From the NCBI GenBank assembly GCA_951812585.1, contig OX638318.1, forward strand, positions 1,794,380 to 1,858,379: a stretch of DNA of 64,000 nucleotides, in the 5' to 3' direction. The DNA comes from Rhodothermales bacterium (GTDB taxonomy: Bacteria > Bacteroidota > Rhodothermia > Rhodothermales > Bin80). The notes under the pieces are model-generated. The model made no database searches. It was not told where the DNA came from and saw only the letters and a list, made by a program, of their open reading frames with translations. The position numbers were made by a program, and so were the translations under genes. Positions 1 through 64,000 of the stretch are shown piece after piece. Numbering within the stretch: position 1 is the first letter of the stretch; each line of letters starts with the position of its first letter.

Positions 1-869
1 TAGATGTTGTTGCGCACACGCTCCTGCAGCATGGGCTCGTAGCGCGCGATCAGGTCAATAAGCGTTTCCGCAATCGGTGTGATCAGGCTCTCGCACGCCT
101 GCGTGATCTCGGCCGTGATGTCGTGCGGTACAAACTTTCCGGCTACCGGCATCTGCACGACGATGCGGCCTTTGGCCTTGCCGACGCGGCCGTGCGTTTC
201 TTTCAGCTGCCGGACCTGTGTTTCGCTGATGCGGGTGGACGGGTATTTTTCGCGGAGAAGGCTGTAGAGCTGTTTGTCCACGGTATCGCCGGCAGTGCGG
301 AGGGTGCGCTGGTCCTCTTCTGTGGGCATGGTGCCATGCATTACGCAGAAGTCGATCGTGCCCGCGCCGATGTCAACGACGCAGGCATTGTTGAGTGCGC
401 CGAGGCTGTAGGCTACGGCAAAGGGCTCCGAAATAACCATGAGCGTGTCCGCGTATTCGCGCACGGCCTCCCGGATGGCCAGCTTATTGGCGGTCAGTGC
501 CTCGGCAGGGACCCCGACCGCGGCATAGATCTTTTGACCTTTTTCTGCCTGGACCAGGTTGATCAGGTGATGAATCAGCTGCCGGACCGCCTCCTCGTCG
601 CGCTGTGTGCCATCGCGTATCACTCCGTATTCCAGCGGGCGCACCAGATCGACCGAAAGGCGGTGGTCAATGGCCTCTGCGCCAAAGATGACCTCTTTCT
701 TCAGCATCTTGCGCGCGATGAAATCCTTGGGCCAGCCGACGAAGCTGTATTCCCAGTGTCGTTGGCCGTTGCTCGCGACGATGGCGCTCCTGGATGTGCC
801 GAGGTCAATGCCGACATGCAGGACCTGTGCTATCTCGCCGTTCTTCTTGCCGGTACTCTTCTCAGACAT
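1..869 (-). CDS. MamK-family (MreB/MamK/Salactin-like) bacterial actin, 3' end truncated by window edge
   Basis: Manual translation from ATG at 869 gives 289 stop-free codons: MSEKSTG...VGIDLGTSRSAI...VGWPKD...PLEYGV...AAVGVPA...VISEPFAVAYSL...VVDIGAGTIDF...GTMPTEEDQRTL.TAGDTVDKQL...ACESL...RNNI. Motifs are colinear with MamK as recalled. Absent from the ORF track because it has no stop inside the window. Confidence 0.88.
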   Translation of the reverse strand, partial: MSEKSTGKKNGEIAQVLHVGIDLGTSRSAIVASNGQRHWEYSFVGWPKDFIARKMLKKEVIFGAEAIDHRLSVDLVRPLEYGVIRDGTQRDEEAVRQLIHHLINLVQAEKGQKIYAAVGVPAEALTANKLAIREAVREYADTLMVISEPFAVAYSLGALNNACVVDIGAGTIDFCVMHGTMPTEEDQRTLRTAGDTVDKQLYSLLREKYPSTRISETQVRQLKETHGRVGKAKGRIVVQMPVAGKFVPHDITAEITQACESLITPIAETLIDLIARYEPMLQERVRNNI

Positions 870-1153
870 AGTGCCAGTGGTGTAATAGTCGGCTCAATGT
901 GCGTACACCCACCAAATGAAGCCACGCTCAAAAGATACAAAGAATTACATGTCTCCAAGTCTCGGGCGAGTGCACGTCAGGTCCAGCCGTGCACTGACTG
1001 TCGCAGCGGCAGGCCGGGCGTATGCTGCCAGAGCGCCACTGCTTGTATCTCCGGGCATGCGCGTCCTATGCCAGGCTCTGCGAACGGCACTGGCCGGTGC
1101 TCCTCCTGCAGGATAGCACAGCGAATGGGTGCGCCCGGCGGTGCCCAACCGGC

Positions 1154-2257
1154 TCACTTGGCGCGGCCGGCGTGCTTGGACGGAAGCGACGTTCCGATCA
1201 CGGCAGAAGATCGGGTGGTTTTCTCCTCCTGAATGCCCGCGGCAGCGGCGGCATAGTGCAAGATGCCATCAAACAGTGCCGTGGCGATCCGCTCGCGATA
1301 CTCGTCTGAAAACAGCCGCTTTTCGTCTGGCAAATGGTTGATGACAGCAATCTCTGTCAGGATGGCAGGGACAGCCATCTCTCCCATCGCGTCGCCGCGC
1401 TGCCACCGATTCGACAGCACGGAGAACGGTCCGCCCTTGACGCCCCAGTTTTCCACCAAAGGATTGACTTCGCTGATGGCCTCATAGAGCGACGATTGCA
1501 CGGCCTCGGCAAAACGAATGGACTCTTGTCGCTTCACGGTGCTGGCCAGCGCCCGCAGATGGCCGCGCCACTCCGCGATCGTGAACCCGGAGTTGACGTT
1601 TTCGCGCATGGCAAGGCGCTCTGCCGCGGCCGTGCCGCGCGTACTGAAATAGAACGTCTCAATGGTGGACTTCGGATTGGTTTCTAAGGCATTCACATGA
1701 ATGGACAGCAGTATGTCCGCACGTTTGGCCACGGCGAAGGCTACGCGCTCCTTCAAAGTCAGCGTCGTATCAGCGTTACGCGTCAGCCAGACTTCAAAGC
1801 CGTATCGCTGCAGCTTGCGCTCGAGCCGAAGCGCAACATCCAGGGCAACCGTTTTCTCGGTCAATCCCGAAGTTCCTACCGCACCCGGGTCTTTCCCGCC
1901 ATGGCCGGGGTCCAAGACGATGGTCTGGATGCCCAGACCATAGACGCTCGCCAGCGGAAGGTCGGCATCCAGCGACGGGTCGGCGTCCAACGACGGGCCG
2001 GTGGCCAGCGTCTCTAAACCAGTCTCGTATGCCGAGCGAATCGGCTCTGCCGCCCGCAGTGGTTCTTCGCTAAGGAGCGCCGTCTCAGGCGGATAGGCCC
2101 CGATACCGCCAAAGATGGCTGCAAGAAAGGCGGCGAAGATAAACGTGCGGTTGGCAAGCGACGCCCGGGGCGCGGCCACCGCACGCTGGATGCCCCGGTT
2201 ATCTTCGTAGACCTCCTTCAGCAGTGTGGCCCGAGCTTTGGGTCGCTTTCCGATCAT
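1154..2257 (-). CDS. N-acetylmuramoyl-L-alanine amidase (Amidase_3) with N-terminal membrane anchor
   Basis: IVLDPGHGGKDPGA, EKTVAL, LLSIHVNA and AILTE zinc-amidase motifs; hydrophobic stretch near the N-terminus. Confidence 0.92.
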   Translation of the reverse strand: MIGKRPKARATLLKEVYEDNRGIQRAVAAPRASLANRTFIFAAFLAAIFGGIGAYPPETALLSEEPLRAAEPIRSAYETGLETLATGPSLDADPSLDADLPLASVYGLGIQTIVLDPGHGGKDPGAVGTSGLTEKTVALDVALRLERKLQRYGFEVWLTRNADTTLTLKERVAFAVAKRADILLSIHVNALETNPKSTIETFYFSTRGTAAAERLAMRENVNSGFTIAEWRGHLRALASTVKRQESIRFAEAVQSSLYEAISEVNPLVENWGVKGGPFSVLSNRWQRGDAMGEMAVPAILTEIAVINHLPDEKRLFSDEYRERIATALFDGILHYAAAAAGIQEEKTTRSSAVIGTSLPSKHAGRAK

Positions 2258-2332
2258 TGGAGTGCTGCGGGCGCGTGGTTGCGAATCCCTGCGAAGGAAT
2301 TGTTGTCAGAACTTTGAGTTATTGCCCGACGG

Positions 2333-3226
2333 CTAGACTGCTATGGGTGCTGCGATAGCCGGATGGTGGCGGTAGCCGTGCAGGGCAAAGTCTTCATATG
2401 TGTATTCAAAGATGGAGGCAGGTTTCCGCGTGATTTGCAGGGTGGGTAATGAATAGGGTGAACGGCCCAGTTGTTCCCTGACCTGATCCAGGTGATTCAG
2501 GTAGGTGTGCGCGTCCCCTATGGTATAGACCAGCTCGCCCGGCACCAGATCCAGCTGATGCGCCACCATGTGCGTGAGCAGCGCATACTGAGCGATGTTG
2601 AACGGGGCACCCAGAAAAAGGTCGTTGGAGCGCACATACAACTGGCACGACAGCCGACGCTTCGCCGCATAGAACTGGAAGAACATGTGGCAGGGTGGCA
2701 GAGCCATCTGCGGCGTCTCGGGCGGGTTCCAAGCGCTGACCACATGGCGGCGGCTAAACGGCTGCGTCCGCAAACTGTCGATAACCGCTGCGATCTGATC
2801 CGTCCCCCCGAAGCTTCTCCACTGTTGGCCGTAGACCGGGCCAAGGGCACCCTGTTCGGCGGCGAAAGCCGCGTCATCGCGAATTCGAGCCTCGAACGAA
2901 TGCATGAGCGCCTTCCATTCGGCACTGTCGGAGGGCGGAACCGGCTGCCCCGTCTGTTCCAGATAGCGCTGCAGTGGCCAGGCCGTCCAGATGGAGATCC
3001 TCTGGTCGACTAGCGGCTTGATATTCGTACTGCCCGAAAGGAACCAGAGCATTTCGCACGCCAGACCACGAAACCACACGCGCTTGGTGGTGCACAGCGG
3101 GAACCCCGCTGCAAGGTCGAACCGCATCTGGTGGCCAAATACGCTGAGGGTACCGGTGCCGGTCCGATCTTCCCTACGGACACCCTCATCCATGACGCGC
3201 TGAAGCAAGTCGAGGTATACTTTCAT
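2333..3226 (-). CDS. thyA: thymidylate synthase (long, small-domain insertion type)
   Basis: [38 protein letters not shown] motifs. Confidence 0.98.
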
Positions 3227-3336
3227 GCGATCGGCGGAACGCCTGAAGGCCTGAAGGAGTTTTCAGCACCAACTGTTTTTGACACGATGCTGTGGTCGCT
3301 GTGCTCGATCTCGGCCAGGAAGCACAAAATACTCCT

Positions 3337-3597
3337 ATGGATCCCAACTTGCACCAGAAGAAGGGCATTGAGCATCTCAACAAGGTGCTGCAATATGCAC
3401 CGATGGTCGCCGCGGACGGCAAGGCCACCGTACATCTGACCACTGAGGACTGGCATGTCGTTGCGGACACGCTCTTTCGCATGAACACGCCGCACGAGAT
3501 TCTGCCCGCGGCAATCACCGGCTTCCGCCTGGGGGAAGACCATCGCAGCATCGAGCTTTCAACCGCGACGCTGGCGATCCGCGTAGAGCCGTTTTAG
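3337..3597 (+). CDS. small hypothetical protein (about 86 aa), divergent from thyA
   Basis: MDPNLHQKKGIEHLNKVLQYAPMV...; protein-like composition and codon use. Start at ATG 3337 chosen over GTG 3292. Confidence 0.65.
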   Translation: MDPNLHQKKGIEHLNKVLQYAPMVAADGKATVHLTTEDWHVVADTLFRMNTPHEILPAAITGFRLGEDHRSIELSTATLAIRVEPF

Positions 3598-3982
3598 TTG
3601 GGGGCACGCAGCTTGTTCATGTTTGCCTACAACAAGAACAACAATAAGGTCTGCAAGAAGACCTGAAAGAAGATCTGCCGCGGTCTACTCAGTGCCCTGG
3701 CTTCGCCGGTTGCCTATTGGCAGAGGTTCGCGGCTGCCGCATTTGCGCCCATGCCCCTGCATGCGTGCTGATGCGCTCTCATGCTAACAAGCGAACCCGC
3801 TTCGGTGCCATGGAGTGCCGTGCTGCCGCTGCCGTGCGCGCCGCTTTCCGCTTCTGCACCGGCCCGTCCTTACGCGCAGAGCTTTTGCGGTGCCGGCGAC
3901 GCTGGGACGGGCATCTCGCTGCATGGGCGGGGCCTGTCATTGTTGTGCACGGCGAAGTATTTTGGGCGGAGCCACTTACCAT

Positions 3983-5191
3983 ATGAGCCCGGGCATCCTC
4001 CTTGTTGGCACGCTCGATACCAAGGAGCGTGAGTTTGTATTTGCCCGCGACCTGATCCATGCGCGCGGGCTTCGGGCGATCATGATGGATGCGGGCATAA
4101 TGGGCGCGCCCGTCGCCGCACCGGAAATTGATGCTGCCGCGGTGGCTGAGGCGGGAGGCAGCACCTTGGAGACCCTGCGGTCTGCGGGCAATCGCGCTGC
4201 AGCACTAGAGGTCATGACACGCGGCGCCTGCACGCTGGCCGCGGGCCTTTTTGACGAAGGAAAGGTGGCTGCCGTTATGGGGCTAGGCGGCAGCGGCGGC
4301 ACGGCGATTGCAACGGCGGTGATGCGATTGCTTCCCGTGGGCGTGCCCAAGGTCATGCTTTCAACACTGGCTTCGGGTGATGTGGGGCCGTACGTCGGCG
4401 GGACCGATATTGCTATGATGTACTCGGTGGTGGACATTGCCGGCCTCAACAGAATCTCGCGGCCCATCATAGCCAACGCGGTGGGCGCAGTGTGCGGCAT
4501 GGTGGAACAGGCGGTGCCCGCCAGCGACGACAAGCCGCTGATAGCGGCTACCATGTTTGGCGTGACTACACCGTGCGTGATGCGGGTACAGGCCACGCTG
4601 GCGTCGGCAGGCTACGAGGTAGTGGTGTTTCACGCGACCGGAACCGGCGGGCGCACCATGGAGAGGCTGATTGACAGCGGGTTCTTCGCAGCCGTAGCGG
4701 ATGTCACCACAACAGAATGGTGCGACGAGGTGGTGGGCGGCGTCCTGAGCGCAGGACCGGACCGGCTAGGGGCCGCCGCGCGGCGCGGCATCCCGCAGGT
4801 GGTGTCGTGTGGGGCGCTGGACATGGTCAACTTCCGCGGTGCAGCAACCATCCCGGCGCAGTTTAAAGGGCGCAACCTGTTCGAGCACAACGCCAACGTG
4901 ACGCTGATGCGCACCAGTCCGGCGGAATGCCGCCGTATCGGCGCGTGCATCGCCCATCAGCTGAACCAGGCAACGGGGCCGGTTACGCTGCTGCTTCCGC
5001 TGCGGGGTGTCAGCGCCATCGACAAGGAAGGGCAGCCTTTTCATGATCCCGACGCCAATGCCGCGCTGTTCGAGTCGCTGCGTCAGAGCGTCGCGCCCCA
5101 TGTGGAAATTGTCGCGCTGGACCTGCATATCAATGACGACGAATTCGCCGATGCGCTGGCGAAGCGCGTCCTGGCCCTGATGCGAGGATAG
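3983..5191 (+). CDS. Tm-1-like ATP-binding domain protein (UPF0261)
   Basis: GTLDTK, GLGGSGGT, GVPKVMLST, SVVDIAGLN, TMFGVTTPC, FHATGTGG motifs. Start at ATG 3983 (MSPGILLVG). Confidence 0.93.
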   Translation: MSPGILLVGTLDTKEREFVFARDLIHARGLRAIMMDAGIMGAPVAAPEIDAAAVAEAGGSTLETLRSAGNRAAALEVMTRGACTLAAGLFDEGKVAAVMGLGGSGGTAIATAVMRLLPVGVPKVMLSTLASGDVGPYVGGTDIAMMYSVVDIAGLNRISRPIIANAVGAVCGMVEQAVPASDDKPLIAATMFGVTTPCVMRVQATLASAGYEVVVFHATGTGGRTMERLIDSGFFAAVADVTTTEWCDEVVGGVLSAGPDRLGAAARRGIPQVVSCGALDMVNFRGAATIPAQFKGRNLFEHNANVTLMRTSPAECRRIGACIAHQLNQATGPVTLLLPLRGVSAIDKEGQPFHDPDANAALFESLRQSVAPHVEIVALDLHINDDEFADALAKRVLALMRG

Positions 5192-5316
5192 CCAATGGAA
5201 GGCAGCACCAGGCCCCGCCGCGCTTGCGGCACAACGACCGCACGGCGCATTACCCCACGCGCTGCCACACCCGTACGGCGCCTTCATAAAGCGCGTTTGC
5301 ATCAACCACTATAGCT

Positions 5317-5724
5317 ATGCAGCAAATCGGCTGTTGCCAGATCGCCTACGCGCCCGATGCGGAAACGCTGATCTTTGACTGGGGCACCATAAAGATCCTG
5401 AGTGAGCCTGCGTTCGCGGGCGGCAGCACGATGACCTTTGCCGAGGTCGCAGTGTATCCGGGTACCGGACACGCGCGCCACAAGCACGACAATGCTGACG
5501 AGATCATCTACGTGCTGGAAGGAGAAGCGCTGCAGATGCTGGACGACAAGCCCTCGGTGCCCGTGCGTGCAGGTGCCAGCATATACGTGCCGCGGGGGAC
5601 ATTTCACGGGACGCAGAACACGGGTTCGGGCGTACTTCGACTCGTAGTCGTCTATGCGCCGGCTGGAGAGGAGAAGATTCTGCGGGCTCTCCCTGGCGTG
5701 CACATAAAACCTGCGGAGCGATGA
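5317..5724 (+). CDS. cupin domain protein
   Basis: HxHxxxxE (HKHDNADE) and G-x-x-H (GTFH) metal-binding cupin motifs; ATGA overlap with the next gene. Confidence 0.88.
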   Translation: MQQIGCCQIAYAPDAETLIFDWGTIKILSEPAFAGGSTMTFAEVAVYPGTGHARHKHDNADEIIYVLEGEALQMLDDKPSVPVRAGASIYVPRGTFHGTQNTGSGVLRLVVVYAPAGEEKILRALPGVHIKPAER

Positions 5725-8700
5725 GATACTTTGCTGTCATGCTCGTGCTTTGCGCCGCTTGCCAAACGGCTGATAACGGTCCGCGGCGCATTGAGGTGCT
5801 CTTTTTGGGCCATGAAAGTCGGCACCACGACGCGCAGACCTATGCGCCGCTATTGGCCTCGGCGCTGGCTACGCACGGGATCAACATTTCCTACACCAAT
5901 GCGGTGTCGTCGCTAAGCAAGGACGTGCTGTCACGCTACGATGCGCTGCTCCTGTACGCCAATCATGATTCCATCAGCCAGGCGCAGGAGCGCGCACTGC
6001 TGGACTTTGTGGCGTCCGGAAAGGGATTTTTGCCGGTGCACAGCGCGAGTTACTGCTTCCGAAACTCGGAAGCCTTCATTCGCCTTGTGGGTGCTCAGTT
6101 CGAGAGTCATGGTGCCGGCATCTTCACGGCAGACATTGTGCAGCCTGATCATGCGCTCATGCAGGGCTTTGCGGCTTTTGAAACATGGGACGAAACGTAC
6201 GTGCACACGATGCACGCCGATGATCGTACCATCCTCATGGAGCGCCGGGAGGATGGACATGTGGAGCCCTGGACATGGACACGGACGCACGGCAAGGGCC
6301 GCATATTCTACACGGCTTACGGGCACGATGAGCGCACATGGAGCAACCCGGGCTTTCATGAGCTCATGCGCCGCGGCATCTTGTGGGCCGTCGGCAACGA
6401 GGGGCGCGCGCAGGCGGAGGCCTTCAGCATTGCACCGCTGGAGTACATCCTCCACGACAGCATTCCGAACTACGAAGAGCGGGATCCGCCGCCCCTGTAT
6501 CAGCTCCCGCTGGACGCGGAGCAGTCACAGCAGCACATCCAGGTGCCTCCCGGCTTCAGGCTGGAGCTCTTTGCCGCAGAACCCCTCATCCGCAACCCCA
6601 TGGCGATGGCCTGGGACGATGGGGGCCGCCTGTTCGTAATAGAAACCACGGACTATCCCAACGAGCGAAAAGACACGCCGCACGGCAATGACAGGATCAA
6701 GATCCTGGAAGACACCGATGGCGACGGGCGCGCCGATACCGCGAAGGTGTTTGCGGAAGGACTCAGCATACCGACGAGCCTCACCCCGGCACGAGGCGGC
6801 TGGATCGTGTCGCAGGCTCCCGACATGTTGTTTCTGAAAGATACCGATGGCGACGACCGGGCTGATATGCGCGAAGTGCTCTTCACCGGCTTCGGAACGT
6901 ACGACACCCACGCAGGCCCGTCCAATCTGCGCTACGGCTTTGACAACTGGATCTGGGGGACGGTCGGATACGCTAACTTTGAAGGCATGGTCGGCGCCGA
7001 TTCGCTCCGGTTTGCGCAGGGGGCCTACCGCTTCAAATCAACGGGCGATAAGCTGGAATCCATCGCCACGTTCACCAACAACACATGGGGACTGGGATTC
7101 TCGGAGGCGTTCGATGTGTTCGGCTCCACCGCCAACAATGAGCACAGCGTCTATGTCGCCATCTTTGATCGGTACTATGCGGGTGTTACGGGCCTTAAGG
7201 GCGATGGTAAGATCAAGCTAGACGGGCACTACGCTATCCGACCCATCACTCAGAATGTGCGCCAGGTGGATGTCTGGATGGGACTCACCGCCGCAGCGGG
7301 ACACAGCTTGTACACGGCGCGGGACTTTCCAGAAGAATACTGGAATCGCATCGCTTTTGTCAGCGAGCCAACCGGGCACCTCCTGCATCAGGCGATCATC
7401 GAACCCAGTGGTTCGGGCTATGTGGAGCGAGACGGATGGAACCTGTTGGCAAGCAGCGACGAGTGGGTGTCCCCCGTCCAGGCTGAGGTGGGTCCCGATG
7501 GTGCCGTCTGGGTCCTGGACTGGTACAATTTTATTGTCCAGCACAATCCTACGCCGGAGGGGTTCGGCACCGGTGCCGGCAATGCGCACATCAATGTACT
7601 TCGCGACAAGGCACATGGCCGCATATACCGCATCGTTTACGAAGGGGCGCGGCCCACGCCCTATCCGGCCCTTGGCGGTGCCAACAGCCTGGTACGGGCG
7701 CTTGCGCATTCCAACATGTTCTGGCGCATGGTGGCCCAACGACGTCTTGTTGAAGGGCAGATGACGGAAGCTGCGCCCGCGCTGATCAGACTCGTGGGAT
7801 CCAAGGGCGTAGACCAGGCAGGCCTGAACAGTCCCGCAGTGCACGCGCTCTGGACCTTGCATGGCTTGGGCCTTTTGGACGGCGGGGATGAGGCAGCGCT
7901 GGCCGCTGCCTACGGCGCATTGCGTCATGCGGCTGCAGGCGTCCGGAAGAATGCCTTGCGCGTGTTGCCGCATAGCGCAGCATCGACGCGCGCCATCATG
8001 GATGCGGGCGTGCTTGTGGACAAGGACCTCGGCGTCCGTCTTGCCGCCCTGTTGGCGCTGAGTCAGATGCCGCCTTCGGAGGCCGTGGGGCGGGCACTCT
8101 ATGCGGAAAGCCAGCGCAGCGAGGTGATCGGCGACGTGTGGCTCGGGGAAGGCCTCTACATAGCAGCCGCTGCGCACAAGGACGGGTTCTTGGCCGCCTA
8201 CCAAAAAGATGTGGCTGGTGCCGACGCGGACACGTTTGCTGCCGTCGAATGGTCTGGTTCAGGCCTTGATGACGCTGACTGGCAAACCATGGAACTGCCG
8301 AAAGCGTGGCGTCGCACAACCGACCTGCAGTCGTTTGACGGGGTGGTATGGTTTCGGAAAGAGGTCACGCTGCCTGGTGCCACATCAGACCTGACGCTCG
8401 GCCTGGGTGGCATCTACGACAGCGATGTGACCTACGTGAACGGCACGGTGGTGGGCGCTTCGAAGAATGCGTACTCCAACAAGCGCGTGTACGCCGTGCC
8501 CTCCTCCGTGCTGCGTCCGGGGCGCAACGTGATCGCTGTGCGCGTGGAAGATATCTTCGGCAACGGGGGTTTTCGAGGCGAACCGGAAGATCTTTACCTG
8601 CGCGGTGCCGGGACGGATCTGACGCTCGCGGACACCTGGCGTTACAAGGTAGAAGTGGAATATCCAGGGGGAAAGAAGGCTGATCTAAGCAGCCACATCC

Positions 8701-9125
8701 CGCTGGCGGCGCAGTTTGCGCAGCGGCAAGGCGCGGCTACCGCCGCCGAAGCGGAGGCCTTCGACCAGGAAGTCGCCCTCTCTGTGCTGCCCGGCCTCTT
8801 GCGCTTTGACCTTCCGTCGTTTACGGTTGCGGCCGGCACAACCGTGCGCCTGGTGTTCAGCAATCCGGGAGAGATGCCACACAACGCTGTGATCATCACT
8901 CCTGGCAGCACGGATGCTGTGGGCATGGCGGCAGACCAATTGGTCGGCGGAGACTACGTACCCGACATGGAGTCGGTGCTCTTTGCGACGCCGATGCTGG
9001 ATCCGGGCACCTCGGTCGTGCTGATGTTCGAGGCCCCCGCCGAACCCGGAGATTATCCATACCTCTGCACCTTCCCGGGCCATTGGCGGCTGATGCAAGG
9101 CACCATGGTAGTTACGCCACCGTAG
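5721..9125 (+). CDS. PVC-type membrane-bound dehydrogenase-like lipoprotein: ThuA + beta-propeller + HEAT + jelly-roll sugar-binding + C-terminal blue-copper (azurin/auracyanin-like) domain
   Basis: Lipobox LCAAC; ThuA (GRIFYTAYGHD); GFRLELFAAEP and DTDGDGRAD; DNWIWGTVGY; C-terminal HN...CTFPGH...M type-1 copper ligands. Confidence 0.85.
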   Translation: MRYFAVMLVLCAACQTADNGPRRIEVLFLGHESRHHDAQTYAPLLASALATHGINISYTNAVSSLSKDVLSRYDALLLYANHDSISQAQERALLDFVASGKGFLPVHSASYCFRNSEAFIRLVGAQFESHGAGIFTADIVQPDHALMQGFAAFETWDETYVHTMHADDRTILMERREDGHVEPWTWTRTHGKGRIFYTAYGHDERTWSNPGFHELMRRGILWAVGNEGRAQAEAFSIAPLEYILHDSIPNYEERDPPPLYQLPLDAEQSQQHIQVPPGFRLELFAAEPLIRNPMAMAWDDGGRLFVIETTDYPNERKDTPHGNDRIKILEDTDGDGRADTAKVFAEGLSIPTSLTPARGGWIVSQAPDMLFLKDTDGDDRADMREVLFTGFGTYDTHAGPSNLRYGFDNWIWGTVGYANFEGMVGADSLRFAQGAYRFKSTGDKLESIATFTNNTWGLGFSEAFDVFGSTANNEHSVYVAIFDRYYAGVTGLKGDGKIKLDGHYAIRPITQNVRQVDVWMGLTAAAGHSLYTARDFPEEYWNRIAFVSEPTGHLLHQAIIEPSGSGYVERDGWNLLASSDEWVSPVQAEVGPDGAVWVLDWYNFIVQHNPTPEGFGTGAGNAHINVLRDKAHGRIYRIVYEGARPTPYPALGGANSLVRALAHSNMFWRMVAQRRLVEGQMTEAAPALIRLVGSKGVDQAGLNSPAVHALWTLHGLGLLDGGDEAALAAAYGALRHAAAGVRKNALRVLPHSAASTRAIMDAGVLVDKDLGVRLAALLALSQMPPSEAVGRALYAESQRSEVIGDVWLGEGLYIAAAAHKDGFLAAYQKDVAGADADTFAAVEWSGSGLDDADWQTMELPKAWRRTTDLQSFDGVVWFRKEVTLPGATSDLTLGLGGIYDSDVTYVNGTVVGASKNAYSNKRVYAVPSSVLRPGRNVIAVRVEDIFGNGGFRGEPEDLYLRGAGTDLTLADTWRYKVEVEYPGGKKADLSSHIPLAAQFAQRQGAATAAEAEAFDQEVALSVLPGLLRFDLPSFTVAAGTTVRLVFSNPGEMPHNAVIITPGSTDAVGMAADQLVGGDYVPDMESVLFATPMLDPGTSVVLMFEAPAEPGDYPYLCTFPGHWRLMQGTMVVTPP

Positions 9126-9272
9126 CGGCAGCAGGCGGGCAGCTTCGGCGAGCAGCGGCCAGCCTGGACCCGTACTTCCAGGGTCAGTTCCTTGGTGGCC
9201 ATGAGCAGTGTCGTCGCGCTGGTGGGCGCCGGTGCGTAACGGGGCGGGCCAGCGGGGATAAGCCTGGCAGGC

Positions 9273-10742
9273 TCAGGTCAGGATGCCCTGCACAACATGG
9301 GCCTCTTCAACGCCCGTCAGCTTGTGGTCGAGTCCGCGAAACTTCACCGTCAGACGCTCGTGGTCAATGCCGAGCTGATGCAGGAGTGTGGCGTTAAGGT
9401 CGCGGATATGGACGGGGTTCTCTACGATGTTGTACGAAAAATCGTCGGTGCGACCGTACTCGAAGCCTGGCTTGATGCCGCCGCCGGCCATCCACAGGGA
9501 GAAGCATCGTCCATGGTGGTCACGACCGGAACTCGGATGCCCGAGCGCTCCCTGGCTGTAGACCGTGCGCCCAAACTCACCACCCCAGACTACCAGTGTC
9601 TCATCCAACAGGCCTCGACGCTTCAGGTCTTTCACCAGTGCCGCGGACGCCTGGTCCACATCTCGACACTGCATGGGCAGCTGCTGCCTGAGCGCAATGT
9701 GCTGATCCCACCCCCGATGGAAAAGCTGCACAAAGCGCACGCCCCGCTCAATCATGCGCCGGGCCAGTAGACAGTTCGCGCTGTAGCTGCCTGCCTTGCG
9801 GGATTGTGGCCCGTACAAGTCGAAGACCTCGTCAGGCTCATCAGACAGATCCGTCAGCTCCGGTACAGCTATCTGCATCCGGTACGCCATCTCGTAGGCT
9901 TCGATGCGGGCCAGCGTCTCAGCATCGCCAACCTCAGCTGCCTGCTTCTGATTCAGCGCGGCGAGGTCATCAAGCATCCGGCGGCGCTGTGTGCGCGTGA
10001 TACCCGGCGGATCCTGCAAGTACAGCACCGGATTGATGCCCGGCCGGAGTAGGACGCCCTGATGACTGGAGGGCAGATAGCCGTTGCCCCACAGACGCGC
10101 AAAGATCGGTTGGCCGGGATTCTTGCCGCTGCCCTGTGACAGTAGCACCACATACGCCGGCAGGTTCTCGTTTTCGCTGCCAAGCCCGTAGCTGAGCCAG
10201 GCGCCCAAGCTGGCATGCCCGATCTGCTGCGAGCCGGTATTGATGAAGGTGATGGCCGGGTCGTGATTGATTGCCTCCGTGTACATCGACTTGATGATGC
10301 AGATGTCGTCGGCGATCGTCTGGATGTGTGGTAAGAGGTCGCTGATCCATGTGCCGTGCACGCCGCATTGCCGCATAGGCCACCACGGCGCGACCACCGG
10401 AAAGGAATCCTGTCCCGCGGTCATGCCCGTCAGCCGCTGCTTACCCCTTACCGATGGCGGCAGCTCCGTAGCATGCAGGTCACGCTGCGCAGGCTTGTAG
10501 TCAAAGAGATCAACATGCGATGGGCCACCCGACTGAAACAGATAGATGATGCGCTTGGCCTTCGGCACGAAATGCGGGCCTGGAGGGAAGCGGCCCACGT
10601 TTCGGCCTGGGACCTTGGGCACAAGTCCAAACATCCCGGGAAACAGCAGCGACGCCAGTCCCAAACGGCCGATGCCGCGCGATGCTTGCCCCAGGAAGGT
10701 GCGCCGCGTAAGCAATGCTTCGTGTTCGCAGCAAGGATGCAT
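9273..10742 (-). CDS. DUF1501 domain protein (Tat-type signal)
   Basis: TRRTFL signal, [31 protein letters not shown]...WDQH, GEFGRT, RDHH. Confidence 0.93.
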
Positions 10743-13700
10743 CAGCTCCGGGTGATCGTTTCGCTAAGGTTGAGCAGAAGGCTGGCAACGACCGACCACG
10801 CTGCATGCTCGGCCAGATTTAGCGCCTCGTTGCGCCGGGACTCGCCTACGCTCAGGTAGGCCTCGGCCCGTTCGATGTCTTGGCTGAAGGCTGCATATTC
10901 TTCTTCGAGGCGACTGGCGAGAATGCGCGTCGTGGCCCGGTCTGCCTGGTGGCCCGTGGCCTCTTCAAACGCAAAGGCTATGCGATCATCGGGCGCAACC
11001 TGCAGGATGCGTTCCGCGAAGGCGCGGCTTGCTTCGACAAACTGCGGATCGTTAAGCAGAACCAGGGCCTGGAGCGGCGTGTTGGTTTGTTCCCGTGCAA
11101 CTGTGCACACCTCGCGCGTGGGCGCATCAAACATCATCATGGCCGGCGGCGGCGCTGTGCGTTTCCAGTACGTGTAGAGGCTGCGGCGGTACAGCTTCTC
11201 CCCGTGATCCTGCACGAACGTCTGTGCTGTCGCGGGCGTGCTTCCGTAGTGGCTGACCTCTTTCCACAAGCCCGGTGGCTGATACGGATGGACGCTGGGT
11301 CCACCGAGTCGCGGCACCAGAAGCCCGCTGACCTTCAGTGCGCCGTCGCGAATGAGCTCCGCCGGCAAACGATACCGCGCGCCCCGGGCCAAGAGCGCGT
11401 TGTTGGGGTCCAAGGCCAAAAGCGCCGGCGCAGCGTCGGACGACTGGCGGTAGGTGGCTGACAGGACAATCTGTTTCACCAGTGCTTTGACGTCGTAGCC
11501 CGACGCCACGAAGGAGGTTGCCAGATAGTCAAGCAGCGCGGGGTGCGATGGCAGTGCGCCGCGCGCGCCAAAGTCTGCCGGCGTGGCAACAAGGCCGCGG
11601 CCAAAGAAGAGCTGCCAAAACCGGTTGACCGCAACGCGAGCGGTCAAAGGGTGGTCCGGCCGAAAAAGCCACTGCGCAAAAGCCAGACGTGACAGCGACG
11701 AGTCCTGCGCTAAAGGGGGCAAAAACGCCGGTACGCCGGGCGTAACCAGTTCCGTAGGCTGGTCATACTGTCCGCGATGCAGAACGTGCGTGGGGCGAGG
11801 CGACGCGGCGCTCACCATCACCATGGTCGGAAAGGGCTCCGTAAGCACCTTCAGGCGCTCTGCCAGGTTGGCCTCCTCAAAGCGGAGATGGGCCGCCTCG
11901 TCTGCCATCTCAAAGAAGGTTGCCTGCAGCAGCGAATCTTGCGCGGCGGTGCGCTCCTCGGCAGCAGTCAGAAGCGCTTCCTGCACCGCCGGCACAAGCA
12001 GGGAACCATCATCTTCACCCTCCATCGCATAAACTCTGAAGTGGCCTGCAATCTGGTTGCTGCCCTGGCCGAAATTCAGCATCACCGTGAAATGCCGCGC
12101 CTCCGAAACACTGAGCGGCTCCGCCAGCGTCAGCGTGACATGCTGGGTTGTCACACTGGTCAGGGGCGACCAGCCATTGATCCGGCGATGGTCCAGCGCA
12201 TCCAACGCAGGATACCCGTCCCGCGCTGAGGTGGCCGTGATCCACCGGATGGGCCGCGCCAGGTGCGGGTCAACCTGTTCAGAAGGCTGTGCGCCCGCGG
12301 TCACATGGACGCTGGTGAGCACAAAACCGCCTTCGGGGCCATGGCCCAAGTGCCCGTTCACGCTCGGATAGAACACGATTCGCAGTCCCGTGACAGGCGA
12401 GGGCAGGGCGTCGGCGGTCAGCGTGACGTTGTAGGCGGCAAAACCGGCCGGCTGTGCGATGCGGACCGAGCCATCCGCCTGGATCTCGCCAGTGAAGCCG
12501 CTGTTGGGCGTTGTGATGCCCTGGGCTTTAAGCGCATGCAGCGCCAGGCCCCGTCCGCGTGCTGCCAGGCGTGCCCGCTGGGCCACTTCCCAGGCAGCCT
12601 GATCAGGACTGGCCTGGCTGAGCGTGGTCCACACGCTTGCCAGGGCGGCTTCTACGGCGGCAATCTCTTCATCCGTGGCTAGCGCAGTCGTGGCTTCCAT
12701 GGACGGAATCGGATTGATGCCGCTGTTGCCGTCCAGGCCACGTTCTTCGATGGTGTTGAAGAACGAAAAGAGGCGGTAGTAGTCGCGCTGCGATATCGGG
12801 TCATACTTGTGATCGTGACACTGCGCACACGCCAGCGTGAGTCCCAGAAACACTTCGCCGGTCGTCTTGACGCGGTCAGCGACGTAGTTGGTGAGGTTCT
12901 CCTCCGGGATGGTGCCGCCCTCATGCGTGATCATGTGGTTGCGGTGAAACCCTGTCGCGACATGCTGCGCCTCGGTCGGATCAGGCAAGAGGTCACCGGC
13001 CAGCTGCTCGGTGACAAAAACATCAAACGGCTTGTTCTCGTTGAACGCCGCGATGACCCAGTCCCGCCAAATCCACATGTGGCGTCCGCCGTCGATGGAG
13101 TAGCCGTTGGTATCCGCATACCGCGCCAGATCAAGCCAGTGCAGCGCCATGCGCTCGCCGTAATGCGGCGACGCCAGGAGGCGGTCCACGACGCGCTCGT
13201 AGGCGTCTGGCGCAGCATCCGTTACAAAGGCGCGCACCTCCGCCGAGGATGGCGGCAGTCCGGTCAGGTCCAAGTAAAGCCGTCGGATGAGTGTGCGCCG
13301 GCTGGCTTCTTCCAAAGGCGCGAGTCCTTCCCGCTCCAGGCGCGCCAGCACGAAGCGATCCAGGTTGCCGCGCGGCCAGCGCCGGTCCCTTACGGCGGGG
13401 ATGGCCGGCGCTGCGGGCGGCAGGAAAGCCCAATGCGGTTTCCACTCTGCACCTTGCACGACCCATCGGCGAAGGATCGCGATATCCCTGTCGGACAACT
13501 GATGCGGCGCGTCGGGTGGCGGCATCCGCTCTCTTGCAATCGGCGAGGTGATGCGCCGAATGAGTTCGCTGGCGGCCGGCTGGCCCGGCACCACCACGAA
13601 CCGCCCGGAATCACCCTCCAGCGGTGCGAAGAGGCCCGCCCGGGTATGCAGGGTCAGATCCTTTTTGCGACTCTCGGCGTCGTGGCCGTGGCACAAGAAG

Positions 13701-13849
13701 CAGTGCTCAGCGAGAATCGGCTTGACATGGAAGTTGTAGTCGACGACATCCGGCAGCGACCCCTGTTCATGCGGAGTGCAAGCCGCGAAGGACAGCACGC
13801 CAAAGGCGGCTGCGAAGCCCCAAATTGCTCGATGCCACGGCACGGTCAC
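10742..13849 (-). CDS. PSCyt1/DUF1549/DUF1553 planctomycete-type cytochrome c protein
   Basis: CFLCH and [11 protein letters not shown] haem motifs, [33 protein letters not shown]; coupled to the DUF1501 gene. Confidence 0.93.
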
Positions 13850-13861
13850 GCAGCAGGTCAG

Positions 13862-15700
13862 TTACCAGGCGATCCCATAGTCTTCTCCGTGGTGGCTGGC
13901 GCCGCCCCAGAGCGTGCCGTGGGCGCGATCAAAGAAGATGGCCGTGATCGGCCCCGACGTGCGGGCGCTGAACGTTGTCGTGTATCCCATTTCGCGCAGT
14001 CTGGCCCGCACCCACGGCGGCGTTGCATCCTGGAGCAGCAGGCGGCCCGGCCGAGACTCGTGCTCGCCGAAGGATCCGCGCAGCTGAAAACTGTTGATGT
14101 TTGCCGCTTCCACGGACTGCTGCACATCCATGCCGAACTCCACCATGTTCAGGAAGAACTGTAGCAGGTTCTGATCTTGGCTGTCGCCCCCCTGCACCGC
14201 AAAAGACAGGTAGGGCTTGCCATCTTTCAGGGCCATGCCCGGCGTCAGCGTGGCGCGCGGACGCTTGCCGGGTTCCGCTACATTGTATGGATTCTCGGAC
14301 GGGTCCAGCACAAAGCTCTGCATGCGCTGACTGAGGCCGATGCCCGTCCGTCCTGCAATCACGGCAGGGATCCAGCCGCCACTCGGCGTGATCGACACAA
14401 CCCAGCCCTCCGCGTCCGCTGCCTGAATGGATGTGGTCCCGGCATAGAAATCTTCCTCGTAGCCCGCGTCGCTTGTCTCAGCGCCGGGGTCAGGCACCCA
14501 ATCCTCCAAGTAGTGGAGATAGGGATTTTCGCCGCCCTGGAACGGATACGGATCGCCCGGCTTGGTGTCGGGATTGTTCTTGTCCCAGTCAATGGTTTCT
14601 ACGCGCGCTTTGGCGTACTCCTCGGACAGCAGGCCTTCAAGCGGCTCCTCGGGCGGGTAGTAGGGATCGCCGTAGTAAAAGTCCCGATCCGCAAACGCCA
14701 TGTTCATCACCTGATACAGGGCATGAATGTAGCGTACGCTGTTATAGCCCATCGCCTTCAGGTCAAGGTATTCCAGCATGTTGAGCGCCTGCAGCATCAC
14801 AGGGCCCTGCACCCAGGAGGTCAGCTTGTACACCTCGATGTCCTTGTACGTCGTCATCACAGGCTCCTCCAGGTGGACCTCCCACCGGTCGAGGTCTTCC
14901 ATCGTGATCAGGCCGCCTTGCTCTGCTGTGCCGCGCACGATCTCCTGGGCGATGTCTCCACGGTAAAAGCGGTCGTAGGCCGCGTAGATTGCTTCTTTGC
15001 GAGACTGGCCCGCGGCCAGTGCTTCGGCTTCGGCGTCGATGAGCTTCTGCAGGGTGTTGGCCAAATCCTGCTGTCGGAAGATTTCTCCCGGCCGCGGCGC
15101 TTCGTACTCCTCCCCGAAGTTGGGCAGCATCACGCTCCGTGAGTAGGGCCACTTCTTCAGTCTGTCCTTGTTGCTTTCAATGCTCCGCGAGGCTTGCGCC
15201 TCGATAGGATAGCCGATGGCCATCTCCAGCGAAGGTTCGAGCACATCTGCCAGGCTCAGCGTGCCGAATTCGGCGAGCATCACCATGAGGCCACCCGGCG
15301 TGCCCGGCGTGACGGCCGCGAGCGGCCCGAACTCCGGGGGGTATTGCAGGTCCTGATCCTTGTAGAACGCGGCCGTCGCTCCGGTCGGCGCAACGCCCAG
15401 CGCATTGATGCCGATGACCTTGCCGGTATTCGGGTTGTATATGAGGGCCTGGGTTTCGCCGCCCCAGCTCAGAACATCCCACATTGTGGAGGTAGCGCCA
15501 AGCATCGCACAAGCGGCGTCCACAGCATTACCGCCCTTGGCAAACATCATCGCACCGGCTGTAGCGCCCAAGGGTTTTCCTGTGATCGCAACCCAGTGCT
15601 GTCCATGCAGGACTGGTTTTACGGTGCGTTGCGCTGCGGCCCTGCCGGCGGGCAGCAGCAAGAGCACCGCCAGCGTCAGGAGGGAGTAAGCATGCTTCAT
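13862..15700 (-). CDS. ggt: gamma-glutamyltransferase family protein
   Basis: GGNAVDAA, GINALG, catalytic TTS (GTTSIQAAD), PGKRP, QGGD; signal peptide. Confidence 0.92.
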   Translation of the reverse strand: MKHAYSLLTLAVLLLLPAGRAAAQRTVKPVLHGQHWVAITGKPLGATAGAMMFAKGGNAVDAACAMLGATSTMWDVLSWGGETQALIYNPNTGKVIGINALGVAPTGATAAFYKDQDLQYPPEFGPLAAVTPGTPGGLMVMLAEFGTLSLADVLEPSLEMAIGYPIEAQASRSIESNKDRLKKWPYSRSVMLPNFGEEYEAPRPGEIFRQQDLANTLQKLIDAEAEALAAGQSRKEAIYAAYDRFYRGDIAQEIVRGTAEQGGLITMEDLDRWEVHLEEPVMTTYKDIEVYKLTSWVQGPVMLQALNMLEYLDLKAMGYNSVRYIHALYQVMNMAFADRDFYYGDPYYPPEEPLEGLLSEEYAKARVETIDWDKNNPDTKPGDPYPFQGGENPYLHYLEDWVPDPGAETSDAGYEEDFYAGTTSIQAADAEGWVVSITPSGGWIPAVIAGRTGIGLSQRMQSFVLDPSENPYNVAEPGKRPRATLTPGMALKDGKPYLSFAVQGGDSQDQNLLQFFLNMVEFGMDVQQSVEAANINSFQLRGSFGEHESRPGRLLLQDATPPWVRARLREMGYTTTFSARTSGPITAIFFDRAHGTLWGGASHHGEDYGIAW

Positions 15701-15728
15701 AGCAATAGAAATCTGGTTAGAGGCGAAG

Positions 15729-15776
15729 CTGCATTGGATATTCCATTGGGCGTTCCATTGGGTATTCCATGGGACA
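15729..15776. repeat. four imperfect 12-bp tandem direct repeats (ttccattgggNN) in the ribBA-ggt intergenic region
   Basis: ctgcattggata / ttccattgggcg / ttccattgggta / ttccatgggaca read directly from the sequence. Confidence 0.8.
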
Positions 15777-15807
15777 TTTCAGCGCAGCGCTGTCCGAAAT
15801 GCGCTGC

Positions 15808-17049
15808 CTACAAGGTACGCCGCAGCGATTCGCCCGTCGTGAGCTCTGGCAGTATGTGGCCCATGCGATCCCGCTTGGTGCGGAGGTATGACGCGTTGGC
15901 ATCGTTGGCGGGGATCTCTATCGGGACACGCTCGGCGATTTCGAGTCCGTAGCCGTGCAGGCCCACGCGCTTGGTGGGGTTGTTGGTCATGAGCTTGAGC
16001 TTGCGAATGCCCAAGGCCCGAAGAATCTGGCATCCTATGCCGTAGTCGCGATGGTCCATCCGAAAGCCCAGCGCCTCGTTGGCCTCCACCGTATCCAATC
16101 CTTGCTCCTGCAGCTCGTAAGCGCGCAGTTTGTTGATGAGCCCGATCCCGCGCCCTTCCTGCTTCATATAGAGAATTACGCCACAGCCTTCGGCCTCGAC
16201 GCGCTGGATGGCCTTGCTCAGCTGGTCGCCGCAGTCACAACGGTGCGACCCGAAAATGTCGCCCGTCACGCACTGGGAATGCACACGGGTAAGCACGGGC
16301 GTGTCTTCGTTCCATGTGCCCTTGTACAACGCGAGATGCACCTCGCGCGTCAACGTTTCTTCAAAGGCGGCCAGCTTGAACATCCCGTACTTTGTTGGGA
16401 GTGCCACATCGGCCACGCGGCGTATCAGCGTTGTGCGCTGCATGCGATACGCGACCAGATCGCTGATGGTGATGATCCGCATCTTATGGCGTGCGGCAAT
16501 CTCCATTAGCTCATGCACCCGGGCCATGGTGCCGTCGGCGTTCATGATTTCAACAAGCGTGCCGACCGGCGCAAATCCCGCCAGTTCGCAGAGATCCACG
16601 GTAGCTTCCGTGTGCCCCGTGCGCCTGAGCACGCCACCCGGGTGCGCGCGCAGCGGAAACACATGTCCTGGACGCGCAAAGTCGGCAGGCTTCGCATTGG
16701 GGTCGGCCAGCGCACGTATGGTTGCGGCCCGGTCCGCGGCGCTGATCCCGGTGGAGGTGTTGCGCCGGTAATCCACCGAAACGGTGAACGGCGTCTCGTA
16801 CAGACCCGTGTTGCGCTGCACCATCATCTCCAGCTCCAGCGCCAGGGTGCGCTCCTGAGACATGGGAACGCAGATCAGTCCACGCCCGACTGTGGCCATG
16901 AAGTTGACCAGCGCCGGCGTGATGGTCTGGGCCGCACCGATGAAGTCCCCTTCATTCTCGCGATCTTCGTCGTCTACGACGATCACCAGCTTGCCGGCGC
17001 GAATGTCGGCGATAGCATCTTCGATGGCATCGAAGGTATCGCGCTGCAT
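15808..17049 (-). CDS. ribBA: bifunctional DHBP synthase / GTP cyclohydrolase II
   Basis: [52 protein letters not shown]. Confidence 0.98.
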
Positions 17050-17125
17050 GGCCTGAGGCGTTGTGCGGTGGGCGCCGTGGCAAGTCCGGCGGGGTCCGCC
17101 AACTCACCGGGGTGCTGCGCCGCGG

Positions 17126-17434
17126 TTAACCTTTTGGGTTGACGCGGGCTAAAGCACTCTTTTCAAAACGAATCTTTACGTTGGTGTACACTTCTACCAG
17201 CACGCTCTCGTCATCCACCTGAAGCACGGTGCCATGGACGCCGCCCGCTGTGACCACCTTGTCATTCTTGCGCACGGCAGCGATCATGGCCTTGCGCTCA
17301 TTTTCGCGCTTCTTCTGCGGCCGGATGATGAAGAAGTAAAAGATCAGAAAGAGAAACAGGAACAGCAGCAGCATGGAGGTCAGACCCCCCTGGCTACCTC
17401 CTATTGCCTGCAGCATTGCTACTACGAGATTCAT
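17126..17434 (-). CDS. yajC: preprotein translocase subunit YajC
   Basis: TM helix followed by IRPQKK, KNDKVVTAGGVHG; start moved to ATG 17434. Confidence 0.95.
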   Translation of the reverse strand: MNLVVAMLQAIGGSQGGLTSMLLLFLFLFLIFYFFIIRPQKKRENERKAMIAAVRKNDKVVTAGGVHGTVLQVDDESVLVEVYTNVKIRFEKSALARVNPKG

Positions 17435-17512
17435 ACCGCTGGTGTGCTCATGGACTTGCCCCGCGAATATACGACAACGCCGAACCATTCTCGCTCGGCG
17501 CGTCAGAAAAAA

Positions 17513-17619
17513 AAGAAGGGCAAGCTTACCGCATCGCGTCGCTTCGACCTCCTACCGCTGCTGCCTTCCGGCCCTGACGGGGTTCAGAGGGAGCTGACCG
17601 TGCGGGACTCGCCCTTCTT
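17513..17619 (-). ncRNA. ffs: signal recognition particle RNA (small, 4.5S type)
   Basis: Minus strand carries GAACCCCGTCAGGGCCGGAAGGCAGCAGCGG (helix 8 with GGAA tetraloop). A 12-bp terminal helix pairs aagaagggcgag with cttgcccttctt and runs into a U8 tract. Confidence 0.93.
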
Positions 17620-17901
17620 CACAAGTCAACGCCGTGCGCCGCAGCGGGTTCCACACTGGACGCACGGACATGCAGGGTGGCCCCCGAACCCGGGGTTGAC
17701 CCCATCCCATGCTGACCAGCAGTGCATGAGCTGCACCCGCCGCACCCCGAACCTCCCGCATCCAGGATAGCTTCCAGCCGATGCACACGAGCCGCGCGGC
17801 GTGTTCGGGCGGGATGCCGCGCGGACCTCAGGCACCAGCGCTGCGCGCATATGCGCGACGGATGTCGCACGGACGCTACAGCGATTCTCCGCTCCTTGTG
17901 C

Positions 17902-20157
17902 TCAAAAGGAGCCGATGACATCCACGCTGATGGCGATGCGATAGCCGCTGGGCACCGCACCGAAGTCGCGTTGCACTTGCCGCAGCCAGTCGCTAAGTCC
18001 AGGGTATACCCGCGGGGCTTTGATCATGATGTGGAAGCGCCACTTGGTCTTCACGCGCGCTATGAAGGCGGGCTCCGGTCCAAGCATTTTGAGCTGGGAC
18101 GGGAGCTGTCGCGTGGCCACATCGCGCCACCGCATTGCAATCTCGCGCGTTCGCTTTTCCTGGGGTCCCCGTGCTTCAATGTTGACCATACGACCATACG
18201 GCGGATAGAAAAGCTGATCGCGTGCCTCCAGCAGTGCGAGTGCAAACCCGATATAGTCGTGCTGCTGAACGTAAGCAAAAATCGGATGGTCGGGGCGGCG
18301 CGTTTGTAGCAGCACTTCGCCGCGCAGCGTATGCCGCCCGGCGCGGCCTGAAACCTGCATCAGGAGCTGGGCCGCATGCTCCTCTGCACGAAAGTCCGGC
18401 AGCCCCATACCGACATCGGCGCTTACCACGCCCACCAGCGTGACGCGACTGAAGTCCAGCCCTTTGGCCACCATCTGTGTGCCCACCAGAATATCGGCTT
18501 CGCCCCGGCCGAACTTGTCCAGGATCGTATAGTGCGCGTCCTTGCGATAGGTGGTATCCAGGTCCATGCGAAGTACACGCGCGTGCGGAAAGTATTCTTT
18601 CAGCTCTTCCTGGACCCGCTGCGTGCCCGTTCCCAGCCGGTCAAAATCCCTGGCTGCGCAGTCTGGACATGTGGATGGAAGGCGTCGGGTCTGCCCGCAG
18701 TAGTGGCATCGGAGTGCGGTCTGGGCTTTGTGGTAGGTCAGCGTAACGGAGCAGTCCGTGCACTCAGGCAGCCATCCGCAGCTCTGGCACTCCCATATGG
18801 GTGCATAGCCCCGTCGGTTTTGCAGCAGGATCACCTGTTCCTGTCGCTTAAGTCGTGCTTCGATGCTTTCGCGCAGCTGCTCCGACAGTGCGCCCCTGAA
18901 GGACTGCTCGCGACGCGCATACCTGAGGTCAACCAAGTCGATTTCCGGCAGCAGTGCAGCTCGCCGGCCAGGTACAGGCACCCGTTCCTTCATCGAAAGC
19001 AGCGTGTACTTGCCAGTGCGCGCGTTGTACAGGCTTTCCAGCGAAGGCGTCGCAGTGCCGAGTATGCAAACGGCATCGCTCATCTTGGCACGCATGACTG
19101 CGACATCGCGCGCATGGTACCGCGGTGCCGGGTCGTATTGTTTATAGGAGGTGTCATGCTCCTCATCCACGACGATCAGGCCCAGCTTCGCGACCGGTGC
19201 CAGCACCGCGGAACGGGGCCCGATTGCCACCGTGCATTGCCCGCTGCGCAAAAGTCGCCAAGCGTCGTAACGCTCGCCGTGGCTCATCCTGGAGTGCAGC
19301 ACCGCAATCTGGTCGCCGAAGCGTGCCCTGAAGCGCTGTACCGTCTGCGGCGTAAGCGAAATTTCCGGCACAAGCACGATGGCCGAGCGATTCTGCCGCA
19401 GCGTTGTCTCCAGCGCCGCCAGATAGACCTCGGTCTTGCCTGATCCGGTTACGCCGTGGAGCAGAAACGTGGTGAAGGACTGCTTTTCCAGTGCAGCATT
19501 GAGCTGGGTGCGTGCCGCTTTTTGCGACTTGTTGAAGGGTGGCGGCCTGGAAGGCGTGCTGGGAAGCGGCCCGTAATCGGGGCGGCGCAGCACCTCTATT
19601 TCTGATTCTTCACAGATGCCCTTGGCGACCAGTCGGCGGGCCGTGGCCGAACTGGCTGCAGCTTCAGATAGGAGCTGTGCCTTGCGCGGTATCGGTTCAC
19701 CGGCTGCTATGTACTGCAGGCAGGCACGGATGATGGCCTTCTCTTTGCTGCCTCGGAGCTGCTCCAGGACATCCTTCAGTCCGTGGGCTGTGGCGAATGC
19801 CGAGGTCGGCCTAAGAAACCGCTCTTTCTTTGGGCGCCGATGCCTGGCGTGCCCACTGGGGAGCGCCGTGCGCAAGACCTCGCCCCAGGCGCACACGTAA
19901 TAGTTCGCAATCCAACGCGTGAGCAACAGCAGCGAGGCGCTGACGGCCGGCTTTTTGTCCAGCACCGCCCGGATCGGGCGCAGCGTTACGTTCAAGTCGG
20001 GCGGCTCACCGTGCTCCGTGATGACGCCTACAACCGTGCGATTCTGCAGTGGCACGCGCACCCGGCATCCTACCCGTGCGGCGGCCACCAAGGCCGGCGG
20101 CACCCGGTAATGATACAGCTGATTTACCGGGAGAGGGAGCGCAACGCCGACAGTCAC
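17902..20157 (-). CDS. priA: primosomal protein N' helicase
   Basis: LHGVTGSGKTEVY, LVPEISLT, VDEEHD, paired CxxC zinc motifs, DILVGTQMVAKGLDF. Confidence 0.98.
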   Translation of the reverse strand: MTVGVALPLPVNQLYHYRVPPALVAAARVGCRVRVPLQNRTVVGVITEHGEPPDLNVTLRPIRAVLDKKPAVSASLLLLTRWIANYYVCAWGEVLRTALPSGHARHRRPKKERFLRPTSAFATAHGLKDVLEQLRGSKEKAIIRACLQYIAAGEPIPRKAQLLSEAAASSATARRLVAKGICEESEIEVLRRPDYGPLPSTPSRPPPFNKSQKAARTQLNAALEKQSFTTFLLHGVTGSGKTEVYLAALETTLRQNRSAIVLVPEISLTPQTVQRFRARFGDQIAVLHSRMSHGERYDAWRLLRSGQCTVAIGPRSAVLAPVAKLGLIVVDEEHDTSYKQYDPAPRYHARDVAVMRAKMSDAVCILGTATPSLESLYNARTGKYTLLSMKERVPVPGRRAALLPEIDLVDLRYARREQSFRGALSEQLRESIEARLKRQEQVILLQNRRGYAPIWECQSCGWLPECTDCSVTLTYHKAQTALRCHYCGQTRRLPSTCPDCAARDFDRLGTGTQRVQEELKEYFPHARVLRMDLDTTYRKDAHYTILDKFGRGEADILVGTQMVAKGLDFSRVTLVGVVSADVGMGLPDFRAEEHAAQLLMQVSGRAGRHTLRGEVLLQTRRPDHPIFAYVQQHDYIGFALALLEARDQLFYPPYGRMVNIEARGPQEKRTREIAMRWRDVATRQLPSQLKMLGPEPAFIARVKTKWRFHIMIKAPRVYPGLSDWLRQVQRDFGAVPSGYRIAISVDVIGSF

Positions 20158-20178
20158 TGCATGAAGGGAAGAACCAGG

Positions 20179-20766
20179 TTACGACTCTGCTTCGGGGTCG
20201 TACAGCATGCCGGTGCACAGACACATCTTTCGCTTCATTCGCGTTAGCACATCGTAGTTGGGGCAGCTCTGGCAACCTTGCCAGAAGATGTTGTCCGAAG
20301 TCAACTCCGAAAAGGTTACAGGCTTGTAGCCAAGCTCGGAATTGATCTTCATCACAGGGAGGCTGGTGGTGATGCCAAAAAGCTTGGCGTTCGGATAGCG
20401 CTCTCGCGACAGCTCAAACGCCTGCCGCTTGATGCGCCGTGCCAGACCCATCCGGCGAAACTGCGGTGCTACAATAAGCCCCGAGTTGGCCGCATACTTG
20501 CCGTGGTCCCAAGTTTCGATGTAGCAGAATCCGGCCACCTCTTGCTGGAGGCTCAGCGCTATCACCGCCTTGCCTTCAGCCATCTTGCCCCGGATGTATG
20601 CGGGCTGGCGCTTCGCTATGCCGGTGCCACGCGCGGCTGCCGCGCGCGCAATCAGGGAGCAGATACGGTCCGCATGGCGATAATGCGCTTCCGTTGCTAC
20701 GAAGATCTGTACGCCTGCAGCCACACTGGGCTCTATCACGGGCAGGGCCAACGCTTCCACGCTCAA
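20179..20766 (-). CDS. GNAT acetyltransferase, ArgA-like (Bacteroidota/Xanthomonas type)
   Basis: GTGIAKR, GFCYIETW, NSGLIV, FGITTS, FWQGCQSC, LCTGMLYDP. Confidence 0.8.
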   Translation of the reverse strand: MSVEALALPVIEPSVAAGVQIFVATEAHYRHADRICSLIARAAAARGTGIAKRQPAYIRGKMAEGKAVIALSLQQEVAGFCYIETWDHGKYAANSGLIVAPQFRRMGLARRIKRQAFELSRERYPNAKLFGITTSLPVMKINSELGYKPVTFSELTSDNIFWQGCQSCPNYDVLTRMKRKMCLCTGMLYDPEAES

Positions 20767-20873
20767 CTAGATGCCTTTCTCGATGAACAGAACCTGAACA
20801 AAAGCGTCTCGGAGCATAATGTTTCTGAATGCCGGGTCAACGAACGCCTCTCTTGCCTGGGCGTTCATGCAGC

Positions 20874-21053
20874 ATGATCGCGACCGTCCCGTCTGCAGAA
20901 TGTCCCTCGTGTGCGTTACCCGTCACTGGTTCGCCTGCTATCTGTCCATACTGCCAGTACGAGTTTCCACGCCGGATGGTCAAGAGCACGTTTATGGCAT
21001 ACGCGTTGGTGCTGGTCTTGCTTTTGGGGTTGCTTGTCAGCTGGCTGGGTTAG
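20874..21053 (+). CDS. small zinc-ribbon protein with C-terminal TM helix
   Basis: CPSC...CPYC followed by a hydrophobic helix; ends 6 nt before the roxA-like gene. Confidence 0.7.
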   Translation: MIATVPSAECPSCALPVTGSPAICPYCQYEFPRRMVKSTFMAYALVLVLLLGLLVSWLG

Positions 21054-21059
21054 GGTCCA

Positions 21060-22217
21060 ATGGGCTTATCCGCGTTAGGGGGCTTGACGCCCGCGGCATT
21101 CTTGCGTGACTACTGGCAGCAGAAGCCGCTTGCGGTGCGCGGGGCATTTCCAGGGCTGGTGCCCCCCATGTCACCGGCCGATCTGATGGTGCTGGCGTGC
21201 AGGGATGATGTCTTTGCGCGACTCATACTGGAGGCCGCAGGATCGTCTCCGTGGGAGCTGATACCCGGCCCATTCGAGCGCGACGAGCTCCAGGACCTTC
21301 CTCAAGAAGGATGGACTCTGCTTGTGGGCGGCGTGGAGCGGCATGTGCCGGCTGCTGCCGCGCTGCTGGCGCCATTTCGCTTTTTGCCCAACTGGCGCTT
21401 CGACGATGTTCAGGCCAGCTACGCGCCGCCGGGCGGCAGTGCGGGTCCGCACTTCGACCACTACGATGTCTTTTTGGTGCAGGGCTATGGCCGGCGGCGA
21501 TGGCGCATCAGCCATGCCCCTGCGCCCGAGGACACCGCCTTTATGCCTGACGCAGACCTCGCGATCCTAGCGGACTTTGCGCCCGATGCAGAGTGGGTTC
21601 TGGAGCCGGGAGATCTGCTCTATCTTCCGCCGCGCCGTCCGCACTGGGGGGTCGCCGTAGATCACTGCATGACGTATTCCGTGGGTTTTCGTGCGCCCAC
21701 GGTCCAGGATGTTCTGGCTGGCCTCTTGGACGCGGCGACTTCAAATGCGGACGCCGCTCACCGATATGGCGATGCACGCAGGCCGCCATCGGCCCATCCG
21801 GGGCGTATTGACCCTGCGGATGTAGACAGGGTACGCGCCGTTGTGCGGCGCTTTTTGGACATGGACATGGAGCGGTGGTTCGGAGCTTTCATCACCGCCT
21901 CTGGATTGGACTTTGCTGAGCCCGCAGTGCCCCTTACTGCAATAGAGATTGGCGACCTGATTTCGTCTGGCGCTGCGCTTAGCCGCGTGTCTGTAGGGTC
22001 CCTGGTGCATGTGGAATGTCGGGACTGTGTGTGCCTGTACGCCGGTGGCCAGGAATACATCTTGGGGCCGGATCAGCTGGAGGTGGCCCGCCTGATCACG
22101 GGGACGAAGCCCCTTACGCATAATACACTCAAGCCGTACCTTCGCATGGCTGCTGTTGCACAGGCGCTTGCCGACATGGTCAATAGCGGCTGCTTGGCTC
22201 TTGACGCGCGACGATGA
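21060..22217 (+). CDS. roxA: JmjC/cupin-4 ribosomal protein uL16 hydroxylase (YcfD/RoxA)
   Basis: DYWQQKPL, WRFDDV, GPHFDHYDVFLVQG.GRRRW, LEPGDLLYLPP...HWG, SVGFRAP. Confidence 0.88.
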   Translation: MGLSALGGLTPAAFLRDYWQQKPLAVRGAFPGLVPPMSPADLMVLACRDDVFARLILEAAGSSPWELIPGPFERDELQDLPQEGWTLLVGGVERHVPAAAALLAPFRFLPNWRFDDVQASYAPPGGSAGPHFDHYDVFLVQGYGRRRWRISHAPAPEDTAFMPDADLAILADFAPDAEWVLEPGDLLYLPPRRPHWGVAVDHCMTYSVGFRAPTVQDVLAGLLDAATSNADAAHRYGDARRPPSAHPGRIDPADVDRVRAVVRRFLDMDMERWFGAFITASGLDFAEPAVPLTAIEIGDLISSGAALSRVSVGSLVHVECRDCVCLYAGGQEYILGPDQLEVARLITGTKPLTHNTLKPYLRMAAVAQALADMVNSGCLALDARR

Positions 22218-22801
22218 TCAGGCCTTGGGACCATCTGGACAGCCACCCGCGCGGAGACTACCGCGTCTTCACGCTGCGGGAAGACCAGAGCCGCTCACCG
22301 CGCACCGGGCAGGTGCATCCGTTCTATGTGCTTGAGTCGGCGGACTGGGTCAATTGCCTCCCCGTAACGGAGGCGGGGCAGCTGGTGTGCATCCGGCAGT
22401 ATCGCCACGGCACGCGCTCGATAGAGCTGGAGCTGCCGGGCGGTTTGGTCGACGATGGAGAAGCACCGGAAGCTGCGGCCCTGCGCGAGATGCGCGAAGA
22501 AACGGGCTACGGGTCGGAATCGTTGGTTCACTTGGGCACGATGCAGCCCAACCCTGCGATTCTCAACAACGCTTGCCACTTCTACCTGGGGCAAAACGCC
22601 AGGAAGCAGGATGTGCAGCACTTGGACAGTGCCGAAGACATTGAGGTTGTGCTGGTGGACCTAGAGGATATTCCGGACCTGGTCTCGTCTGGTGCCATAA
22701 CGCACGGCATTGCGCTGGCGGGGCTCTTGTATCTGGACCTGTACTTGCGCGGCGTGGGACCAGGTGGCATCACAAAGGCCTTAGCCGTGGCCACGCCCTA
22801 G
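22214..22801 (+). CDS. NUDIX hydrolase (ADP-ribose pyrophosphatase-like)
   Basis: Nudix box GGLVDDGEAPEAAALREMREETG. Confidence 0.92.
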   Translation: MIRPWDHLDSHPRGDYRVFTLREDQSRSPRTGQVHPFYVLESADWVNCLPVTEAGQLVCIRQYRHGTRSIELELPGGLVDDGEAPEAAALREMREETGYGSESLVHLGTMQPNPAILNNACHFYLGQNARKQDVQHLDSAEDIEVVLVDLEDIPDLVSSGAITHGIALAGLLYLDLYLRGVGPGGITKALAVATP

Positions 22802-22819
22802 ATCAAGAGAGGCAGTCGC

Positions 22820-23647
22820 ATGGTAGAGGTTTCGGAGTGGCTTTCAACCCTGCGCCACAGGATTCAGTACACACTCTTTGGCGACGAGTCCCCGTACGCC
22901 AGGCTGGTCGACATCACGGTCATCGTTGCGATTCTGGCAAGCGTCCTGGTGGTGATGTTGGAGAGCATACCCCGTTATAACGCGGCGTTTGGGCGGCAGC
23001 TACACATCGCTGAGTGGGTATTTACGATCATCTTTACGGTCGAGTACCTCTTTCGGCTGCTTTGCGCCAAGAGGCCCAAAGTTTATGCTCGCAGCTTTTA
23101 CGGCATCGTAGACCTGATGGCGGTCGTACCGACCTATATCAGTTTCTTTCTTCCGGGTGCTGAAACGCTGCTGGTGATACGACTCTTGCGCCTGCTCCGC
23201 GTGTTCAGAATACTCAAGCTCGTCGCGTTCCTGGACGCAGGCAACGTGCTTATAGATGTGCTTAAGCAAAGCGCACGCAGCATCGCGATTTTTTTGACCG
23301 CCGTTTTTGTGCTGGTGACCATACTGGGTTCACTGATCTACCTCGTGGAAGGGGCAGAAAACGGGTACGACACCATTCCGCGCAGCATCTACTGGGCCGT
23401 CGTGACATTGACAACAGTCGGATATGGTGACATTTCTCCGCAAACCCCGTTGGGACAGGCCCTGGCGGCGGTCGTGATGGTCATCGGATACTCCATCATC
23501 GCCGTGCCTGCTGGCATTGTATCACTGGGATTTTCACGGGCCATAAGGCCCAGGAAGGGAGGCAAGGTGTGTACGTGGTGCCACGAAAAACGTCACGATC
23601 CTAAAGCCCAGTTTTGCCACAACTGCGGCACCAAGCTAATCACATGA
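22820..23647 (+). CDS. voltage-gated-type potassium channel (ion transporter)
   Basis: S4 RLLRLLRVFRILKL, filter TTVGYGD, C-terminal zinc ribbon. Confidence 0.93.
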   Translation: MVEVSEWLSTLRHRIQYTLFGDESPYARLVDITVIVAILASVLVVMLESIPRYNAAFGRQLHIAEWVFTIIFTVEYLFRLLCAKRPKVYARSFYGIVDLMAVVPTYISFFLPGAETLLVIRLLRLLRVFRILKLVAFLDAGNVLIDVLKQSARSIAIFLTAVFVLVTILGSLIYLVEGAENGYDTIPRSIYWAVVTLTTVGYGDISPQTPLGQALAAVVMVIGYSIIAVPAGIVSLGFSRAIRPRKGGKVCTWCHEKRHDPKAQFCHNCGTKLIT

Positions 23648-26218
23648 AAGGAAGCATTCCCTGGCTGGGGGGCGCAGGTTGTAGTGTGTGCTCATAACCT
23701 GTCCGTACGCCCCTGCCGTAGCCACGAGGAGCACATCGCCTTCAGAAGTTTTGGGCAATCGTCGTCCGTGCCCGAGGATGTCGCCAGTTTCGCAGATGGG
23801 GCCGACCACTTCGGCGGTGATGGCAGGTGGCGCATCCAGGTGTGACAGGTTTGCGATGGCATGGTACGCGCCATAGAGCGCGGGACGAATCAGGGAGTTC
23901 ATGCCGGTTTCCACGCCGACGTAGTGCATGGATCCCTTCTCTTTCACCTGCGTGACGCGCGCCAAAAGGACACCGGATTCCGCGACAAGCAGTCGTCCGG
24001 GCTCCATCCACAGGGCAAAGTGCGGGTGCGCTTGTCTGAAGCTGCCAAGGTCCTCGGCCAGCGCATCCAGGTCCAGCGCCGTGGCACCCGGGCGCTCCGG
24101 CACACCAAAGCCGCCCCCGATGTTGAGAATGCGCACCTCAGGGAAGTCTTCGGCAAGCGACGCCAGGAAGTAGGCCGTTTCTGTCCAGGTGCTGCTCATG
24201 AGGATGCCGCTGCCCACATGCGCATGCAGTCCAATGATGGTCACACTAATATCCGCGGCGAGCCTTTGCAGCCTAGGCAACGCGTCGGGGGCGATTCCGA
24301 ACTTGGACTGCGTGCCGGCGGTCCGCACATGTTTATGGTGTCCGTGACCGCGACCAGGGTCAACCCGTATGATGATCTTTCGGCCAGCGAACACATCAGG
24401 CCACAGCTCCAGTGGGCGCGTGCTGTCCAGCGTTACGTAGCCCGCGAGGCGAAATCCGGTCTCGTACTCCTCCCGCGGCGCAAAATTGGGTGTGAACAGG
24501 ATCCGCTCTGGATCCAAGTCTGGAAACAGCCGATGGGCAAGCGCCAGCTCCCCCGGCGACACGCATTCAAAGCCAAGTCCTGCCTCGTAGAAGACACGCA
24601 GCACGTCGGGGTGCAGGCTCGCTTTCATCGCATAGAAGCAGCGCGCTACCGGTGCGAGCCCAAGGACTTGCCTGGCAGCCGCCCGCAGTGTGGCTTCATC
24701 ATATACATAGCACGGAGAATGCTCTTTCGCAATGCGCAACAGGTCGGTGCGCCGCTGCTTCCACCACAGGGCCCGTTCCGTCGGCAGATCAGCGTCAAAG
24801 AGCTCCCGGTAGGTCTTGCCGAACAGGCCATTGCGGCTCATGTGACCGAAGATCTGGCTGTGCAGCTTGGCGACCAGGCGCGCCGCCTGGGACTCGTGGA
24901 CCACAAAGGTGAGGTTGCGGTCACTGGCGGCCTGCGTCACGAGGAAGACCTGCTGCTCGCTCAGGGCTTCCAGCGCCGGGCCCAGCTCGTGCAGCACGCT
25001 GCGAATCTGGCGCCCCACCAGGCTGACGGCGGCGCAGGACTGAATCGGCTGCGCACTGCAAAACATGTTGAGGTCTGACAGCAGCGACTCCAGCTTAGAA
25101 GGCGAAAGCGCGACCCCGTGTATGGGGTCGATCGACATGGTGACGTTCGTTTCCGATGTGGCGACATGGCCGATGGACAGGCCATGGCGTTCGAACAATC
25201 CGCAGACGCGCGCCAAAAAGCCTACGGAGTGCCACATGCGTGGCGTTTCTATGGCAATCAGGGTTAGGCCCGCCAGCGTAGAGATGGCCTTGACCTGTGC
25301 GCCGAAGGTTTCTACGTCCGGCGCGATGACCGTCCCAGGCAACTGCGGCGCAAGGGTGGATCGAATATGCAGCGGGATGCCGGCGCTTCGCAGCGGGTCG
25401 ATGCAGCGTGCATGCAGCACTTCGGCCCCTGTGCTGGCAAGCTCCTCGGCCTCATCGTATTCCAGGTGCCGAAGTAGGCGGGCGGACGGAATGATGCGCG
25501 GGTCAGCCGTGAACATTCCCGGCACATCCGTCCAGATCTCCACATGTTCCGCTTCAAGCTTCGCGGCCAAATAGGACGCCGAAGTATCGGAACCGCCCCA
25601 CCCGATGAGCACCGTTTCGCCCCGCCGATTGCGCGCGATGAAGCCTTGCGTAAGCGTGATGCAGTCCGAGGCCAATGCGGCCTTCAGGGCCATGTCCGGC
25701 GCGTGTTCGCACTGATTGGACAGGTACTGCTCGTGCAGCGGCGCGCGGCTATCTGTGTGGGCCTGCAGCAAAGTGCGGGCATCACGCCAAGTTGTTTGCA
25801 GTCCTTGCCGCCTCAAAAAGGCTGCGCCGAGCGTGGTCAGCATCAGCTCGCCACCAGACAGTATGCGCGCTCTGACAGCCGGGCCGACTTCCTGTGTGAG
25901 CGAGATGCCGTAGGCCAGCCGCGTGATGCTGTCGAAGTAATGTGCCAATAGCGCCCGGCCGTCGACTTCGAGTGCGCTTGCGAGCGCTAGGTGCCGCTCT
26001 TTGATGGCCTCGAGTAATGCTTCGTGTGCATTGGCCAGAGCAGCACTCAGGAGCGCCTCCAGTTCGCGAGAAACGCGTTCCATGGCCGAGCACACCAGGA
26101 CAGGGCGCTTGCCTGCCTCGAGGCGTTCCTGCGCAATGGAAGCGACCGTATCCCAGTGTGCGCGTGTCGACACGCTTGTGCCGCCAAACTTTGCCACCAC
26201 ATACGGAGATGCATCCAC
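23636..26218 (-). CDS. bifunctional aspartate kinase / diaminopimelate decarboxylase (LysC-LysA fusion)
   Basis: KFGGTSV, GGSDTSA, WTDVPG, ACT domains, then YAMKA, FECVSPGE, HAHVGSG, EPGR, GPICETGD. Confidence 0.96.
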   Translation of the reverse strand: MDASPYVVAKFGGTSVSTRAHWDTVASIAQERLEAGKRPVLVCSAMERVSRELEALLSAALANAHEALLEAIKERHLALASALEVDGRALLAHYFDSITRLAYGISLTQEVGPAVRARILSGGELMLTTLGAAFLRRQGLQTTWRDARTLLQAHTDSRAPLHEQYLSNQCEHAPDMALKAALASDCITLTQGFIARNRRGETVLIGWGGSDTSASYLAAKLEAEHVEIWTDVPGMFTADPRIIPSARLLRHLEYDEAEELASTGAEVLHARCIDPLRSAGIPLHIRSTLAPQLPGTVIAPDVETFGAQVKAISTLAGLTLIAIETPRMWHSVGFLARVCGLFERHGLSIGHVATSETNVTMSIDPIHGVALSPSKLESLLSDLNMFCSAQPIQSCAAVSLVGRQIRSVLHELGPALEALSEQQVFLVTQAASDRNLTFVVHESQAARLVAKLHSQIFGHMSRNGLFGKTYRELFDADLPTERALWWKQRRTDLLRIAKEHSPCYVYDEATLRAAARQVLGLAPVARCFYAMKASLHPDVLRVFYEAGLGFECVSPGELALAHRLFPDLDPERILFTPNFAPREEYETGFRLAGYVTLDSTRPLELWPDVFAGRKIIIRVDPGRGHGHHKHVRTAGTQSKFGIAPDALPRLQRLAADISVTIIGLHAHVGSGILMSSTWTETAYFLASLAEDFPEVRILNIGGGFGVPERPGATALDLDALAEDLGSFRQAHPHFALWMEPGRLLVAESGVLLARVTQVKEKGSMHYVGVETGMNSLIRPALYGAYHAIANLSHLDAPPAITAEVVGPICETGDILGHGRRLPKTSEGDVLLVATAGAYGQVMSTHYNLRPPARECFLSCD

Positions 26219-26442
26219 AGCGAACCTGCTCTGAAGCGGCTTGCGCGTAATGCCGCAGGCAGACGCGGCAGTGCACCCATGAGGCGATTGCAGAGGGAGT
26301 ACTACCGAATAATACCGCCCCGCTACCGACTACTACCCGCTACTACTGCCGCCCAGCACATCCATTAAACGCTTGCAGGTCCGACGGGGTTCAATGGGCA
26401 CGCATGTGCCAAGTGCGCTGCGTTTCCTCGCACTTTGCAAAT

Positions 26443-26740
26443 CGTGCTTGCCCGAAAAAAAAGGAGGGTCGGAGGCCAAGTTCAGGCTGATTGGCGGTGA
26501 GCATTCGGCGCATGGCCATGGTCAGGGAGGTGTACAGGCCAGCGGTACCCGGTTTTGAGCGAATCAAGCACCGAATCATGTCGCTGAATCGCCTGATTTG
26601 TGCCAAGCTGATATAGCGCGCCCCGCTCCCCGTTACAAGGAGTATGAGGACCTCGCTCTTCTGGTGACGCTGGGAAGTTCTTACGGATTCTTCTTGCGGG
26701 CTTGGCACCGGCGTGCTTCTTGCTTCTTCAGAATCTGACC
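26443..26740 (-). pseudogene. 3' end remnant of ISNCY-like transposase plus terminal inverted repeat
   Basis: Minus frame 26740-26681 reads GQILKKQEARRCQARKKNP*, resembling the basic C-terminal tail of this transposase family as recalled; about 220 bp of 3' region then the IR. Confidence 0.6.
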
Positions 26741-27210
26741 TTTCGCGCCCGATAAGAATCGGGGGCTCGCCGACGGCGGTGATTCCGAAGGCTAAGCGTC
26801 GGGGTTCGCTGCCCGTTACAAGCTGTGCCTGCTGAACGAAGCGGGGACTCGCACCGAGCCCGGAGAGATCGGCGTGCTCTGGAACCGGGAAGGTCTCTAC
26901 GCGTCGCACCTGAGAAGATGGTACCGCCCGCGTGAACGTGGAGCGTGCTACGGCGCGATCTGGGTCGGCAAGGAGCTGGAGCAGGCCAAGGCCGTCGTAG
27001 AGATTCAAAAAAAAAGTCTGCACGCTGTTTGGCAGCAGCAGCGAGACCGAAGCCGGGCAGCTATGAAGGAGAGGGTGATGCTACTGCATCCGATCGTGGG
27101 CGCGAAAGCGGCCTTTCGGTCTGTGGGCATCTCCTGTGCCAGCTACGACAGAAGCCGGCGTCCGGCGATGTCGGGGCCCAGGCGCCGCCGCTAACGAACC
27201 ACTGAAGCGT
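26737..27210 (+). pseudogene. IS3-family transposase 5' remnant (orfA plus start of orfB), copy 1
   Basis: Frameshifted VIPKAKRR/FAARYKLCLLNEAGTRTEPGEIGVLWNREGLYASHLRRW, ELEQAKAVVEIQKK, A9G slippery tract (27007-27016), orfB-like HPIVGAKAAFRSVGISCASY. Confidence 0.8.
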
Positions 27211-27227
27211 GATCCAGAGGTGACCGC

Positions 27228-29534
27228 ATGAAGTCCACACGACATCACACTGATTTCAAGACGAGCCTGTCTCCAACTCCTTGGCACATCTTCTGCGTCG
27301 TGCGGTTCTTCGTACCGGTCGGGGTGCCGATGGCGCTGGTTCTGATGATGCTGGGGCATCCGCTCTATGCGCAGCCTTATCAGGAGCCTCCGCTTTCTCT
27401 GCAGTTCCTGCAGGAGCTGGAAGAAGACCCTGTAGAGCGCGTTTCCGCGGCCGATCTTTTACGCGACACGTTGGCAGCCCCGGTTGTCACCGGCTATGCG
27501 GTCAATCTGGAGCGGGACTATCGTGCACTGGTAGCGCTGTACGCATCAACGAATGGAGACAGTTGGAATACAAAAACGCATTGGGATACAACGCTTTCGG
27601 TGAGTGACATTAGAGCCACCAGGCTTGATTCCTTTTATGGTGTGACGGCAAGTAGTGCGGCCGGAGTGACGGCAATCGATTTGCACGTAAACAACCTAGG
27701 CGGGCTGCTTCCGCCCGCACTTGGCAATCTCTCGGCATTGCAAGTGCTATCGCTGAACGGTAATTACATAACCGGGCCGATCCCGCCCGCACTCGGCAAT
27801 CTCTCGGCATTGCAAGTGCTGAATCTGAGCTTCAATAGGCTGACCGGGCCGATCCCGCCCGCACTCGGCAATCTCTCGGCATTGCAAGTGCTGAATCTGA
27901 GCTTCAATGAGAAATTGCCGCACGAGAATTATGGACTGACCGGGCCGATTCCGCCTGAACTCGGCAATCTCTCGGCATTGCAAGTGCTGGATCTGGAATT
28001 CAATCGGCTGTGGGGGCCGCTTCCGCCCGAAATCGGCAATCTCTCGGCATTGCAAGTGCTGGATCTGAGCCTCACAGATCTGACGGGGCCGATCCCGCCC
28101 GCACTCGGCAATCTCTCGGCATTGCAAGTGCTGGATCTGAGCCGCACAGATCTGACGGGGCCGATCCCGCCCGCACTCGGCAATCTCTCGGAATTGCAAG
28201 CGCTGAGGCTGGACGGCAATTCGCTGACGGGGCCGATCCCGCCCGCACTTGGCAATCTCTCGGAATTGCAAGAGCTGGATCTGGGCTACAATTATTCGCT
28301 GACCGGGCCGATCCCGCCTGACCTCGGCAATCTCTCGGCATTGCGAGAGCTGGATCTGTCCTACAATTCGCTGACGGGGCCGCTTCCGCCCGCACTCGGC
28401 AATCTCTCGGAATTGCAAGAGCTGAGGCTGTACGATAATGACATAACCGGGCCGCTTCCGCCCGAAATAGGCAATCTCTCGGAATTGCAAGAGCTGTGGC
28501 TGTACGATAATGACATAACCGGGCCGCTTCCGCCCGAAATAGGCAATCTCTCGGAATTGCAAGAGCTGAGGCTGTACGATAATGACATAACCGGGCCGCT
28601 TCCGCCCGCACTCGGCAATCTCTCGGCTTTGCAAGATCTGAATCTGCACAACAATTCGTTGACCGGGCCGCTTCCGACCGAACTCGGCAATCTCTCGGCT
28701 TTGCAAGCGCTGTTTCTGTCCAACAATTCGCTAACGGGGCCGCTTCCGACCGAACTCGGCAACCTCTCGGCTTTGGAATGGCTGAATCTGTCCGACAATT
28801 CGCTGGCAGGTGTGCTTCCGCGGAGTCTCATGCAGCTGGACAGTCTAAACACTTTCTACTTTGGCGGCCAGGAACTGTGCGCACCGGCGGACAGTGACTT
28901 CCAGGCGTGGTTGAGCAGCATCCCGAGTACAGACGGGCCCACCTGCGCACCCTTGCAGCTTACAGGTACAATTGCAAATCAAACCTTTCGCAGAGCACAG
29001 CCCATTGCGCCGCTGGTCTTGCCTGAAGCCTCGGGAGGTGTGTCGCCGATCAATTACACGCTGGCTCCTACACTCCCGACAGGCCTGAGCTTTGATTCGG
29101 CAACGCGCACGATCAGCGGTACGCCGACGGAAGTCACGCAAGGTCCCTTACCCTACACATACACGGCGACCGACACGAACGGATCCGCCGACAGTTTGCA
29201 CTTCACTATTGAGGTGTTTGGACCATTGGCCGCTGAGCACGAGACATTGCCAGAATCGTTTGCCGTACATGGTAATTATCCGAATCCCTTCCGTGCATGG
29301 ACCCGCATCGTGTTCGATCTGCCTTGGCCGGCGCGCGTGACCGTTGAAGTCATGGACCTAACGGGCCGGCGCGTGCTTGCTATAGCGCCGGTGGATCTGT
29401 CCGCTGGGTGGGCGCATAACATTGCAATAAGCGGTCTTACACTTTCTTCGGGACTCTATCTGTACCGCCTGATGGCCGCGCCGCCCGAGAGCCACGCAAC
29501 GTATCGGATGGGCCGCTTCGTGCACATTCGCTAA
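27228..29534 (+). CDS. secreted plant-type LRR protein (15 GNLS repeats) + putative Ig domain + T9SS type-A sorting domain, copy 1
   Basis: ALVALYASTNG N-cap, 24-aa LTGPIPPELGNLSALQVLDLxxN repeats, LPTGLSFDSATRTISGTPT, GNYPNPF...LSSGLYLYRL. Confidence 0.93.
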   Translation: MKSTRHHTDFKTSLSPTPWHIFCVVRFFVPVGVPMALVLMMLGHPLYAQPYQEPPLSLQFLQELEEDPVERVSAADLLRDTLAAPVVTGYAVNLERDYRALVALYASTNGDSWNTKTHWDTTLSVSDIRATRLDSFYGVTASSAAGVTAIDLHVNNLGGLLPPALGNLSALQVLSLNGNYITGPIPPALGNLSALQVLNLSFNRLTGPIPPALGNLSALQVLNLSFNEKLPHENYGLTGPIPPELGNLSALQVLDLEFNRLWGPLPPEIGNLSALQVLDLSLTDLTGPIPPALGNLSALQVLDLSRTDLTGPIPPALGNLSELQALRLDGNSLTGPIPPALGNLSELQELDLGYNYSLTGPIPPDLGNLSALRELDLSYNSLTGPLPPALGNLSELQELRLYDNDITGPLPPEIGNLSELQELWLYDNDITGPLPPEIGNLSELQELRLYDNDITGPLPPALGNLSALQDLNLHNNSLTGPLPTELGNLSALQALFLSNNSLTGPLPTELGNLSALEWLNLSDNSLAGVLPRSLMQLDSLNTFYFGGQELCAPADSDFQAWLSSIPSTDGPTCAPLQLTGTIANQTFRRAQPIAPLVLPEASGGVSPINYTLAPTLPTGLSFDSATRTISGTPTEVTQGPLPYTYTATDTNGSADSLHFTIEVFGPLAAEHETLPESFAVHGNYPNPFRAWTRIVFDLPWPARVTVEVMDLTGRRVLAIAPVDLSAGWAHNIAISGLTLSSGLYLYRLMAAPPESHATYRMGRFVHIR
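27709..28810 (+). repeat. 72-bp intragenic tandem repeat array (LRR modules), copy 1
   Basis: Near-invariant ggcaatctctcgg scaffold recurring every 72 nt, in frame with the LRR gene. Confidence 0.92.
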
Positions 29535-30069
29535 GGGAGACATCCGCGGTCCGCTGTAATGTCTAAATCGCAGGCGAGCACCTTCTGCAAGGTGTCCAGC
29601 ACGAAGAGCCGCCATAGACGCAGGCCCGGGCGACCACGCCGCAGATTGACCTTCGCGCCCAAGTGCTCCCGCAGGATCGCGAACACACGCGCGTGCTGCG
29701 GTGCGTGAAGCGGTTCTGCAGTCCACGGAGAACGTTCGGAATATCGTCTCTGGACCGAGGATCCAACGTGATCTCTCCAATGGGCGTATGCCCAAGCGCA
29801 AACGGTGGCTCGAAGATCGCGCGCATAGCAGTAAAACGGGCGAATGTCGGGGCAGAAGCGTAAGAATTCCGCCAAGAACAAGCCCAGGATCAGAAAACGG
29901 TGCAGCATTCGCTGAAACAACGTAGGCCGCCGTTGGGGGAAACGGCCCCGAAAGCAGCCGCTCCACACCCCCAAATGCCCGATCTTTTGCCGCTTGCACC
30001 CATATATCCGCCCTATGCGCCCACAACTGCCGATTTTCAGGGCCAATCAGGCATTTTGGGGCAAGCATG
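29531..30069 (-). pseudogene. 5' remnant of ISNCY-like transposase with terminal IR, copy 1 (frameshifted)
   Basis: MRAIFEPPFALGHTPIGEITLDPRSRDDIPNVLRGLQ / RVFAILREHLG...GRPGLRLWRLFVL...LACDLD, truncated at the LRR stop; IR at 30054-30067. Confidence 0.8.
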
Positions 30070-30312
30070 AATTCGTCATTCATTAATTATGTATGCCGGG
30101 TTGTGACTGGCACTGCCAGCAGCGATCTGATTGTCTGGGGCCGCTATGCTGCTTGCTGCGCGATTTACACACTGTGTGCTTTGCACGCCGGAGCTTTATG
30201 CTTGTAATGACTGAGACCGCTCAGCCGCTTGTGTTGAAGCGGTCCGGGACTTAGCAGGCAGCTTGGCCAGGCATTCCAGCCTGGTCTCTCCGTTCCCTTG
30301 ATCCTGCGCACT

Positions 30313-30800
30313 ATGGACAAATCGGACCTTTCGCGCCCGATAAGAATCGGGGGGGGGGGCTTGCCGACGGCGGTGATTCCGAAGGCTAAGCGTCGGGGTT
30401 CGCTGCCCGTTACAAGCTGTGCCTGCTGAACGAAGCGGGGGCTCGCACCGAGCCCGGAGAGATCGGCGTGCTCTGGAACCGGGAAGGTCTCTACGCGTCA
30501 CACCTGACAAGATGGCACCGCCCGCGTGAACGTGGAGCGTGCTACGGCGCGATCCGGGTCGGCAAGGAGCTGGAGCAGGCCAAGGCCGTCGTAGAGATTC
30601 AAAAAAAGTCTGCACGCTGTTTGGCAGCAGCAGCGAGACCGAGGCCGGGCAGCTATGAGGGAGAGGGTGATGCTACTGCATCCGATCGTGGGCGCGAAAG
30701 CGGCCTTTCGGTCTGTAGGGGTTCCCGTGCCGGCTACGGCAGAAGCCGGTGTCCGGCGATGCCGGGACCTTGGCGCCGCCGCTAACTAACCACTGAAGCG
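30313..30800 (+). pseudogene. IS3-family transposase 5' remnant, copy 2
   Basis: Near-identical to 26737-27210; retains candidate start ATG 30313 (MDKSDLSRPIRIGGGGLPTAVIPKAKRR); G11 tract at 30349-30359; A7G at 30601-30608. Confidence 0.8.
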
Positions 30801-30818
30801 TGATCCAGAGGTGACCGC

Positions 30819-33476
30819 ATGAAGTCCACAGGTCACACTGATTTCAAGACGAGCCTGTCTCCAACTCCTTGGCACATCTTCTGCGTCGTGCGGTTCTTCG
30901 TACCGGTCGGGGTGCCGATGGCGCTGGTTCTGATGATGCTGGGGCATTCGCTCTATGCGCAGCCTTATCAGGAGCCTCCGATTTCTCTGCAGTTCCTGCA
31001 GGAGCTGGAAGAAGGCCCTGTAGAGCGCGTTTCCGCGGCCGATCTTTTACGCGACACGTTGGCAGCCCCGGTTGTCACCGGCTATGCGGTCAATCTGGAG
31101 CGGGACTATCGTGCACTGGTAGCGCTGTACGCATCAACGAATGGAGACAGTTGGAATACAAATACGCATTGGGATACAACGCTTTCGGTGAGTGACATTA
31201 GAGCCACCAGGCTTGATTCCTTTTATGGTGTGACGGCAAGTAGTGCGGCCGGAGTGACGGCAATCGATTTGCACTTAAACAACCTAGGCGGGCTGCTTCC
31301 GCCCGCACTTGGCAATCTCTCGGCATTGCAAGTGCTGGATCTGCGCAGCAATTCGCTGACGGGGCCGATCCCTTCCGAGCTCGGCAATCTCTCGGCATTG
31401 CAAGTGCTGAATCTGAGCTTCAATGAGAAATTGCCGCACGAGAATTATGGACTGACCGGGCCGATTCCGCCTGAACTCGGCAATCTCTCGGCATTGCAAG
31501 TGCTGGATCTGGAATTCAATCGGCTGTGGAGGCCGATCCCGCCCGAAATCGGCAATCTCTCGGAATTGCACGAGCTGTCTCTGGGCGACAATTCGCTGAC
31601 GGGGCCGATCCCGCCCGAACTCGGCAACCTCACGGAATTGCAAGCGCTGGATCTGTCCCGCAATTCGCTGGCGGGGCCGATCCCGCCCGAACTCGGCAAT
31701 CTCTCGGCATTGCAAGTGCTGGATCTGAGCCGCAATTATTGGCTGATCGGGTCGATCCCTTCCGAACTCGGCAATCTTTCGCAATTGCAAGAGCTGTATC
31801 TGTACAACAATTCGCTGACGGGGCCGCTTCCGCCCGAAATTGGCAATCTCTCGGAATTGCAAGAGCTGTATCTGTACAACAATTCGCTGACGGGGCCGCT
31901 TCCGCCCGAAATCGGCAATCTCTCGGAATTGCACGAGCTGTCTCTGGGCGAAAATTCGCTAACGGGGCCGCTTCCGCCCGAAATAGGCAATCTCTCGGAA
32001 TTGGAACGGCTGTTGCTGTCCAACAATTCGCTAACGGGGTCGATCCCTTCCGAACTCGGCAATCTTTCGGAATTGCAAGAGTTGTATCTGTCCTACAATT
32101 CGCTGACGGGGCCGCTTCCGCCTGAACTCGGCAATCTCTCGGAATTGCAAGAGCTGTATCTGTACAACAATTCGCTGACGGGGCCGCTTCCGCCCGAAAT
32201 AGGCAATCTCTCGAAATTGCAACAGCTGTATCTGTTCGGCAATTCGCTGACGGGGTCGCTTCCGCCCGAAATCGGCAATCTCTCGGAATTGCAATGGCTG
32301 TATCTGTCCTACAATTCGCTGACGGGGCCGCTTCCGCCCGAAATCGGCAATCTCTCGGCTTTGCAAGTGCTGGATCTGGGCGACAATTCGCTGACGGGGT
32401 CGCTTCCGCCCGAAATCGGCAATCTCTCGGAATTGCAAGATCTGCGGCTGTACAACAATGGGCTGACCGGGCCGATCCCGCCCGAAATCGGCAATCTCTC
32501 GGAATTGCACGAGCTGTCTCTGCCCTACAATTCGCTGACGGGGTCGCTTCCGCCTGAAATAGGCAATCTCTCGAAATTGCACGAGCTGTCTCTGGGCGAA
32601 AATTCGCTAACGGGGCCGCTTCCGCCTGAAATAGGCAATCTCTCGAAATTGTGGACGCTGTCGCTGCACAGCAATTCGCTGACGGGGCCGCTTCCGCCTG
32701 AAATAGGCAACCTCTCGGCTTTGCGAACGCTGTGGCTGCAAGACAATTCGCTGACGGGTGCGCTGCCGCGGAGTCTCATGCAGCTGGACAATCTAAGCTG
32801 GTTCCGATTTGCCAGCCAGGAACTGTGCGCACCGGCGGACAATTACTTCCAGGCGTGGCTGAGCAGCATCTCGAATACAGACGGGGCCAACTGTGCACCT
32901 TTGGCTTTGGATCTTAAAGGTACAATTGCAAATCAAACCTTTACCAGAGCACAACCCATTGCCCCGCTGGTCTTGCCTGAAGCCTCGGGAGGCGTGTCGC
33001 CGATCAATTACACGCTGGCTCCCACACTGCCGACAGGCCTGAGCTTTGACTCGGCAACGCGCACGATCAGCGGTACGCCGACGGGAGTCACGCAAGGTCC
33101 CTTGCCCTACACATACACAGCGACCGACGCGATCGGATCCGCCGGCAGTTTGCACTTCACTATTACTATTGAGGTGTTTCCACTACCGGAATCGTTTGCC
33201 GTGCAGGGCAATTACCCGAATCCCTTCCGTGCATGGACCCACATCGTGTTCGATCTGCCTTGGCCGGCGCGCGTGACCGTTGAAGTCATGGACCTAACGG
33301 GCCGGCGCATGCTTGCTATAGCGCCGGTGGATCTGTCCGCTGGATGGGCGCATAACATTGCAATAAGCGGCCTTACCCTTTCTTCGGGACTCTACATGTA
33401 TCGCCTGATGGCCGCGCCGTCCGGACGCAAGAGCCACGCAACGTATCGGATGGGTCGCTTCGTGCACATTCGCTAA
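30819..33476 (+). CDS. secreted plant-type LRR protein (20 GNLS/T repeats) + putative Ig domain + T9SS type-A sorting domain, copy 2
   Basis: Same architecture and near-identical termini as 27228..29534, with a different LRR array. Confidence 0.93.
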   Translation: MKSTGHTDFKTSLSPTPWHIFCVVRFFVPVGVPMALVLMMLGHSLYAQPYQEPPISLQFLQELEEGPVERVSAADLLRDTLAAPVVTGYAVNLERDYRALVALYASTNGDSWNTNTHWDTTLSVSDIRATRLDSFYGVTASSAAGVTAIDLHLNNLGGLLPPALGNLSALQVLDLRSNSLTGPIPSELGNLSALQVLNLSFNEKLPHENYGLTGPIPPELGNLSALQVLDLEFNRLWRPIPPEIGNLSELHELSLGDNSLTGPIPPELGNLTELQALDLSRNSLAGPIPPELGNLSALQVLDLSRNYWLIGSIPSELGNLSQLQELYLYNNSLTGPLPPEIGNLSELQELYLYNNSLTGPLPPEIGNLSELHELSLGENSLTGPLPPEIGNLSELERLLLSNNSLTGSIPSELGNLSELQELYLSYNSLTGPLPPELGNLSELQELYLYNNSLTGPLPPEIGNLSKLQQLYLFGNSLTGSLPPEIGNLSELQWLYLSYNSLTGPLPPEIGNLSALQVLDLGDNSLTGSLPPEIGNLSELQDLRLYNNGLTGPIPPEIGNLSELHELSLPYNSLTGSLPPEIGNLSKLHELSLGENSLTGPLPPEIGNLSKLWTLSLHSNSLTGPLPPEIGNLSALRTLWLQDNSLTGALPRSLMQLDNLSWFRFASQELCAPADNYFQAWLSSISNTDGANCAPLALDLKGTIANQTFTRAQPIAPLVLPEASGGVSPINYTLAPTLPTGLSFDSATRTISGTPTGVTQGPLPYTYTATDAIGSAGSLHFTITIEVFPLPESFAVQGNYPNPFRAWTHIVFDLPWPARVTVEVMDLTGRRMLAIAPVDLSAGWAHNIAISGLTLSSGLYMYRLMAAPSGRKSHATYRMGRFVHIR
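31296..32760 (+). repeat. 72-bp intragenic tandem repeat array (LRR modules), copy 2
   Basis: Same scaffold as copy 1, 20 modules counted from the translation. Confidence 0.92.
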
Positions 33477-34009
33477 GGGAGACATCCGCGGCCCGCTGTA
33501 ATGTCTAAATCGCAGGCGAGCGCCTTCTGCAAGGTGGCCAGCACGAAGATCCGCCATAAACACAAGCCCGGGTGACTACGCCGCAGAGTGACCTTCGCAC
33601 CCAAGTGCTCCCGCAAGATCGCGAACACGCGCGTGCTGCGGTGCGTGAAGCGGTCCTGCAGTCCACGGAGAACGGCCGGAATATCGTCTCTGGACCGAGG
33701 GTCCAACGTGATCTCTCCAATGGGCGTATGCCCAAGCGCAAGCGGTGGCTCGAAGATCGCGCGCATAGCAGTACAACGGGCGAAGGTCGGGGCAGAAGCG
33801 TACGCATCCCACCAATAACAGGCCCAGGATCAGAAAACGGTGCAGCATTCGCTGAAACAACGTAGGCCGCCGTTGGCGGGAACGGCCCCGAAAGCAGCCG
33901 CTCTACACCCCCAAATGCCCGATCTTTCGCCGCTTGCACCCGTATACCCGCCCTATGCGCCTACAACTGTTGGTCTGCAGGGCCAATCAGGCATTTTCGG
34001 GCAAGCATT
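33473..34009 (-). pseudogene. 5' remnant of ISNCY-like transposase with terminal IR, copy 2
   Basis: Continuous 97-aa ORF 33473..33766 (MRAIFEPPLALGHTPIGEITLDPRSRDDIP...LACDLD); IR at 33994-34007. Confidence 0.8.
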
Positions 34010-34063
34010 AAATACCACGAGCATTGCAATAACGCACGGCACTGCGAAGGCCTTAGTGCAGTG

Positions 34064-34400
34064 CTATGCAAACACATGCACCCGAGCGTTCAACGTGCGG
34101 TGCTGCAATGGCCGCCACGGCGGCAGGCCGGCTATGATCGCCTTGCGACTTTCATTGTTCGGATCGATGTACTTGGGGGCGAACAAGTGCGATCCCTGCG
34201 AGCCGGGCACGTACTCCAGTATCCGTTATCCGCGTTGTTCCTTACCGATGCACTGGAGACCGGTCCAGTATTCTTCAGGTTCGATCACCCGCTGTTCGCG
34301 TGGCAGATGATCTGGCAGCATCTGCCGGAGGCTTTTGGCGGCGCTGGTGCTGCTTTACCGTAGAAGCTTCTTGCAAAACTATCCAAATCAGTGGTGGTAG
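34064..34400 (-). pseudogene. IS66-family TnpC transposase fragment
   Basis: TVKQHQRRQK/LRQMLPDHLPREQRVIEPEEYWTGLQCIGKEQRG*RILEYVPG...PKYIDP...AIIAGLPPWRP; in-frame TAA at 34226-34228 plus a frameshift. Confidence 0.72.
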
Positions 34401-35002
34401 CGGTGATCCAAGCGGCATGGAGGGGTGCAATTCTACCTGACTACGTGCGTGGTCTATGTGCGTGGTCGGCACATTTTCGCCGTCTCCCTCCGAAGACATA
34501 GGTGATTCGTCACCAATGTGGTCTCGTCGTGGTGGGTTTCAGTCACAATGCGGTATGCACGCGCCGATCCCTTGGCTCCTGCTCGACATTGGAATACGGT
34601 AGTCATGCGTATGGATGGCCTTGTTCAGTGCAGCAGGCGCAGCAGTTGATTGCGGTGAGTGCAAGCCCCCCGAACATCAGGTGGCAGGTCAATGGTGCCC
34701 ATGCACCCGTACATGACGACCGCCAGAAGAGGCGCAACCATCACAAAAGGCCGCCGCCGTCTCAGTCCGCTCCTCATATGATGCGACCAGCGGATACCTC
34801 TCGTCCGCCAATGGGCTTACCCATGCTATCCAGGGTTTGAATTCTCGAAAACAGGTACAAGCTCCCGAGTCCTCGTCAACCTGGCAAGATGCAGCAGCAG
34901 CTATCGTGGGAGACGTTTAGCTTCCTGTGCTGGCACCCAGTGTGCGCGCTGGCACGGTGCAGGATGGCGTGATCCAGCCGCCCACATGCCCATTGTGCCG
35001 AT

Positions 35003-35299
35003 TTAAGGCACCTCTGGCGAGCGCCGCCCATACCGGGTGTTCATCCACTGCTTCATTGCACCCCCCATACCCCACCCGAAAGCACCCAAGCCAATGAGTG
35101 TCATGAGGGCCAAGATTAACGAAGTAGGCAATTCGCCGATACTCAGTGCGTCGAGGACGAAGGAACAAATCATCAAGATGGATCCAATGATACCTACGGT
35201 CAGGTAGCGGGTCCCATTCTTCACAGGAATCGTGTAGTACGCAAGTACCGCCATCAGCATTGTACACAGGAGCGCGATCAAAAAAGGTGTAGTGCTCAT
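35003..35299 (-). CDS. orphan small membrane protein (3 predicted TM helices)
   Basis: GGAGG RBS 6 nt upstream of ATG 35299; three hydrophobic segments. Confidence 0.7.
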   Translation of the reverse strand: MSTTPFLIALLCTMLMAVLAYYTIPVKNGTRYLTVGIIGSILMICSFVLDALSIGELPTSLILALMTLIGLGAFGWGMGGAMKQWMNTRYGRRSPEVP

Positions 35300-35541
35300 C
35301 TGATACCTCCCAAATCCGGTGTTAATGCTACCTTTTCATTTCCCGCTGTGCAGAATCACCCGGTCATCACCGATGCCGAAACGGCATGGGTATACGGAAG
35401 AGATTAGTGAAATGCAAATCCATGCAGGAGGTGGTGACTAACGACCCTGTTAACCCTGGTGATTTATCTGGGCTAGAAAATCCGATGCCACGCGCGGTGC
35501 TGGCATGCGGCTGCTGCGGCCAATATACTATGGGCAGTGAC

Positions 35542-36246
35542 CTATGACGCACCGACGGGTTGTTGCATCGTGGCATGGCGCTGGGCGGCAAGGTGCTGCG
35601 CATGCGCCAGCGCCTCCGGCCCAAGCCTGAGCTGCAGCTGCTGCATAAGGTGCAAGGCCTCTTGATCCCCCTGCTGCGCAGCCTGTGCATACCATGCGTA
35701 AGCCTCGGTCAGACTTGGCGGCATGCCCAAGCCGTGTTCCAGCATCTGTCCCAGGTGGCGCTGCGCTGAGACGCTACCGCCCTGCGCAGCGCGCTGGTAC
35801 CAGCCGGCGGCTTCGCCGTAGTTGACGGGCGTGCCCTCGCCCCGCATATGACAGGACGCCAGGCTGAACTGGGCGCTGACGTTGCCTTGCGCAGCAGCAT
35901 AGGCCAGCCACCGGACCGCTTCCGCCAAGTCCTGTGCCACGCCGCGGCCAGTATGAAAGAGCACCCCCAGGTTGCACTGTGCCCCAGGATGTCCCTGGTT
36001 GGCTGCCGCCCAAAACCATCGCGCGGCCTCTACGAAGTTTTGCTCTACGCCCGCTCCACTATAGAACGCACACCCGAGCATGAACTGCGCTTCCGGATCG
36101 CCGCGCTCGGCCAGCGGCCCGTACTGACTGACGGTCTTGGCGGTCACATGCGACTTGATGCCGGCGATGGCGCGATCCCGCGCCCGGCCCATCAGTGCGC
36201 GGGATTGCTTTTTGACGGCCGAGGCGATAGCCCAGCGTATCCACAT
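35542..36246 (-). CDS. Sel1-repeat protein
   Basis: AERGDPEAQFMLG, AANQGHPGAQCNLG, AAAQGNVSAQFSLA, AAQGGSVSAQRHLG repeats. Confidence 0.92.
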   Translation of the reverse strand: MWIRWAIASAVKKQSRALMGRARDRAIAGIKSHVTAKTVSQYGPLAERGDPEAQFMLGCAFYSGAGVEQNFVEAARWFWAAANQGHPGAQCNLGVLFHTGRGVAQDLAEAVRWLAYAAAQGNVSAQFSLASCHMRGEGTPVNYGEAAGWYQRAAQGGSVSAQRHLGQMLEHGLGMPPSLTEAYAWYAQAAQQGDQEALHLMQQLQLRLGPEALAHAQHLAAQRHATMQQPVGAS

Positions 36247-36767
36247 GAGCTTGCTACATTACGCGGAGCATTCCGGCACTGGCAGGACCGTTCATGCAAA
36301 GCAGCCGTGGGATACAGCGCTGCGCTGCCATCATCGAAGCCGCTCTGCGCCCCAAAGAGCTTTGGTCATTCCCTGAAGCCATCGCACGCGAGTGTCGTTC
36401 GGTGCCGCTCGGAAAGCTGCCAGTGCGAACCCTGGAATCGGCCGTACGCCCCTGAGACGCAAGCCATAACTGGTGCGATTCCTGGTACTGGTGCAGGGCC
36501 GACCGTTGACCATCGTCAGCCCCTCGCTGCAAATTGCTAGGAGCAAGCTTCAGGATAGTTCTGCGCAGCCCCATCGTGCGTAGCGTTTATTAAGCGGAAG
36601 CATGCCGCAATCAGTCCGTGGTCGCTGTATGGCCGGTCTACACCATCGCAGGAAGGTACGAAGGCGCTCGGAGAAGCGAATGCCGTCATGAAAGCGGGGC
36701 GAGGCGGTCGAGCATTGCGCCTCTGGGAGCACGTTGGTGGTATGTGCAGCGAAGGGCTGGGCGAGCG

Positions 36768-38150
36768 CTAGTACTCTTCCTCATCGAGTGCGCGGTTGTC
36801 AATCTCCTCTTTGCGGATCATGACCCGCTGTTTCAATTTCGCCAGATTGAACGGGTCAAGTTCCTGCTCCAATCTGGATACGCCCTGCCTGCCTTCATCA
36901 TTACCGCGATCCGCAGCCAGTGAATACCAGATGTAAGACTCCACAGCATTTTCTTCCACGCCGTGCCCGATGCCGTAGAGATAGCCCAGGCGTGCTTGTG
37001 CTTCTTCGTGTCCATTCTCGGCCGCCTGAAGGTACCACCGCGCAGCTTTTCGTGCGTCCGGTACTCCTTCAAATCCTATGTAGAAAAGATTTCCTGCCGT
37101 GAATTGGGCTTCCATATGCCCCTGCGCTGCGGCCTGCAAGAGCCACCTGCCAGCCTCCCTATAGTTCTTGTTCAGGATATTGCCGGTGTAATACATGTTG
37201 CCGAGCTCGTATTGTGCACGGGGGTCTCCTTGCTCTGCAGCCTTTCTGAAGAGAGTGGCGGCAGCAATGCCATCGGCCTCAACCCCTCGGCCCCGCGCGA
37301 ACAGGCGCCCAAGCAGGACCTGAGCATCAACATCGCCTTGGTCGGCCGATTGCATAAGCCAGTACACTGCTGTCTCCGGGTCTGGGTTTTCCAACAGCAG
37401 ACCGGTGTTGAATCGGATCCCAACGTGACGCTGCGCCCGGGCATGGCCCGCCTTCGCGGCCCGCATAGTCCAGCGAAGCGACGCTTCCAGATTCTTCGGG
37501 ACGCCCTGGCCGTTCATATGGCAAGCGGCGAGCAAGTCCATGGCAGGCGCATGCCCCTGCTCCGCTGCGCGGCGCAGCCACAGCGCAGCCTCCACATAAT
37601 CCTCTTCAACGCCGCGGCCATGCCAGTAGCTGAAGCCAAGCTTGTATTGTGATTCTGCATCCCCTTGCTCGGCAGCCATCCGCATCCAGCGAAAGGCCTC
37701 ATCATAGTCCTGGGGCTTGCCGTCACCCTTGTAATAGCAGATCGCAAGGTCGTGCTGCGCCTTTGCTAATCCACTCCCTGCGGCTAACTCGAGGTACCTT
37801 GTTGACTTTCTGATGCTTTCAGCAGTGCCCTGTCCGCTCACATAGCACCGCGCCAGAAAATACTGCGCTGCAGCATGCTGCTGCTTGGCTGCGCGCTTCG
37901 CCCAGCGGATCGCCCTGCGCGGTTTGTAATACCCCGTGCCGGATCGCGAGTGAATAAGCGCCAGCAAGAACTGCGCCTCCCCATGGCCGCGCTGGGCCGC
38001 CTTGAGAAACCATCGCGTCGCTTCCTGCATGTTTTCAGGGACATCGATGCCTCTGAAATAGATCTGTCCTAAGTCCCACTGTGCCTCCCGGTCGCCCTTG
38101 CGCGCACGCCGCAACAGCGCTTGGTGCTCTTTGGAAGAGTCTCTTGACAT
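36768..38150 (-). CDS. Sel1-repeat protein (about 11 repeats)
   Basis: Repeated A(A)xQGxxxAQxxLG motifs; start at ATG 38150 (MSRDSSKEHQ), with the ORF-track extension to 38426 judged spurious. Confidence 0.92.
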   Translation of the reverse strand: MSRDSSKEHQALLRRARKGDREAQWDLGQIYFRGIDVPENMQEATRWFLKAAQRGHGEAQFLLALIHSRSGTGYYKPRRAIRWAKRAAKQQHAAAQYFLARCYVSGQGTAESIRKSTRYLELAAGSGLAKAQHDLAICYYKGDGKPQDYDEAFRWMRMAAEQGDAESQYKLGFSYWHGRGVEEDYVEAALWLRRAAEQGHAPAMDLLAACHMNGQGVPKNLEASLRWTMRAAKAGHARAQRHVGIRFNTGLLLENPDPETAVYWLMQSADQGDVDAQVLLGRLFARGRGVEADGIAAATLFRKAAEQGDPRAQYELGNMYYTGNILNKNYREAGRWLLQAAAQGHMEAQFTAGNLFYIGFEGVPDARKAARWYLQAAENGHEEAQARLGYLYGIGHGVEENAVESYIWYSLAADRGNDEGRQGVSRLEQELDPFNLAKLKQRVMIRKEEIDNRALDEEEY

Positions 38151-38414
38151 ATTGGCCCGGTGACCAAACCGAAAGGGTGTGAACGTACGCGCAGCATAGC
38201 GTTTTTGTTCAGCACATCGGGATGTGTTCAGCCGGAGCCGTGCGGTGTCTGGGGCCGCAAGGGCCGTCCGCCCGCTTGCGCGGTGCTCACCTGGCCACGG
38301 AGCCAGCCCGCTTTGCACCAATGCACCGTCGAGGCACCTATTGTCTTGCGCACATTGTAGATTGACTGCAGCGCAGCATCCCTTAGGCCCTCTTAGCGGC
38401 CTAGCACATCCGCC

Positions 38415-39368
38415 ATGCACTATCAAATGCGACGTCGCACTTTAGTAGAAGAACTCAAGAGGCATCCATGGCTGCGCAGTCAGGATCTGGCGCAGACGTT
38501 GCACGTCAGCACGCGGACGATTCGCCGCGATGTTGCGGCGCTGCGTATTCAGGGTATGCCCATAGAGGGACGCCGCGGCAAAGGGCTGCGGCTCAATGAA
38601 GGATACTTCCTCGACCCGGTAACCCTTGCCAGCGACGAGGCTGCGCTTGCGGTGGTTGGGAGCACCGTTGTCGCTGCGCGGCTGAGTGCGGATGTGCAGG
38701 CGACAGCCCAGTCGCTGCGTGCGCGCGTTCTCAAGAAGGGCTCCGAAAAGCTCCAGGCGCATATTGAGGGGCTCGAAGCAGACTTACTGCTTGCACCGGA
38801 CGAGATGGGAGACCGCAAGCACGAAGCGGGGAAGCTGGAACGTGTGCGCCAAGCGCTCGTCAGCCGGATGGTGCTCCAATTCGGATCAGACGACAACCCT
38901 GAGCTGTTTCACCCGTACGGGCTAAGCTGGGGGCAGGGCCGGTGGCTTGTCATCGGCTACAGCGTTGCGCGATGTGCAGTCTGCAGCTACCGCGTGGACG
39001 CCCTCGAGCGTATCAAGATCGGCACCGACACCTTCACGCGGCCGCCCGCCTACACGCTCAGCGACGCTCCGCCGAAAGATGAAGCGGCACCGGCACGGGT
39101 GCAGTTTGATGCGCCCAGCTCCCGCTGGATCGTTGCGACGACGCCCGACTTCATCGAGACAATCCACACCAGGGATGATGGCATCGTAGTGACGCTGGCC
39201 GCAGAGCCCGAGCCGCAGGTGCTACGGTGGATCCTGGGCTGGGGCGCGCACGCCCGCGTCGTAGCGCCGCTCGCGCTGAAGCGGCGCGTGGCCAAGGAGG
39301 TGGCCGCGATGGCGGAGGTGTATGCGACCAAAGAGCCCATTCAGATACGGCAGTCCACCTTGTTTTGA
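38415..39368 (+). CDS. YafY-family HTH-WYL-WCX transcriptional regulator
   Basis: LAQTLHVSTRTIRRDVAAL HTH, FHPYGL...WLVIGY...SYRVDAL WYL, WILGWGAHARVVAPLAL WCX. Confidence 0.92.
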   Translation: MHYQMRRRTLVEELKRHPWLRSQDLAQTLHVSTRTIRRDVAALRIQGMPIEGRRGKGLRLNEGYFLDPVTLASDEAALAVVGSTVVAARLSADVQATAQSLRARVLKKGSEKLQAHIEGLEADLLLAPDEMGDRKHEAGKLERVRQALVSRMVLQFGSDDNPELFHPYGLSWGQGRWLVIGYSVARCAVCSYRVDALERIKIGTDTFTRPPAYTLSDAPPKDEAAPARVQFDAPSSRWIVATTPDFIETIHTRDDGIVVTLAAEPEPQVLRWILGWGAHARVVAPLALKRRVAKEVAAMAEVYATKEPIQIRQSTLF

Positions 39369-39429
39369 TCGCAGTACCGATTAACGGCGTGCACGCGGTA
39401 TCTTTGAGGCATTCTCTGCCTGCGCCCTT

Positions 39430-40020
39430 ATGAATGCACGCTGCTTGCAGATCGCGGGCTGGATCGACCGTCTCAACGAGCGCGTAGGCCGCGCGATGTG
39501 GTACCTGACGCTGGGCATGATCCTGGCTGGGACCTACAACGCGCTGACGCGCTACCTGGCGCGCAATGCCCGCATCGACCGCGAGGAGGCCACTGGAATT
39601 GAGCACCTGTTGCACATGATCGGCACAGTTGCGATGAAGATGAATTCGAACGTGTTCATCGAGCTGCAGTGGTACCTGTTCAGCATCGTGTTTCTCTTGG
39701 GTGCCGCCTATACGCTCAAGGCCAATGCACATGTACGCGTGGACGTTTTCTTCAACCGCTTGTCGGCGCGACACAAGGCATGGGTTAATCTGCTCGGAGG
39801 GGTGCTGTTTCTGGTGCCGTTCTGCGTACTGATGCTGTGGACCTCTTGGCCAGTAGTCGTGGATTCGGTCATGCGCCTGGAGGGTTCACCCGACCCTGGC
39901 GGCCTGCCACGCTACCCGCTCCTTGCCGTGATTCCCCTGGCGTTTGTGCTGCTGCTTTTGCAGGGCGCCGCACAGATCATTCGGAACATCGCGCGCCTGC
40001 GCACCAGGCGCGAAGCGTAG
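39430..40020 (+). CDS. dctQ: TRAP transporter small permease
   Basis: ELQWYLF, HVRVDVF, DPGGLP; four TM helices. Confidence 0.93.
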   Translation: MNARCLQIAGWIDRLNERVGRAMWYLTLGMILAGTYNALTRYLARNARIDREEATGIEHLLHMIGTVAMKMNSNVFIELQWYLFSIVFLLGAAYTLKANAHVRVDVFFNRLSARHKAWVNLLGGVLFLVPFCVLMLWTSWPVVVDSVMRLEGSPDPGGLPRYPLLAVIPLAFVLLLLQGAAQIIRNIARLRTRREA

Positions 40021-40023
40021 ATC

Positions 40024-41375
<1,352 letters not shown>

Positions 41376-41379
<4 letters not shown>

Positions 41380-42476
41380 TGCCCGTGCAGATAGTCTGCA
41401 AAGGTCTGTTCGCTGGTTCCGAACCATGCGGAGGAATCACGGCCCCAGGCTGCATATGAGTCATAGATCCTGGCGTATTCTGGATCGCTCGTGCCCTCTT
41501 TGAGGAGCTCCTGCGCGCTGGCGTAGGCCGCATCCAGCATGTCTCTCGGAAAGGCACGCACCTCCGTGCCACCTTCAACAAGGCGGCGAAAGGAAGCAGG
41601 ATTCACGGCGTCATAACGTGAAAGCATGTACTGGTTGGCCTCCGCTGCAGCGGCCTCGAGCGCATGCTGATAGTGCGTGGGCAGCGCCTCCCATGCATTC
41701 CTGTTGATGTAGAAAGACAGGTTGGCTCCGGGCTCCCACCAGCCCGGGTAGTAGTAGTAGCGCGCGACCTGCGCGAAGCCAAGCTTTTCGTCATCATACG
41801 GTCCGACCCATTCGGCGGCATCGATGGCTCCGCGCTCCAGCGCCGGGTAGATCTCGCCTCCCGGGATCTGTTGCACGGTCACGCCCAAGCGATCCATCAC
41901 GCGTCCACCCATGCCAGGGATGCGCATGGATAAGCCGCGCAGGTCCGATACCGCGTTGACCTCTCGGTTGAACCAACCACCCATCTGCACGCCCGTATTC
42001 CCTCCGGGAAAGTTGATGATGTTGTAGTCGGCAAAGAGCGCGCGAAGCAGCGCAATACCGCCGCCATGGTAGGCCCAGCTGTTGAACTGCCGCGCGGTCA
42101 GCCCGAAGGGGACCGTCGTATCGAAGGCCAAGGCCGGGTTCTTGCCAATGTAGTAGTACGAAGCGGTGTGTCCTATCTGCGCGGTCCCTTTCTGGACCGA
42201 TTCCAGCACTTCGAAGGCCGGTACCAGCTCACCAGCAGGATAGACCTGGATTCTGAACCGTCCGCTGGTCAGGTTGCCCACCCGCTCCGCCATTACTTCA
42301 GCAGCGCCGTAGATGGTGTCCAAGCCGCGGGAGTAGCTTGACACCAAGCGCCATCGCAGCGCCGGTCCGCCGGTCTGGACGGCAGGCGCGCCGCTATCTC
42401 CGGAAGCGCAGGAGGAGAGCAAAAGGCCCGCAGACGACCCGAGCGCAGCTGCTTTGACAAAGTCACGACGTTGCAT
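41376..42476 (-). CDS. dctP: TRAP substrate-binding protein (TakP-like), Tat-type lipoprotein signal
   Basis: MQRRDFVKAAALG...LLLSSC, GNTGVQMGGWF, GLSMRIPG, EWVGPYDD, YYPGWWEP. Confidence 0.93.
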
Positions 42477-42492
42477 GAACAAACCTCCTTTA

Positions 42493-43203
42493 TTACCCGC
42501 GGGGACGAAGTGGGCGCATGACGACTTCCGAAATCAGATAGTTGTCGGGCCCTTCAAGGATATGCACGACCGTGTTCGCAATGTCTTCGGCCTGCATGGG
42601 GTTGGGCGCACCACGGCTGCCGGCTGCGCGCGCAAAGCCAGTCTGCACAGATCCCGGGCAAACGCTGGTAACCTTGATGCCATCTGCGCGCAACTCCTTC
42701 ATCAGCGCCTCGCTGAAGCCGCGAAGCCCGAACTTTGTGGCATTGTATGCGCTGATGTTCGCATTGCCGATGATGCCTGCGATGGACGCGATATTGACAA
42801 TGTGTCCGCCAAAGCCTGCCTGCGCATTCTGCGCCCGCATTAGCGGTATCACGGCCCGCGTGCAGTAGAAGACGCCCGTCAGGTTCGTGTCGATCTGCGC
42901 CTGCCACTGATCGGTTTCGAGCGCGTGCAGCGGCCCGAAGCGGCCTAGGCCGGCGTTATTGATCAGAACATCGATTCGCCGCCCAATCTTAGCGAAGGCA
43001 GTGGCCACCTGCGCTTCGTCCGCGACATCGCACGCCACCGGCACGAACGCACTGCCCAGCGCAGCGCGGATCGCCAAGAGTTTTTCTTCGCGGCGCGCCA
43101 GGCCGTAGACGCGGCTCCCACGCGCCACCAGCGCGCGCGCAAACGCGCGCCCCAGTCCGGCGCTCGCACCCGTAATGACGACAACCTTGCCTTGGAGATC
43201 CAT
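42493..43203 (-). CDS. SDR family oxidoreductase
   Basis: TGASAGLG, NNAG, YNATK. Confidence 0.95.
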   Translation of the reverse strand: MDLQGKVVVITGASAGLGRAFARALVARGSRVYGLARREEKLLAIRAALGSAFVPVACDVADEAQVATAFAKIGRRIDVLINNAGLGRFGPLHALETDQWQAQIDTNLTGVFYCTRAVIPLMRAQNAQAGFGGHIVNIASIAGIIGNANISAYNATKFGLRGFSEALMKELRADGIKVTSVCPGSVQTGFARAAGSRGAPNPMQAEDIANTVVHILEGPDNYLISEVVMRPLRPRG

Positions 43204-43477
43204 TGCGCAATATCAGGTTCGGGTCTTACCAAATTCGTAAGGGTCGGTTCATGCCAGGCGGAAGCACAGGCCAAGTGGGTGCGCTCTGGAACCATACCCA
43301 GGCAGCGCAGCCGCGTGCGTCTGCTCGGAGGAGGCAGGGCCTCTCGTCGTGCGTAGCCGCCGCCGCGCAACCTGGACGGCAGGCCAGCCCTGCATGCGCC
43401 ATCACAACAAGTCGGCGTACATTCCCAAACGCGCATCGCGCAGGGGCCAGCGCGATGCGGAATTCTGGCATAACATC

Positions 43478-44668
43478 ATGCCCATGCCACGCGCAGCGAC
43501 CGACCTCTTTGCCCGACACATCGCTTGGACGAGCGATACGCCAATCGGTTTGGAGGTCGTGCATGCTGAAGGGCCGCACATCATGCTAGCAGACGGACGC
43601 CGCCTCATTGACTGCATCAGCGGTATAGCCGTCTCCAGCATCGGCCACCGGCATCCGCGCGTGATCCAGGCCGTGAAGGCGCAGCTTGATCGCCATCTGC
43701 ACCTGATGGTGTACGGAGAGCTGATACAGCGCCCGCAGGTGGAGTATGCCGCTCGGCTCTGCGAGCAGCTGCCTTCGTCGCTGCAGACGGTGTACTTCAC
43801 CATGACGGGCACGGAAGCCAACGAGGGTGCACTCAAGGCTGCCAAGAAGTACACGGGGCGCGCCAGAATGGTCGCTTTTGAGCGGTCCTTTCACGGGGAC
43901 ACGCACGGATCCCTGAGCGTGACCGGACGCAGCATCTATCGCGCGCCGTTCGAGCCGCTTCTGCCGCAAGTGGATTTTCTGCCCTTCGACAACGTAGCGG
44001 CGCTGCGCCATATCGACCGAGCCACGGCGTGTGTCATCACTGAGCCCATCCAGGGAGAGGGCGGCATGAATGTACCTTCGGACACCTGGATGCAAGCGCT
44101 GCGCCGTCGTTGCACGGAAACGGGAGCGCTGCTCATCTTCGATGAAATACAGACGGGCTTCGGGCGCACCGGGACCCTCTTTGCCTTTGAAAACTTCGGT
44201 GTGGTGCCCGACATCTTGACGGTGGCAAAGGCGATGGGGGGCGGCATGCCGTTGGGCGCGTTTATATCAAGCAGGAGAATCCTGAACGCCTTGCGCCGCG
44301 ATCCGCCGCTGAGCCATGTCACGACCTTCGGCGGACATCCGGTTTCCTGTGCGGCAGCCCAGGCTGCGCTCGCGGTGCTCTTGGAGGAAGGTCTGCCTGC
44401 CCGCGCCCGCAAGATCGAGGCGCTGGTGCGCCAGCGGCTTGATCATCCGAGCATCGGTGAGATTCGGGGCCGCGGGGCGATGCTGGGTCTTGTATTTGCG
44501 GATCCACCCCTTGCGCAGGCGGCGGTGCAGCGATGCTTGGATCAGGGTGTCCTGCTTGGTTGGACGCTACACGCGGGCAGCCTGATACGCCTGGCACCGC
44601 CGCTCAACATTCCCATGGCGGTGCTGGGCCAGGCCTTAGACGTCATCCTGGCTGCGGCGGACGGATAG
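43478..44668 (+). CDS. class III PLP aminotransferase (acetylornithine aminotransferase-like)
   Basis: GTEANEGA, SFHGDT, EPIQGEGG, FDEIQTGFGRTG, PDILTVAKAMGGG; start placed at 43478/43484. Confidence 0.93.
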   Translation: MPMPRAATDLFARHIAWTSDTPIGLEVVHAEGPHIMLADGRRLIDCISGIAVSSIGHRHPRVIQAVKAQLDRHLHLMVYGELIQRPQVEYAARLCEQLPSSLQTVYFTMTGTEANEGALKAAKKYTGRARMVAFERSFHGDTHGSLSVTGRSIYRAPFEPLLPQVDFLPFDNVAALRHIDRATACVITEPIQGEGGMNVPSDTWMQALRRRCTETGALLIFDEIQTGFGRTGTLFAFENFGVVPDILTVAKAMGGGMPLGAFISSRRILNALRRDPPLSHVTTFGGHPVSCAAAQAALAVLLEEGLPARARKIEALVRQRLDHPSIGEIRGRGAMLGLVFADPPLAQAAVQRCLDQGVLLGWTLHAGSLIRLAPPLNIPMAVLGQALDVILAAADG

Positions 44669-46033
44669 CATTTCTACAAACTGCGCATAAGCCTCGTCAT
44701 AGACCGCATGGTATACCGGCTCAAAAGACCGATCCGTACGGCTCATCCTGTCCATCGCCATCGCGAGCGTCTGGGCCTCTGTGCCGGCCGCCGCCAGGAT
44801 CGCCGCTCCCATGGCGGCCTCTGGACAGGCCGCGCGGTGCATCGGGCGCTGGCAGACATCCGCCCGGCACTGCATCCAGATGTCGCTGCGACTGCCGCCG
44901 CCCGTAGCATATACCGCGCCGCCGCTGGTGCCCGCAGCGCGGTCGAGCACTTCATAGGCCATCCGCTCCAAGAGCGCTGTGCCCTGGAGGCAAGAAGCAT
45001 AGCGGGCAAGCCCATCGCCATCGGGGCTTGCGAACCCGCGCATGCGGCCATCCGCAAAGGGAAAGCGTTCGCCCTGCCGGGCCAGCGGATACGACACGTA
45101 CGGCGAAGGCAGCAGGGCCTCAGCCCGGCGGTCCAGCACCCGTGGATCCTCACCAGCGAACCACTCTCGTATCCACCCCGCGCCTGTATTACTCGCGGCT
45201 CCCGGCAGCCAGCGACCACCCGGCAGCTTATGTGAATACAGGTTTCGGCCTCGCACGGCTGTGCTGCTGAGTCCTTTGAAGATGAGCGTGGTCCCAAGTG
45301 CTGTGTTGTAGTCCCCAACGCGCCTGAGCCCACTCGCAACAGCGCCGGCGACGCCATCGGTTGCGCCCGCAACAACCGTCAGACCACTGCGGAGTGCGGT
45401 CTCTTGACTTGCGACGCCGGATACGCGCCCGACCACCGCGCCCGGCGCCACCACCACAGGCAGTCGATCTCGTATGGACGCATCGATCCATTGGGGCCAA
45501 TCCTCGCGCTCTAGGTCAAACCCCATCTTCAACGCATTGGAGTAGTCTGACATAAACGTTCCTGTCAGCCGTCCGACAAGCCAATCGGCGGGGTGACACA
45601 GCCGACGGGTGCGCTCATACAGCGCGGGGCGCTGGCACTGCACCCAGAGCGCCTTGGGGAGTGAAAACGACGGCGCGAACGCGTAGGGCAGGCCGTGCGA
45701 CACGGCTTCGAGTGATTTCGCCTCCATCCGCGCCCGTGCGTCGTTGTACATGATGGCCGGTGCCAGGGCGCGCCCGTCCGCATCGGCACACACGAGTGTG
45801 CCGGAAGTGGAAGTCACCGAGATGGCCTTAAGGTGCGCCTGCCCACGGCCCAAATCCTGCATCAGGGCCTGCGTCGTCTTGCGCAGCACGCGCCACCAGT
45901 GGTCAGGGTCAGCCGTGCGGCCGTCGAGCGACAGGCGAGCGGCTGCCGCCACCCGGCCATCGGCCCTGGCGACGATGCCGCGAATGCCGCTGCTGCCTAG
46001 ATCAATGCCCAAAAAGAGCGGACCCCTTGCCAT
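44636..46033 (-). CDS. FGGY-family carbohydrate kinase (cyanobacterial/plant D-ribulose kinase-like)
   Basis: MARGPLFLGIDLGSSG, TSTSGT, MYND, SDYSNALKMG, GATD, GAASNTG, GERFPF, TGGGSRS; start ATG 46033 shares its A with the tRNA CCA. Confidence 0.9.
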   Translation of the reverse strand: MARGPLFLGIDLGSSGIRGIVARADGRVAAAARLSLDGRTADPDHWWRVLRKTTQALMQDLGRGQAHLKAISVTSTSGTLVCADADGRALAPAIMYNDARARMEAKSLEAVSHGLPYAFAPSFSLPKALWVQCQRPALYERTRRLCHPADWLVGRLTGTFMSDYSNALKMGFDLEREDWPQWIDASIRDRLPVVVAPGAVVGRVSGVASQETALRSGLTVVAGATDGVAGAVASGLRRVGDYNTALGTTLIFKGLSSTAVRGRNLYSHKLPGGRWLPGAASNTGAGWIREWFAGEDPRVLDRRAEALLPSPYVSYPLARQGERFPFADGRMRGFASPDGDGLARYASCLQGTALLERMAYEVLDRAAGTSGGAVYATGGGSRSDIWMQCRADVCQRPMHRAACPEAAMGAAILAAAGTEAQTLAMAMDRMSRTDRSFEPVYHAVYDEAYAQFVEMLSVRRSQDDV

Positions 46034-46120
46034 GGCGGAGGGGGAGGGATTCGAACCCCCGGTACCGGATGGTACGCTGGTTTTCAAGACCAGTGCATTA
46101 GACCACTCTGCCACCCCTCC
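46033..46120 (-). tRNA. tRNA-Ser (UGA), CCA encoded
   Basis: GGAGGGG...CTGGT CT TGA AA ACCAG...long variable arm...GGTTCGAATCC...CCCCTCC GCCA. Confidence 0.97.
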
Positions 46121-46160
46121 GCAAGCGAAAAGAGCCAGACTGGGTCTGGCTCAGGCTGAG

Positions 46161-46248
46161 CGGAGAGGGTGGGATTCGAACCCACGATGAGCTGTAAACC
46201 CATACTCCCTTAGCAGGGGAGCGCCTTAAGCCGCTCGGCCACCTCTCC
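46161..46248 (-). tRNA. tRNA-Ser (GCU), CCA not encoded
   Basis: GGAGAGG...CTCCC CT GCT AA GGGAG...variable arm...GGTTCGAATCC...CCTCTCC G. Confidence 0.97.
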
Positions 46249-46537
46249 GGGTGCTTCTACTACGGATGATATAGGGATAGCGCGTAACGCAGATGGTGGG
46301 CAAAGGATCCGCAAAGGCCCCGTTGCTGCACCCCCGCTGCGCCTTTCCCGGCCTACGCGGCAGGCCCAATCCCCGCGATGGGCTGATGGCAGGCGTCCAG
46401 CGAATGCAGGCGTGTGCAGACGCTGAGGCCGGGTACGCGCTACGGTCTTGTGTACCGCGGAAGGGCCTTATCGAAATTCGAACCGCCTGTCGGCGCCATC
46501 GCGTTGACCTCGTGCGCGGCACAAGGTCCGGGCTGCT

Positions 46538-47473
46538 TTATGTTGCAGCATCCTCGAGTGCGTTGGCACCGGTGATGATTTCGAGGATCTCCGTCGTGAT
46601 GGCGCTCTGCCGCGCGCGGTTGTACTTCAGCCGGAGCGTACGCAAAAGCTCGTTGGCGTTGGAGGTGGCGTTGTCCATCGCTACCATGCGCGCGCCCTGT
46701 TCCGCAGCGTTGGACTCGAGTAGTGCGCGCCAGATCTGATAGTTGACCTCCCGAGGCAGGAGCACATCAAAGATCGACCGGCCATCGGGTTCAAACAGAT
46801 AGTTGGCGACAAACTGCTCTTTGTAATTGGCGTCCTTGATACCGCCGGCTGACATGACCGGCGTCAGGAACCGATCAGCCGGTATGGGGAGCAACGGCTC
46901 GACGATCCGATTCTGGCTGATGGTATTCCGGAATTCGTTGTAGACAATCTTGACCTCGTCCCAGCGCCCGGCGAGAAAGCCATCGGCGGCTATTTCGCCG
47001 ATCCGCTGTGCCACCGAGAACCGGAGCGAGCGGAACACGCCGCCAAAGTCGTCGACCATCTGGTACTGCCGCTTGGCAAAGTATTCCTGTCCCTTGCGAC
47101 CCGCGGCCAGGATATAGAGCGCGCCCGCCTCTTGCGCAGCGCGATAAGACGAGGCAATGAGCTGCTCTGTACGCTTGAAAATGTTGGAGTTGAACGCACC
47201 CGCCAACCCGCGATCCCCGGTGACCACGACAATGAGCGCCCCGCGCACTTCCGGTCGCTGCGTAAAGAGTGGATGCACTTCCTCCGTGAAATCGCCATGG
47301 TGCACCAGGTGGTAGAGCATCTCAGCGATCTTGTTCGCATACGGGCGCGTCCTGAAGATGGCTTCCTGAGCGCGACGAAGCTTGGCGGCCGCGACCATCT
47401 TCATGGCGCGTGTCACCTGCTGCGTGTTCTTGACGCTGCCGATGCGGGTCCGTATGTCACGCAGCGTGGCCAC
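46538..47473 (-). CDS. atpG: ATP synthase F1 gamma subunit
   Basis: IRTRIGSVKNTQQVTRAMKMVAAAK, DRGLAG, ARMVAMDNATSNA, RQSAITTEI; GTG start at 47473. Confidence 0.98.
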   Translation of the reverse strand: MATLRDIRTRIGSVKNTQQVTRAMKMVAAAKLRRAQEAIFRTRPYANKIAEMLYHLVHHGDFTEEVHPLFTQRPEVRGALIVVVTGDRGLAGAFNSNIFKRTEQLIASSYRAAQEAGALYILAAGRKGQEYFAKRQYQMVDDFGGVFRSLRFSVAQRIGEIAADGFLAGRWDEVKIVYNEFRNTISQNRIVEPLLPIPADRFLTPVMSAGGIKDANYKEQFVANYLFEPDGRSIFDVLLPREVNYQIWRALLESNAAEQGARMVAMDNATSNANELLRTLRLKYNRARQSAITTEILEIITGANALEDAAT

Positions 47474-47477
47474 AGCG

Positions 47478-49067
47478 TCAGGTCTTGTACAGCGCTGCGA
47501 GCCGCTGCGCTTCTTCTTTGAAGGCTGCCCGGGTGCCATCGTCCAGCCTTCCCGTTTCCCGAATGGCCATAAGCGCCGCCGTCTGCCGGGATCTCAGGTT
47601 TTCTACGAATTCTGCCTCGAACTGCTTGATGCGGCTTATCGGAATCTCGTCGAGCAATCCCTCGCCGCCAACGAAGATGATCGCTACCTGCTCCTCCACA
47701 GGAACCGGTGCATACTGGCCCTGCTTCAGAAGCTCCACCAGACGTTCGCCCCGGCGAAGCTGGCGCTGTGTGGTTGGATCCAGATCTGAGCCGAACTTCG
47801 CAAAAGCCTCTAACTCACGGTATTGTGCCAAGTCCAGGCGCAGCATGCCCGCTGCGCTCTTCATGGCCTTGATCTGGGCGCTGCCGCCGACGCGGCTGAC
47901 TGAAATGCCGACATTGACCGCCGGGCGCACGCCGGCATTGAACAGGTCCGGCTCCAGGTAAATCTGGCCGTCTGTGATTGAGATCACATTCGTAGGGATG
48001 TACGCGTCCACCGCCCCGGCCTGCGTCTCGATGACCGGCAGTGCTGTGAGCGATCCTCCCCCCTTGACATGACCCTGAAGCGCGGGCGGCAAGTCGTTCA
48101 TCTGGCGGGCAATGGCTTCGCTCCGCGTAATCTTGGCTGCACGCTCCAAAAGGCGCGAATGCAGATAGAAGACATCCCCCGGGTAGGCCTCGCGCCCGGG
48201 AGGACGCCGAAGCAAGAGCGAAACCTGACGGTACGCGACGGCTTGCTTGGAGAGGTCGTCATAGATCACCAGGGCGTGGCGACCCGTGTCGCGAAAATAC
48301 TCCCCAATGCACGCCCCGGTAAAGGGCGCAATGAACTGCAATGGGGCCGCGGTGGACGCCGGCGCGTTGACGATCACCGTATAATCCCGCGCCCCATGGT
48401 TGTCCAGGGCTTTGGCCACTTGTGCAACAGTGGAAGCCTTCTGGCCGATAGCCACATAGATGCAGAACACAGGTTCGTCGGTCTCCTGTGAGCGCTTCTG
48501 ACTGATGATGGTGTCAACAAGGAGCGCGGTTTTGCCGGTCTGCCGGTCGCCGATGACAAGTTCACGCTGTCCGCGGCCGATGGGAATCATGGAGTCGATC
48601 GCCTTGATACCCGTCACCAGCGGTTGTGACACCGGCTCCCGATAGATGACGCCCGGTGCCTTGCGCTCCAGCGGCATCTCCCAGGTCCGGCCCGTTAGCG
48701 GGCCCTGCCCATCTACGGGCCGCCCCAGCGGGTCGATCACGCGGCCCAGCATGCTTTCGGTCACTTGGATAGACGCGATCCGCTTTGTGCGGCGCGCCTC
48801 GTCACCTTCTTTGACCTCATGGATCGCCCCAAAGAGGATCACGCCTACGTTGTCCTCTTCCAAGTTGAGCACCATGCCGGTGACGTTGCGCTCGGGAAAC
48901 TCGATAAGTTCGCCGGCCTGAACCCGGGAAAGTCCGTAGAGCCGTGCGATGCCATCTCCAACCTGCAGGACCGTGCCCACCTCGTAGACATCGGCGGCAG
49001 CATCGAAGCCGCCGAGTTCACGCCGCAAGATGGCCGTTACTTCGTCCGGCCGCATTGCCGTTGCCAT
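47478..49067 (-). CDS. atpA: ATP synthase F1 alpha subunit
   Basis: [38 protein letters not shown]. Confidence 0.99.
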
Positions 49068-49080
49068 AGGACTGAGCTAA

Positions 49081-49599
49081 TTAATTGATTTGTCTGCGCA
49101 GCTGTGCAAGCTGGTTCGTTACACTTCCGTCATAAACCACATCTCCCACGCGCACAATGATGCCGCCGACGATCGATGCGTCTTGCACCATATCCAGCCG
49201 GACTTCGGTACCCAGCTTCTTCTCCAGGACCTGCTGGATGCGCCGCGCTTCTTCTTCCGAAAGCGTATAACGGACGCGCGCCTCTACACGCGTGATACCA
49301 AGCCGCTCGTCCCGGATGCCGCGATAGGACTGGGCGATCTGCAGCAGCAGTGCTTCACGCTTGCGCATGGTCAAAAGGCGCACAAACCGCATGGTAGTCG
49401 CATGCACCTTGGATTGAAAGACGGCCTCTAGCACGGCGCGCTTCTTTTCACGCGCGATGACGGGACTGTCCAGACACAGTCGCAGCGCGCGCGAGCCCTC
49501 CAGCACTTCCCGTATCAGGCGCATATCCTGCGGAACGGACGCTTCGGACTCTCCCAAGAGGACCGCCGCGTAGCGGCGCACAACAACCTGGTCGGTCAT
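49081..49599 (-). CDS. atpH: ATP synthase F1 delta subunit
   Basis: RRYA, GGIIVRVGDVVYDGS; operon position. Confidence 0.95.
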   Translation of the reverse strand: MTDQVVVRRYAAVLLGESEASVPQDMRLIREVLEGSRALRLCLDSPVIAREKKRAVLEAVFQSKVHATTMRFVRLLTMRKREALLLQIAQSYRGIRDERLGITRVEARVRYTLSEEEARRIQQVLEKKLGTEVRLDMVQDASIVGGIIVRVGDVVYDGSVTNQLAQLRRQIN

Positions 49600-49603
49600 G
49601 ATC

Positions 49604-50107
49604 CTAGTTGCGGGACATGTCGTCCAGGAAATGCTCCACGAGTGTGCGCTGGCGCTCGGTGTCCAGGCTTTCGCGCAGGATGCGCTCGGCAGCTAGGATA
49701 GCAAGACTCGCAACCTCGCTCCGCACCTCCAGGAGCGCCGCTTCCTTGTCGCGCGCAATCTCCTGTAGCGCCTTGGCATGCAAGGTGCTGATCTCCTCTC
49801 GCGTACGCTCCACCTCGGCGCTCCGAATGCGCTCGGCTTCTTCCCGGGCCTCGCGAAGCAGTCGCTGCGATGCCTGCTCCGCTTCACGCCGGGCCTCGTC
49901 GTTCCGCGCCTGCAGGGCGCGGGCTTCGTCCATGGCCTCCTGCGCGCGCGCGAGCGAACGGGCAATGTTCTGTTCGCGCTGCTCCAGGGCCGCAGTGATT
50001 GGACCCCAGGCGTATCGCTTGAGCAGATAGAGAAGCAGCCCAAAGACCAATAACAGCCAGACAAACAGCCCCAGGCTCGGCGAAAGAAGATTAGCAGCCA
50101 GGTACAT
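49604..50107 (-). CDS. atpF: ATP synthase F0 subunit b
   Basis: N-terminal TM, AWGPI, coiled coil; operon position. Confidence 0.95.
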   Translation of the reverse strand: MYLAANLLSPSLGLFVWLLLVFGLLLYLLKRYAWGPITAALEQREQNIARSLARAQEAMDEARALQARNDEARREAEQASQRLLREAREEAERIRSAEVERTREEISTLHAKALQEIARDKEAALLEVRSEVASLAILAAERILRESLDTERQRTLVEHFLDDMSRN

Positions 50108-50125
50108 TGTCGCTTGGGTCCGGGG

Positions 50126-50356
50126 CTACCCCTTGATGGTGAGCAGGAAGGCGATGACCAGGCCGAAGAAAGCCACGCCCTCGATAAGCGCGGCGGCGAT
50201 AATCATCGATGTACGGATGTCGTTGGTGGCTTCAGGCTGGCGGGCGGTGCCCTCCATTGCGGGACCAGCGAGCTTGCCTATGCCAAGGCCGGCGCCAAGG
50301 GTAATCAGGCCAACGCCGATACCTGCGCCAAGCCAAGCCAATGCGGTAGGTTCCAT
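50126..50356 (-). CDS. atpE: ATP synthase F0 subunit c (H+-type)
   Basis: GAGLGIG, ARQPE, AALIEG; no Na+ signature. Confidence 0.98.
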   Translation of the reverse strand: MEPTALAWLGAGIGVGLITLGAGLGIGKLAGPAMEGTARQPEATNDIRTSMIIAAALIEGVAFFGLVIAFLLTIKG

Positions 50357-50407
50357 GATCGTACGAAGACGTTTTATAAAACAGACTGTTGAGTGATGCG
50401 GTGCGTG

Positions 50408-51466
50408 TTAGTGCGCTTCTTCATGCTCTGCCATGGCCATGCCGATGAAGAGCGCCGACAAAAAGGTGAAGATGTACGCCTGAATGAGGGCGATCAGCAG
50501 CTCCAAGACGTTGATGAACAGTGTGAAGCCCACCGCCACGGGTGCTACGCCGTAGCCTCCGACGGGCCCGAACAACCCGTTGAACGTGAAGATCATGCCA
50601 ATCAGGCTGAGTATGACCAGATGTCCTGCCGTCATGTTGGCAAAGAGGCGGATGGCCAGTACCACGGGCTTGATGAAGATTCCCATGATCTCGGTCGGGA
50701 TGAGCAGCAGCTTGACAGCCACGGGCATGTCGGGCGGCCAGAAGATGTGCCGCCAGTACGACCGGGAGCCGTTGACCTGCGTCAGGACAAACGTGAATAG
50801 CGCCAGCGCCGCCGTAATGTTGATGTTGGAGCTAGCTGTAGCGCCCCATGGGACAAGCCCCAGCAGGTTGCAGGTCAGGATGAAGAAGAAGACCGTAAGC
50901 AAGAAAGGCAGAAACCGCTGGTAGTGCGCGCGCCCCATGTTGGGTATCGCGATATCGTCCCGAACAAAGACGATGAGCAGCTCGAGCGAGTTCTGGAGCA
51001 GTCCGCGCGGGGCACTGGTGCGCCCAATTCCGGCGGCGTAGCGGCGTGCCATGACGATGAAGGCCCAGAGCAAAAGGCCCGCTGCCAGAACTGCGAACAT
51101 CAGATGCCGCGTGATGGACAGATCGATCACTACGGAGCCGCTCCGCGGCTTAAGCTTGGCGTCCAAGTGATGGCCGCTCGCAATCAGCTCCGACAGACTG
51201 GGTGCATGGTCCTCCTCCGCATACACCGGCACCAATGCGTTGCTGTTCAGTGCCGCCTTGGTGCTCCGATAGATCTGCAAGCCATACCTGCCGGTCTCGG
51301 AGCGGACCACAAAGATGCGGGGCAGCTCCACCTTTCCGAGCGGGGAGAAGTCCAGGTAGTACCCGTTGGCCGAGTGGTGTACGGCGTCAAACTCTTCCTC
51401 GTCGTCTGCGGCAAGGCAGGGGACGGCCAGGCCCACTACGAGCATGCAGAGCACCAGGCGCATCAT
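50408..51466 (-). CDS. atpB: ATP synthase F0 subunit a with N-terminal signal and extra soluble domain
   Basis: NLLGLVP, AIRLFANMTAGH, IQAYIFTFLS; ATG 51466 overlaps the upstream TGA. Confidence 0.96.
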   Translation of the reverse strand: MMRLVLCMLVVGLAVPCLAADDEEEFDAVHHSANGYYLDFSPLGKVELPRIFVVRSETGRYGLQIYRSTKAALNSNALVPVYAEEDHAPSLSELIASGHHLDAKLKPRSGSVVIDLSITRHLMFAVLAAGLLLWAFIVMARRYAAGIGRTSAPRGLLQNSLELLIVFVRDDIAIPNMGRAHYQRFLPFLLTVFFFILTCNLLGLVPWGATASSNINITAALALFTFVLTQVNGSRSYWRHIFWPPDMPVAVKLLLIPTEIMGIFIKPVVLAIRLFANMTAGHLVILSLIGMIFTFNGLFGPVGGYGVAPVAVGFTLFINVLELLIALIQAYIFTFLSALFIGMAMAEHEEAH

Positions 51467-51756
51467 TGTGGAAGCGGGCGTCGCCGGACCAGCCATGTGA
51501 TCTCCAGGACCATACTAATGATCAGTGCGCCAAGCAGCGAGCCTACAAATACAGGGACATCCACAGCCAGCCATACCACGATGGCTACAACAGCGGCCAA
51601 TGCCAAAAGCATCCGGACCAGCATGCCCCCAAAGTACAGTGCCATAAAGGTGCGCAAGTCCTGACGGAGCGCCAAGGCTGCGACAGCCACACTGAGTCCT
51701 GCATGGACCAGCGCAATCGCAATGCCTAGGCTCGCGCTAAGCAAGGGGGATACCAT
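51463..51756 (-). CDS. ATP synthase subunit I-like membrane protein
   Basis: Multi-TM protein (GGMLVRMLL) directly upstream of atpB. Confidence 0.75.
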   Translation of the reverse strand: MVSPLLSASLGIAIALVHAGLSVAVAALALRQDLRTFMALYFGGMLVRMLLALAAVVAIVVWLAVDVPVFVGSLLGALIISMVLEITWLVRRRPLPQ

Positions 51757-51838
51757 AGCGGTGTCATACTCCTTGAACGGCCAAATCTACGAAGGCGTCC
51801 CGCCGCGGCTATGGGCAATAGGTGAATTGTTGTCAAAT

Positions 51839-52054
51839 CTATTCGCTGGAGGTGCGCCTGATCAGATAAACAATGCGAATGATCATGGCGGTCATGCCTA
51901 GGATGGCGCCCAAGCACAAGAGCCATGGCTCGGTGCCGAATAAGCGATCGGCCCAGTATCCCAAGGTCACAAATGCCAGAAGGCTGACGGCAAGCTGCCA
52001 GCCAAGCCCGAGGTAGGGGCCCGCGTCCCGAATGGCGTCGTACCGCGATGCCAC
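51839..52054 (-). CDS. AtpZ/AtpI family protein
   Basis: LGWQLAV...GYWADRLFGTEPW...LG pattern. Confidence 0.85.
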   Translation of the reverse strand: MASRYDAIRDAGPYLGLGWQLAVSLLAFVTLGYWADRLFGTEPWLLCLGAILGMTAMIIRIVYLIRRTSSE

Positions 52055-52066
52055 GACGCGTCCCGC

Positions 52067-52492
52067 TTACTGGGCTGCCGACTTCGCCGGCACTAGTCCT
52101 CTCTTGTTGAGAGCCGTTGTGATGACCACATCCTTCTTCGTCTTCGCGTTGCGTTGCATGTTGCAGTCGCCATTGAAGAGGGCACCATCCTCTACAACGA
52201 GGCGTGCAGCAGTGATCGTTCCTTCAATCAGCGCCGTGCCCTTGAGCAGAAGCTGCTCTTTGACAATGATGCTGCCCTTGATCTTGCCTGCTATGGTGGC
52301 GCGCTTTGCATGAACGTCGCCGACCACTGTGCCGCCGTGGGATACGACCACGGCAGCCGATCCTTGGATCAGGCCGTTAACAGTACCGCTGATGCGGATA
52401 TCAGAGTTAGCGGACAGGGTTCCTTCGAAGGTCGCGCCCGTGTCGATGATGTTGACTTTGGGGGGTACGCTGTTGGCACTGTGTTTTGCCAT
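52067..52492 (-). CDS. bactofilin (polymer-forming cytoskeletal protein)
   Basis: IIDTGATFEG, DIRISG, IAGKIKG, ARLVVEDGALFNG; start ATG 52492. Confidence 0.93.
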   Translation of the reverse strand: MAKHSANSVPPKVNIIDTGATFEGTLSANSDIRISGTVNGLIQGSAAVVVSHGGTVVGDVHAKRATIAGKIKGSIIVKEQLLLKGTALIEGTITAARLVVEDGALFNGDCNMQRNAKTKKDVVITTALNKRGLVPAKSAAQ

Positions 52493-52567
52493 TGTGCCGG
52501 TGTTTCTTGCAAAAAGAGAGTGATGGTTCTTCAACGGAGTACGGGTTGATTAGGTTCTATTCCGCCG

Positions 52568-53473
52568 TTACAAGCCCAGAAGGTACGGCCGGGGGTCCTG
52601 CGCCAGTCCATTGTTCCAGATTTCAAAGTGCAGATGCGGGCCTGTGGTAAGCTGTCCCGTGTTGCCGCTCACGGCCACGCCTTCCCTTAGCTGCACGCGG
52701 TCGGCGACATCCTTGAGCAGGCGCTGGTTGTGCTTGTACACGGTGATGAAGCCATCGGCATGCTGCACGATGATGGTGTTGCCGCCGCTGTGCGTCCAGT
52801 CCGAAAAGATGACATGTCCTTCCCCGATGCTGCGCACGATCTTTCCTTCCTCGGTGGCGATATCCAAGCCATAGTGGCCTGTGCGCGCATTGAATGGTTG
52901 CGTCGTATAGCCGCTGACTGGGGTGATGGCGGGCAACAGCATACTAGGCGGCCGCGGCCGCGAATCGTACGATTCGGCCTCCATGGACGCAGGCCGAACA
53001 GAGAAGCGCTCCAAGAAGACGGCGGGCTGCTCATGGTCGGACCAGTCATCGGAAGGCAGTGCGTCGGACACTTCCAGGGGTCCGTACACTGCGCTCAGCG
53101 GTTCATCCATGTCCGCGGGTGCGGTCAGCGTGCTGTCGACTTGGCCTGTCAGGATCTGCTGCAGGTGCGTAACGTACTGGATCTGCATATCGACGGAGTC
53201 CTGGAGCGCCTGCACGCGCATCAATGCTGCAATCGTGCTGCTCCGAAGCGACTCCGTGCCGTAACCCGGGATGAGGTTGCGCACCGGCGTAAAGACCACG
53301 AAAAGCACTGGAACCAGCACCAGCACGCCGCACACTATCAAGGCGGCACGCCGCGCCGCTTGGGCCTGCACATCGTACCAGCGCTGCTGCGTCCCCTTCA
53401 TATCAATGAACATGATGCGCCGCGGCGCGGATCGCCCGAAAAGCTCAGAAGCAAACGCAAACAGCTCTTTCAT
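52568..53473 (-). CDS. M23 family metallopeptidase
   Basis: HYGLD, GNTIIVQH, YKHN, GNTGQLTTGPHLHFE. Confidence 0.95.
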   Translation of the reverse strand: MKELFAFASELFGRSAPRRIMFIDMKGTQQRWYDVQAQAARRAALIVCGVLVLVPVLFVVFTPVRNLIPGYGTESLRSSTIAALMRVQALQDSVDMQIQYVTHLQQILTGQVDSTLTAPADMDEPLSAVYGPLEVSDALPSDDWSDHEQPAVFLERFSVRPASMEAESYDSRPRPPSMLLPAITPVSGYTTQPFNARTGHYGLDIATEEGKIVRSIGEGHVIFSDWTHSGGNTIIVQHADGFITVYKHNQRLLKDVADRVQLREGVAVSGNTGQLTTGPHLHFEIWNNGLAQDPRPYLLGL

Positions 53474-53525
53474 TCGTTCTTGGGCTTGGTCTATACCGGA
53501 GCCGGTGCAGCGGGGCGTGGGCGCA

Positions 53526-53819
53526 CTAACGGAAGATAATTTCCGTCACGACATCGGAGTCGAGCGCTTTGTTCAGACGCCGCAGCCACTGGCTCCGCTG
53601 CAGGTGGAGCTCATGACGCCACACAGAAGACGAGACCGATACGTACAACCGGCCGCCCTTGATCCATGTTCGCCTGGTATGCTTGTTGATGCGTTCACCT
53701 GCCAGGCTGGCCCATGTTTCCAAGGTCTTGGCTTCCTCCAGCTTGGGGCCGATGCCCAGGTCCGCGATGAGTTCCTGGAGCACCATACCTATGCTGCGCG
53801 GCTCGAAGTCGTTGCGCAT
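53526..53819 (-). CDS. DUF721 / DciA-like protein
   Basis: IGMVLQEL, WASLAG, LYVSVSSSVWRHEL; start ATG 53819. Confidence 0.85.
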   Translation of the reverse strand: MRNDFEPRSIGMVLQELIADLGIGPKLEEAKTLETWASLAGERINKHTRRTWIKGGRLYVSVSSSVWRHELHLQRSQWLRRLNKALDSDVVTEIIFR

Positions 53820-53939
53820 ACGATTGGGTGGGGCGCATACGATGGAGTATACCCTACAAGATACAACCTTAAACCTTGCTGTACGGGAGGCGTACGACTC
53901 GTTTCCATTCACGCCCTTGCATCGCTTGTGTCCCTGAAC

Positions 53940-54917
53940 GTGCATGGCCGCTTTGCGCCCTCACCCACGGGCCTGCTGCATGTCGGGAGTGCACGTACAG
54001 CCATGATAGCGTGGCTTTCAGCGCGAAGTGCAGGTGGGCGCTTCACGCTCCGAATAGAGGATCTGGACCCGCCGCGCATGGTTCCGGGGCTTGCCAAAGA
54101 GATAGCCCGCGACTTGGCCTGGCTTGGCATAGACTTCGACGCCTCGCCGGCGGTCGGCGGTCCGCATGCGCCCTACCGGCAGTCAGAGCGGCACGCGCAC
54201 TATGAAGCGGCGCTTAAGGCATTGCATGTGGCGGGGCGGCTGTTTCCATGCAGGGTTTCGCGGCGGGATTTGCGCAATCTGGCCTCCGCGCCCCATGCTG
54301 CTGACCACGGACCGCCCTACCCGGCACACCTCCGCCCGGCTGCGCTGGACACTGATTGGTTCGACACCACGAAGGACGCAGCCATTCGCTTTCGGGTGCC
54401 CGACCGCACTGTCACCTTTGAGGACAGGGTTCGTGGACCGCAATCAGAGAACACTGCGGCGGTGGTCGGCGACTTCGTGCTGCGCCGTCGGGATGGTCTT
54501 TTCGCGTATCAACTGGCCGTGGTGGTGGACGACTTGCAGATGGGCATCACCGAGGTCGTGCGGGGCGACGATCTGCTTTCTTCAACGGCGCGCCAGATTC
54601 TGCTGATAGAAGCACTTCGCGGCACCCCGCTGCGCTATGCGCATGTGCCCCTGGTGCTGAGCGCCAGCGGCGAGAAGCTGTCCAAGCGCGATCAGGCGGC
54701 GACCTTGCGCGCACTCCGCGAAGCGGGCGTGCGCCCTGAAGTCTTGATCGGATACCTGGCCCATTCGTTGGGACTGATTCCTGTGCCGGAGCCGCACCGG
54801 TTAAGCGATCTTGTGCCAATCTTTGGTTGGTCCCGTCTGCGTGGAATGGCGCCCTGGCGTTTGCCAGTGAACCTGGTGCACAGCCTCCGTTACCCACTTG
54901 CCGCAGGGTGCGGCTAG
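53940..54917 (+). CDS. gluQ: tRNA glutamyl-Q(34) synthetase
   Basis: GRFAPSPTGLLHVG, RIEDLD, YQLAVVVDD, VVRGDDL, KLSKR; no anticodon-binding domain; start approximate. Confidence 0.9.
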   Translation: MHGRFAPSPTGLLHVGSARTAMIAWLSARSAGGRFTLRIEDLDPPRMVPGLAKEIARDLAWLGIDFDASPAVGGPHAPYRQSERHAHYEAALKALHVAGRLFPCRVSRRDLRNLASAPHAADHGPPYPAHLRPAALDTDWFDTTKDAAIRFRVPDRTVTFEDRVRGPQSENTAAVVGDFVLRRRDGLFAYQLAVVVDDLQMGITEVVRGDDLLSSTARQILLIEALRGTPLRYAHVPLVLSASGEKLSKRDQAATLRALREAGVRPEVLIGYLAHSLGLIPVPEPHRLSDLVPIFGWSRLRGMAPWRLPVNLVHSLRYPLAAGCG

Positions 54918-54940
54918 AGTCTTAGATTAGCCTTCAAGCG

Positions 54941-56323
54941 ATGAAACCCAGTGCTGCATACCTTTTGGCGTGCCTGCTGCCTGTTGTGGCACCTCTGGCG
55001 CGTGCCCAGGAGGACACCGTGCGCGTGCATCTGGAGCAGGTCATAGATCGCGCCTTGGAGGTCAGCCCGGATCTCGATGCTGTCAGGGCAAGGGCCCGCT
55101 ATGCAGCGGCGCGCAGCAGTCTGGCGCGATCAAGTCGCTACTTCTCCGAGATGAAGATTGAGACGGCCTTTGCCGTCGTGCCCGGCCTGACCAATCCCAA
55201 TGGCGTGTCGGTGGGTCAACTGTATTTGGATCCTGAGGTGCGCAATGACTATGCCAGCCTGAGCCCCTACGCGCAGTCGGAGTTCGCGCTGTTGCAGCCT
55301 ATCTACACCTTTGGTGCGCTCAGCGGCACGATTACCGCAGCGCAGCACGGGGCGGAGGCCGAGGCAGGTGCCGTGCGCGTCAAAGCGCAGGAGGTTGCGC
55401 TACGCGTGGCAGGACTGTATTACAGTGTGCTGCTGACGGATGCGCTCTATGCGCTGACGGGGCAGGCGACCGACGTTGTGGCGCAGGCAAAGCGCGAAAT
55501 CGAGCGGCTGCTGGCGGAGGGTGATCCGGAAGTGGACGAAGCTGACCGGTACCAGGTGCTGATTACTGAGCAGGAGCTCTTAAGTCGTACACGCGAAGTC
55601 ACGGAAACGCGCAGCATTGCGCTGGCTGCGCTGAATCGGCAGCTGATGATGGAGGGTCGCGCTGTGGCCGTGCCGGCGGAGCGGGTGCTGGAGCCGTTGC
55701 CATTTGTTCCGCTAACGCTGGACGAGTACCTGTCGCTGGCGCATGGTCTACGCCCTGAAATAGCCCAAGCCCGCGCGGGCCTGAATGCGCAGGCGGCGCT
55801 TGTCCAGGCCGCCCGGGCGGACTATTATCCGCAGCTGGTCTTTGGCCTGTCCGCGACGATATCGCGGGCGGCCAATCGGCATCGGCAGCCCAACCCGTTC
55901 ATCAGCGACAGCTTTCGGCGCACGAGCATCCGCACGGGTATTGGCTTCAGGCAGAACCTGAGTTTCGCTCAGACCAAAGCCCGCGTTTCGCAGGCCGAGG
56001 CGCGGCGCGAGGAGATACGCTACCTCGTGTCTGCGGCGGAGCAGCTGGTGCGCGTGGAAGTGGAGCGCGCCTATCGGACGCTGTCCATTGCAGAGGCTTC
56101 GCTGGTGGCGCAGGACTCTTCACTGGCGATCAGCAAAGCGTGGCTGCGGGTCGAAACCATCAACTTCGACCTGGACCTCGGCAGCACGGAGAATCTGCTG
56201 GATGCGGTCCGAACGAACCTGGAGCTGGAAGCCCGCTACCTCGAAGCTGTGCAGCGCTACAACATGGCCGTGCTGGGGTTGCACCATGCGGTCGGGCTCC
56301 TGGGCCGCGGCGAATTGCCTTAG
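54941..56323 (+). CDS. TolC-family outer membrane protein
   Basis: Signal peptide, QPIYTFG, ADYYPQL, duplicated OEP pattern. Confidence 0.88.
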   Translation: MKPSAAYLLACLLPVVAPLARAQEDTVRVHLEQVIDRALEVSPDLDAVRARARYAAARSSLARSSRYFSEMKIETAFAVVPGLTNPNGVSVGQLYLDPEVRNDYASLSPYAQSEFALLQPIYTFGALSGTITAAQHGAEAEAGAVRVKAQEVALRVAGLYYSVLLTDALYALTGQATDVVAQAKREIERLLAEGDPEVDEADRYQVLITEQELLSRTREVTETRSIALAALNRQLMMEGRAVAVPAERVLEPLPFVPLTLDEYLSLAHGLRPEIAQARAGLNAQAALVQAARADYYPQLVFGLSATISRAANRHRQPNPFISDSFRRTSIRTGIGFRQNLSFAQTKARVSQAEARREEIRYLVSAAEQLVRVEVERAYRTLSIAEASLVAQDSSLAISKAWLRVETINFDLDLGSTENLLDAVRTNLELEARYLEAVQRYNMAVLGLHHAVGLLGRGELP

Positions 56324-56472
56324 GTGCGCGTCCAGTGCGCCAGGGAGACATCCGGTCTTTCCCGCGCGCGCCGCTTGGTCGGCAGGGCAAGCCGTTGGCG
56401 CTGCAGTCCACGGGCCAAGGCGCTGACACCACGACTGGGCCGGGTGCTGATCCACTGCCGGCGTACTTCAGG

Positions 56473-57237
56473 CTAGAAGTCGGTGTCGGGCGTGGTCAGA
56501 TCCAACGGCTGTATCCAGATGTTCCGGTAGCGCACGTCATGCCCTTCGGCCTGCAGCTTCAGGCCGCCGGGCGTGTCCGTGATGCCGTTGCCGTTATCGT
56601 TGCCGCCATCTAGGCCCGAGTTGGGGCCACCCCACACCTTCTCGATGGCCTGGTTGTGGTGCACCTTGACGCCGTTGAAGTAGAGCGTAACATGGGCGCG
56701 ATCGGTGCGCTGACCGTCCTCGAAACGGGCCGCGCGAAAGACCACATCGTATGCGTTCCAGGAACCCGTGCCGTTGTACGGATGGTACGGAGCCGATGCC
56801 TCGTTGATTACGGCCGCCATGCCGTGCTTGGTGGAGTCTCCATCAAGGACTTGGATTTCGTACCGGTTCTGGAGGTAGACGCCGCTGTTGCCGCTTTCCT
56901 CCATAACAAGGAATTCTATGTGGAGCCGGAAGTCGCGGAATTTCTCTTTGGTGACGATATCTGCAGCGCCGTAGAGACCGCCAATAGCGGTGGAGTCGAA
57001 GCTGCTGACAACGGTGCCATCGCCGGCCGGATCGTCCACGATCTGCCACTTGATGGGCAGCTCTGCAGCAAAACGCGGACCTTCCCAGTAGGTCCAGTTG
57101 GAATCGAGCATCGCTCGTGTGCCATCAAAAAGCACCGTGGCACCTTCCGGTGCCGCGGCCCCGACGCCGAGTTGCGCCGCGGCGGGCATCGTTGCAAACA
57201 GCAGTGCGACCAGCGCAGCAATCTTTATTGATTTCAT
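56473..57237 (-). CDS. DUF1080 (3-keto-disaccharide hydrolase-like) secreted protein
   Basis: FRDFRLHIEF, NSGVYLQNRYEIQVLD, WNAYDV, LQAEGHDVRYRNIWI; start ATG 57237. Confidence 0.9.
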   Translation of the reverse strand: MKSIKIAALVALLFATMPAAAQLGVGAAAPEGATVLFDGTRAMLDSNWTYWEGPRFAAELPIKWQIVDDPAGDGTVVSSFDSTAIGGLYGAADIVTKEKFRDFRLHIEFLVMEESGNSGVYLQNRYEIQVLDGDSTKHGMAAVINEASAPYHPYNGTGSWNAYDVVFRAARFEDGQRTDRAHVTLYFNGVKVHHNQAIEKVWGGPNSGLDGGNDNGNGITDTPGGLKLQAEGHDVRYRNIWIQPLDLTTPDTDF

Positions 57238-57369
57238 CGTTGGTGTTGTTGGTGTTATCCGTGAGTGGAAAAACAAATATATGCAATGTGCGCTTGCCTG
57301 GAATCCTGGCGGTGTCCCTTCGGTTCAAATGGGTTGGCAGGCAATGAACGCAGCATACTGTAGCATACT

Positions 57370-57834
57370 ATGGAGAAGGCCACCTTTGGCGCAGGGTGCT
57401 TCTGGGGCGTGGAGGCGCTCTTCAGGCGCACGCATGGCGTTGCGGACACGCGTGTGGGATACACAGGCGGCACACTGGAGCATCCAACGTATCGGGAGGT
57501 CTGTACAAGCCGGACCGGACATGCCGAGGTTGTGGAGGTCACCTTTGATGACAACGTGATCACCTATGATCAGCTCTTGGACCTGTTCTTTGAGAACCAT
57601 AATCCGACGACGCTGAATCGTCAGGGTCTGGACTTCGGTACCCAGTATCGTTCAGCGATATTCTACCATTCGTCTGCACAGGAGGCGGCGGCCCATGCGG
57701 CCGTCGCGCGACACGCGCCGCAGTTTCGGCGGCCTATCGTGACCGAGATCGTTCCGGCGACGACATTCTACCCCGCCGAAGAATACCATCAGCGCTACCT
57801 GGAGAAGCGCGGCCTGGTACACTGCCACGTCTAG
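57370..57834 (+). CDS. msrA: peptide methionine sulfoxide reductase A
   Basis: GAGCFWG, GHAE, RQGLDFGTQYRS, AEEYHQRY. Confidence 0.98.
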   Translation: MEKATFGAGCFWGVEALFRRTHGVADTRVGYTGGTLEHPTYREVCTSRTGHAEVVEVTFDDNVITYDQLLDLFFENHNPTTLNRQGLDFGTQYRSAIFYHSSAQEAAAHAAVARHAPQFRRPIVTEIVPATTFYPAEEYHQRYLEKRGLVHCHV

Positions 57835-57887
57835 GCCTGCGGTCACCCTTGAGGCGCATGCGCGCATCTGCGCGTGCGCAGCCGGTC

Positions 57888-59801
57888 CTAGAGCGTGTAG
57901 GAAGTCACGAAGGCTTCCGCAGCATAGAATTCGGGAAGCCCCAGCCGATTAAGCGCCGTCGCCGTGGCGGTGTTGCGATCCCGCGCGCGCTGCCAGAATT
58001 CGCGTTCGTCGTGCGCCCCAGGAAACATTGCCCGGTCCTTCTGGCTCTCGTGCTTGAAGATGGCTTCAATCTTGCGCGTCATCTCTGTCTTTGATATGGG
58101 CATGAACACATCGGCCTTGTGTATCTCCCACTCCTGCCAGGCACCCCGGTAGAGCCAGACCTTGGGCCGCACAGCCGCGCTGTCGCTGTACGCTGCGAGG
58201 GCACTTTGCACCGCCACATAGCACATGCGATGGGTGCCATGCGGGTCGGAAAGATCGCCCGCTACAAATATGTGATGGGGACGACGCTCGTGCAACAGAT
58301 CCAGGACAATGGCGATGTCTGCCTGACTGATCGGCTTCTTCTTGATGCGCCCGGTCTGATAGAAGGGGAGGTCCAAAAAGCGCGCATGCTCGGCTGACAG
58401 TCCCATCACCTTGATGCCCGCAATCGCTTCCGAATAGCGGATGTTGGCTTTGAGGTGCTGTACTTCCGTGAGGTCCATAGCGCCCGGTCGCTTGGATCGC
58501 AAAAAGCGCTGTATGCGCTTTTTGCGGTCGCGAAACTGCGCCATGGCATCGCCGGAGAGCCCCATCTCCCGGTAACTCATTTCAACGAAGCCCAAATAGC
58601 GCAGCACGTCTGCATCAAAAACGGCGACGGAGCCGTTGGTCATGTACGCAACGATGATGTCGTTGCTGTTGCGCACCAGCTTGTCCAGCATGCCGCCCAT
58701 CGAGATGACATCATCATCCGGGTGCGGGCTGAACAATACGACCCGTTCATTCTTCGGCAGCCCGTCCTGGTAAACGATGCGCCTGCGCAAGTCGTCAAAC
58801 ACGCGCAGGCACAGCGCATCAATATCCGGGTAGGCGTAGACCAGCGTGTGCAGGTGATTGTTGTGAAAATCAGCCGCCTCCAGGCGGAGTAGCGCCTTGC
58901 CCAGATTCTCCGAAAGCCAGAGCACAGCCCGCTTGGCCATGGTGTAGTCCCAGTCAGGGTCCCGCACCAGCCAGGGCGTTTCTTCGCGCGTGAGCGCACT
59001 GGCCGCTGGGCGGTCCGCATAGATCGCAGCGTGCGCATGGTTCTGCAGAAAAGAAGCGACTACTTCTCCGGTGATCGCTCCTTCTACAGCCCGCTTGATG
59101 ATGCCGGCCTTGTGTTCTCCGGTCGCCATCAGGATGATGGTGCGCGCGTTCAGGATGGTGCCGACGCCGATGGTAATCGCCTGCCGCGGCACGTTGGTGT
59201 CTCCATAAAAGCTGCTGGCTGCGTCCTTGCGCGTAAGCTCCGTGAGGATCACAGCCCGCGTGCGGGTGGTGCGCCGCGATCCCGGTTCGTTGAAGCCGAT
59301 GTGCCCGCTTCGGCCGATGCCGAGAAGCACCAGGTCCAAGCCGCCATGCGCCGCAATCTGCGCTTCGTAGTCCACGCAAAATGCATCTAGCATGTCTGGA
59401 GGCAAGTCGCCCCGCATGACATGCACCTGTGCAGGAGGCACGTTGATGTGGTCCAGTAGATTCTCGTGAATGAAGCGGTGGTAGCTTTGCAGACTGTCAG
59501 GGCTGATCGGATAGTACTCGTCCAAGTTGAAGGTCACCACAGTCGAAAAGTCCAGTCCTTCGTCCTGGTGCAAGCGAATGAGCTCCCGATAGACGCCCAA
59601 AGGCGTAGAGCCAGTCGGAAGTCCCAGCACCGTCTGCTTCCCTTCTGCCGCCTTCGCGCGAATGAGGGCGGCGATGCACCGTGCGACCTTCTGCGCGACC
59701 TTGGCGGGGTCCTCGAAGATATGCACCGGTATGCGCTCGTGGCGCGTGCCCTGCGCCTTGCGGGGCGAGGCGTCCTGACTGTTGGTGTTAGCTGCGCTCA
59801 T
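57888..59801 (-). CDS. nagB: glucosamine-6-phosphate deaminase fused to PIG-L-like deacetylase domain
   Basis: GLPTGSTP, FNLDEY, GIGRSGHIGFNEPG; C-terminal SPHPDDD, DPHGTH, HESQ. Confidence 0.92.
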   Translation of the reverse strand: MSAANTNSQDASPRKAQGTRHERIPVHIFEDPAKVAQKVARCIAALIRAKAAEGKQTVLGLPTGSTPLGVYRELIRLHQDEGLDFSTVVTFNLDEYYPISPDSLQSYHRFIHENLLDHINVPPAQVHVMRGDLPPDMLDAFCVDYEAQIAAHGGLDLVLLGIGRSGHIGFNEPGSRRTTRTRAVILTELTRKDAASSFYGDTNVPRQAITIGVGTILNARTIILMATGEHKAGIIKRAVEGAITGEVVASFLQNHAHAAIYADRPAASALTREETPWLVRDPDWDYTMAKRAVLWLSENLGKALLRLEAADFHNNHLHTLVYAYPDIDALCLRVFDDLRRRIVYQDGLPKNERVVLFSPHPDDDVISMGGMLDKLVRNSNDIIVAYMTNGSVAVFDADVLRYLGFVEMSYREMGLSGDAMAQFRDRKKRIQRFLRSKRPGAMDLTEVQHLKANIRYSEAIAGIKVMGLSAEHARFLDLPFYQTGRIKKKPISQADIAIVLDLLHERRPHHIFVAGDLSDPHGTHRMCYVAVQSALAAYSDSAAVRPKVWLYRGAWQEWEIHKADVFMPISKTEMTRKIEAIFKHESQKDRAMFPGAHDEREFWQRARDRNTATATALNRLGLPEFYAAEAFVTSYTL

Positions 59802-59981
59802 GAACGGCTTGGTCCTGTAATTGCCCTACCCTATAAGTTAGCACCTTCGCGCGCGCCGCTGCCGCGCCCCGGATTAATATGCAAACATCCGCACGATGGC
59901 GGGCTGATTCGGGCGAATTCGCGGAAATCCAACAAACATTTTCAGCTCATTCCCTTGAAAAATCGGCCTAGGAGCGCTACC

Positions 59982-60010
59982 TTGACACCGGTCTTGCAGT
60001 ACAGTCAAAT
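59982..60010 (+). promoter_or_regulatory. candidate sigma70-type promoter for the 60124 operon
   Basis: TTGACA (59982-59987), 17-nt spacer, TCAAAT (60005-60010) in an AT-richer divergent intergenic region. Confidence 0.35.
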
Positions 60011-60123
60011 TATACCTGTCATACCGGCAAGTTATACCTCCGTCGTAATTCATCCATTTCGTGTCGCGCAGCCCGCGGGTGAAGGAATCTGCCCCCGGGT
60101 TCACAACACATAGCTTAGGTCGT

Positions 60124-60909
60124 ATGGAACAGCGCACTAGAGTACTCATTGTCAGTGGAGAAGTAGCGCCCTTTGCGGGCAGCTCCGAAATCGCCTCCAT
60201 CGTTCGGTATTTGGGGAAGCTGCTGAATGACAACGATGACTACGAAGTTCGCATCATGATGCCGCGCTATGGAACGATCAAGGAGCGTCGCAACAGGCTG
60301 CACGAGGTGATTCGTCTCTGCGGCAAGAAGATCCGAATGGGCAAGGATGTCCAGGCCCTAAAGGTCAAAGTGGCACCTTTGCCGGGCAGTCGGCTGCATG
60401 TCTACTTTATGGATAACATCAAGTTCTTCAAGCGCAAGGGTTTGCACAAGGACGCGGAGGGCGTGGTATTCAAAGACAACGTAGCGCGGAGCCTGTTCTT
60501 TTCGCGTGCGGTACTGGAAACCCTTCGGAATCAGCTCTGGAAGCCCAACATTGTCCATGCTTTTGGCTGGATCAGCGGCCTGATTCCGATGCTTTTTGCG
60601 GAGGCGCAGCATGAAAAGCTGCTAAGTAATGCCAAGGTGATTTACACGCCCGACAATGTTGACGCCCAAGCGATGCTCACCAACGATCTCGTAAAGCGGC
60701 TGCAGTTGTCGTTCAATGGGGAGATTGCCGGGCTCAGCCTGTGTGACGTAGGGATCAAGTACGCGGACGCGACGGCCTATCCGTCCTCATTGGATCCGTC
60801 CGTGAACGGCAATGTACACCACAATGTGCACTTCAGCGCGGAACATGCGCCTATGCTGAAGCAGGCCATGGCGCTGTACAGCGGAGAATTCGCGGCGTTG
60901 GCACAATAG
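60124..60909 (+). CDS. glycogen/starch synthase N-terminal-domain-only protein
   Basis: VLIVSGEVAPF, VRIMMPRYGTIKERRNRLHEVIRL, PNIVHAFGW; no C-terminal GT-B domain; start ATG 60124. Confidence 0.85.
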   Translation: MEQRTRVLIVSGEVAPFAGSSEIASIVRYLGKLLNDNDDYEVRIMMPRYGTIKERRNRLHEVIRLCGKKIRMGKDVQALKVKVAPLPGSRLHVYFMDNIKFFKRKGLHKDAEGVVFKDNVARSLFFSRAVLETLRNQLWKPNIVHAFGWISGLIPMLFAEAQHEKLLSNAKVIYTPDNVDAQAMLTNDLVKRLQLSFNGEIAGLSLCDVGIKYADATAYPSSLDPSVNGNVHHNVHFSAEHAPMLKQAMALYSGEFAALAQ

Positions 60910-61034
60910 TTGCACAGAACACAGTTTGGGCTTGGGCATCGTCGAACCAACGGCGGCCTGGCTCATTAGAGCTGGTTCTGCACACGAATAGCCGGCCGGG
61001 TGCGTTAATGGCATGCCGCTGCTGGTAGTAGCCT

Positions 61035-62150
61035 ATGTCGCGTCTTTGCCTTTTGGCAGTCCTCTTGGCAGTCCTTTTGGCCGCTTGCAATGATCCTGCC
61101 TCCGACTTGGGTTCTGACCTTTTGGGGGGTGGCTTAGAGCCTGATGTCTGGTTCACGGCACCGAATTCATTCGATACGATGCCGTTTGCGGACATTACCG
61201 GGCAGGCGCCGCGCGTGTTGGCGGGGGCGGTGGATGATCCGCTCTTCGGTTCCGTGACCGCGACTGGCTACATAGACTTTGACACCGGATTCGATGGCAC
61301 CGCACCCGCTCTGGTTGGCGCAGCCGTGCGCCTTAGGCGCACGTATGTGTACGGAGATACGATGAGCATGGTGACGTTGGCGGTGCATGACATCCTGGAG
61401 CAGTGGGACCCTACGGGCGTCAAGGCCGATTCGGCTTTGGTGCTGGGGCCAGAGATCATCACGCACACCTTTCTCAGCACAGATTCGGTGGTGCTCATTC
61501 CCATGCCGACGGCCTGGGTGAGCATGTATGAAGACACACTGCGGAGCAGCGGCGTGGATTCGCTCTTTCATGGCCTGGCCTTTGCTCCGGTGGATGGTCA
61601 ATCGGTCGTGGGCTTCATCAATAGCGGAACGGTGCTGGAAGTGTACAGCGCAGATGACACGACGGCGTTCAACTTTCAGCGGTCGCTGACTACGACTACG
61701 CGCATGACGGAGCCTATGCTGCCGGAAGCGCGCGCAGCCATGCAGGACGGGACGGGGCCGGGGGTGCGCGTCACCTTCGACCTGGATTCCTTGGCCACTC
61801 AGCCGATCAACGGCGCGGCGTTCCTTATCCACGCAGACACGGTGGCTTTCCAGGATACGCCCATGGACTTTGTTCGGCCGATGGTTGAAGAGCTTCAGCT
61901 GGTGGCTGTCAGAAATGAGGACGATCCTGCCCTTCTGGTGGGACAGACACGGATAACAGATGAAGGCATCTTCAGCTTCAGCGGCAGCGAAATGGCCACG
62001 TTCTTCTACCGCATTCTGTTTGGGCTGGAGGAGTACGAGTACCTGGAGCTGCGGGTGCCAGTCCTGGACAACACCCTCAACGGCTTGTTGCTGCACGATG
62101 TCGACAGTCCAGATGCGCCGCCGGAGCTGCGCCTCATCCTGAGCAGCTGA
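61035..62150 (+). CDS. outer-membrane lipoprotein, DUF4270-like
   Basis: Lipobox LLAAC, LAGAVDDPLFG; Bacteroidota gene order after the glycogen synthase-like gene. Confidence 0.6.
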   Translation: MSRLCLLAVLLAVLLAACNDPASDLGSDLLGGGLEPDVWFTAPNSFDTMPFADITGQAPRVLAGAVDDPLFGSVTATGYIDFDTGFDGTAPALVGAAVRLRRTYVYGDTMSMVTLAVHDILEQWDPTGVKADSALVLGPEIITHTFLSTDSVVLIPMPTAWVSMYEDTLRSSGVDSLFHGLAFAPVDGQSVVGFINSGTVLEVYSADDTTAFNFQRSLTTTTRMTEPMLPEARAAMQDGTGPGVRVTFDLDSLATQPINGAAFLIHADTVAFQDTPMDFVRPMVEELQLVAVRNEDDPALLVGQTRITDEGIFSFSGSEMATFFYRILFGLEEYEYLELRVPVLDNTLNGLLLHDVDSPDAPPELRLILSS

Positions 62151-63433
62151 TGAAGCAGAGATGGTTCCATGCCGGGGTGCTGGTGCTGCTCTTAAGCAGC
62201 GCGCCTGCGGCGGGTCAGGGACGCGATGATGGCTCGCTGTACTCGCGATACGGACTGGGCGAATTGCGCTCATTCGCCTCGTCCCGCGCCCAGGCCATGG
62301 GCGGCGGCGGCACGGCGTTGTGGTCGCTGAACTACGCCAACTACGCCAACCCGGCCACGCTGAGTCGACAGTTTCTGGTGCGCGCATCTGCGGGCATGCG
62401 CTTCGACAACATCACCACCATCGATGGGATAGGCGCCGACAAGACGCTGCTGGCGGGCTCGTTCAGCGCAGTGCAGTTCGGCCTGCCCGTGTTGGCAAAC
62501 AGGTTGGGGCTGGGATTCGCGTTTGAGCCCTATTCGCGTGTCAACTACAGGGTTACGACCGATGGCGCGCTTGATTTTGATCCCACCCGTGCCACCACGG
62601 CGTTCAGAGTGGTGACGCAAGGCTCGGGCGGGCTGCAGCAGCTCCGGCTGGGCCTTGGCCTGCGGCTCGCGTCCCTTCTCAGCATCGGCGCCAGCATGGA
62701 CTACCTCTTTGGTGTTACGCAGCAGTCTCGGCGAACGTCGTTTGACTCGGTGAACCTGATTACCTCCAACGTCGCGCATTCGACGCGCATGCGGGGTGTG
62801 ACGACCACGGTGGGCACTATCGTGAGCTTTTCCGCTGGCGAGGACCGGGAGATTTCGATCGGGGGCACGGCGACGCTGCCGGCGACGCTTTCAGCCGAGC
62901 GTACGCACACCCTCGGTGAAAGCCTTGACCTGGACACCCTGGGCGCGGTCAGCAAGGGTGATATTTCACTGCCGGTGCGTACGGCTGCCGGCATAGCCTT
63001 TTCCTCCCACAGCCGCTGGGCTTTCACGGCCGATATGCGCTTTGAGCCGTGGACCGAGTTTCACAGCGCACTGGATTTGCCGGGGTATGATCGGAGCGCG
63101 ATGCGGAACCGCAGACGCATCTCGGCGGGTGTGGAGCTGTTGCCCGCGGGAAGCAGCGTGACGGAAACGTATCTGGCGCGGACCGCCTACCGGCTGGGAT
63201 TTTACCGCGATGTGGCGTACATCAGCCCCGTGCCCAGTGTGGACATCACAATCCAAGCAGTCACGGCGGGCGTCAGCCTACCGACTCTTTTCGGTGGCAC
63301 GCGCCTGGACATCAATGTGCAGGTGGGACGCCGTGGCAGAACGTCTGGGATCTTGGTACGAGATCGGTTTGTTACGCTCTCCGCTACGCTTAACGTCGGA
63401 GAGCGTTGGTTCCTCAAGCGGAGGCTCGGATAG
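62150..63433 (+). CDS. outer-membrane beta-barrel (FadL/PorV-like family)
   Basis: Signal peptide, SLYSRYGLGEL, AMGG, NPA, GSGGL, alternating beta-strands, C-terminal ERWF. Confidence 0.72.
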   Translation: MKQRWFHAGVLVLLLSSAPAAGQGRDDGSLYSRYGLGELRSFASSRAQAMGGGGTALWSLNYANYANPATLSRQFLVRASAGMRFDNITTIDGIGADKTLLAGSFSAVQFGLPVLANRLGLGFAFEPYSRVNYRVTTDGALDFDPTRATTAFRVVTQGSGGLQQLRLGLGLRLASLLSIGASMDYLFGVTQQSRRTSFDSVNLITSNVAHSTRMRGVTTTVGTIVSFSAGEDREISIGGTATLPATLSAERTHTLGESLDLDTLGAVSKGDISLPVRTAAGIAFSSHSRWAFTADMRFEPWTEFHSALDLPGYDRSAMRNRRRISAGVELLPAGSSVTETYLARTAYRLGFYRDVAYISPVPSVDITIQAVTAGVSLPTLFGGTRLDINVQVGRRGRTSGILVRDRFVTLSATLNVGERWFLKRRLG

Positions 63434-63482
63434 ACTGCGACTATTTTCATAAATTACCCAGGCTTACCATCGCCTACGCCCC

Positions 63483-64000
63483 ATGTACCGTTCAGGCTTC
63501 TTTCTGGCAGCAGCGTTCGTCGTGCTTTCTGCACCCATGGTTGTCCGCGCCCAGTCGGGCCAGGAGCTCGACCCGGAATCGCTCACGCAATACAGTCTCT
63601 ATTACGAGAACTACAAAGCCAAGAACTACTTGGACGCGCTGCCTTATCTGCACTGGATTCTGCAGAACGATCCGGCCTTTCCGCGCAACAAGGACCAGAA
63701 CTTTGAGCGCGGCGTGGAGATCTACGCCGCGCTGGCAGAGGCGGAATCGGATCCGGCCAAGAAGCGCGTACTGCTAGACAGCGCGCTGGCCATCTTGGAT
63801 CGCGCGGTGCCGGTGATGCAGGCCGTGGGTGGCGAAATAGACGAGTTTGAGTGGACGCTGAAGAAGGGACGCTTCATACAGGCGCGTATTGATCAACTGT
63901 CCGACATCAAGAGCGAGGCCATTGACGCATACTGGGCATGTTACCGGATGAAACCGGCGGAGCTTGACCCTTACTACCTCGATGTACTGGTTGGTGATCT
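63483..64000 (+). CDS. TPR-like secreted protein, truncated by window edge
   Basis: Manual translation MYRSGFFLAAAFVVLSAPMVVRAQ...SLYYENYKAKNYLDALPYLHWIL...; open to 64000; not in the ORF track. Confidence 0.78.
   Translation, partial: MYRSGFFLAAAFVVLSAPMVVRAQSGQELDPESLTQYSLYYENYKAKNYLDALPYLHWILQNDPAFPRNKDQNFERGVEIYAALAEAESDPAKKRVLLDSALAILDRAVPVMQAVGGEIDEFEWTLKKGRFIQARIDQLSDIKSEAIDAYWACYRMKPAELDPYYLDVLVGD

Follow-up and report, generated by a model that had tools for sequence, protein, structure and literature searches.

The window, the whole 64,000-nucleotide stretch analysed here (C1:1794380–1858379), belongs to a Rhodothermales genome assembled as a single contig of 3.2 Mb with 60% G+C and 95.7% completeness. 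At its left end the minus strand carries a MamK-like actin gene (1..869, codons 1–289 of 346), supported by the open reading frame, family scores, alignment with solved structures, an AlphaFold2 model, and ATP-binding motifs. The frame opens with an ATG at 869, contains no stop codon (window 3..869), encodes 289 residues inside the window, and runs past the left edge. The remaining 57 codons lie to the left at C1:1794208–1794379, so that the complete gene, encoding 346 residues, spans C1:1794208..1795248 (L002:18209–19249 on the minus strand of L002, a 20-kb stretch read leftward).

The encoded protein includes the motifs GIDLGTS (residues 20–26), VGWPKD (44–49), PLEYGV (78–83), AAVGVPAEALTANK (116–129), SEPF (147–150), VDIGAGT (165–171), GTMPTEEDQRTLRTAG (179–194), and AGKFVPHDIT (243–252). 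Residues 10–345 align without a gap to the MamK of PDB 5LJW/5JYG, and each of these motifs is colinear with its MamK counterpart, as expected from the original prediction of a stop-free minus-strand frame with actin-fold motifs. The ATP motifs GIDLGTS, SEPF, DIGAGTxD, and AGGGS are intact, and the alignment of the whole family shows no variation in the phosphate-1, connect-1 (SEPF, with the catalytic Glu), phosphate-2, and adenosine motifs. A plus-strand frame of 369 residues (123..1232) overlaps the gene. A Pfam search with this frame returned no match, whereas the minus-strand product matches the NCBIfam MamK model with E = 1.5e-117; the minus-strand gene is therefore the real one, and the frame at 123..1232 is a spurious antisense artefact of G+C-rich DNA.

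Upstream of the actin gene on the same strand lie the gene of an Amidase_3 protein (1154..2257, minus strand) and, directly upstream of that, thyA, encoding thymidylate synthase (2333..3226, minus strand; TIGR03284, 385 bits). To the left of the window are folA, bshA on the other strand, and a gene for an outer-membrane protein, with no mam gene among them; the actin neighbours are thus thyA, the amidase gene, folA, and bshA. The folA frame (L002:17664–18224, minus strand, with a called TTG start) overlaps the actin stop by 16 nt. An overlap of 12–13 nt recurs in relatives, suggesting that in this lineage folA is coupled to the actin gene in translation.

The amidase and actin genes are separated by an unusually long spacer of 284 nt, counted from stop to start (870..1153, minus strand): the gap is mostly −44 to +60 nt in relatives, and 284–1755 nt in the window genome and its closest relatives. 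In two of these loci (L006:4262–6000 and L007), a degenerate transposase in two frames on the opposite strand, which we take from its sequence to be IS1595-like, lies between the amidase and actin genes, and the flanking genes are intact. These long gaps and the insertion remnant indicate that translational coupling of the amidase and actin genes is not obligatory. A search of the 284-nt spacer against Rfam gave no match, no consensus promoter or terminator was found in it, and comparison with L005, the closest relative, showed no conservation of the spacer. We therefore set aside an RNA element, promoter, or terminator in this spacer.

The locus (window 1–2300) is present almost verbatim in sponge metagenome runs and in runs labelled with one host organism. 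Because sponge metagenomes carry it nearly unchanged, the bacterium is probably a sponge associate. None of the RNA runs searched for the locus carried it.

Architecture of the partner amidase

The partner gene (1154..2257, minus strand) encodes a predicted single-pass (bitopic) N-acetylmuramoyl-L-alanine amidase of 367 residues, as judged from Pfam, gene linkage, and the AlphaFold2 model. The Amidase_3 domain of Pfam covers residues 113–333 (142 bits). Along the orthologues in our alignment (A1), the order is the same: a tail, a basic linker, a hydrophobic helix, a variable acidic or proline-rich linker, and the catalytic domain. The AlphaFold2 model has helices at residues 7–26 and 35–49, a disordered segment at residues 50–110, and a confident catalytic domain at residues 112–340, in which pLDDT mostly exceeds 90 but is low at residues 220–235.

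The putative cytoplasmic N-terminal helix (residues 7–26; 2180..2239, minus strand) is supported by the model and by motif conservation. It holds the tail motif LLKEVYEDN (residues 12–20; 2198–2224, minus strand), for which alignment A1 gives the consensus [IL]LxxVYEDN, with Asn20 invariant and Leu13 nearly so. The motif is found in every full-length partner amidase, is doubled in Roseithermus and in L035, and is degenerate and still recognisable in distant members of the clade (VLRAVGEDN and LLQQAVYNN). In a six-frame scan of the window genome, the amidase tail was the sole match to the motif. The tail is followed by a single predicted transmembrane helix at about residues 38–55 (2093..2146, minus strand), placed by the sequence, by model helix 35–49, and by a hydrophobic stretch whose position is conserved in A1. 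Basic residues precede this helix and acidic residues follow it, which points to an N-in topology with the tail in the cytoplasm and the enzyme in the periplasm.

The putative periplasmic catalytic domain (residues 112–340; 1238..1924, minus strand) is delimited by invariant columns of A1 and by the model. His119, Glu134, His187, and Glu302 are invariant in A1 and are candidate metal-binding or catalytic residues. AmiA, AmiB, and AmiC are autoinhibited division amidases. The domain is about 229 residues long, compared with 226–228 in AmiA and AmiB and 175–186 in amidases that lack the insert. After the LAxxEN motif it has an insert of the length found in AmiA/B/C, modelled with low confidence, which should be an autoinhibitory helix. 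The best structural matches are Escherichia coli AmiC (4BIN), E. coli AmiA (8C2O), and Bartonella AmiB (3NE8). By Pfam domain, invariant residues, length, and fold, the catalytic domain is thus of the AmiA/B/C type. The protein has neither a signal peptide nor an AMIN domain; it carries the cytoplasmic tail and one transmembrane helix instead. The genome encodes five Peptidase_M23 (LytM-type) proteins. One of the five genes lies in the window at 52592–52879 (minus strand), about 50 kb from the amidase gene.

Family assignment of the actin

The actin scores 392.4–393.5 bits against the NCBIfam MamK model (NF040964), just under the curated cut-off of 400, 205.7 bits against the BeeR model (NF053558; cut-off 530), and 80.3 and 68.3 bits against the MreB models (cut-offs 293 and 366). 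In the sample of 151 genomes from the order, NF040964 finds a match in 56, of which 36 score above 400 bits (maximum, 434 bits). Among broad Pfam models only MreB_Mbl matches (63 bits). Against the sequences of solved structures, the actin scores 248 bits with MamK (5LJW, 5JYG, and 5LJV), 133 bits with BeeR (8R2N), and 52 bits with Caulobacter MreB. Its gapless alignment covers residues 5–340 of 5LJW, consistent with a MamK-like architecture free of insertions, and identity is 38% to the AMB-1-like Magnetospirillum MamK and 43% to the MamK of Magnetospira QH-2. About 16 residues precede the actin core, compared with the disordered N-terminal extension of 30–50 residues that characterises BeeR.

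The AlphaFold2 model of the actin (pLDDT 89.5) superimposes best on the MamK filament subunit 5LJV (TM scores of 0.90/0.96 and rmsd of 1.4 Å), followed by BeeR and then by MreB or actin at a TM score of about 0.78. Sequence models, alignment, and structure thus agree with the original prediction of a MamK-family protein that MreB fits less well, and place the actin far nearer MamK than MreB. We conclude that the protein is an actin-fold ATPase of the MamK superfamily and a real relative of MamK. Its conserved motifs and its match to the filament conformation suggest that it would polymerise with ATP into double-stranded filaments. The residue at the MamK A278D site, which we take to be a known non-polymerising position, was considered as a further clue and discarded as uninformative: it is Glu here, and Glu in the MamKs of Magnetococcales and Nitrospinota too.

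A search of 1.84 billion representative proteins returned just 164 with E ≤ 1e-30, which shows the MamK/BeeR superfamily to be small. In a maximum-likelihood tree built from 106 sequences, clades are formed by the magnetosome MamKs (27 rows, all named MamKs; SH-aLRT 99) and by BeeR (SH-aLRT 97), and our actin falls in a separate clade of 16 rows (SH-aLRT 99), which also takes in every Rhodothermales sequence, one Thermodesulfovibrionales MAG (L052), and the representatives P0241, P0242, and P0306. Thirty-three positions are fixed in this amidase-linked clade yet differ in the magnetosome MamKs; residues specific to the clade include Trp39, Trp46, Phe50, Glu123, Leu125, and Arg133. The separate, supported clade and these discriminating positions show that the actin belongs to the MamK superfamily and is not an orthologue of magnetosome MamK; its clade is a distinct sister of the magnetosome MamKs.

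The tree also contains fused proteins. P0292 (768 residues), inside the magnetosome-MamK clade, joins a complete FtsZ (Tubulin and FtsZ_C, residues 4–307) to a C-terminal MamK domain. A further clade of fusions (P0248, P0254–P0256, P0259, P0261, P0262, P0264, P0267, P0268, P0270, P0278, and P0279; SH-aLRT 99) comprises proteins of 500–1232 residues with a C-terminal MamK-like actin domain and 190–900 N-terminal residues that have no Pfam match.

For the genome context we used the magnetosome cluster of Magnetospira QH-2 (L058; mamI-E-J-K-L-M-N-O-P-A-Q-R-B-S-T) as a yardstick and compared all of its proteins with the whole single-contig genome by tblastn. The only specific match was the actin. 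Beyond it, the search picked up three HtrA proteases at scattered sites, TPR proteins, a LemA gene at a distance of 1.6 Mb, and a weak match of 70 residues to MamB (of the cation-efflux type). MamI, MamL, MamM, MamN, MamP, MamS, MamT, MamF, and MamH had no match anywhere in the genome with the QH-2 queries. The absence of magnetosome genes, first noted for the window, therefore extends beyond its left edge and, by this search, to the genome, and we reject a magnetosome cluster there. A genuine mreB followed by mreC lies at C1:574689–576547, 1.2 Mb from the actin gene. Neither an mreC or mreD gene after the actin gene nor a magnetosome cluster outside the window, the two findings that would have spoken against the original family assignment, was encountered, so that assignment stands.

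These data bear on two readings of the protein that its name alone would invite. That it is a true magnetosome MamK, either left behind when a magnetosome island was lost or belonging to a cluster at another place in the genome, would account for its family-level likeness to MamK. This reading is barely conceivable, however, given that none of the named MamKs of magnetotactic bacteria falls in its clade, that the only other mam matches in the genome are the weak MamB stretch and the scattered generic HtrA, TPR, and LemA proteins, and that the locus is syntenic housekeeping DNA in 51 genomes. Public databases name the homologues either "MamK family actin-like protein" or "rod shape-determining protein MreB" (JGI and NCBI), and the latter label, which is frequent, together with MreB_Mbl as the only broad Pfam model to match (63 bits), would favour a second MreB-type shape protein. 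We consider this very improbable, since the protein reaches 80 bits on the MreB models (cut-offs 293–366) against 392 on MamK, since a canonical mreB–mreC pair exists elsewhere in the genome, and since the TM score is 0.90 to MamK and 0.78 to MreB; with these scores and the separate mreB–mreC we discard canonical MreB. Both public names mislead on function, and the MreB name is wrong.

Pairing and joint loss of the actin and the amidase tail

The original prediction named another organelle, DNA, or a wall enzyme as possible clients of the filament and left the choice among them open; it missed the partner, which is the next gene upstream in the window, the Amidase_3 gene at 1154–2257 (minus strand). 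An Amidase_3 gene lies directly upstream of the actin gene in all 51 related loci with readable upstream DNA, which include Rhodothermales MAGs, the cultured Roseithermus sacchariphilus MEBiC09517 (L031), Salinibacteraceae, and Rubricoccaceae. The pairing holds with or without thyA and folA nearby: these two genes bracket the pair in part of the order, with thyA adjacent in about 28 of the 51 loci and absent in the rest. In the distant members P0241, P0242 (an Acidobacteriota MAG), and P0306, the actin gene likewise follows an Amidase_3 gene, whereas in the neighbouring clades represented by P0245 and P0251 the actin has other neighbours and no adjacent amidase. Within Rhodothermales no third conserved gene accompanies the pair, and no ParR/parC-like partner was found.

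We also considered a prophage lysis cassette and a defence system and rejected both: the locus is syntenic housekeeping DNA that gave just weak generic PHROG endolysin and partition matches (the "partition protein" match scores 46 bits) and one marginal PADLOC match.

Across an even sample of 401 genomes from the phylum, the actin is confined to the window's own order. In the order sample of 151 genomes, it occurs in 56, once in each, across 31 of the 73 genera. The following counts come from phylogenetically non-independent genomes: (i) an adjacent Amidase_3 gene was found in all 16 actin-bearing Rhodothermales genomes checked; (ii) the tail motif was present in 7 of the 7 of these in which the full amidase N-terminus was inspected, an eighth (G522) being truncated where its contig stops and the remaining eight having been checked for adjacency only; and (iii) the motif was absent from all 18 actin-less genomes whose amidases were inspected, most of which have an amidase of the signal-peptide/AMIN type. 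The difference can be seen within one genus, in which G430 and G440 have the actin and G418, which lacks it, has the AMIN-type enzyme only.

In the family of the window organism (f1), a survey of 5 whole genomes (two genera) found no Amidase_3 besides the tailed enzyme, and the AMIN-type Amidase_3 of other Rhodothermales is absent from the window genome and from G284, G300, G324, and G328 (all f1). One genus of this family, represented by G468, lacks the actin, and its syntenic amidase gene is followed directly by folA and bshA. In this single deletion event, the amidase kept its membrane helix and lost exactly the 22 residues that carry the tail motif, together with part of the LAxxEN region. 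The co-occurrence counts and this joint loss indicate that the tail and the actin appear and vanish together.

Proposed mechanism and comparison with known systems

We propose that the filament docks the amidase through its tail and so positions wall cleavage, a reading that we consider probable. The MamK-superfamily actin would polymerise beneath the membrane in an ATP-dependent manner, and the filament would bind the cytoplasmic tail (the first ~25 residues, with [IL]LxxVYEDN) of the inner-membrane amidase. The filament would thereby fix or move the site at which the periplasmic AmiA/B/C-type domain cuts peptidoglycan cross-bridges. The likeliest such site would be the septum, where the wall is split and daughter cells separate; daughter-cell separation is the process favoured because f1 has no AmiA/B/C-type amidase other than the tailed enzyme. 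In this family the tailed enzyme appears to have replaced the usual AMIN-domain division amidase, and it may be activated in the periplasm by one of the five M23/LytM proteins. Filament formation, direct binding between tail and filament, and a role in cell separation are the three postulated steps. The linkage of the genes and the joint loss would be compatible, too, with two proteins that share a pathway and never touch.

A bolder form of the proposal, which we offer more tentatively as a possibility short of probable, describes a trans-envelope device: a cytomotive MamK-type filament would grip the tail of the AmiC-like amidase and carry or park the enzyme, fully replacing AMIN targeting in this sponge-associated Rhodothermales family, in which case the magnetosome MamK system would represent a sister specialisation of this client-docking actin.

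MamJ and MamY act as adaptors for MamK, and M23/LytM proteins are the usual periplasmic activators of amidases. The actin and the amidase could serve one process through a regulatory link, either with the amidase as an adaptor whose tail anchors or nucleates the filament at the membrane, or with the filament switching on the periplasmic enzyme. This reading draws on the same pairing and tail data as positioning does, and nothing in them separates positioning from activation; the length of the catalytic domain, as in the autoinhibited AmiA/B/C enzymes, and the loss in G468 of the tail together with a piece of the regulatory region would suit it. With five M23/LytM proteins in the genome, however, a cytoplasmic switch is unneeded, and we regard a regulatory link as rather unlikely. 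Less likely again is an actin with an unrelated job (on DNA, a storage granule, or another organelle) that merely shares an operon with the amidase. Other clades of the MamK superfamily do have other neighbours, BeeR and saltatorellin are MamK-like actins of no known function in non-magnetotactic bacteria (PMC11929497; 10.1101/817700), and there is the weak PHROG "partition protein" match. Against this, actin and amidase stay paired in at least two phyla while the remaining neighbours vary, the tail motif is found only in company with the actin and is lost with it, and neither a third conserved gene nor a ParR/parC-like partner was found. Docking of the amidase on the filament remains the reading that we prefer.

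Our literature search found no paper joining MamK and an amidase in such a module, and as far as we searched a module of a MamK-type actin and a tailed amidase is unpublished. New here are the Rhodothermales census, the loss of the canonical amidase in f1, and the natural deletion of actin plus tail. If docking is correct, hydrolases would be controlled here in a new way, by a dedicated actin with a hold on the cytoplasmic tail of an amidase; bacterial actins would gain a new job, and the MamK lineage would not be tied to magnetosomes. Hundreds of public proteins named "MreB" or "MamK" would need re-annotation. The module occurs in about a third of the sampled Rhodothermales species and in the cultured R. 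sacchariphilus MEBiC09517, and is hence testable at the bench.

In known bacteria, AMIN domains and LytM activators direct the division amidases from the periplasmic side, and we know of no case in which the E. coli division amidases touch the cytoskeleton. The E. coli AmiA/B/C–EnvC/NlpD system (4BIN, 8C2O, and 8C0J) has a similar catalytic domain, but its amidases are soluble in the periplasm and rely on AMIN domains for targeting. An actin homologue that governs the site of a hydrolase has a precedent in Bacillus subtilis, in which MreBH, in work by Carballido-Lopez and colleagues in 2006, reportedly directs the wall hydrolase LytE. LytE, however, is a secreted D,L-endopeptidase without a cytoplasmic tail, and the two genes are unlinked.

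The MamK of Magnetospirillum (5LJV, 5LJW, and 5JYG) shares with our actin its length, fold, ATP motifs, and C-terminal PxxYW, at 38% identity and without gaps. It differs in (i) forming a clade of its own, (ii) lying among magnetosome genes, and (iii) having MamJ, MamY, and McaAB as partners, whereas the actin described here is partnered with a peptidoglycan amidase and has 33 clade-specific positions. BeeR of Verrucomicrobiota (PDB 8R2N) is a MamK-related actin that polymerises in a non-magnetotactic host and has no known function or client (PMC11929497), and saltatorellin of Saltatorellota is a MamK-related protein that forms filaments in E. coli and Magnetospirillum, likewise with no known function or client (10.1101/817700). 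BeeR differs from our actin (206 bits and ~30% identity) in its insertions, its disordered N-terminal extension, and its own clade, and no amidase partner has been reported for BeeR or for saltatorellin, the latter compared here by its published description.

Closest in function to the proposed pair are FtsA with FtsN and BacA with LmdC. The logic of an actin fold that grips a tail is known from cell division, in which FtsA binds a short N-terminal cytoplasmic peptide of the bitopic division protein FtsN (10.1101/2021.11.08.467742). In the Rhodothermales module the actin is not FtsA, and the amidase itself carries the tail. In Hyphomonas neptunium the bactofilin BacA works with the M23 endopeptidase LmdC, which is bitopic and has a cytoplasmic tail (PMC10945521). 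The likeness to our proposal lies in a cytoplasmic polymer and a single-pass, tailed peptidoglycan hydrolase, with wall cleavage steered from inside the cell. The two differ in both components: the Hyphomonas polymer is a bactofilin that uses no nucleotide, and its hydrolase is an M23 enzyme and not an Amidase_3.

Follow-up and report, generated by a model that had tools for sequence, protein, structure and literature searches.

In the genome of a sponge-symbiont Rhodothermales bacterium, a dead 1.9-kb ISNCY element is represented by its two ends, which enclose a secreted LRR gene in place of a transposase, at positions 26444-34008 of the 64,000-nucleotide stretch of DNA analysed here (the window; coordinates are those of the window unless marked "genome"). 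We think it fairly probable that this region is a decayed non-autonomous derivative of the 1.9-kb IS, which we take to belong to the ISDol1-like group of ISfinder, and that it is organised as a mobile insertion cassette (MIC) which moved in trans in the past and then decayed. It would be a known kind of hitch-hiking cassette, which probably moved in the past and for which no movement is seen today. That it was once a mobile cassette is likely; that it could be mobilised today is unlikely.

Ends of the element

The features of the region are as follows.

26438-26443, no strand: left flank CAAATC, in the TSD register of the family (register from 16 intact copies)
26444-26740, minus: ISNCY 3' end (tail), with tip G at 26444, IR core at 26445-26459 and subterminal motif at 26487-26495
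26681-26740, minus: coding part of the tail, with the final 19 transposase codons (26684-26740) and their stop (26681-26683) (from alignment with the intact IS tail)
26741-27195, plus: internal IS3-family fragment, covering the bulk of orfA and the first part of orfB, with no IS3 terminus
27228-29534, plus: LRR gene A, 768 aa (Pfam LRR_1/LRR_8/LRR_14, He_PIG)
29561-30068, minus: ISNCY head of unit A, IS nt 1-~519, with IR core at 30053-30067 (2 mismatches) and tip at 30068
30069-30319, no strand: unique 251-bp spacer between the units, starting with GAATTC, with no other copy in the genome
30320-30785, plus: start of unit B, with 9 nt of ISNCY tail (30320-30328, aatcggacc) followed by the IS3 fragment known from unit A
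30819-33476, plus: LRR gene B, 885 aa, architecture as gene A
33503-34008, minus: ISNCY head of unit B, with IR core at 33993-34007 and tip at 34008
34009-34014, no strand: right flank TAAATA, a perfect fit to the TANNTA target

The terminal core of the ISNCY consensus is 15 nt long, TGCTTGCCCGAAAAA. The tail end reads G-TGCTTGCCCGAAAAA at 26444-26459, matching the core at 15 of 15 positions with the correct tip, and the head IRs match its reverse complement at 14 of 15 positions in unit B and 13 of 15 in unit A. With up to two mismatches allowed, the genome has 41 occurrences of the 15-mer and a reversed-sequence control has 4; the match to the ISNCY core is not due to chance. The perfect 14-nt IR given in the preliminary description (26445-26458 / 33994-34007) was recovered, and its two arms are real ISNCY termini, as found in the 16 intact copies. 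The third copy described at 30054-30067 (TTTTGGGGCAAGCA) is present, with one mismatch. The subterminal motif ctgattggc reported near both ends was found at 26487-26495 and, as its reverse complement, at 30042-30050, with a further reverse copy at 33982-33990.

The outer parts of the IS that are kept, 297 bp of tail and 507 bp of head, have their IRs in correct mutual orientation and are colinear on the intact 1908-bp IS. As previously proposed, the ~90-codon head and the ~19-codon tail come from the same IS in the same orientation, and the catalytic middle is replaced by an IS3 remnant and an LRR gene. Transposase residues ~91-455 are gone, and the element is four times as long as the IS owing to its cargo. 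It has the structure of a MIC, with IRs inverted around the IS3 fragment and the LRR gene and only stubs of the transposase. The tail is 87% identical to another at genome 1303901-1304203, which runs on into transposase residues 381-472.

The TSD of ISNCY is a 6-bp TANNTA located one base outside the 15-nt core. The left flank, CAAATC, is a poor fit to this target; it agrees at 4 of 6 positions with TAAATA after unit B and at 4 of 6 with GAATTC after unit A, and neither possible unit is surrounded by a 6-bp TSD. The AAAT and AAT direct repeats described earlier do exist, but they lie in the wrong register. This lack of a TSD around the cassette speaks for an IS graveyard that was never mobile as a unit, a reading that we consider possible and rather unlikely. 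An ISNCY copy at the locus, or two neighbouring copies in direct orientation, would have been riddled by an IS3 insertion and by deletions, which by chance fused an adjacent LRR gene between the ends. Dispersed ISNCY remnants would then have given rise to the other copies of the module through homologous recombination or gene conversion with one another, and unequal crossing-over would have added to these. The abundance of IS remnants in the genome also fits it.

Content of the two units

A module made of the IS3 piece, the LRR gene and the IS head is present twice in the window, on either side of the spacer, and a third copy, which is truncated, is located at 2.916 Mb of the genome (c2916). 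Along their length, units A and B diverge by 2-12%. Identity to unit A is 94% for the start of unit B, and the LRR proteins are 98% identical in their N-terminal part and 88% in their C-terminal part. Unit B is an incomplete cassette that has lost its left end and kept 9 nt of tail.

By blastn and tblastx the IS3 fragment maps to nt ~145-660 of the 1660-bp IS3 element of this genome, at 74-76% nucleotide identity; it has no IR and is not a complete IS3, and its ORF has no Pfam or NCBIfam match. Several other readings of the module edges were discarded. TGACC (26736-26740) is not an IS3 terminal repeat, the IS3 piece being internal, and AATCTGACC is not an IS3 end: it is ISNCY tail sequence, also kept in unit B. 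GCCCGATAAG at 30335-30344, considered as a surrogate ISNCY end used in one-ended transposition, is out of register with the boundary of homology between the units. A simple tandem duplication of module and spacer was rejected too, there being no second 251-bp spacer after unit B.

In the head of unit A, transposase codons 1-90 (29561-29826) are present and frameshifted, and the inner junction reads ccgctgtaat-gtc at 29560/29561. In unit B, residues 1-90 (33503-33766, minus strand) are in a single frame with 80% identity to the intact 474-aa transposase (tblastn), and match NF033593 at positions 1-69 (E 7.7e-6, 24.8 bits). As a whole, the unit B head aligns with nt 1-519 of the intact IS at 83% identity.

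The product of LRR gene A has a signal-peptide-like N-terminus, 24-residue LRRs, a He_PIG Ig domain and a T9SS C-terminal sorting domain. Both products score above the 23-bit cut-off of the T9SS type A family TIGR04183 in the genome scan, with 27.5 (A) and 27.4 (B) bits, the whole-protein scores being 23.5 and 22.6 bits; the genome has 42 TIGR04183 matches, 40 of them over the cut-off. Scores against the XopAE, XopAC and XopL equivalogs reach at best 230, 180 and 116 bits (NCBIfam cut-offs 600, 450 and 500) and come from LRR stretches only. The likeness to Xanthomonas T3SS LRR effectors is one of LRR fold and not of membership. Today the locus is predicted simply to code for one or two LRR proteins that are on the surface or secreted; the LRR gene was found in none of the RNA runs searched for expression.

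Intact relatives of the IS

The search for an intact donor-type IS, suggested at the outset, was successful in genomes of a sister genus. There, at least 16 intact copies of 1908 bp share the termini seen in the window and carry a 474-aa ISNCY transposase, and a 6-bp TANNTA TSD flanks 15 of 16 full-length copies. The intact transposase scores 410 bits against NF033593 (cut-off 325 bits), which bears out the assignment to ISNCY with a secondary likeness to IS5. Intact copies were found only in these sister-genus genomes, Rhodothermales MAGs in which the copies are many, near-identical and apparently active. The genome under study has no intact ISNCY transposase, its best match being frameshifted at 251 bits, and so the cognate transposase that would act in trans is lacking here; the earlier suggestion that an intact transposase could mobilise the element finds no support in this genome.

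Long IR pairs in the sister genomes proved to be nested IS21, intron or recombinase insertions and not cargo cassettes, and the occurrence there of nested insertions only, within this IS, is in line with the graveyard explanation. Two of the four over-long pairs hold nested mobile elements with IS21-like genes in both, one of them carrying a 697-aa ORF as well. In the third, IS nt 1184 is the insertion point of a 424-aa ORF, a candidate group II intron, and the fourth (G013 1294434-1297008) is also interrupted at nt 1184. None was retained as MIC-like cargo.

Further copies of the module and the c927 derivative

Unit A, unit B and the copy at genome 2916546 have in common the inner junction ccgctgta(a/g)t-gtc(t/g)aaatcgc, c2916 with two point differences, and the module therefore arose once and was then copied. 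All three copies stop at the IS tip, where their heads have the same derived base, and their flanks differ (GAATTC, TAAATA and TAAATC), two of the three fitting TANNTA. Such exact ends in unrelated flanks argue against copying by recombination between dispersed remnants. TAAATC of c2916, which agrees with the window's left flank at 5 of 6 positions, was considered as its partner and rejected, since an unrelated gene (ORF 2915243-2916022) starts with it and the two flanks of the window locus belong together by synteny.

A 667-bp derivative, c927, lies at genome 927150-927816 with a perfect TACCTA on both sides. In order, it is made up of IS nt 1-527, a 135-nt insert of LRR-gene 3' flank and the last 20 nt of the tail; the insert is identical to the private 3' flank of the LRR paralog p2371, and the head breakpoints of c927 and of the window module are 8 nt apart. 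The TSD that marks insertion as a unit, absent at the window locus, is thus found around a deletion derivative. LRR-locus DNA between these ends with a perfect TSD makes it very probable that such a non-autonomous element was mobilised in trans at least once. It also speaks against the graveyard explanation, both ends of the IS enclosing LRR-flank DNA at an unrelated locus; by our estimate the chance that the two breakpoints fall so close within a 1.9-kb IS is about 1%. c927 may have moved only after internal deletion, and we infer the movement of the full LRR-bearing cassette. Of the cargo transposon first proposed, a past mobile cassette remains likely, given the tip-ended copies and the c927 TSD, and present mobility is unlikely. 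c927 is fixed in all four runs examined, with an extra 354-bp deletion in X16, and neither an empty site nor a larger progenitor was found at its locus in these runs.

The search for other LRR genes with the same ends gave little: the head is common only to the remnant at 2.916 Mb, and four full-length LRR paralogs have no ISNCY ends. The C-terminal part of LRR A (wA) is 94.5% identical to p318 and p2371 and 87.6% to LRR B (wB), and the unit B head is 95.9% identical to an ordinary IS remnant at 170851 of the genome (c170) and 92.7% to the wA head. Because the wB head is nearer to c170 than to wA, gene conversion among IS copies has blurred the history of the locus, and this evident gene conversion, of the LRR C-terminus as well as the head, is a process that the graveyard explanation invokes.

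Variation between populations and comparison with relatives

The left and right junctions were recovered in all eight sequencing runs (sampled 2016-2024), and the spacer and start of unit B in X1 and X2 only. The other six have a contig running from tail through IS3 to the LRR N-terminus at single-copy depth, and appear to carry one unit only. That six of eight runs have neither the spacer nor the 5' part of unit B could suggest that the two-unit arrangement is a repeat mis-assembly; we regard this as highly improbable, as X1 contigs span 30039-30392 and 30363-30607 with 0 and 1 differences, the spacer is present with 8 differences in X2, a sponge metagenome obtained independently in 2016, and the units themselves have diverged. 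The difference in unit number between symbiont populations, which occurs without any new junction as the graveyard explanation would have it, is better explained by homologous recombination.

No excision, circle, empty-site joint or new insertion flank appears among the joints and loose ends listed for the eight runs, and the module junction was found in neither genome_contigs nor metagenome_contigs. These results bear on the reading of the element as a cargo transposon that is currently mobilisable by transposase in trans and actively spreading LRR genes. The well-kept tail and unit B head IRs and the apparently active sister-genus copies with the same ends speak for it; with the tip base mutated in all three heads and no intact transposase in the genome as well, we find it very unlikely.

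The nearest genomes are G001 (~70-79% nucleotide identity), and G013 and G006 (80% amino acid identity). In G001, of the same genus, and in the sister genus, lysC/lysA adjoin Sel1-repeat genes with no LRR gene or ISNCY between them. An empty site was seen as gene order only; the intergenic DNA is too diverged to show one at nucleotide level.

Discussion

Sponge symbionts have large families of eukaryote-like repeat proteins and many transposases. To our knowledge, a link between the two has seldom been shown at the base-pair level. Here one LRR gene family is tied to defined IS ends, with a donor-type IS, a footprint of past mobilisation in trans and a copy number that varies among host individuals. 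The locus documents an IS that became a gene carrier and then a fossil; it is not a new mechanism. In the reading we favour, that of a decayed MIC, an LRR paralog with its 3' flank would have been joined to IS nucleotide ~527. The cassette would have been moved in trans by ISNCY transposase while active copies existed, leaving tip-ended copies in differing flanks and the 667-bp internally deleted derivative with its perfect 6-bp duplication. All ISNCY transposase genes of the genome would then have decayed, and later change would have been limited to deletions, to gene conversion involving LRR and IS paralogs, and to unequal recombination, the last of which would have produced one-unit and two-unit variants in different sponge hosts.

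A wider proposal, which we advance tentatively and consider doubtful, is that the eukaryote-like LRR genes of the lineage were spread in trans by this ISNCY-derived MIC, possibly also between related Rhodothermales with the active 1.9-kb IS. If true, MIC formation would be a route for expansion of host-interaction gene families in sponge symbionts, and c927 a surviving footprint of it.

The window element is a new, decayed example of a MIC. MIC231 of Bacillus cereus (Chen et al. 1999, as cited in PMC4337579) is one such element and, as far as it is described there, it resembles the window element in having IS-derived IRs around a passenger gene, no transposase inside and a need for cognate transposase in trans. 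Relative to that description, the ends in the window are of ISNCY type and long (297 and 507 bp), with transposase stubs and an IS3 fragment; the locus has no TSD, the genome has no cognate transposase, and mobilisation in trans is deduced from c927 only. The TALE MICs of Xanthomonas, bounded by IRs of TnXax1 (Tn3 family), likewise show repeat-rich host-interaction genes bracketed by transposon IRs, tandem cassette clusters, solo IRs beside paralogs and paralogs without IRs (PMC4337579), and amplification after a single insertion is weighed there as well as transposition. They differ in belonging to Tn3 with a 5-bp TSD, against ISNCY with a 6-bp TANNTA, and in carrying T3SS effectors of a plant pathogen, against proteins with a T9SS C-terminal domain in a sponge symbiont; the window element also has far fewer copies (PMC4337579).

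The 1908-bp, single-ORF ISNCY element with 6-bp duplications, which we take to be ISDol1-like, has the same termini and head and tail sequence as the window element. As in composite transposons, the cargo lies between two ends of the same IS, both facing outward; in contrast to these, the cassette has one head and one tail fragment and not two IS copies, and it may have originated from an LRR gene flanked by two ISNCY copies in direct orientation. c927 is comparable to MITEs and other internally deleted IS derivatives, whereas the window element has a complete foreign gene as cargo. Among the many IS remnants of the genome, a 33-nt IR-IR relic at genome 546173-546205 is an internally deleted form of the same IS.

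Organization of the locus

The genome is complete (3.2 Mb) and, among public genomes, closest to Rhodothermales MAGs; the window covers positions 1,794,380-1,858,379; coordinates below are those of the window unless marked as genome positions. The runs that contain this stretch are sponge metagenomes, or runs under one common host label. Two units of ~3.4-3.7 kb, each with a ~460 bp IS3-like fragment and one LRR gene, are located between the lysC/lysA and Sel1-repeat genes:

23636-26218, minus strand: lysC/lysA fusion gene, left neighbour of both units
26732-30067: unit A
27228-29534: LRR gene of unit A (768 aa)
30320-34007: unit B
30819-33476: LRR gene of unit B (885 aa)
35542 onward: Sel1-repeat genes, right neighbours of both units

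On the minus strand both units close with ~507 bp terminating in the repeat TTTT(C/G)GGGCAAGCA, and the segment 26444-26740, left of unit A, has the inverse repeat TGCTTGCCCGAAAA at its start. The perfect 14-nt inverted repeat reported in the preliminary description (26445-26458 and 33994-34007), its third copy (30054-30067, one mismatch) and the ctgattggc motif (26487-26495 and 30042-30050) are all located at these positions. A plain tandem duplication of the units is excluded by the spacer 30069-30319, a unique, single-copy sequence. Unit B lacks an ISNCY 3' end (tail), apart from the nine bases aatcggacc at 30320-30328. In a same-genus relative (G001) and in the sister genus, lysC/lysA lies directly upstream of the Sel1-repeat genes with neither LRR gene nor ISNCY between them; this is a comparison of gene order only, the intergenic DNA of the compared relatives being too diverged to show a base-level empty site.

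Origin of the ISNCY ends

Unit B carries, within its right end, an ORF of 97 codons that matches positions 1-69 of NF033593 (ISNCY transposase). This ISNCY is represented in the genome by eight copies of its 5' end (head) and six of its tail. Truncation or frameshift affects every match; the best for the transposase reaches 251 bits versus a cut-off of 325, and no intact element or transposase was found in the genome. The intact donor envisaged in the preliminary description is therefore missing here; intact copies were found in two sister-genus genomes, G006 (OZ253559.1) and G013 (OZ244626.1), each of which has 10 or more copies of the head at 79-84% identity. Full-length copies number 16, each of 1908 bp with one gene for a 474-aa protein (410 bits on NF033593, with a weaker IS5 likeness of 91 bits); several are 99.9% identical to the reference copy. 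Their termini are G-TGCTTGCCCGAAAAA ... TTTTTCGGGCAATCA-C, and a perfect 6-bp TANNTA duplication surrounds 15 of them. Mapped on this intact IS, 33503-33766 corresponds to transposase residues 1-90 (80% identity) and 26684-26740 to the final 19 codons of its gene; the stop codon occupies 26681-26683, and a ~237 bp 3' untranslated tail comes after it. Head and tail have a common orientation and both come from one ISNCY type, as originally described; the comparison revealed neither different termini nor an unrelated origin of the two fragments.

Two more repeat families of this genome, opening with TGCTTGCCCGCAAAC... and TGCTTGCCCGAAACA..., share the same TGCTTGCCCG core (~9 and ~5 copies; for example at genome 899508, 1532642, 1657434, 1666465 and 2731142, and at 896938, 1553769, 2001106 and 3176672). 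Both are likely related IS families whose termini resemble one another. A 33-nt relic at genome 546173-546205, flanked by TAAGTA and TAACTG, consists of just two ISNCY inverted repeats around GGG; it is an element reduced by extreme deletion or, alternatively, an excision-like footprint. In the sister genus, the apparently active ISNCY itself receives other insertions: IS21-like istA/istB genes are found inside copies at two loci (L080 and L079, the latter G013:2896800-2905200), a 697-aa ORF at L079 is a possible serine recombinase, and a third locus (L081) has, at IS nt 1184, an ORF of 424 aa that possibly encodes a group II intron reverse transcriptase. Two sister-genus copies are broken at nt 1184. 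Over-long ISNCY inverted repeat pairs in these genomes were rejected as cassettes, being nested insertions.

The IS3 piece and the LRR genes

The segment 26741-~27195 aligns at ~75% identity to an orfA/orfB-bearing IS3-family element of 1660 bp, over nt ~145-660 of the latter. It is an internal fragment that takes in the larger part of orfA and the beginning of orfB. The nine bases AATCTGACC on its left were considered as an IS3 end and rejected, since they are ISNCY tail sequence. The three genome copies of the 1660-bp element (regions 333424, 711470 and 130229) are 99.8% identical and look recently active, unlike the uniformly dead ISNCY copies.

Both LRR proteins start with a signal-peptide-like N-terminus, contain 24-residue LRRs and a He_PIG Ig domain, and end in a T9SS sorting tail (TIGR04183: ~27 bits each versus a cut-off of 23, among 42 matches in the genome). 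Matches of the window proteins to XopAE, XopAC and XopL are far under the cut-offs, and this likeness is one of LRR fold only.

A shared junction and a mosaic history

In both units the 3' flank of the LRR gene meets ISNCY at IS nt ~519, where ccgctgta(a/g)t is followed directly by gtc(t/g)aaatcgc. The same junction, save two point differences, is found at genome 2916035-2916646 in an ISNCY-derived copy (c2916) that holds just the last 100 bp of an LRR gene, because a 1.65-kb IS inserted there. The heads of unit A, unit B and c2916 have a common changed tip base and differing flanks (GAATTC, TAAATA and TAAATC, respectively). The junction sequence had no match in two public contig collections.

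Four larger LRR/T9SS paralogs, ~90% identical over 3.1-3.4 kb, are dispersed in the genome:

2367015-2371139 (genome): LRR/T9SS paralog
319877-323292 (genome): LRR/T9SS paralog
155212-159362 (genome): LRR/T9SS paralog
396607-400686 (genome): LRR/T9SS paralog

Three of them (p2371, p318 and p159) encode 1375-1444 aa. The four have LRR and C-terminal parts in common with the window genes up to ccgctgtaat, past which they run into their own flank; with the family of the window genes they have the C-terminal region and 140 nt of 3' flanking sequence in common. In p2371, an IS3-type element directly follows the gene. The expectation that other LRR loci would carry the same ends is thus borne out in part: truncated c2916 has the head, whereas the four larger paralogs are without ISNCY.

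Identity between units A and B differs along their length:

N-terminal part of LRR gene: 98%
IS3 piece: 94%
Head: 92.7% (closer partners: unit A with c2916, 96.4%; unit B with the copy at genome 170851, 95.9%)
C-terminal part of LRR gene: 87.6% (closer partner: unit A with p318/p2371, 94.5%)

From these identities, gene conversion with dispersed paralogs is evident, which limits reconstruction of the history of the locus.

A probable trace of past movement

An internally deleted ISNCY derivative of 667 bp (c927; genome 927150-927816, L082 751-1417) consists of IS nt 1-527, 135 nt and the final 20 nt of the tail, and is flanked on both sides by TACCTA, a perfect duplication. The 135 nt are 3' flank of the LRR paralogs and include 12 nt private to p2371, reaching the site of its present IS3-type element. 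Judging by this structure, transposition very probably inserted here an element that had no transposase and held LRR-locus DNA between ISNCY ends. The head breakpoint (nt 527) lies 8 nt from that of the window module (nt 519), and one ~190-nt deletion would turn one head junction into the other. Because such proximity has an estimated chance of ~1%, we infer that c927 and the window module come from one ancestral cassette. c927 is fixed in the four runs compared; in run X16 it has an additional 354-bp internal deletion.

Mobile insertion cassettes (MICs) are defined as passenger genes between IS-type inverted repeats, without transposase, that are moved by the cognate enzyme. The structure at this locus fits this definition. 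Most similar to it among known systems are the TALE-carrying MICs of Xanthomonas, which, like this locus, show tandem clusters, solo inverted repeats and paralogs without inverted repeats (PMC4337579).

Mobility and unit number in symbiont populations

In the family register, the flanks are CAAATC/TAAATA for the whole region and CAAATC/GAATTC for unit A, each matching at 4 of 6 positions. The AAAT and AAT direct repeats, previously proposed as flanking duplications, are the shared core of these flanks and do not count as evidence, since the target preference fixes positions 2 and 5. Both outer junctions of the region were present in every one of the eight runs, which come from five studies or samples. 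Among the joints listed for these runs, none connected 26444 to 34008 in either sense, and the excision circle or empty site sought in reads did not appear. Flanks, genome transposases and the eight runs give no sign of present mobility. Of the cargo-transposon reading, this much stands: the cassette is genuine, derives from ISNCY, has an LRR gene as its passenger and probably moved in the past; current mobility finds no support.

Only two runs cover the spacer and the 5' part of unit B: X1, which is probably the source sample, with 0-1 differences, and X2, a sponge metagenome of 2016, with 8. The other six (X3, X4, X6, X15, X16 and X17) show no or almost no depth over 30210-31091. The contig 26609-27748 (tail, IS3 piece, N-terminus) is at single-copy flank depth in X15 (22.3 vs 20.1), X16 (21 vs 22.8) and X4 (9.7 vs 8.6), ambiguous in X17 (62.4 vs 39.4), and above flank depth in X3 and X6. 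X15, X16 and X17 lack the A-specific LRR sequence 27858-28151 and retain B-specific 3' pieces. Symbiont populations from different host samples thus vary in unit number: X1 and X2 have two units, and the other six runs most likely one chimeric unit each, as expected from unequal homologous recombination between units; contigs show presence better than absence, and the one-unit reading rests on consistent zero depth in six runs.

At a loose end at 26469 in X16, one contig links a window-type ISNCY tail to another flank (…GTAGGTA-G-TGCTTGCTCGAAAGAGGG…) that is absent from this genome; the contig may stem from a tail copy specific to one strain, or from a relative of this organism within the metagenome.

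Follow-up and report, generated by a model that had tools for sequence, protein, structure and literature searches.

We propose that two neighbouring LRR genes, here called A and B, belong to an inherited six-gene family of T9SS cargo proteins whose repeat arrays grew by tandem duplication, whose binding faces were selected to differ and whose paralogues exchange sequence by gene conversion, with turnover between strains and species. We give this reading a probability of about 70%. The source organism is a sponge-associated Rhodothermales bacterium that lives in sponges, and its genome is a single 3.2-Mb contig, from which a 64,000-nt stretch (the window) was analysed. A and B would be tandemly duplicated members of the family, and their arrays may have expanded recently as 72-bp units were duplicated in tandem via unequal crossing-over or slippage, so that scaffold codons would still agree at synonymous sites. 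Since the duplication, selection for differing binding faces would have replaced the exposed residues; concave residues 8, 10, 12, and 13, with 5, 7, and 15 beside them, would form the ligand surface, and paralogues would also swap sequence through gene conversion. The outcome would be a small inherited set of binders, made up of two plain LRR proteins (A and B) and four arrays placed behind an S8 serine peptidase. Such a repertoire would turn over between strains and species, not inside one cell lineage. The features of the locus are as follows (positions of the window; + is the forward strand).

27228-29534, +, gene A: ORF of 768 aa, LRR protein, predicted to be exported
30819-33476, +, gene B: ORF of 885 aa, paralogue of A with the same architecture and 20 GNLS modules
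27723-28829, +, LRR array A: 15 modules, 13 of them of 72 nt, A3 of 96 nt and A8 of 75 nt
31311-32777, +, LRR array B: 20 modules, including the 96-nt island module B2 and B6 of 75 nt
26733-27227, +, duplicated upstream region of unit A; counterpart at ~30320-30818, 94-98% identity
27909-27932, +, EKLPHENY loop insertion of eight codons in A3; same insertion in B2 at 31425-31448
28035-28178, +, A5/A6, recent tandem duplicate, 1 nt apart
28398-28613, +, A10-A12, recent tandem triplet (RLYDND/WLYDND/RLYDND), 1-4 nt apart
28968-29216, +, He_PIG (Ig-like) of A: PF05345, E 6.9e-14, residues 581-663
29277-29531, +, T9SS type A C-terminal sorting domain of A: TIGR04183, residues 684-749
29535-30068, no strand assigned, ~0.54-kb dispersed repeat directly downstream of A; second copy at 33477-34008, downstream of B
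30104-30343, no strand assigned, spacer between units A and B: unique in the genome, varies between samples
32562-32705, +, modules B18-B19: site of strain-level array variation
32922-33170, +, He_PIG of B: PF05345, E 5.5e-14, residues 702-784
33213-33473, +, T9SS type A sorting domain of B: TIGR04183

The ~0.54-kb repeat is present in at least seven genomic copies with 91-96% identity, several of them away from LRR genes. ORFs in the duplicated flanks of A and B gave no Pfam or NCBIfam match, so that a guessed origin of the flanks from an IS3-like OrfA remnant was not borne out. Sel1-repeat genes lie 2 kb downstream in the same window.

Gene A encodes, in order, a putative signal peptide, an N-cap, 15 GNLS modules plus one cap-proximal repeat, a C-cap containing two cysteines, He_PIG, and the T9SS CTD. 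The Pfam matches in A and B are LRR_1/LRR_8/LRR_14 and He_PIG; the latter may serve as an Ig-like stalk between the LRR C-cap and the sorting domain. In the AF2 model of A the solenoid has a pLDDT of 96-98 with strands at module positions 8-10 and 15-18, and the EKLPHENY insertion appears as a loop after the concave strand, where pLDDT dips to 78-87. The N-terminus of A and B, judged by eye, consists of a basic N-region and the hydrophobic stretch FFVPVGVPMALVLMMLG, followed by LYA/Q. A link to the T9SS had been claimed in the preliminary description, and the C-terminal sorting domain TIGR04183 was indeed detected. With a cut-off of 23, hmmscan gave 23.5 bits for A and 22.6 bits (just under) for B, and in a six-frame genome scan both were above it (27.5 and 27.4 bits). 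The genome contains 40 ORFs with a CTD above the cut-off, and PF18962 was found in many homologues. Because of this domain set, A and B are predicted to be exported and are probably displayed on the cell surface. When compared with known structures, the solenoid looks plant-like: phmmer matched plant receptor ectodomains at E 2.5e-148 (GSO1) and 5.6e-129 (FLS2), with values for GSO1, FLS2, MIK2, and BRI1 ranging from 1e-148 to 1e-117, and the top 50 Foldseek matches are all plant ectodomains. No LRRNT_2 (PF08263) match was obtained for A or B at E 0.01; a cap-like motif, ALVALYASTNGDSW...W, is present without the plant-cap cysteines.

Genome-wide collection of the LRR paralogues, one of the checks suggested earlier, yielded six genes, A and B included, that share the module scaffold at the DNA level. 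They contain 14-21 modules each (104 in total), and common to all are plant-type 24-residue LRRs, He_PIG, and a T9SS sorting domain. The other four paralogues carry an N-terminal, apparently intact S8 peptidase (PF00082 for the two checked; by eye in all four) and begin, by eye, with a classical signal peptide, MRILIVLLLPVVLAVPLAGA/Q. This S8-LRR-He_PIG-CTD design is abundant in sponge metagenomes. The nearest foreign protein in the protein database is 64% identical, and no conspecific variants of the LRR proteins were found in that database; exact-pattern scans of JGI metagenomes returned no conspecific contig and one contig of a relative at 89% identity.

The count of 15 versus 20 modules of 72 bp was reproduced by anchoring on GNL[ST] and by a TRF period of 72. 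Across the six arrays the module spacing is 24 residues in 100 of 104 cases; two modules, the island modules, have 32 and two have 25 residues, one of each length in A and in B. The module consensus GNLSxLxxLxLxxNxLTGP(I/L)PPx(L/I) agrees with that from a homologue alignment. Could the difference in module number be false, produced by mis-assembled or collapsed tandem repeats? Long near-identical repeats are difficult to assemble, but the genome is one 3.2-Mb contig, each of the two frames is open up to intact terminal domains, and independent short-read unitigs from other samples reproduce, free of mismatches, both the sequence specific to single modules and their local adjacency (for example at 28217-28353, 27879-28042, and 31588-31707), and we regard an assembly artefact as extremely improbable.

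The scaffold codons had been described as nearly invariant even at synonymous sites, and the codon table of the 35 A and B modules bears this out: GGC is found in 35/35, TTG in 35/35, CTG in 35/35 and 33/35, AAT in 32/35 and 33/35, CTC in 33/35, and TCG in 34/35. Variation in the same modules is not evenly spread; it is concentrated at module positions 5, 7, 8, 10, 12, 13, and 15, where amino-acid entropy is 1.3-3.0 bits. In pairwise comparison of the A and B modules, pS is 0.09-0.11 at invariant-residue codons versus pN of 0.46 at variable codons. Mean module identity is 66-71% at the amino-acid level and 76-80% at the nucleotide level, with 85-88% nucleotide identity for the scaffold alone. 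Within-array scaffold pS is 0.09-0.30 in the arrays of this family and 0.10-0.88 in those of relatives, whose old arrays have 0.6-0.88. Since the latter values are reached at the same codons, the low pS in A and B is not explained by codon bias. Scaffold codon choice among relatives is lineage-specific (TTG, CTG, or CTT for Leu6; AAT or AAC for Asn14). Judged from these codon comparisons, the low synonymous diversity is a lineage-specific mark of recent repeat amplification and not a universal nucleotide constraint.

The per-site dN/dS check proposed earlier was carried out as a parsimony count over the 104 modules and gave a non-synonymous excess at the variable positions. At positions 8, 10, 12, and 13 the number of non-synonymous changes per site is 20-26, against 8.4 synonymous changes per site overall, or 2.4-3.2 times the synonymous rate (Poisson p 2e-8 to 5e-14). 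The count is home-made and uses a tree of 72-nt units with poor resolution, and recombination can inflate numbers of this kind. The non-synonymous/synonymous ratio is ~2.1-2.2 for the whole face and 0.37 for the rest of the module. In the AF2 model these four positions sit in or just past the concave strand, and the variable positions match the exposed residues of the LxxLxLxxN strand, in agreement with the earlier assignment of the variable residues to a concave ligand surface. The 104 modules display 87 distinct four-residue faces, in which S, Y, D, G, N, W, and R are frequent. Four codons per module can be named as likely specificity determinants. An alternative is that recent amplification was accompanied by relaxed constraint alone, with exposed positions that tolerate any residue and drift. 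In every LRR protein constraint is weakest at the exposed strand residues, face pN in relatives is alike for young and old arrays (0.43-0.74), and the youngest duplicates have no clear face bias; in the youngest pairs scaffold synonymous differences are as frequent as face differences, with small numbers. Drift, however, cannot lift the non-synonymous above the synonymous rate as seen at positions 8, 10, 12, and 13, and face pN in A and B is 4-5 times core pS, which makes this alternative improbable in our view.

Several observations bear on how the arrays were built. The island module, said to be third in A and second in B, is identical in all 96 nt between A3 and B2, and A3-A4 differ from B2-B3 by 3/168 nt. 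Local duplication and triplication of modules was also borne out, by A5/A6 and A10-A12 (distances given above), and B contains further recent duplicates (B7/B8/B12, 1-3 nt apart; B9/B18, 2 nt apart). Of the 104 module peptides 101 occur only once, and the nearest neighbour of a module typically lies 4-12 nt away. Arrays A and B are barely collinear, while their flanks are 90-99% identical with a flank pS of only 0.00-0.15, and in a register scan the collinear register lowers the scaffold distance only slightly. The PHI test for recombination within modules (own implementation, 102 distinct modules) was not significant, with p 0.04-0.19. The caps had been called near-identical; this holds for the N-side flank (98.6% between A and B) and less so for the C-side, which is only ~90% identical (pS 0.15). 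In the S8 flank of the paralogues, at ~4% divergence, all three quartet patterns are present with 14, 9, and 6 sites, and such mosaic flanking domains suggest gene conversion between paralogues. Ongoing module shuffling or gene conversion, as put forward in the preliminary description, finds partial support in recent module duplication, in arrays that differ in number, and in mosaic paralogue flanks; the idea of a shared module pool does not hold. The mosaic quartet patterns and the step in pS between A and B from 0.00 in the 5' part to 0.15 in the 3' part also fit a different history, in which the arrays are old and stable and the flanks only look young through homogenising gene conversion of the S8, N-terminal, and C-terminal parts. 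We consider it quite improbable, as the scaffold pS here lies far under that of truly old arrays in relatives and near-identical adjacent modules indicate recent duplication; it is partly compatible with the main explanation of recent tandem duplication and paralogue exchange.

Next we consider whether diversification is programmed. The label VLR-like is not supported: the reading frames of A and B run unbroken from the putative signal peptide through the CTD, and the scaffold is confined to six complete genes. A whole-genome search for a cassette library with a 13-nt scaffold word (up to 2 mismatches) found clusters only in these six genes, the remaining matches being single chance matches, and VLR-like assembly was rejected on this result. 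A DGR was rejected as well. The genome-wide RVT_1 search found no DGR-type reverse transcriptase; its one match is a truncated 248-aa frame ~1 Mb away, of group II intron type as judged by eye only, and no template repeat or LRR-like repeat was found near this fragment. In addition, variation is not limited to adenine and also affects G, C, and T positions (for example GAG/GTG/GCG/TGG/ACG/CGG at module position 8).

Other sponge samples were compared through Logan unitigs, mostly 40-140 nt long and too short for module counts or within-sample diversity. Population-level array variation had been predicted. Array A does not follow this prediction, being near-identical in five sponge samples from 2016-2025 with 3 variant sites across the four further samples, and most A and B modules were matched perfectly in the 2016-2025 samples. 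The distal half of B does vary between samples, with one altered module junction and some modules missing. In samples X3 and X6 a contig of single-copy depth links B19 to a module with the face LEWLLLSN in place of the B18 of the reference, and the B18/B19 face sequence is absent from X2. The A-B spacer is present in X1 and X6; at 90% likeness it is missing from X2 and X7. This strain-level variation in B means that the term ongoing is valid only on an evolutionary or strain timescale. Programmed or high-frequency diversification, by VLR-like copy-choice, DGR mutagenic retrohoming, or phase-variable cassette exchange, would fit the caps and variable module number reminiscent of VLR genes, variable codons that are mostly NNC or NNT, and the altered junction and missing modules of array B. 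The complete ORFs, the lack of extra cassette clusters in the genome, the truncated and distant RT without template repeat, changes beyond adenine, and the stability of array A and of most A/B modules largely refute it, and it must be considered very improbable. We concluded that the family is a germline repertoire with turnover on evolutionary time and not a case of VLR-like assembly, given that DGR RT, cassettes, and incomplete genes were not found and that array A is near-identical across samples with B slightly varied. No new diversification mechanism is revealed by this locus.

Proteins from the sponge host or from other organisms of the mesohyl are the likely ligands of the arrays, and a role of the A and B proteins in host interaction, as suggested earlier, is plausible. 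A more speculative idea, which we consider unlikely, is that the family directs secreted proteolysis to its targets in an evolvable way: each array would steer a surface-tethered protease to a different protein of the host, a phage, or a neighbour, and in A and B it would steer a binder or competitor that has no protease. If so, duplication and face selection would let the symbiont retune its targets as sponge recognition proteins change, and the family would be a bacterial counterpart of plant R-gene or fungal NLR repertoires, pointed outward.

Among known systems, plant PS-class LRR ectodomains (GSO1, 6s6q; FLS2, 4mn8; MIK2, 8yaa; BRI1, 3rgx) share with A and B the 24-residue repeat LxxLxLxxNxLtGxIPxxLGnL with two short strands in each, a superhelical solenoid, and a C-cap cysteine pair. 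Plant-receptor ligands are bound at the corresponding exposed positions of the strand. The A/B loop insertion is faintly like the island domains of BRI1/PSKR, with 8 residues here versus 36-70. Unlike the plant receptors, A and B are bacterial, have no transmembrane helix, kinase, or LRRNT_2, and have He_PIG and a T9SS sorting domain at the C-terminal end. The best NCBIfam matches, confined to the LRR region, are the PS-like LRR effectors XopAE, XopAC, and XopL of the Xanthomonas type III system; the scores of 73-230 bits fall well short of the family cut-offs of 450-600, and A/B differ in the secretion route and in having no effector domains. A literature search on plant-specific LRRs in bacteria gave nothing specific.

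The lamprey and hagfish VLRs resemble the A/B proteins in LRRNT/LRRCT-style caps, variable module number, an invariant scaffold, and a hypervariable concave face. A VLR gene is incomplete in the germline; somatic copy-choice, which involves a cytidine deaminase, fills it from hundreds of cassettes on its flanks. Here, in contrast, all six genes are inherited complete, no cassettes were found, and samples are near-identical to one another.

A similar domain plan is known from Tannerella forsythia BspA and Porphyromonas gingivalis PG0350 (internalin-like) and PG1374, which combine LRR, Ig-like, and classical C-terminal sorting domains as A and B do. BspA is a host-binding adhesin, and BspA-type repeats belong to another LRR class of ~23 residues, the Treponema pallidum type. 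To our knowledge neither a comparable paralogue family with face diversification nor an S8 fusion has been described for BspA, PG0350, or PG1374. BspA is a T9SS cargo located in the outer membrane (PMC5445135). Sponge symbionts are enriched in ELPs (ANK, TPR/Sel1, and LRR), which are thought to mediate host interaction (PMC4850255); functional evidence on these is mainly for ankyrin proteins, unlike the LRR type of A and B. Our literature search found no paper joining Rhodothermales, sponge, and LRR, and none that describes faces diversifying in LRR families of this kind.

Fungal NLRs offer a further comparison. The Podospora nwd/hnwd genes carry WD40, ANK, and TPR repeats with high internal conservation (PMC4986451). 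They share with A and B alike repeats within each gene and a few selected binding-surface positions, which in our case are positions 8, 10, 12, and 13 by a parsimony count. The fungal genes also vary in repeat number and exchange repeats within and between members; on this point the present family offers 14-21 modules per paralogue, mosaic flanks, one strain-level junction variant, and a PHI test on modules at p 0.04-0.19. The fungal proteins are intracellular STAND receptors with WD, ANK, or TPR repeats, in which no LRR motifs were found (PMC4986451), whereas A and B are LRR proteins of a bacterium, predicted to be exported. The module identity of 66-71% here is below the >85% amino-acid repeat identity used for the fungal NLRs (PMC4986451), and the RIP mutagenesis of the fungal system has no counterpart for A and B. 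Set beside these systems, the A/B locus is a clean, quantifiable case of an inherited six-gene repertoire of plant-type LRR solenoids, apparently exported, in which the faces carry a signature of diversifying selection, rebuilding of the arrays outpaces change in the flanking domains, and four members are coupled to a protease, and it supplies concrete proteins for binding and secretion tests.

The window spans C1:1794380-1858379 of a genome that is a single contig of 3,198,349 bp with 60% G+C, and two neighbouring leucine-rich repeat (LRR) genes, A and B, are located in the window together with their arrays:

27228-29534, forward strand: gene A, open reading frame of 768 aa
27711-28805: tandem array in A, period 72 (TRF)
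30819-33476, forward strand: gene B, open reading frame of 885 aa
31452-32769: tandem array in B, period 72 (TRF)

When the modules were delimited by the GNL[ST] anchor, A contained 15 (A1-A15) and B contained 20 (B1-B20), in agreement with the TRF period and with the 15 versus 20 modules of 72 bp counted in the preliminary description. The modules are 24 residues long throughout, except for one of 32 residues (A3, B2; the extra length is an EKLPHENY insertion) and one of 25 residues (A8, B6) per gene, and in both genes the first GNLS module follows one more, cap-proximal repeat (VTAIDLHVNNLGGLLPPAL). The A and B units form a tandem segmental duplication of ~3.3-3.7 kb, with 94-99% identity in the upstream region and N-terminal part and about 90-95% in the C-terminal part and downstream region. 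The differences between the N-terminal 169 codons of A (27228-27722) and B (30819-31310) are all non-synonymous (pN 0.019, pS 0.000), in numbers too small for significance. The 0.54-kb segment directly downstream of each gene (29535-30068 and 33477-34008) is a dispersed repeat with at least seven genomic copies of 91-96% identity, and several of these have no LRR gene next to them. Other neighbours are:

23636-26218, reverse strand: aspartokinase (AA_kinase + ACT) fused to a diaminopimelate/ornithine-type PLP decarboxylase, 860 aa
35542-36246, reverse strand: Sel1-repeat (TPR-like) protein, 234 aa (E 1e-36)
36768-38426, reverse strand: Sel1-repeat (TPR-like) protein, 552 aa (E 8e-84)

The 860-aa protein looks like a LysC-LysA fusion. 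Sel1-repeat proteins are another eukaryote-like repeat class typical of sponge symbionts.

Both A and B match LRR_1, LRR_8, LRR_14 and He_PIG in Pfam. The T9SS sorting domain TIGR04183 (NCBIfam, cut-off 23) scores 23.5 bits in A and 22.6 bits in B; in a six-frame genome scan the values are 27.5 and 27.4 bits, and 40 open reading frames lie above the cut-off. The LRRs belong to the plant-specific 24-residue class, and their best solved sequence relatives are plant receptor ectodomains (GSO1, 2.5e-148; FLS2, 5.6e-129; MIK2, 1.7e-128; BRI1, about 1e-117), and each of the 50 best Foldseek matches to the AlphaFold2 model was a plant ectodomain. In this model (pLDDT 96-98 over the solenoid) module positions 8-10 form a short strand and positions 15-18 another, and the island is a loop following the first strand. 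The strand placement assigns positions 8, 10, 12, and 13 to x3, x5, x7, and x8 of LxxLxLxxN, which in LRR structures are the exposed residues of the concave face; the variable positions thus lie in the model on the concave surface where they had been placed from sequence.

A genome-wide scan with the scaffold word GGCAATCTCTCGG (up to 2 mismatches) detected four further clusters, at genome positions 157279, 319773, 397670, and 2369070. All four are in genes outside the window (coordinates on the contig, C1):

C1:155161-159336, forward strand: S8-LRR paralogue, 15 modules
C1:319009-323343, reverse strand: S8-LRR paralogue, 21 modules
C1:396633-400646, reverse strand: S8-LRR paralogue, 14 modules
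C1:2367015-2371142, forward strand: S8-LRR paralogue, 19 modules

These open frames of 1337-1444 aa encode a putative N-terminal signal peptide, an S8 subtilisin-type peptidase, the LRR array, one or two copies of He_PIG, and the C-terminal domain (CTD, T9SS) also present in A and B. PF00082 was recorded for two of the four; by eye, all four carry AIVDGG, HGTAVAG, and GTSFSSP motifs, which suggests an intact catalytic triad. The S8-LRR-He_PIG-CTD design is abundant among sponge metagenome proteins, which, if named at all, are called just "S8 family serine peptidase". We consider these protease-armed paralogues the most interesting lead. The six genes together have 104 modules with 101 distinct peptides and 87 distinct four-residue faces, the latter enriched in Ser, Tyr, Asp, Gly, Asn, Trp, and Arg.

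The contrast between a scaffold nearly invariant even at synonymous sites and a variable face proved real. Among the 35 modules of A and B, the codons at invariant residues are GGC (35/35), TTG (35/35), CTG (35/35 and 33/35), AAT (32/35 and 33/35), CTC (33/35), TCG (34/35), GGG (32/35), and CCG (32/35), while 4 to 11 different residues occur at each of positions 5, 7, 8, 10, 12, 13, and 15. By the Nei-Gojobori method, the eleven invariant-residue codons have a synonymous diversity of 0.09 in A, 0.11 in B, and 0.10 between A and B, versus a non-synonymous diversity of 0.46-0.49 at the seven variable codons. Codon bias can be excluded as the cause of the uniformity because arrays in related genomes attain pS values of 0.6-0.88 at these codons. 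In 73 such arrays the core-codon synonymous diversity is a continuum from 0.10 to 0.88, and the face pN is always 0.43-0.74. The codon choice varies among lineages and is uniform inside each: Leu6 is TTG here and in two related-genome loci (L001, L028), CTG in three others (L009, L003, L010), and CTT in L039, L057, and L060, and Asn14 is either AAT or AAC. This pattern indicates that synonymous uniformity marks arrays recently amplified or homogenised in that lineage, and reflects no constraint on the DNA itself.

Selection on the face was estimated by a SLAC-like parsimony count of changes on a FastTree tree of the 104 modules.

Table. Changes per site among the 104 modules
Position 8, non-synonymous: 25.8
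Position 10, non-synonymous: 22.1
Position 12, non-synonymous: 26.5
Position 13, non-synonymous: 20.5
All codons, synonymous: 8.4

The Poisson tails for positions 8, 10, 12, and 13 are 2e-8 to 5e-14. Variation is not evenly spread across the module: the ratio is 2.1-2.2 for the seven variable codons pooled versus 0.37 for the remaining 17, an estimate that is conservative given a tree built from the same data and undercounting at saturated sites, and that recombination could inflate.

Recent duplicates are present in both arrays. The island module, described as third in one copy and second in the other, is identical over 96 nt in A3 and B2, and the blocks A3-A4 and B2-B3 differ at 3 of 168 nt. 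Local duplication and triplication were also borne out: distances are 1-4 nt among A10, A11, and A12 and 1-3 nt among B7, B8, and B12, and the pairs A5/A6 and B9/B18 differ at 1 and 2 nt, respectively. Synonymous divergence of the flanks is low: the S8 part has 0.03-0.06, the N-terminal part (A versus B) 0.00, and the C-terminal part 0.06-0.15. There is little collinearity between the arrays (a scaffold distance of about 0.13-0.16 becomes 0.10-0.15 in collinear register), the closest modules of any module are spread across genes and positions, and distances are alike within and between genes. In the S8 flank of the four paralogues the three possible quartet patterns are backed by 14, 9, and 6 sites, many in short runs. 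Parallel mutation cannot explain such conflict at ~4% divergence, which indicates gene conversion between paralogues; the difference between 5' pS (0.00) and 3' pS (0.15) of A versus B points the same way. The proposed gene conversion is supported in the flanks; for the modules themselves the PHI test gave p 0.04-0.19, and sequence exchange inside the arrays is plausible.

A programmed diversifier was considered. The sole RVT_1 match in the genome is a truncated reverse transcriptase of 248 aa (C1:803724-804149, reverse strand; locus L091), ~1 Mb from A and B, with motifs that by eye resemble the group II intron type. No donor cassettes were found in the genome with the GGCAATCTCTCGG word at up to 2 mismatches, A and B are both complete genes, and changes in the variable codons involve all four bases. 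All of these argue against such a system, and "VLR-like" describes a likeness of pattern only.

Population variation was examined in Logan unitigs. At 100% likeness four sponge samples, drawn from three studies (2016-2025), contain most A and B modules, with local module adjacency kept at 28217-28353, 27879-28042, and 31588-31707. At 96% likeness array A has three variant sites in sequencing runs X2, X3, X6, and X7, two of which map to variable positions (position 13 of A3, position 7 of A11). In X3 and X6 a contig of single-copy depth joins a module with an LEWLLLSN face to B19, in place of the B18 of the reference (32562-32705), a strain-level module replacement or rearrangement. The LEWLLLSN face is like that of module 10 of the paralogue at 319 kb. 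The B18/B19 face sequence is missing in X2, and pieces of B10, B13, and B18 are missing in X7. The unique A-B spacer (30104-30343) is present in X1 and X6 (~4% diverged in X6); X2 and X7 lack it at 90% likeness, suggesting that units A and B are joined differently in these strains. Together these findings establish strain-level structural variation, concentrated in the half of B where the youngest duplicates are also located; apart from this, the arrays are stable across years and individuals.

Almost all genomes encoding similar proteins are Rhodothermales MAGs of sponge microbiome projects, and the runs containing A/B DNA are labelled with one host organism or as sponge metagenome. Close LRR relatives (48-49% identity) occur in two sponge MAGs placed in other phyla, Gemmatimonadetes (L022) and Anaerolineae (L052), and could be due to lateral transfer or binning error. 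A metagenome contig of a related species (LXNJ01001413.1, 1-920; 89% identity) starts inside an LRR array and continues with C-cap, He_PIG, and CTD; its remainder has no counterpart in the A/B genome.

In terms of sequence evolution, there is good support for the proposed repertoire of putative exported binders whose concave face has diversified, and we infer function, export, expression and ligands. Our literature search yielded no publication describing such LRR families from Rhodothermales of sponges. Sponge symbionts are enriched in eukaryote-like proteins, LRR proteins included (PMC4850255), and T9SS cargo with LRRs is found in oral Bacteroidota (BspA, PG0350, PG1374; PMC5445135). The WD, ANK, and TPR repeats of fungal NLRs show internal similarity, variable number, positive selection at a few surface positions, and exchange between members, with no LRR examples in that work (PMC4986451). 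The LRR family described here appears to share this evolutionary regime with the fungal repeats, although theirs are WD, ANK, and TPR repeats and ours are LRRs.
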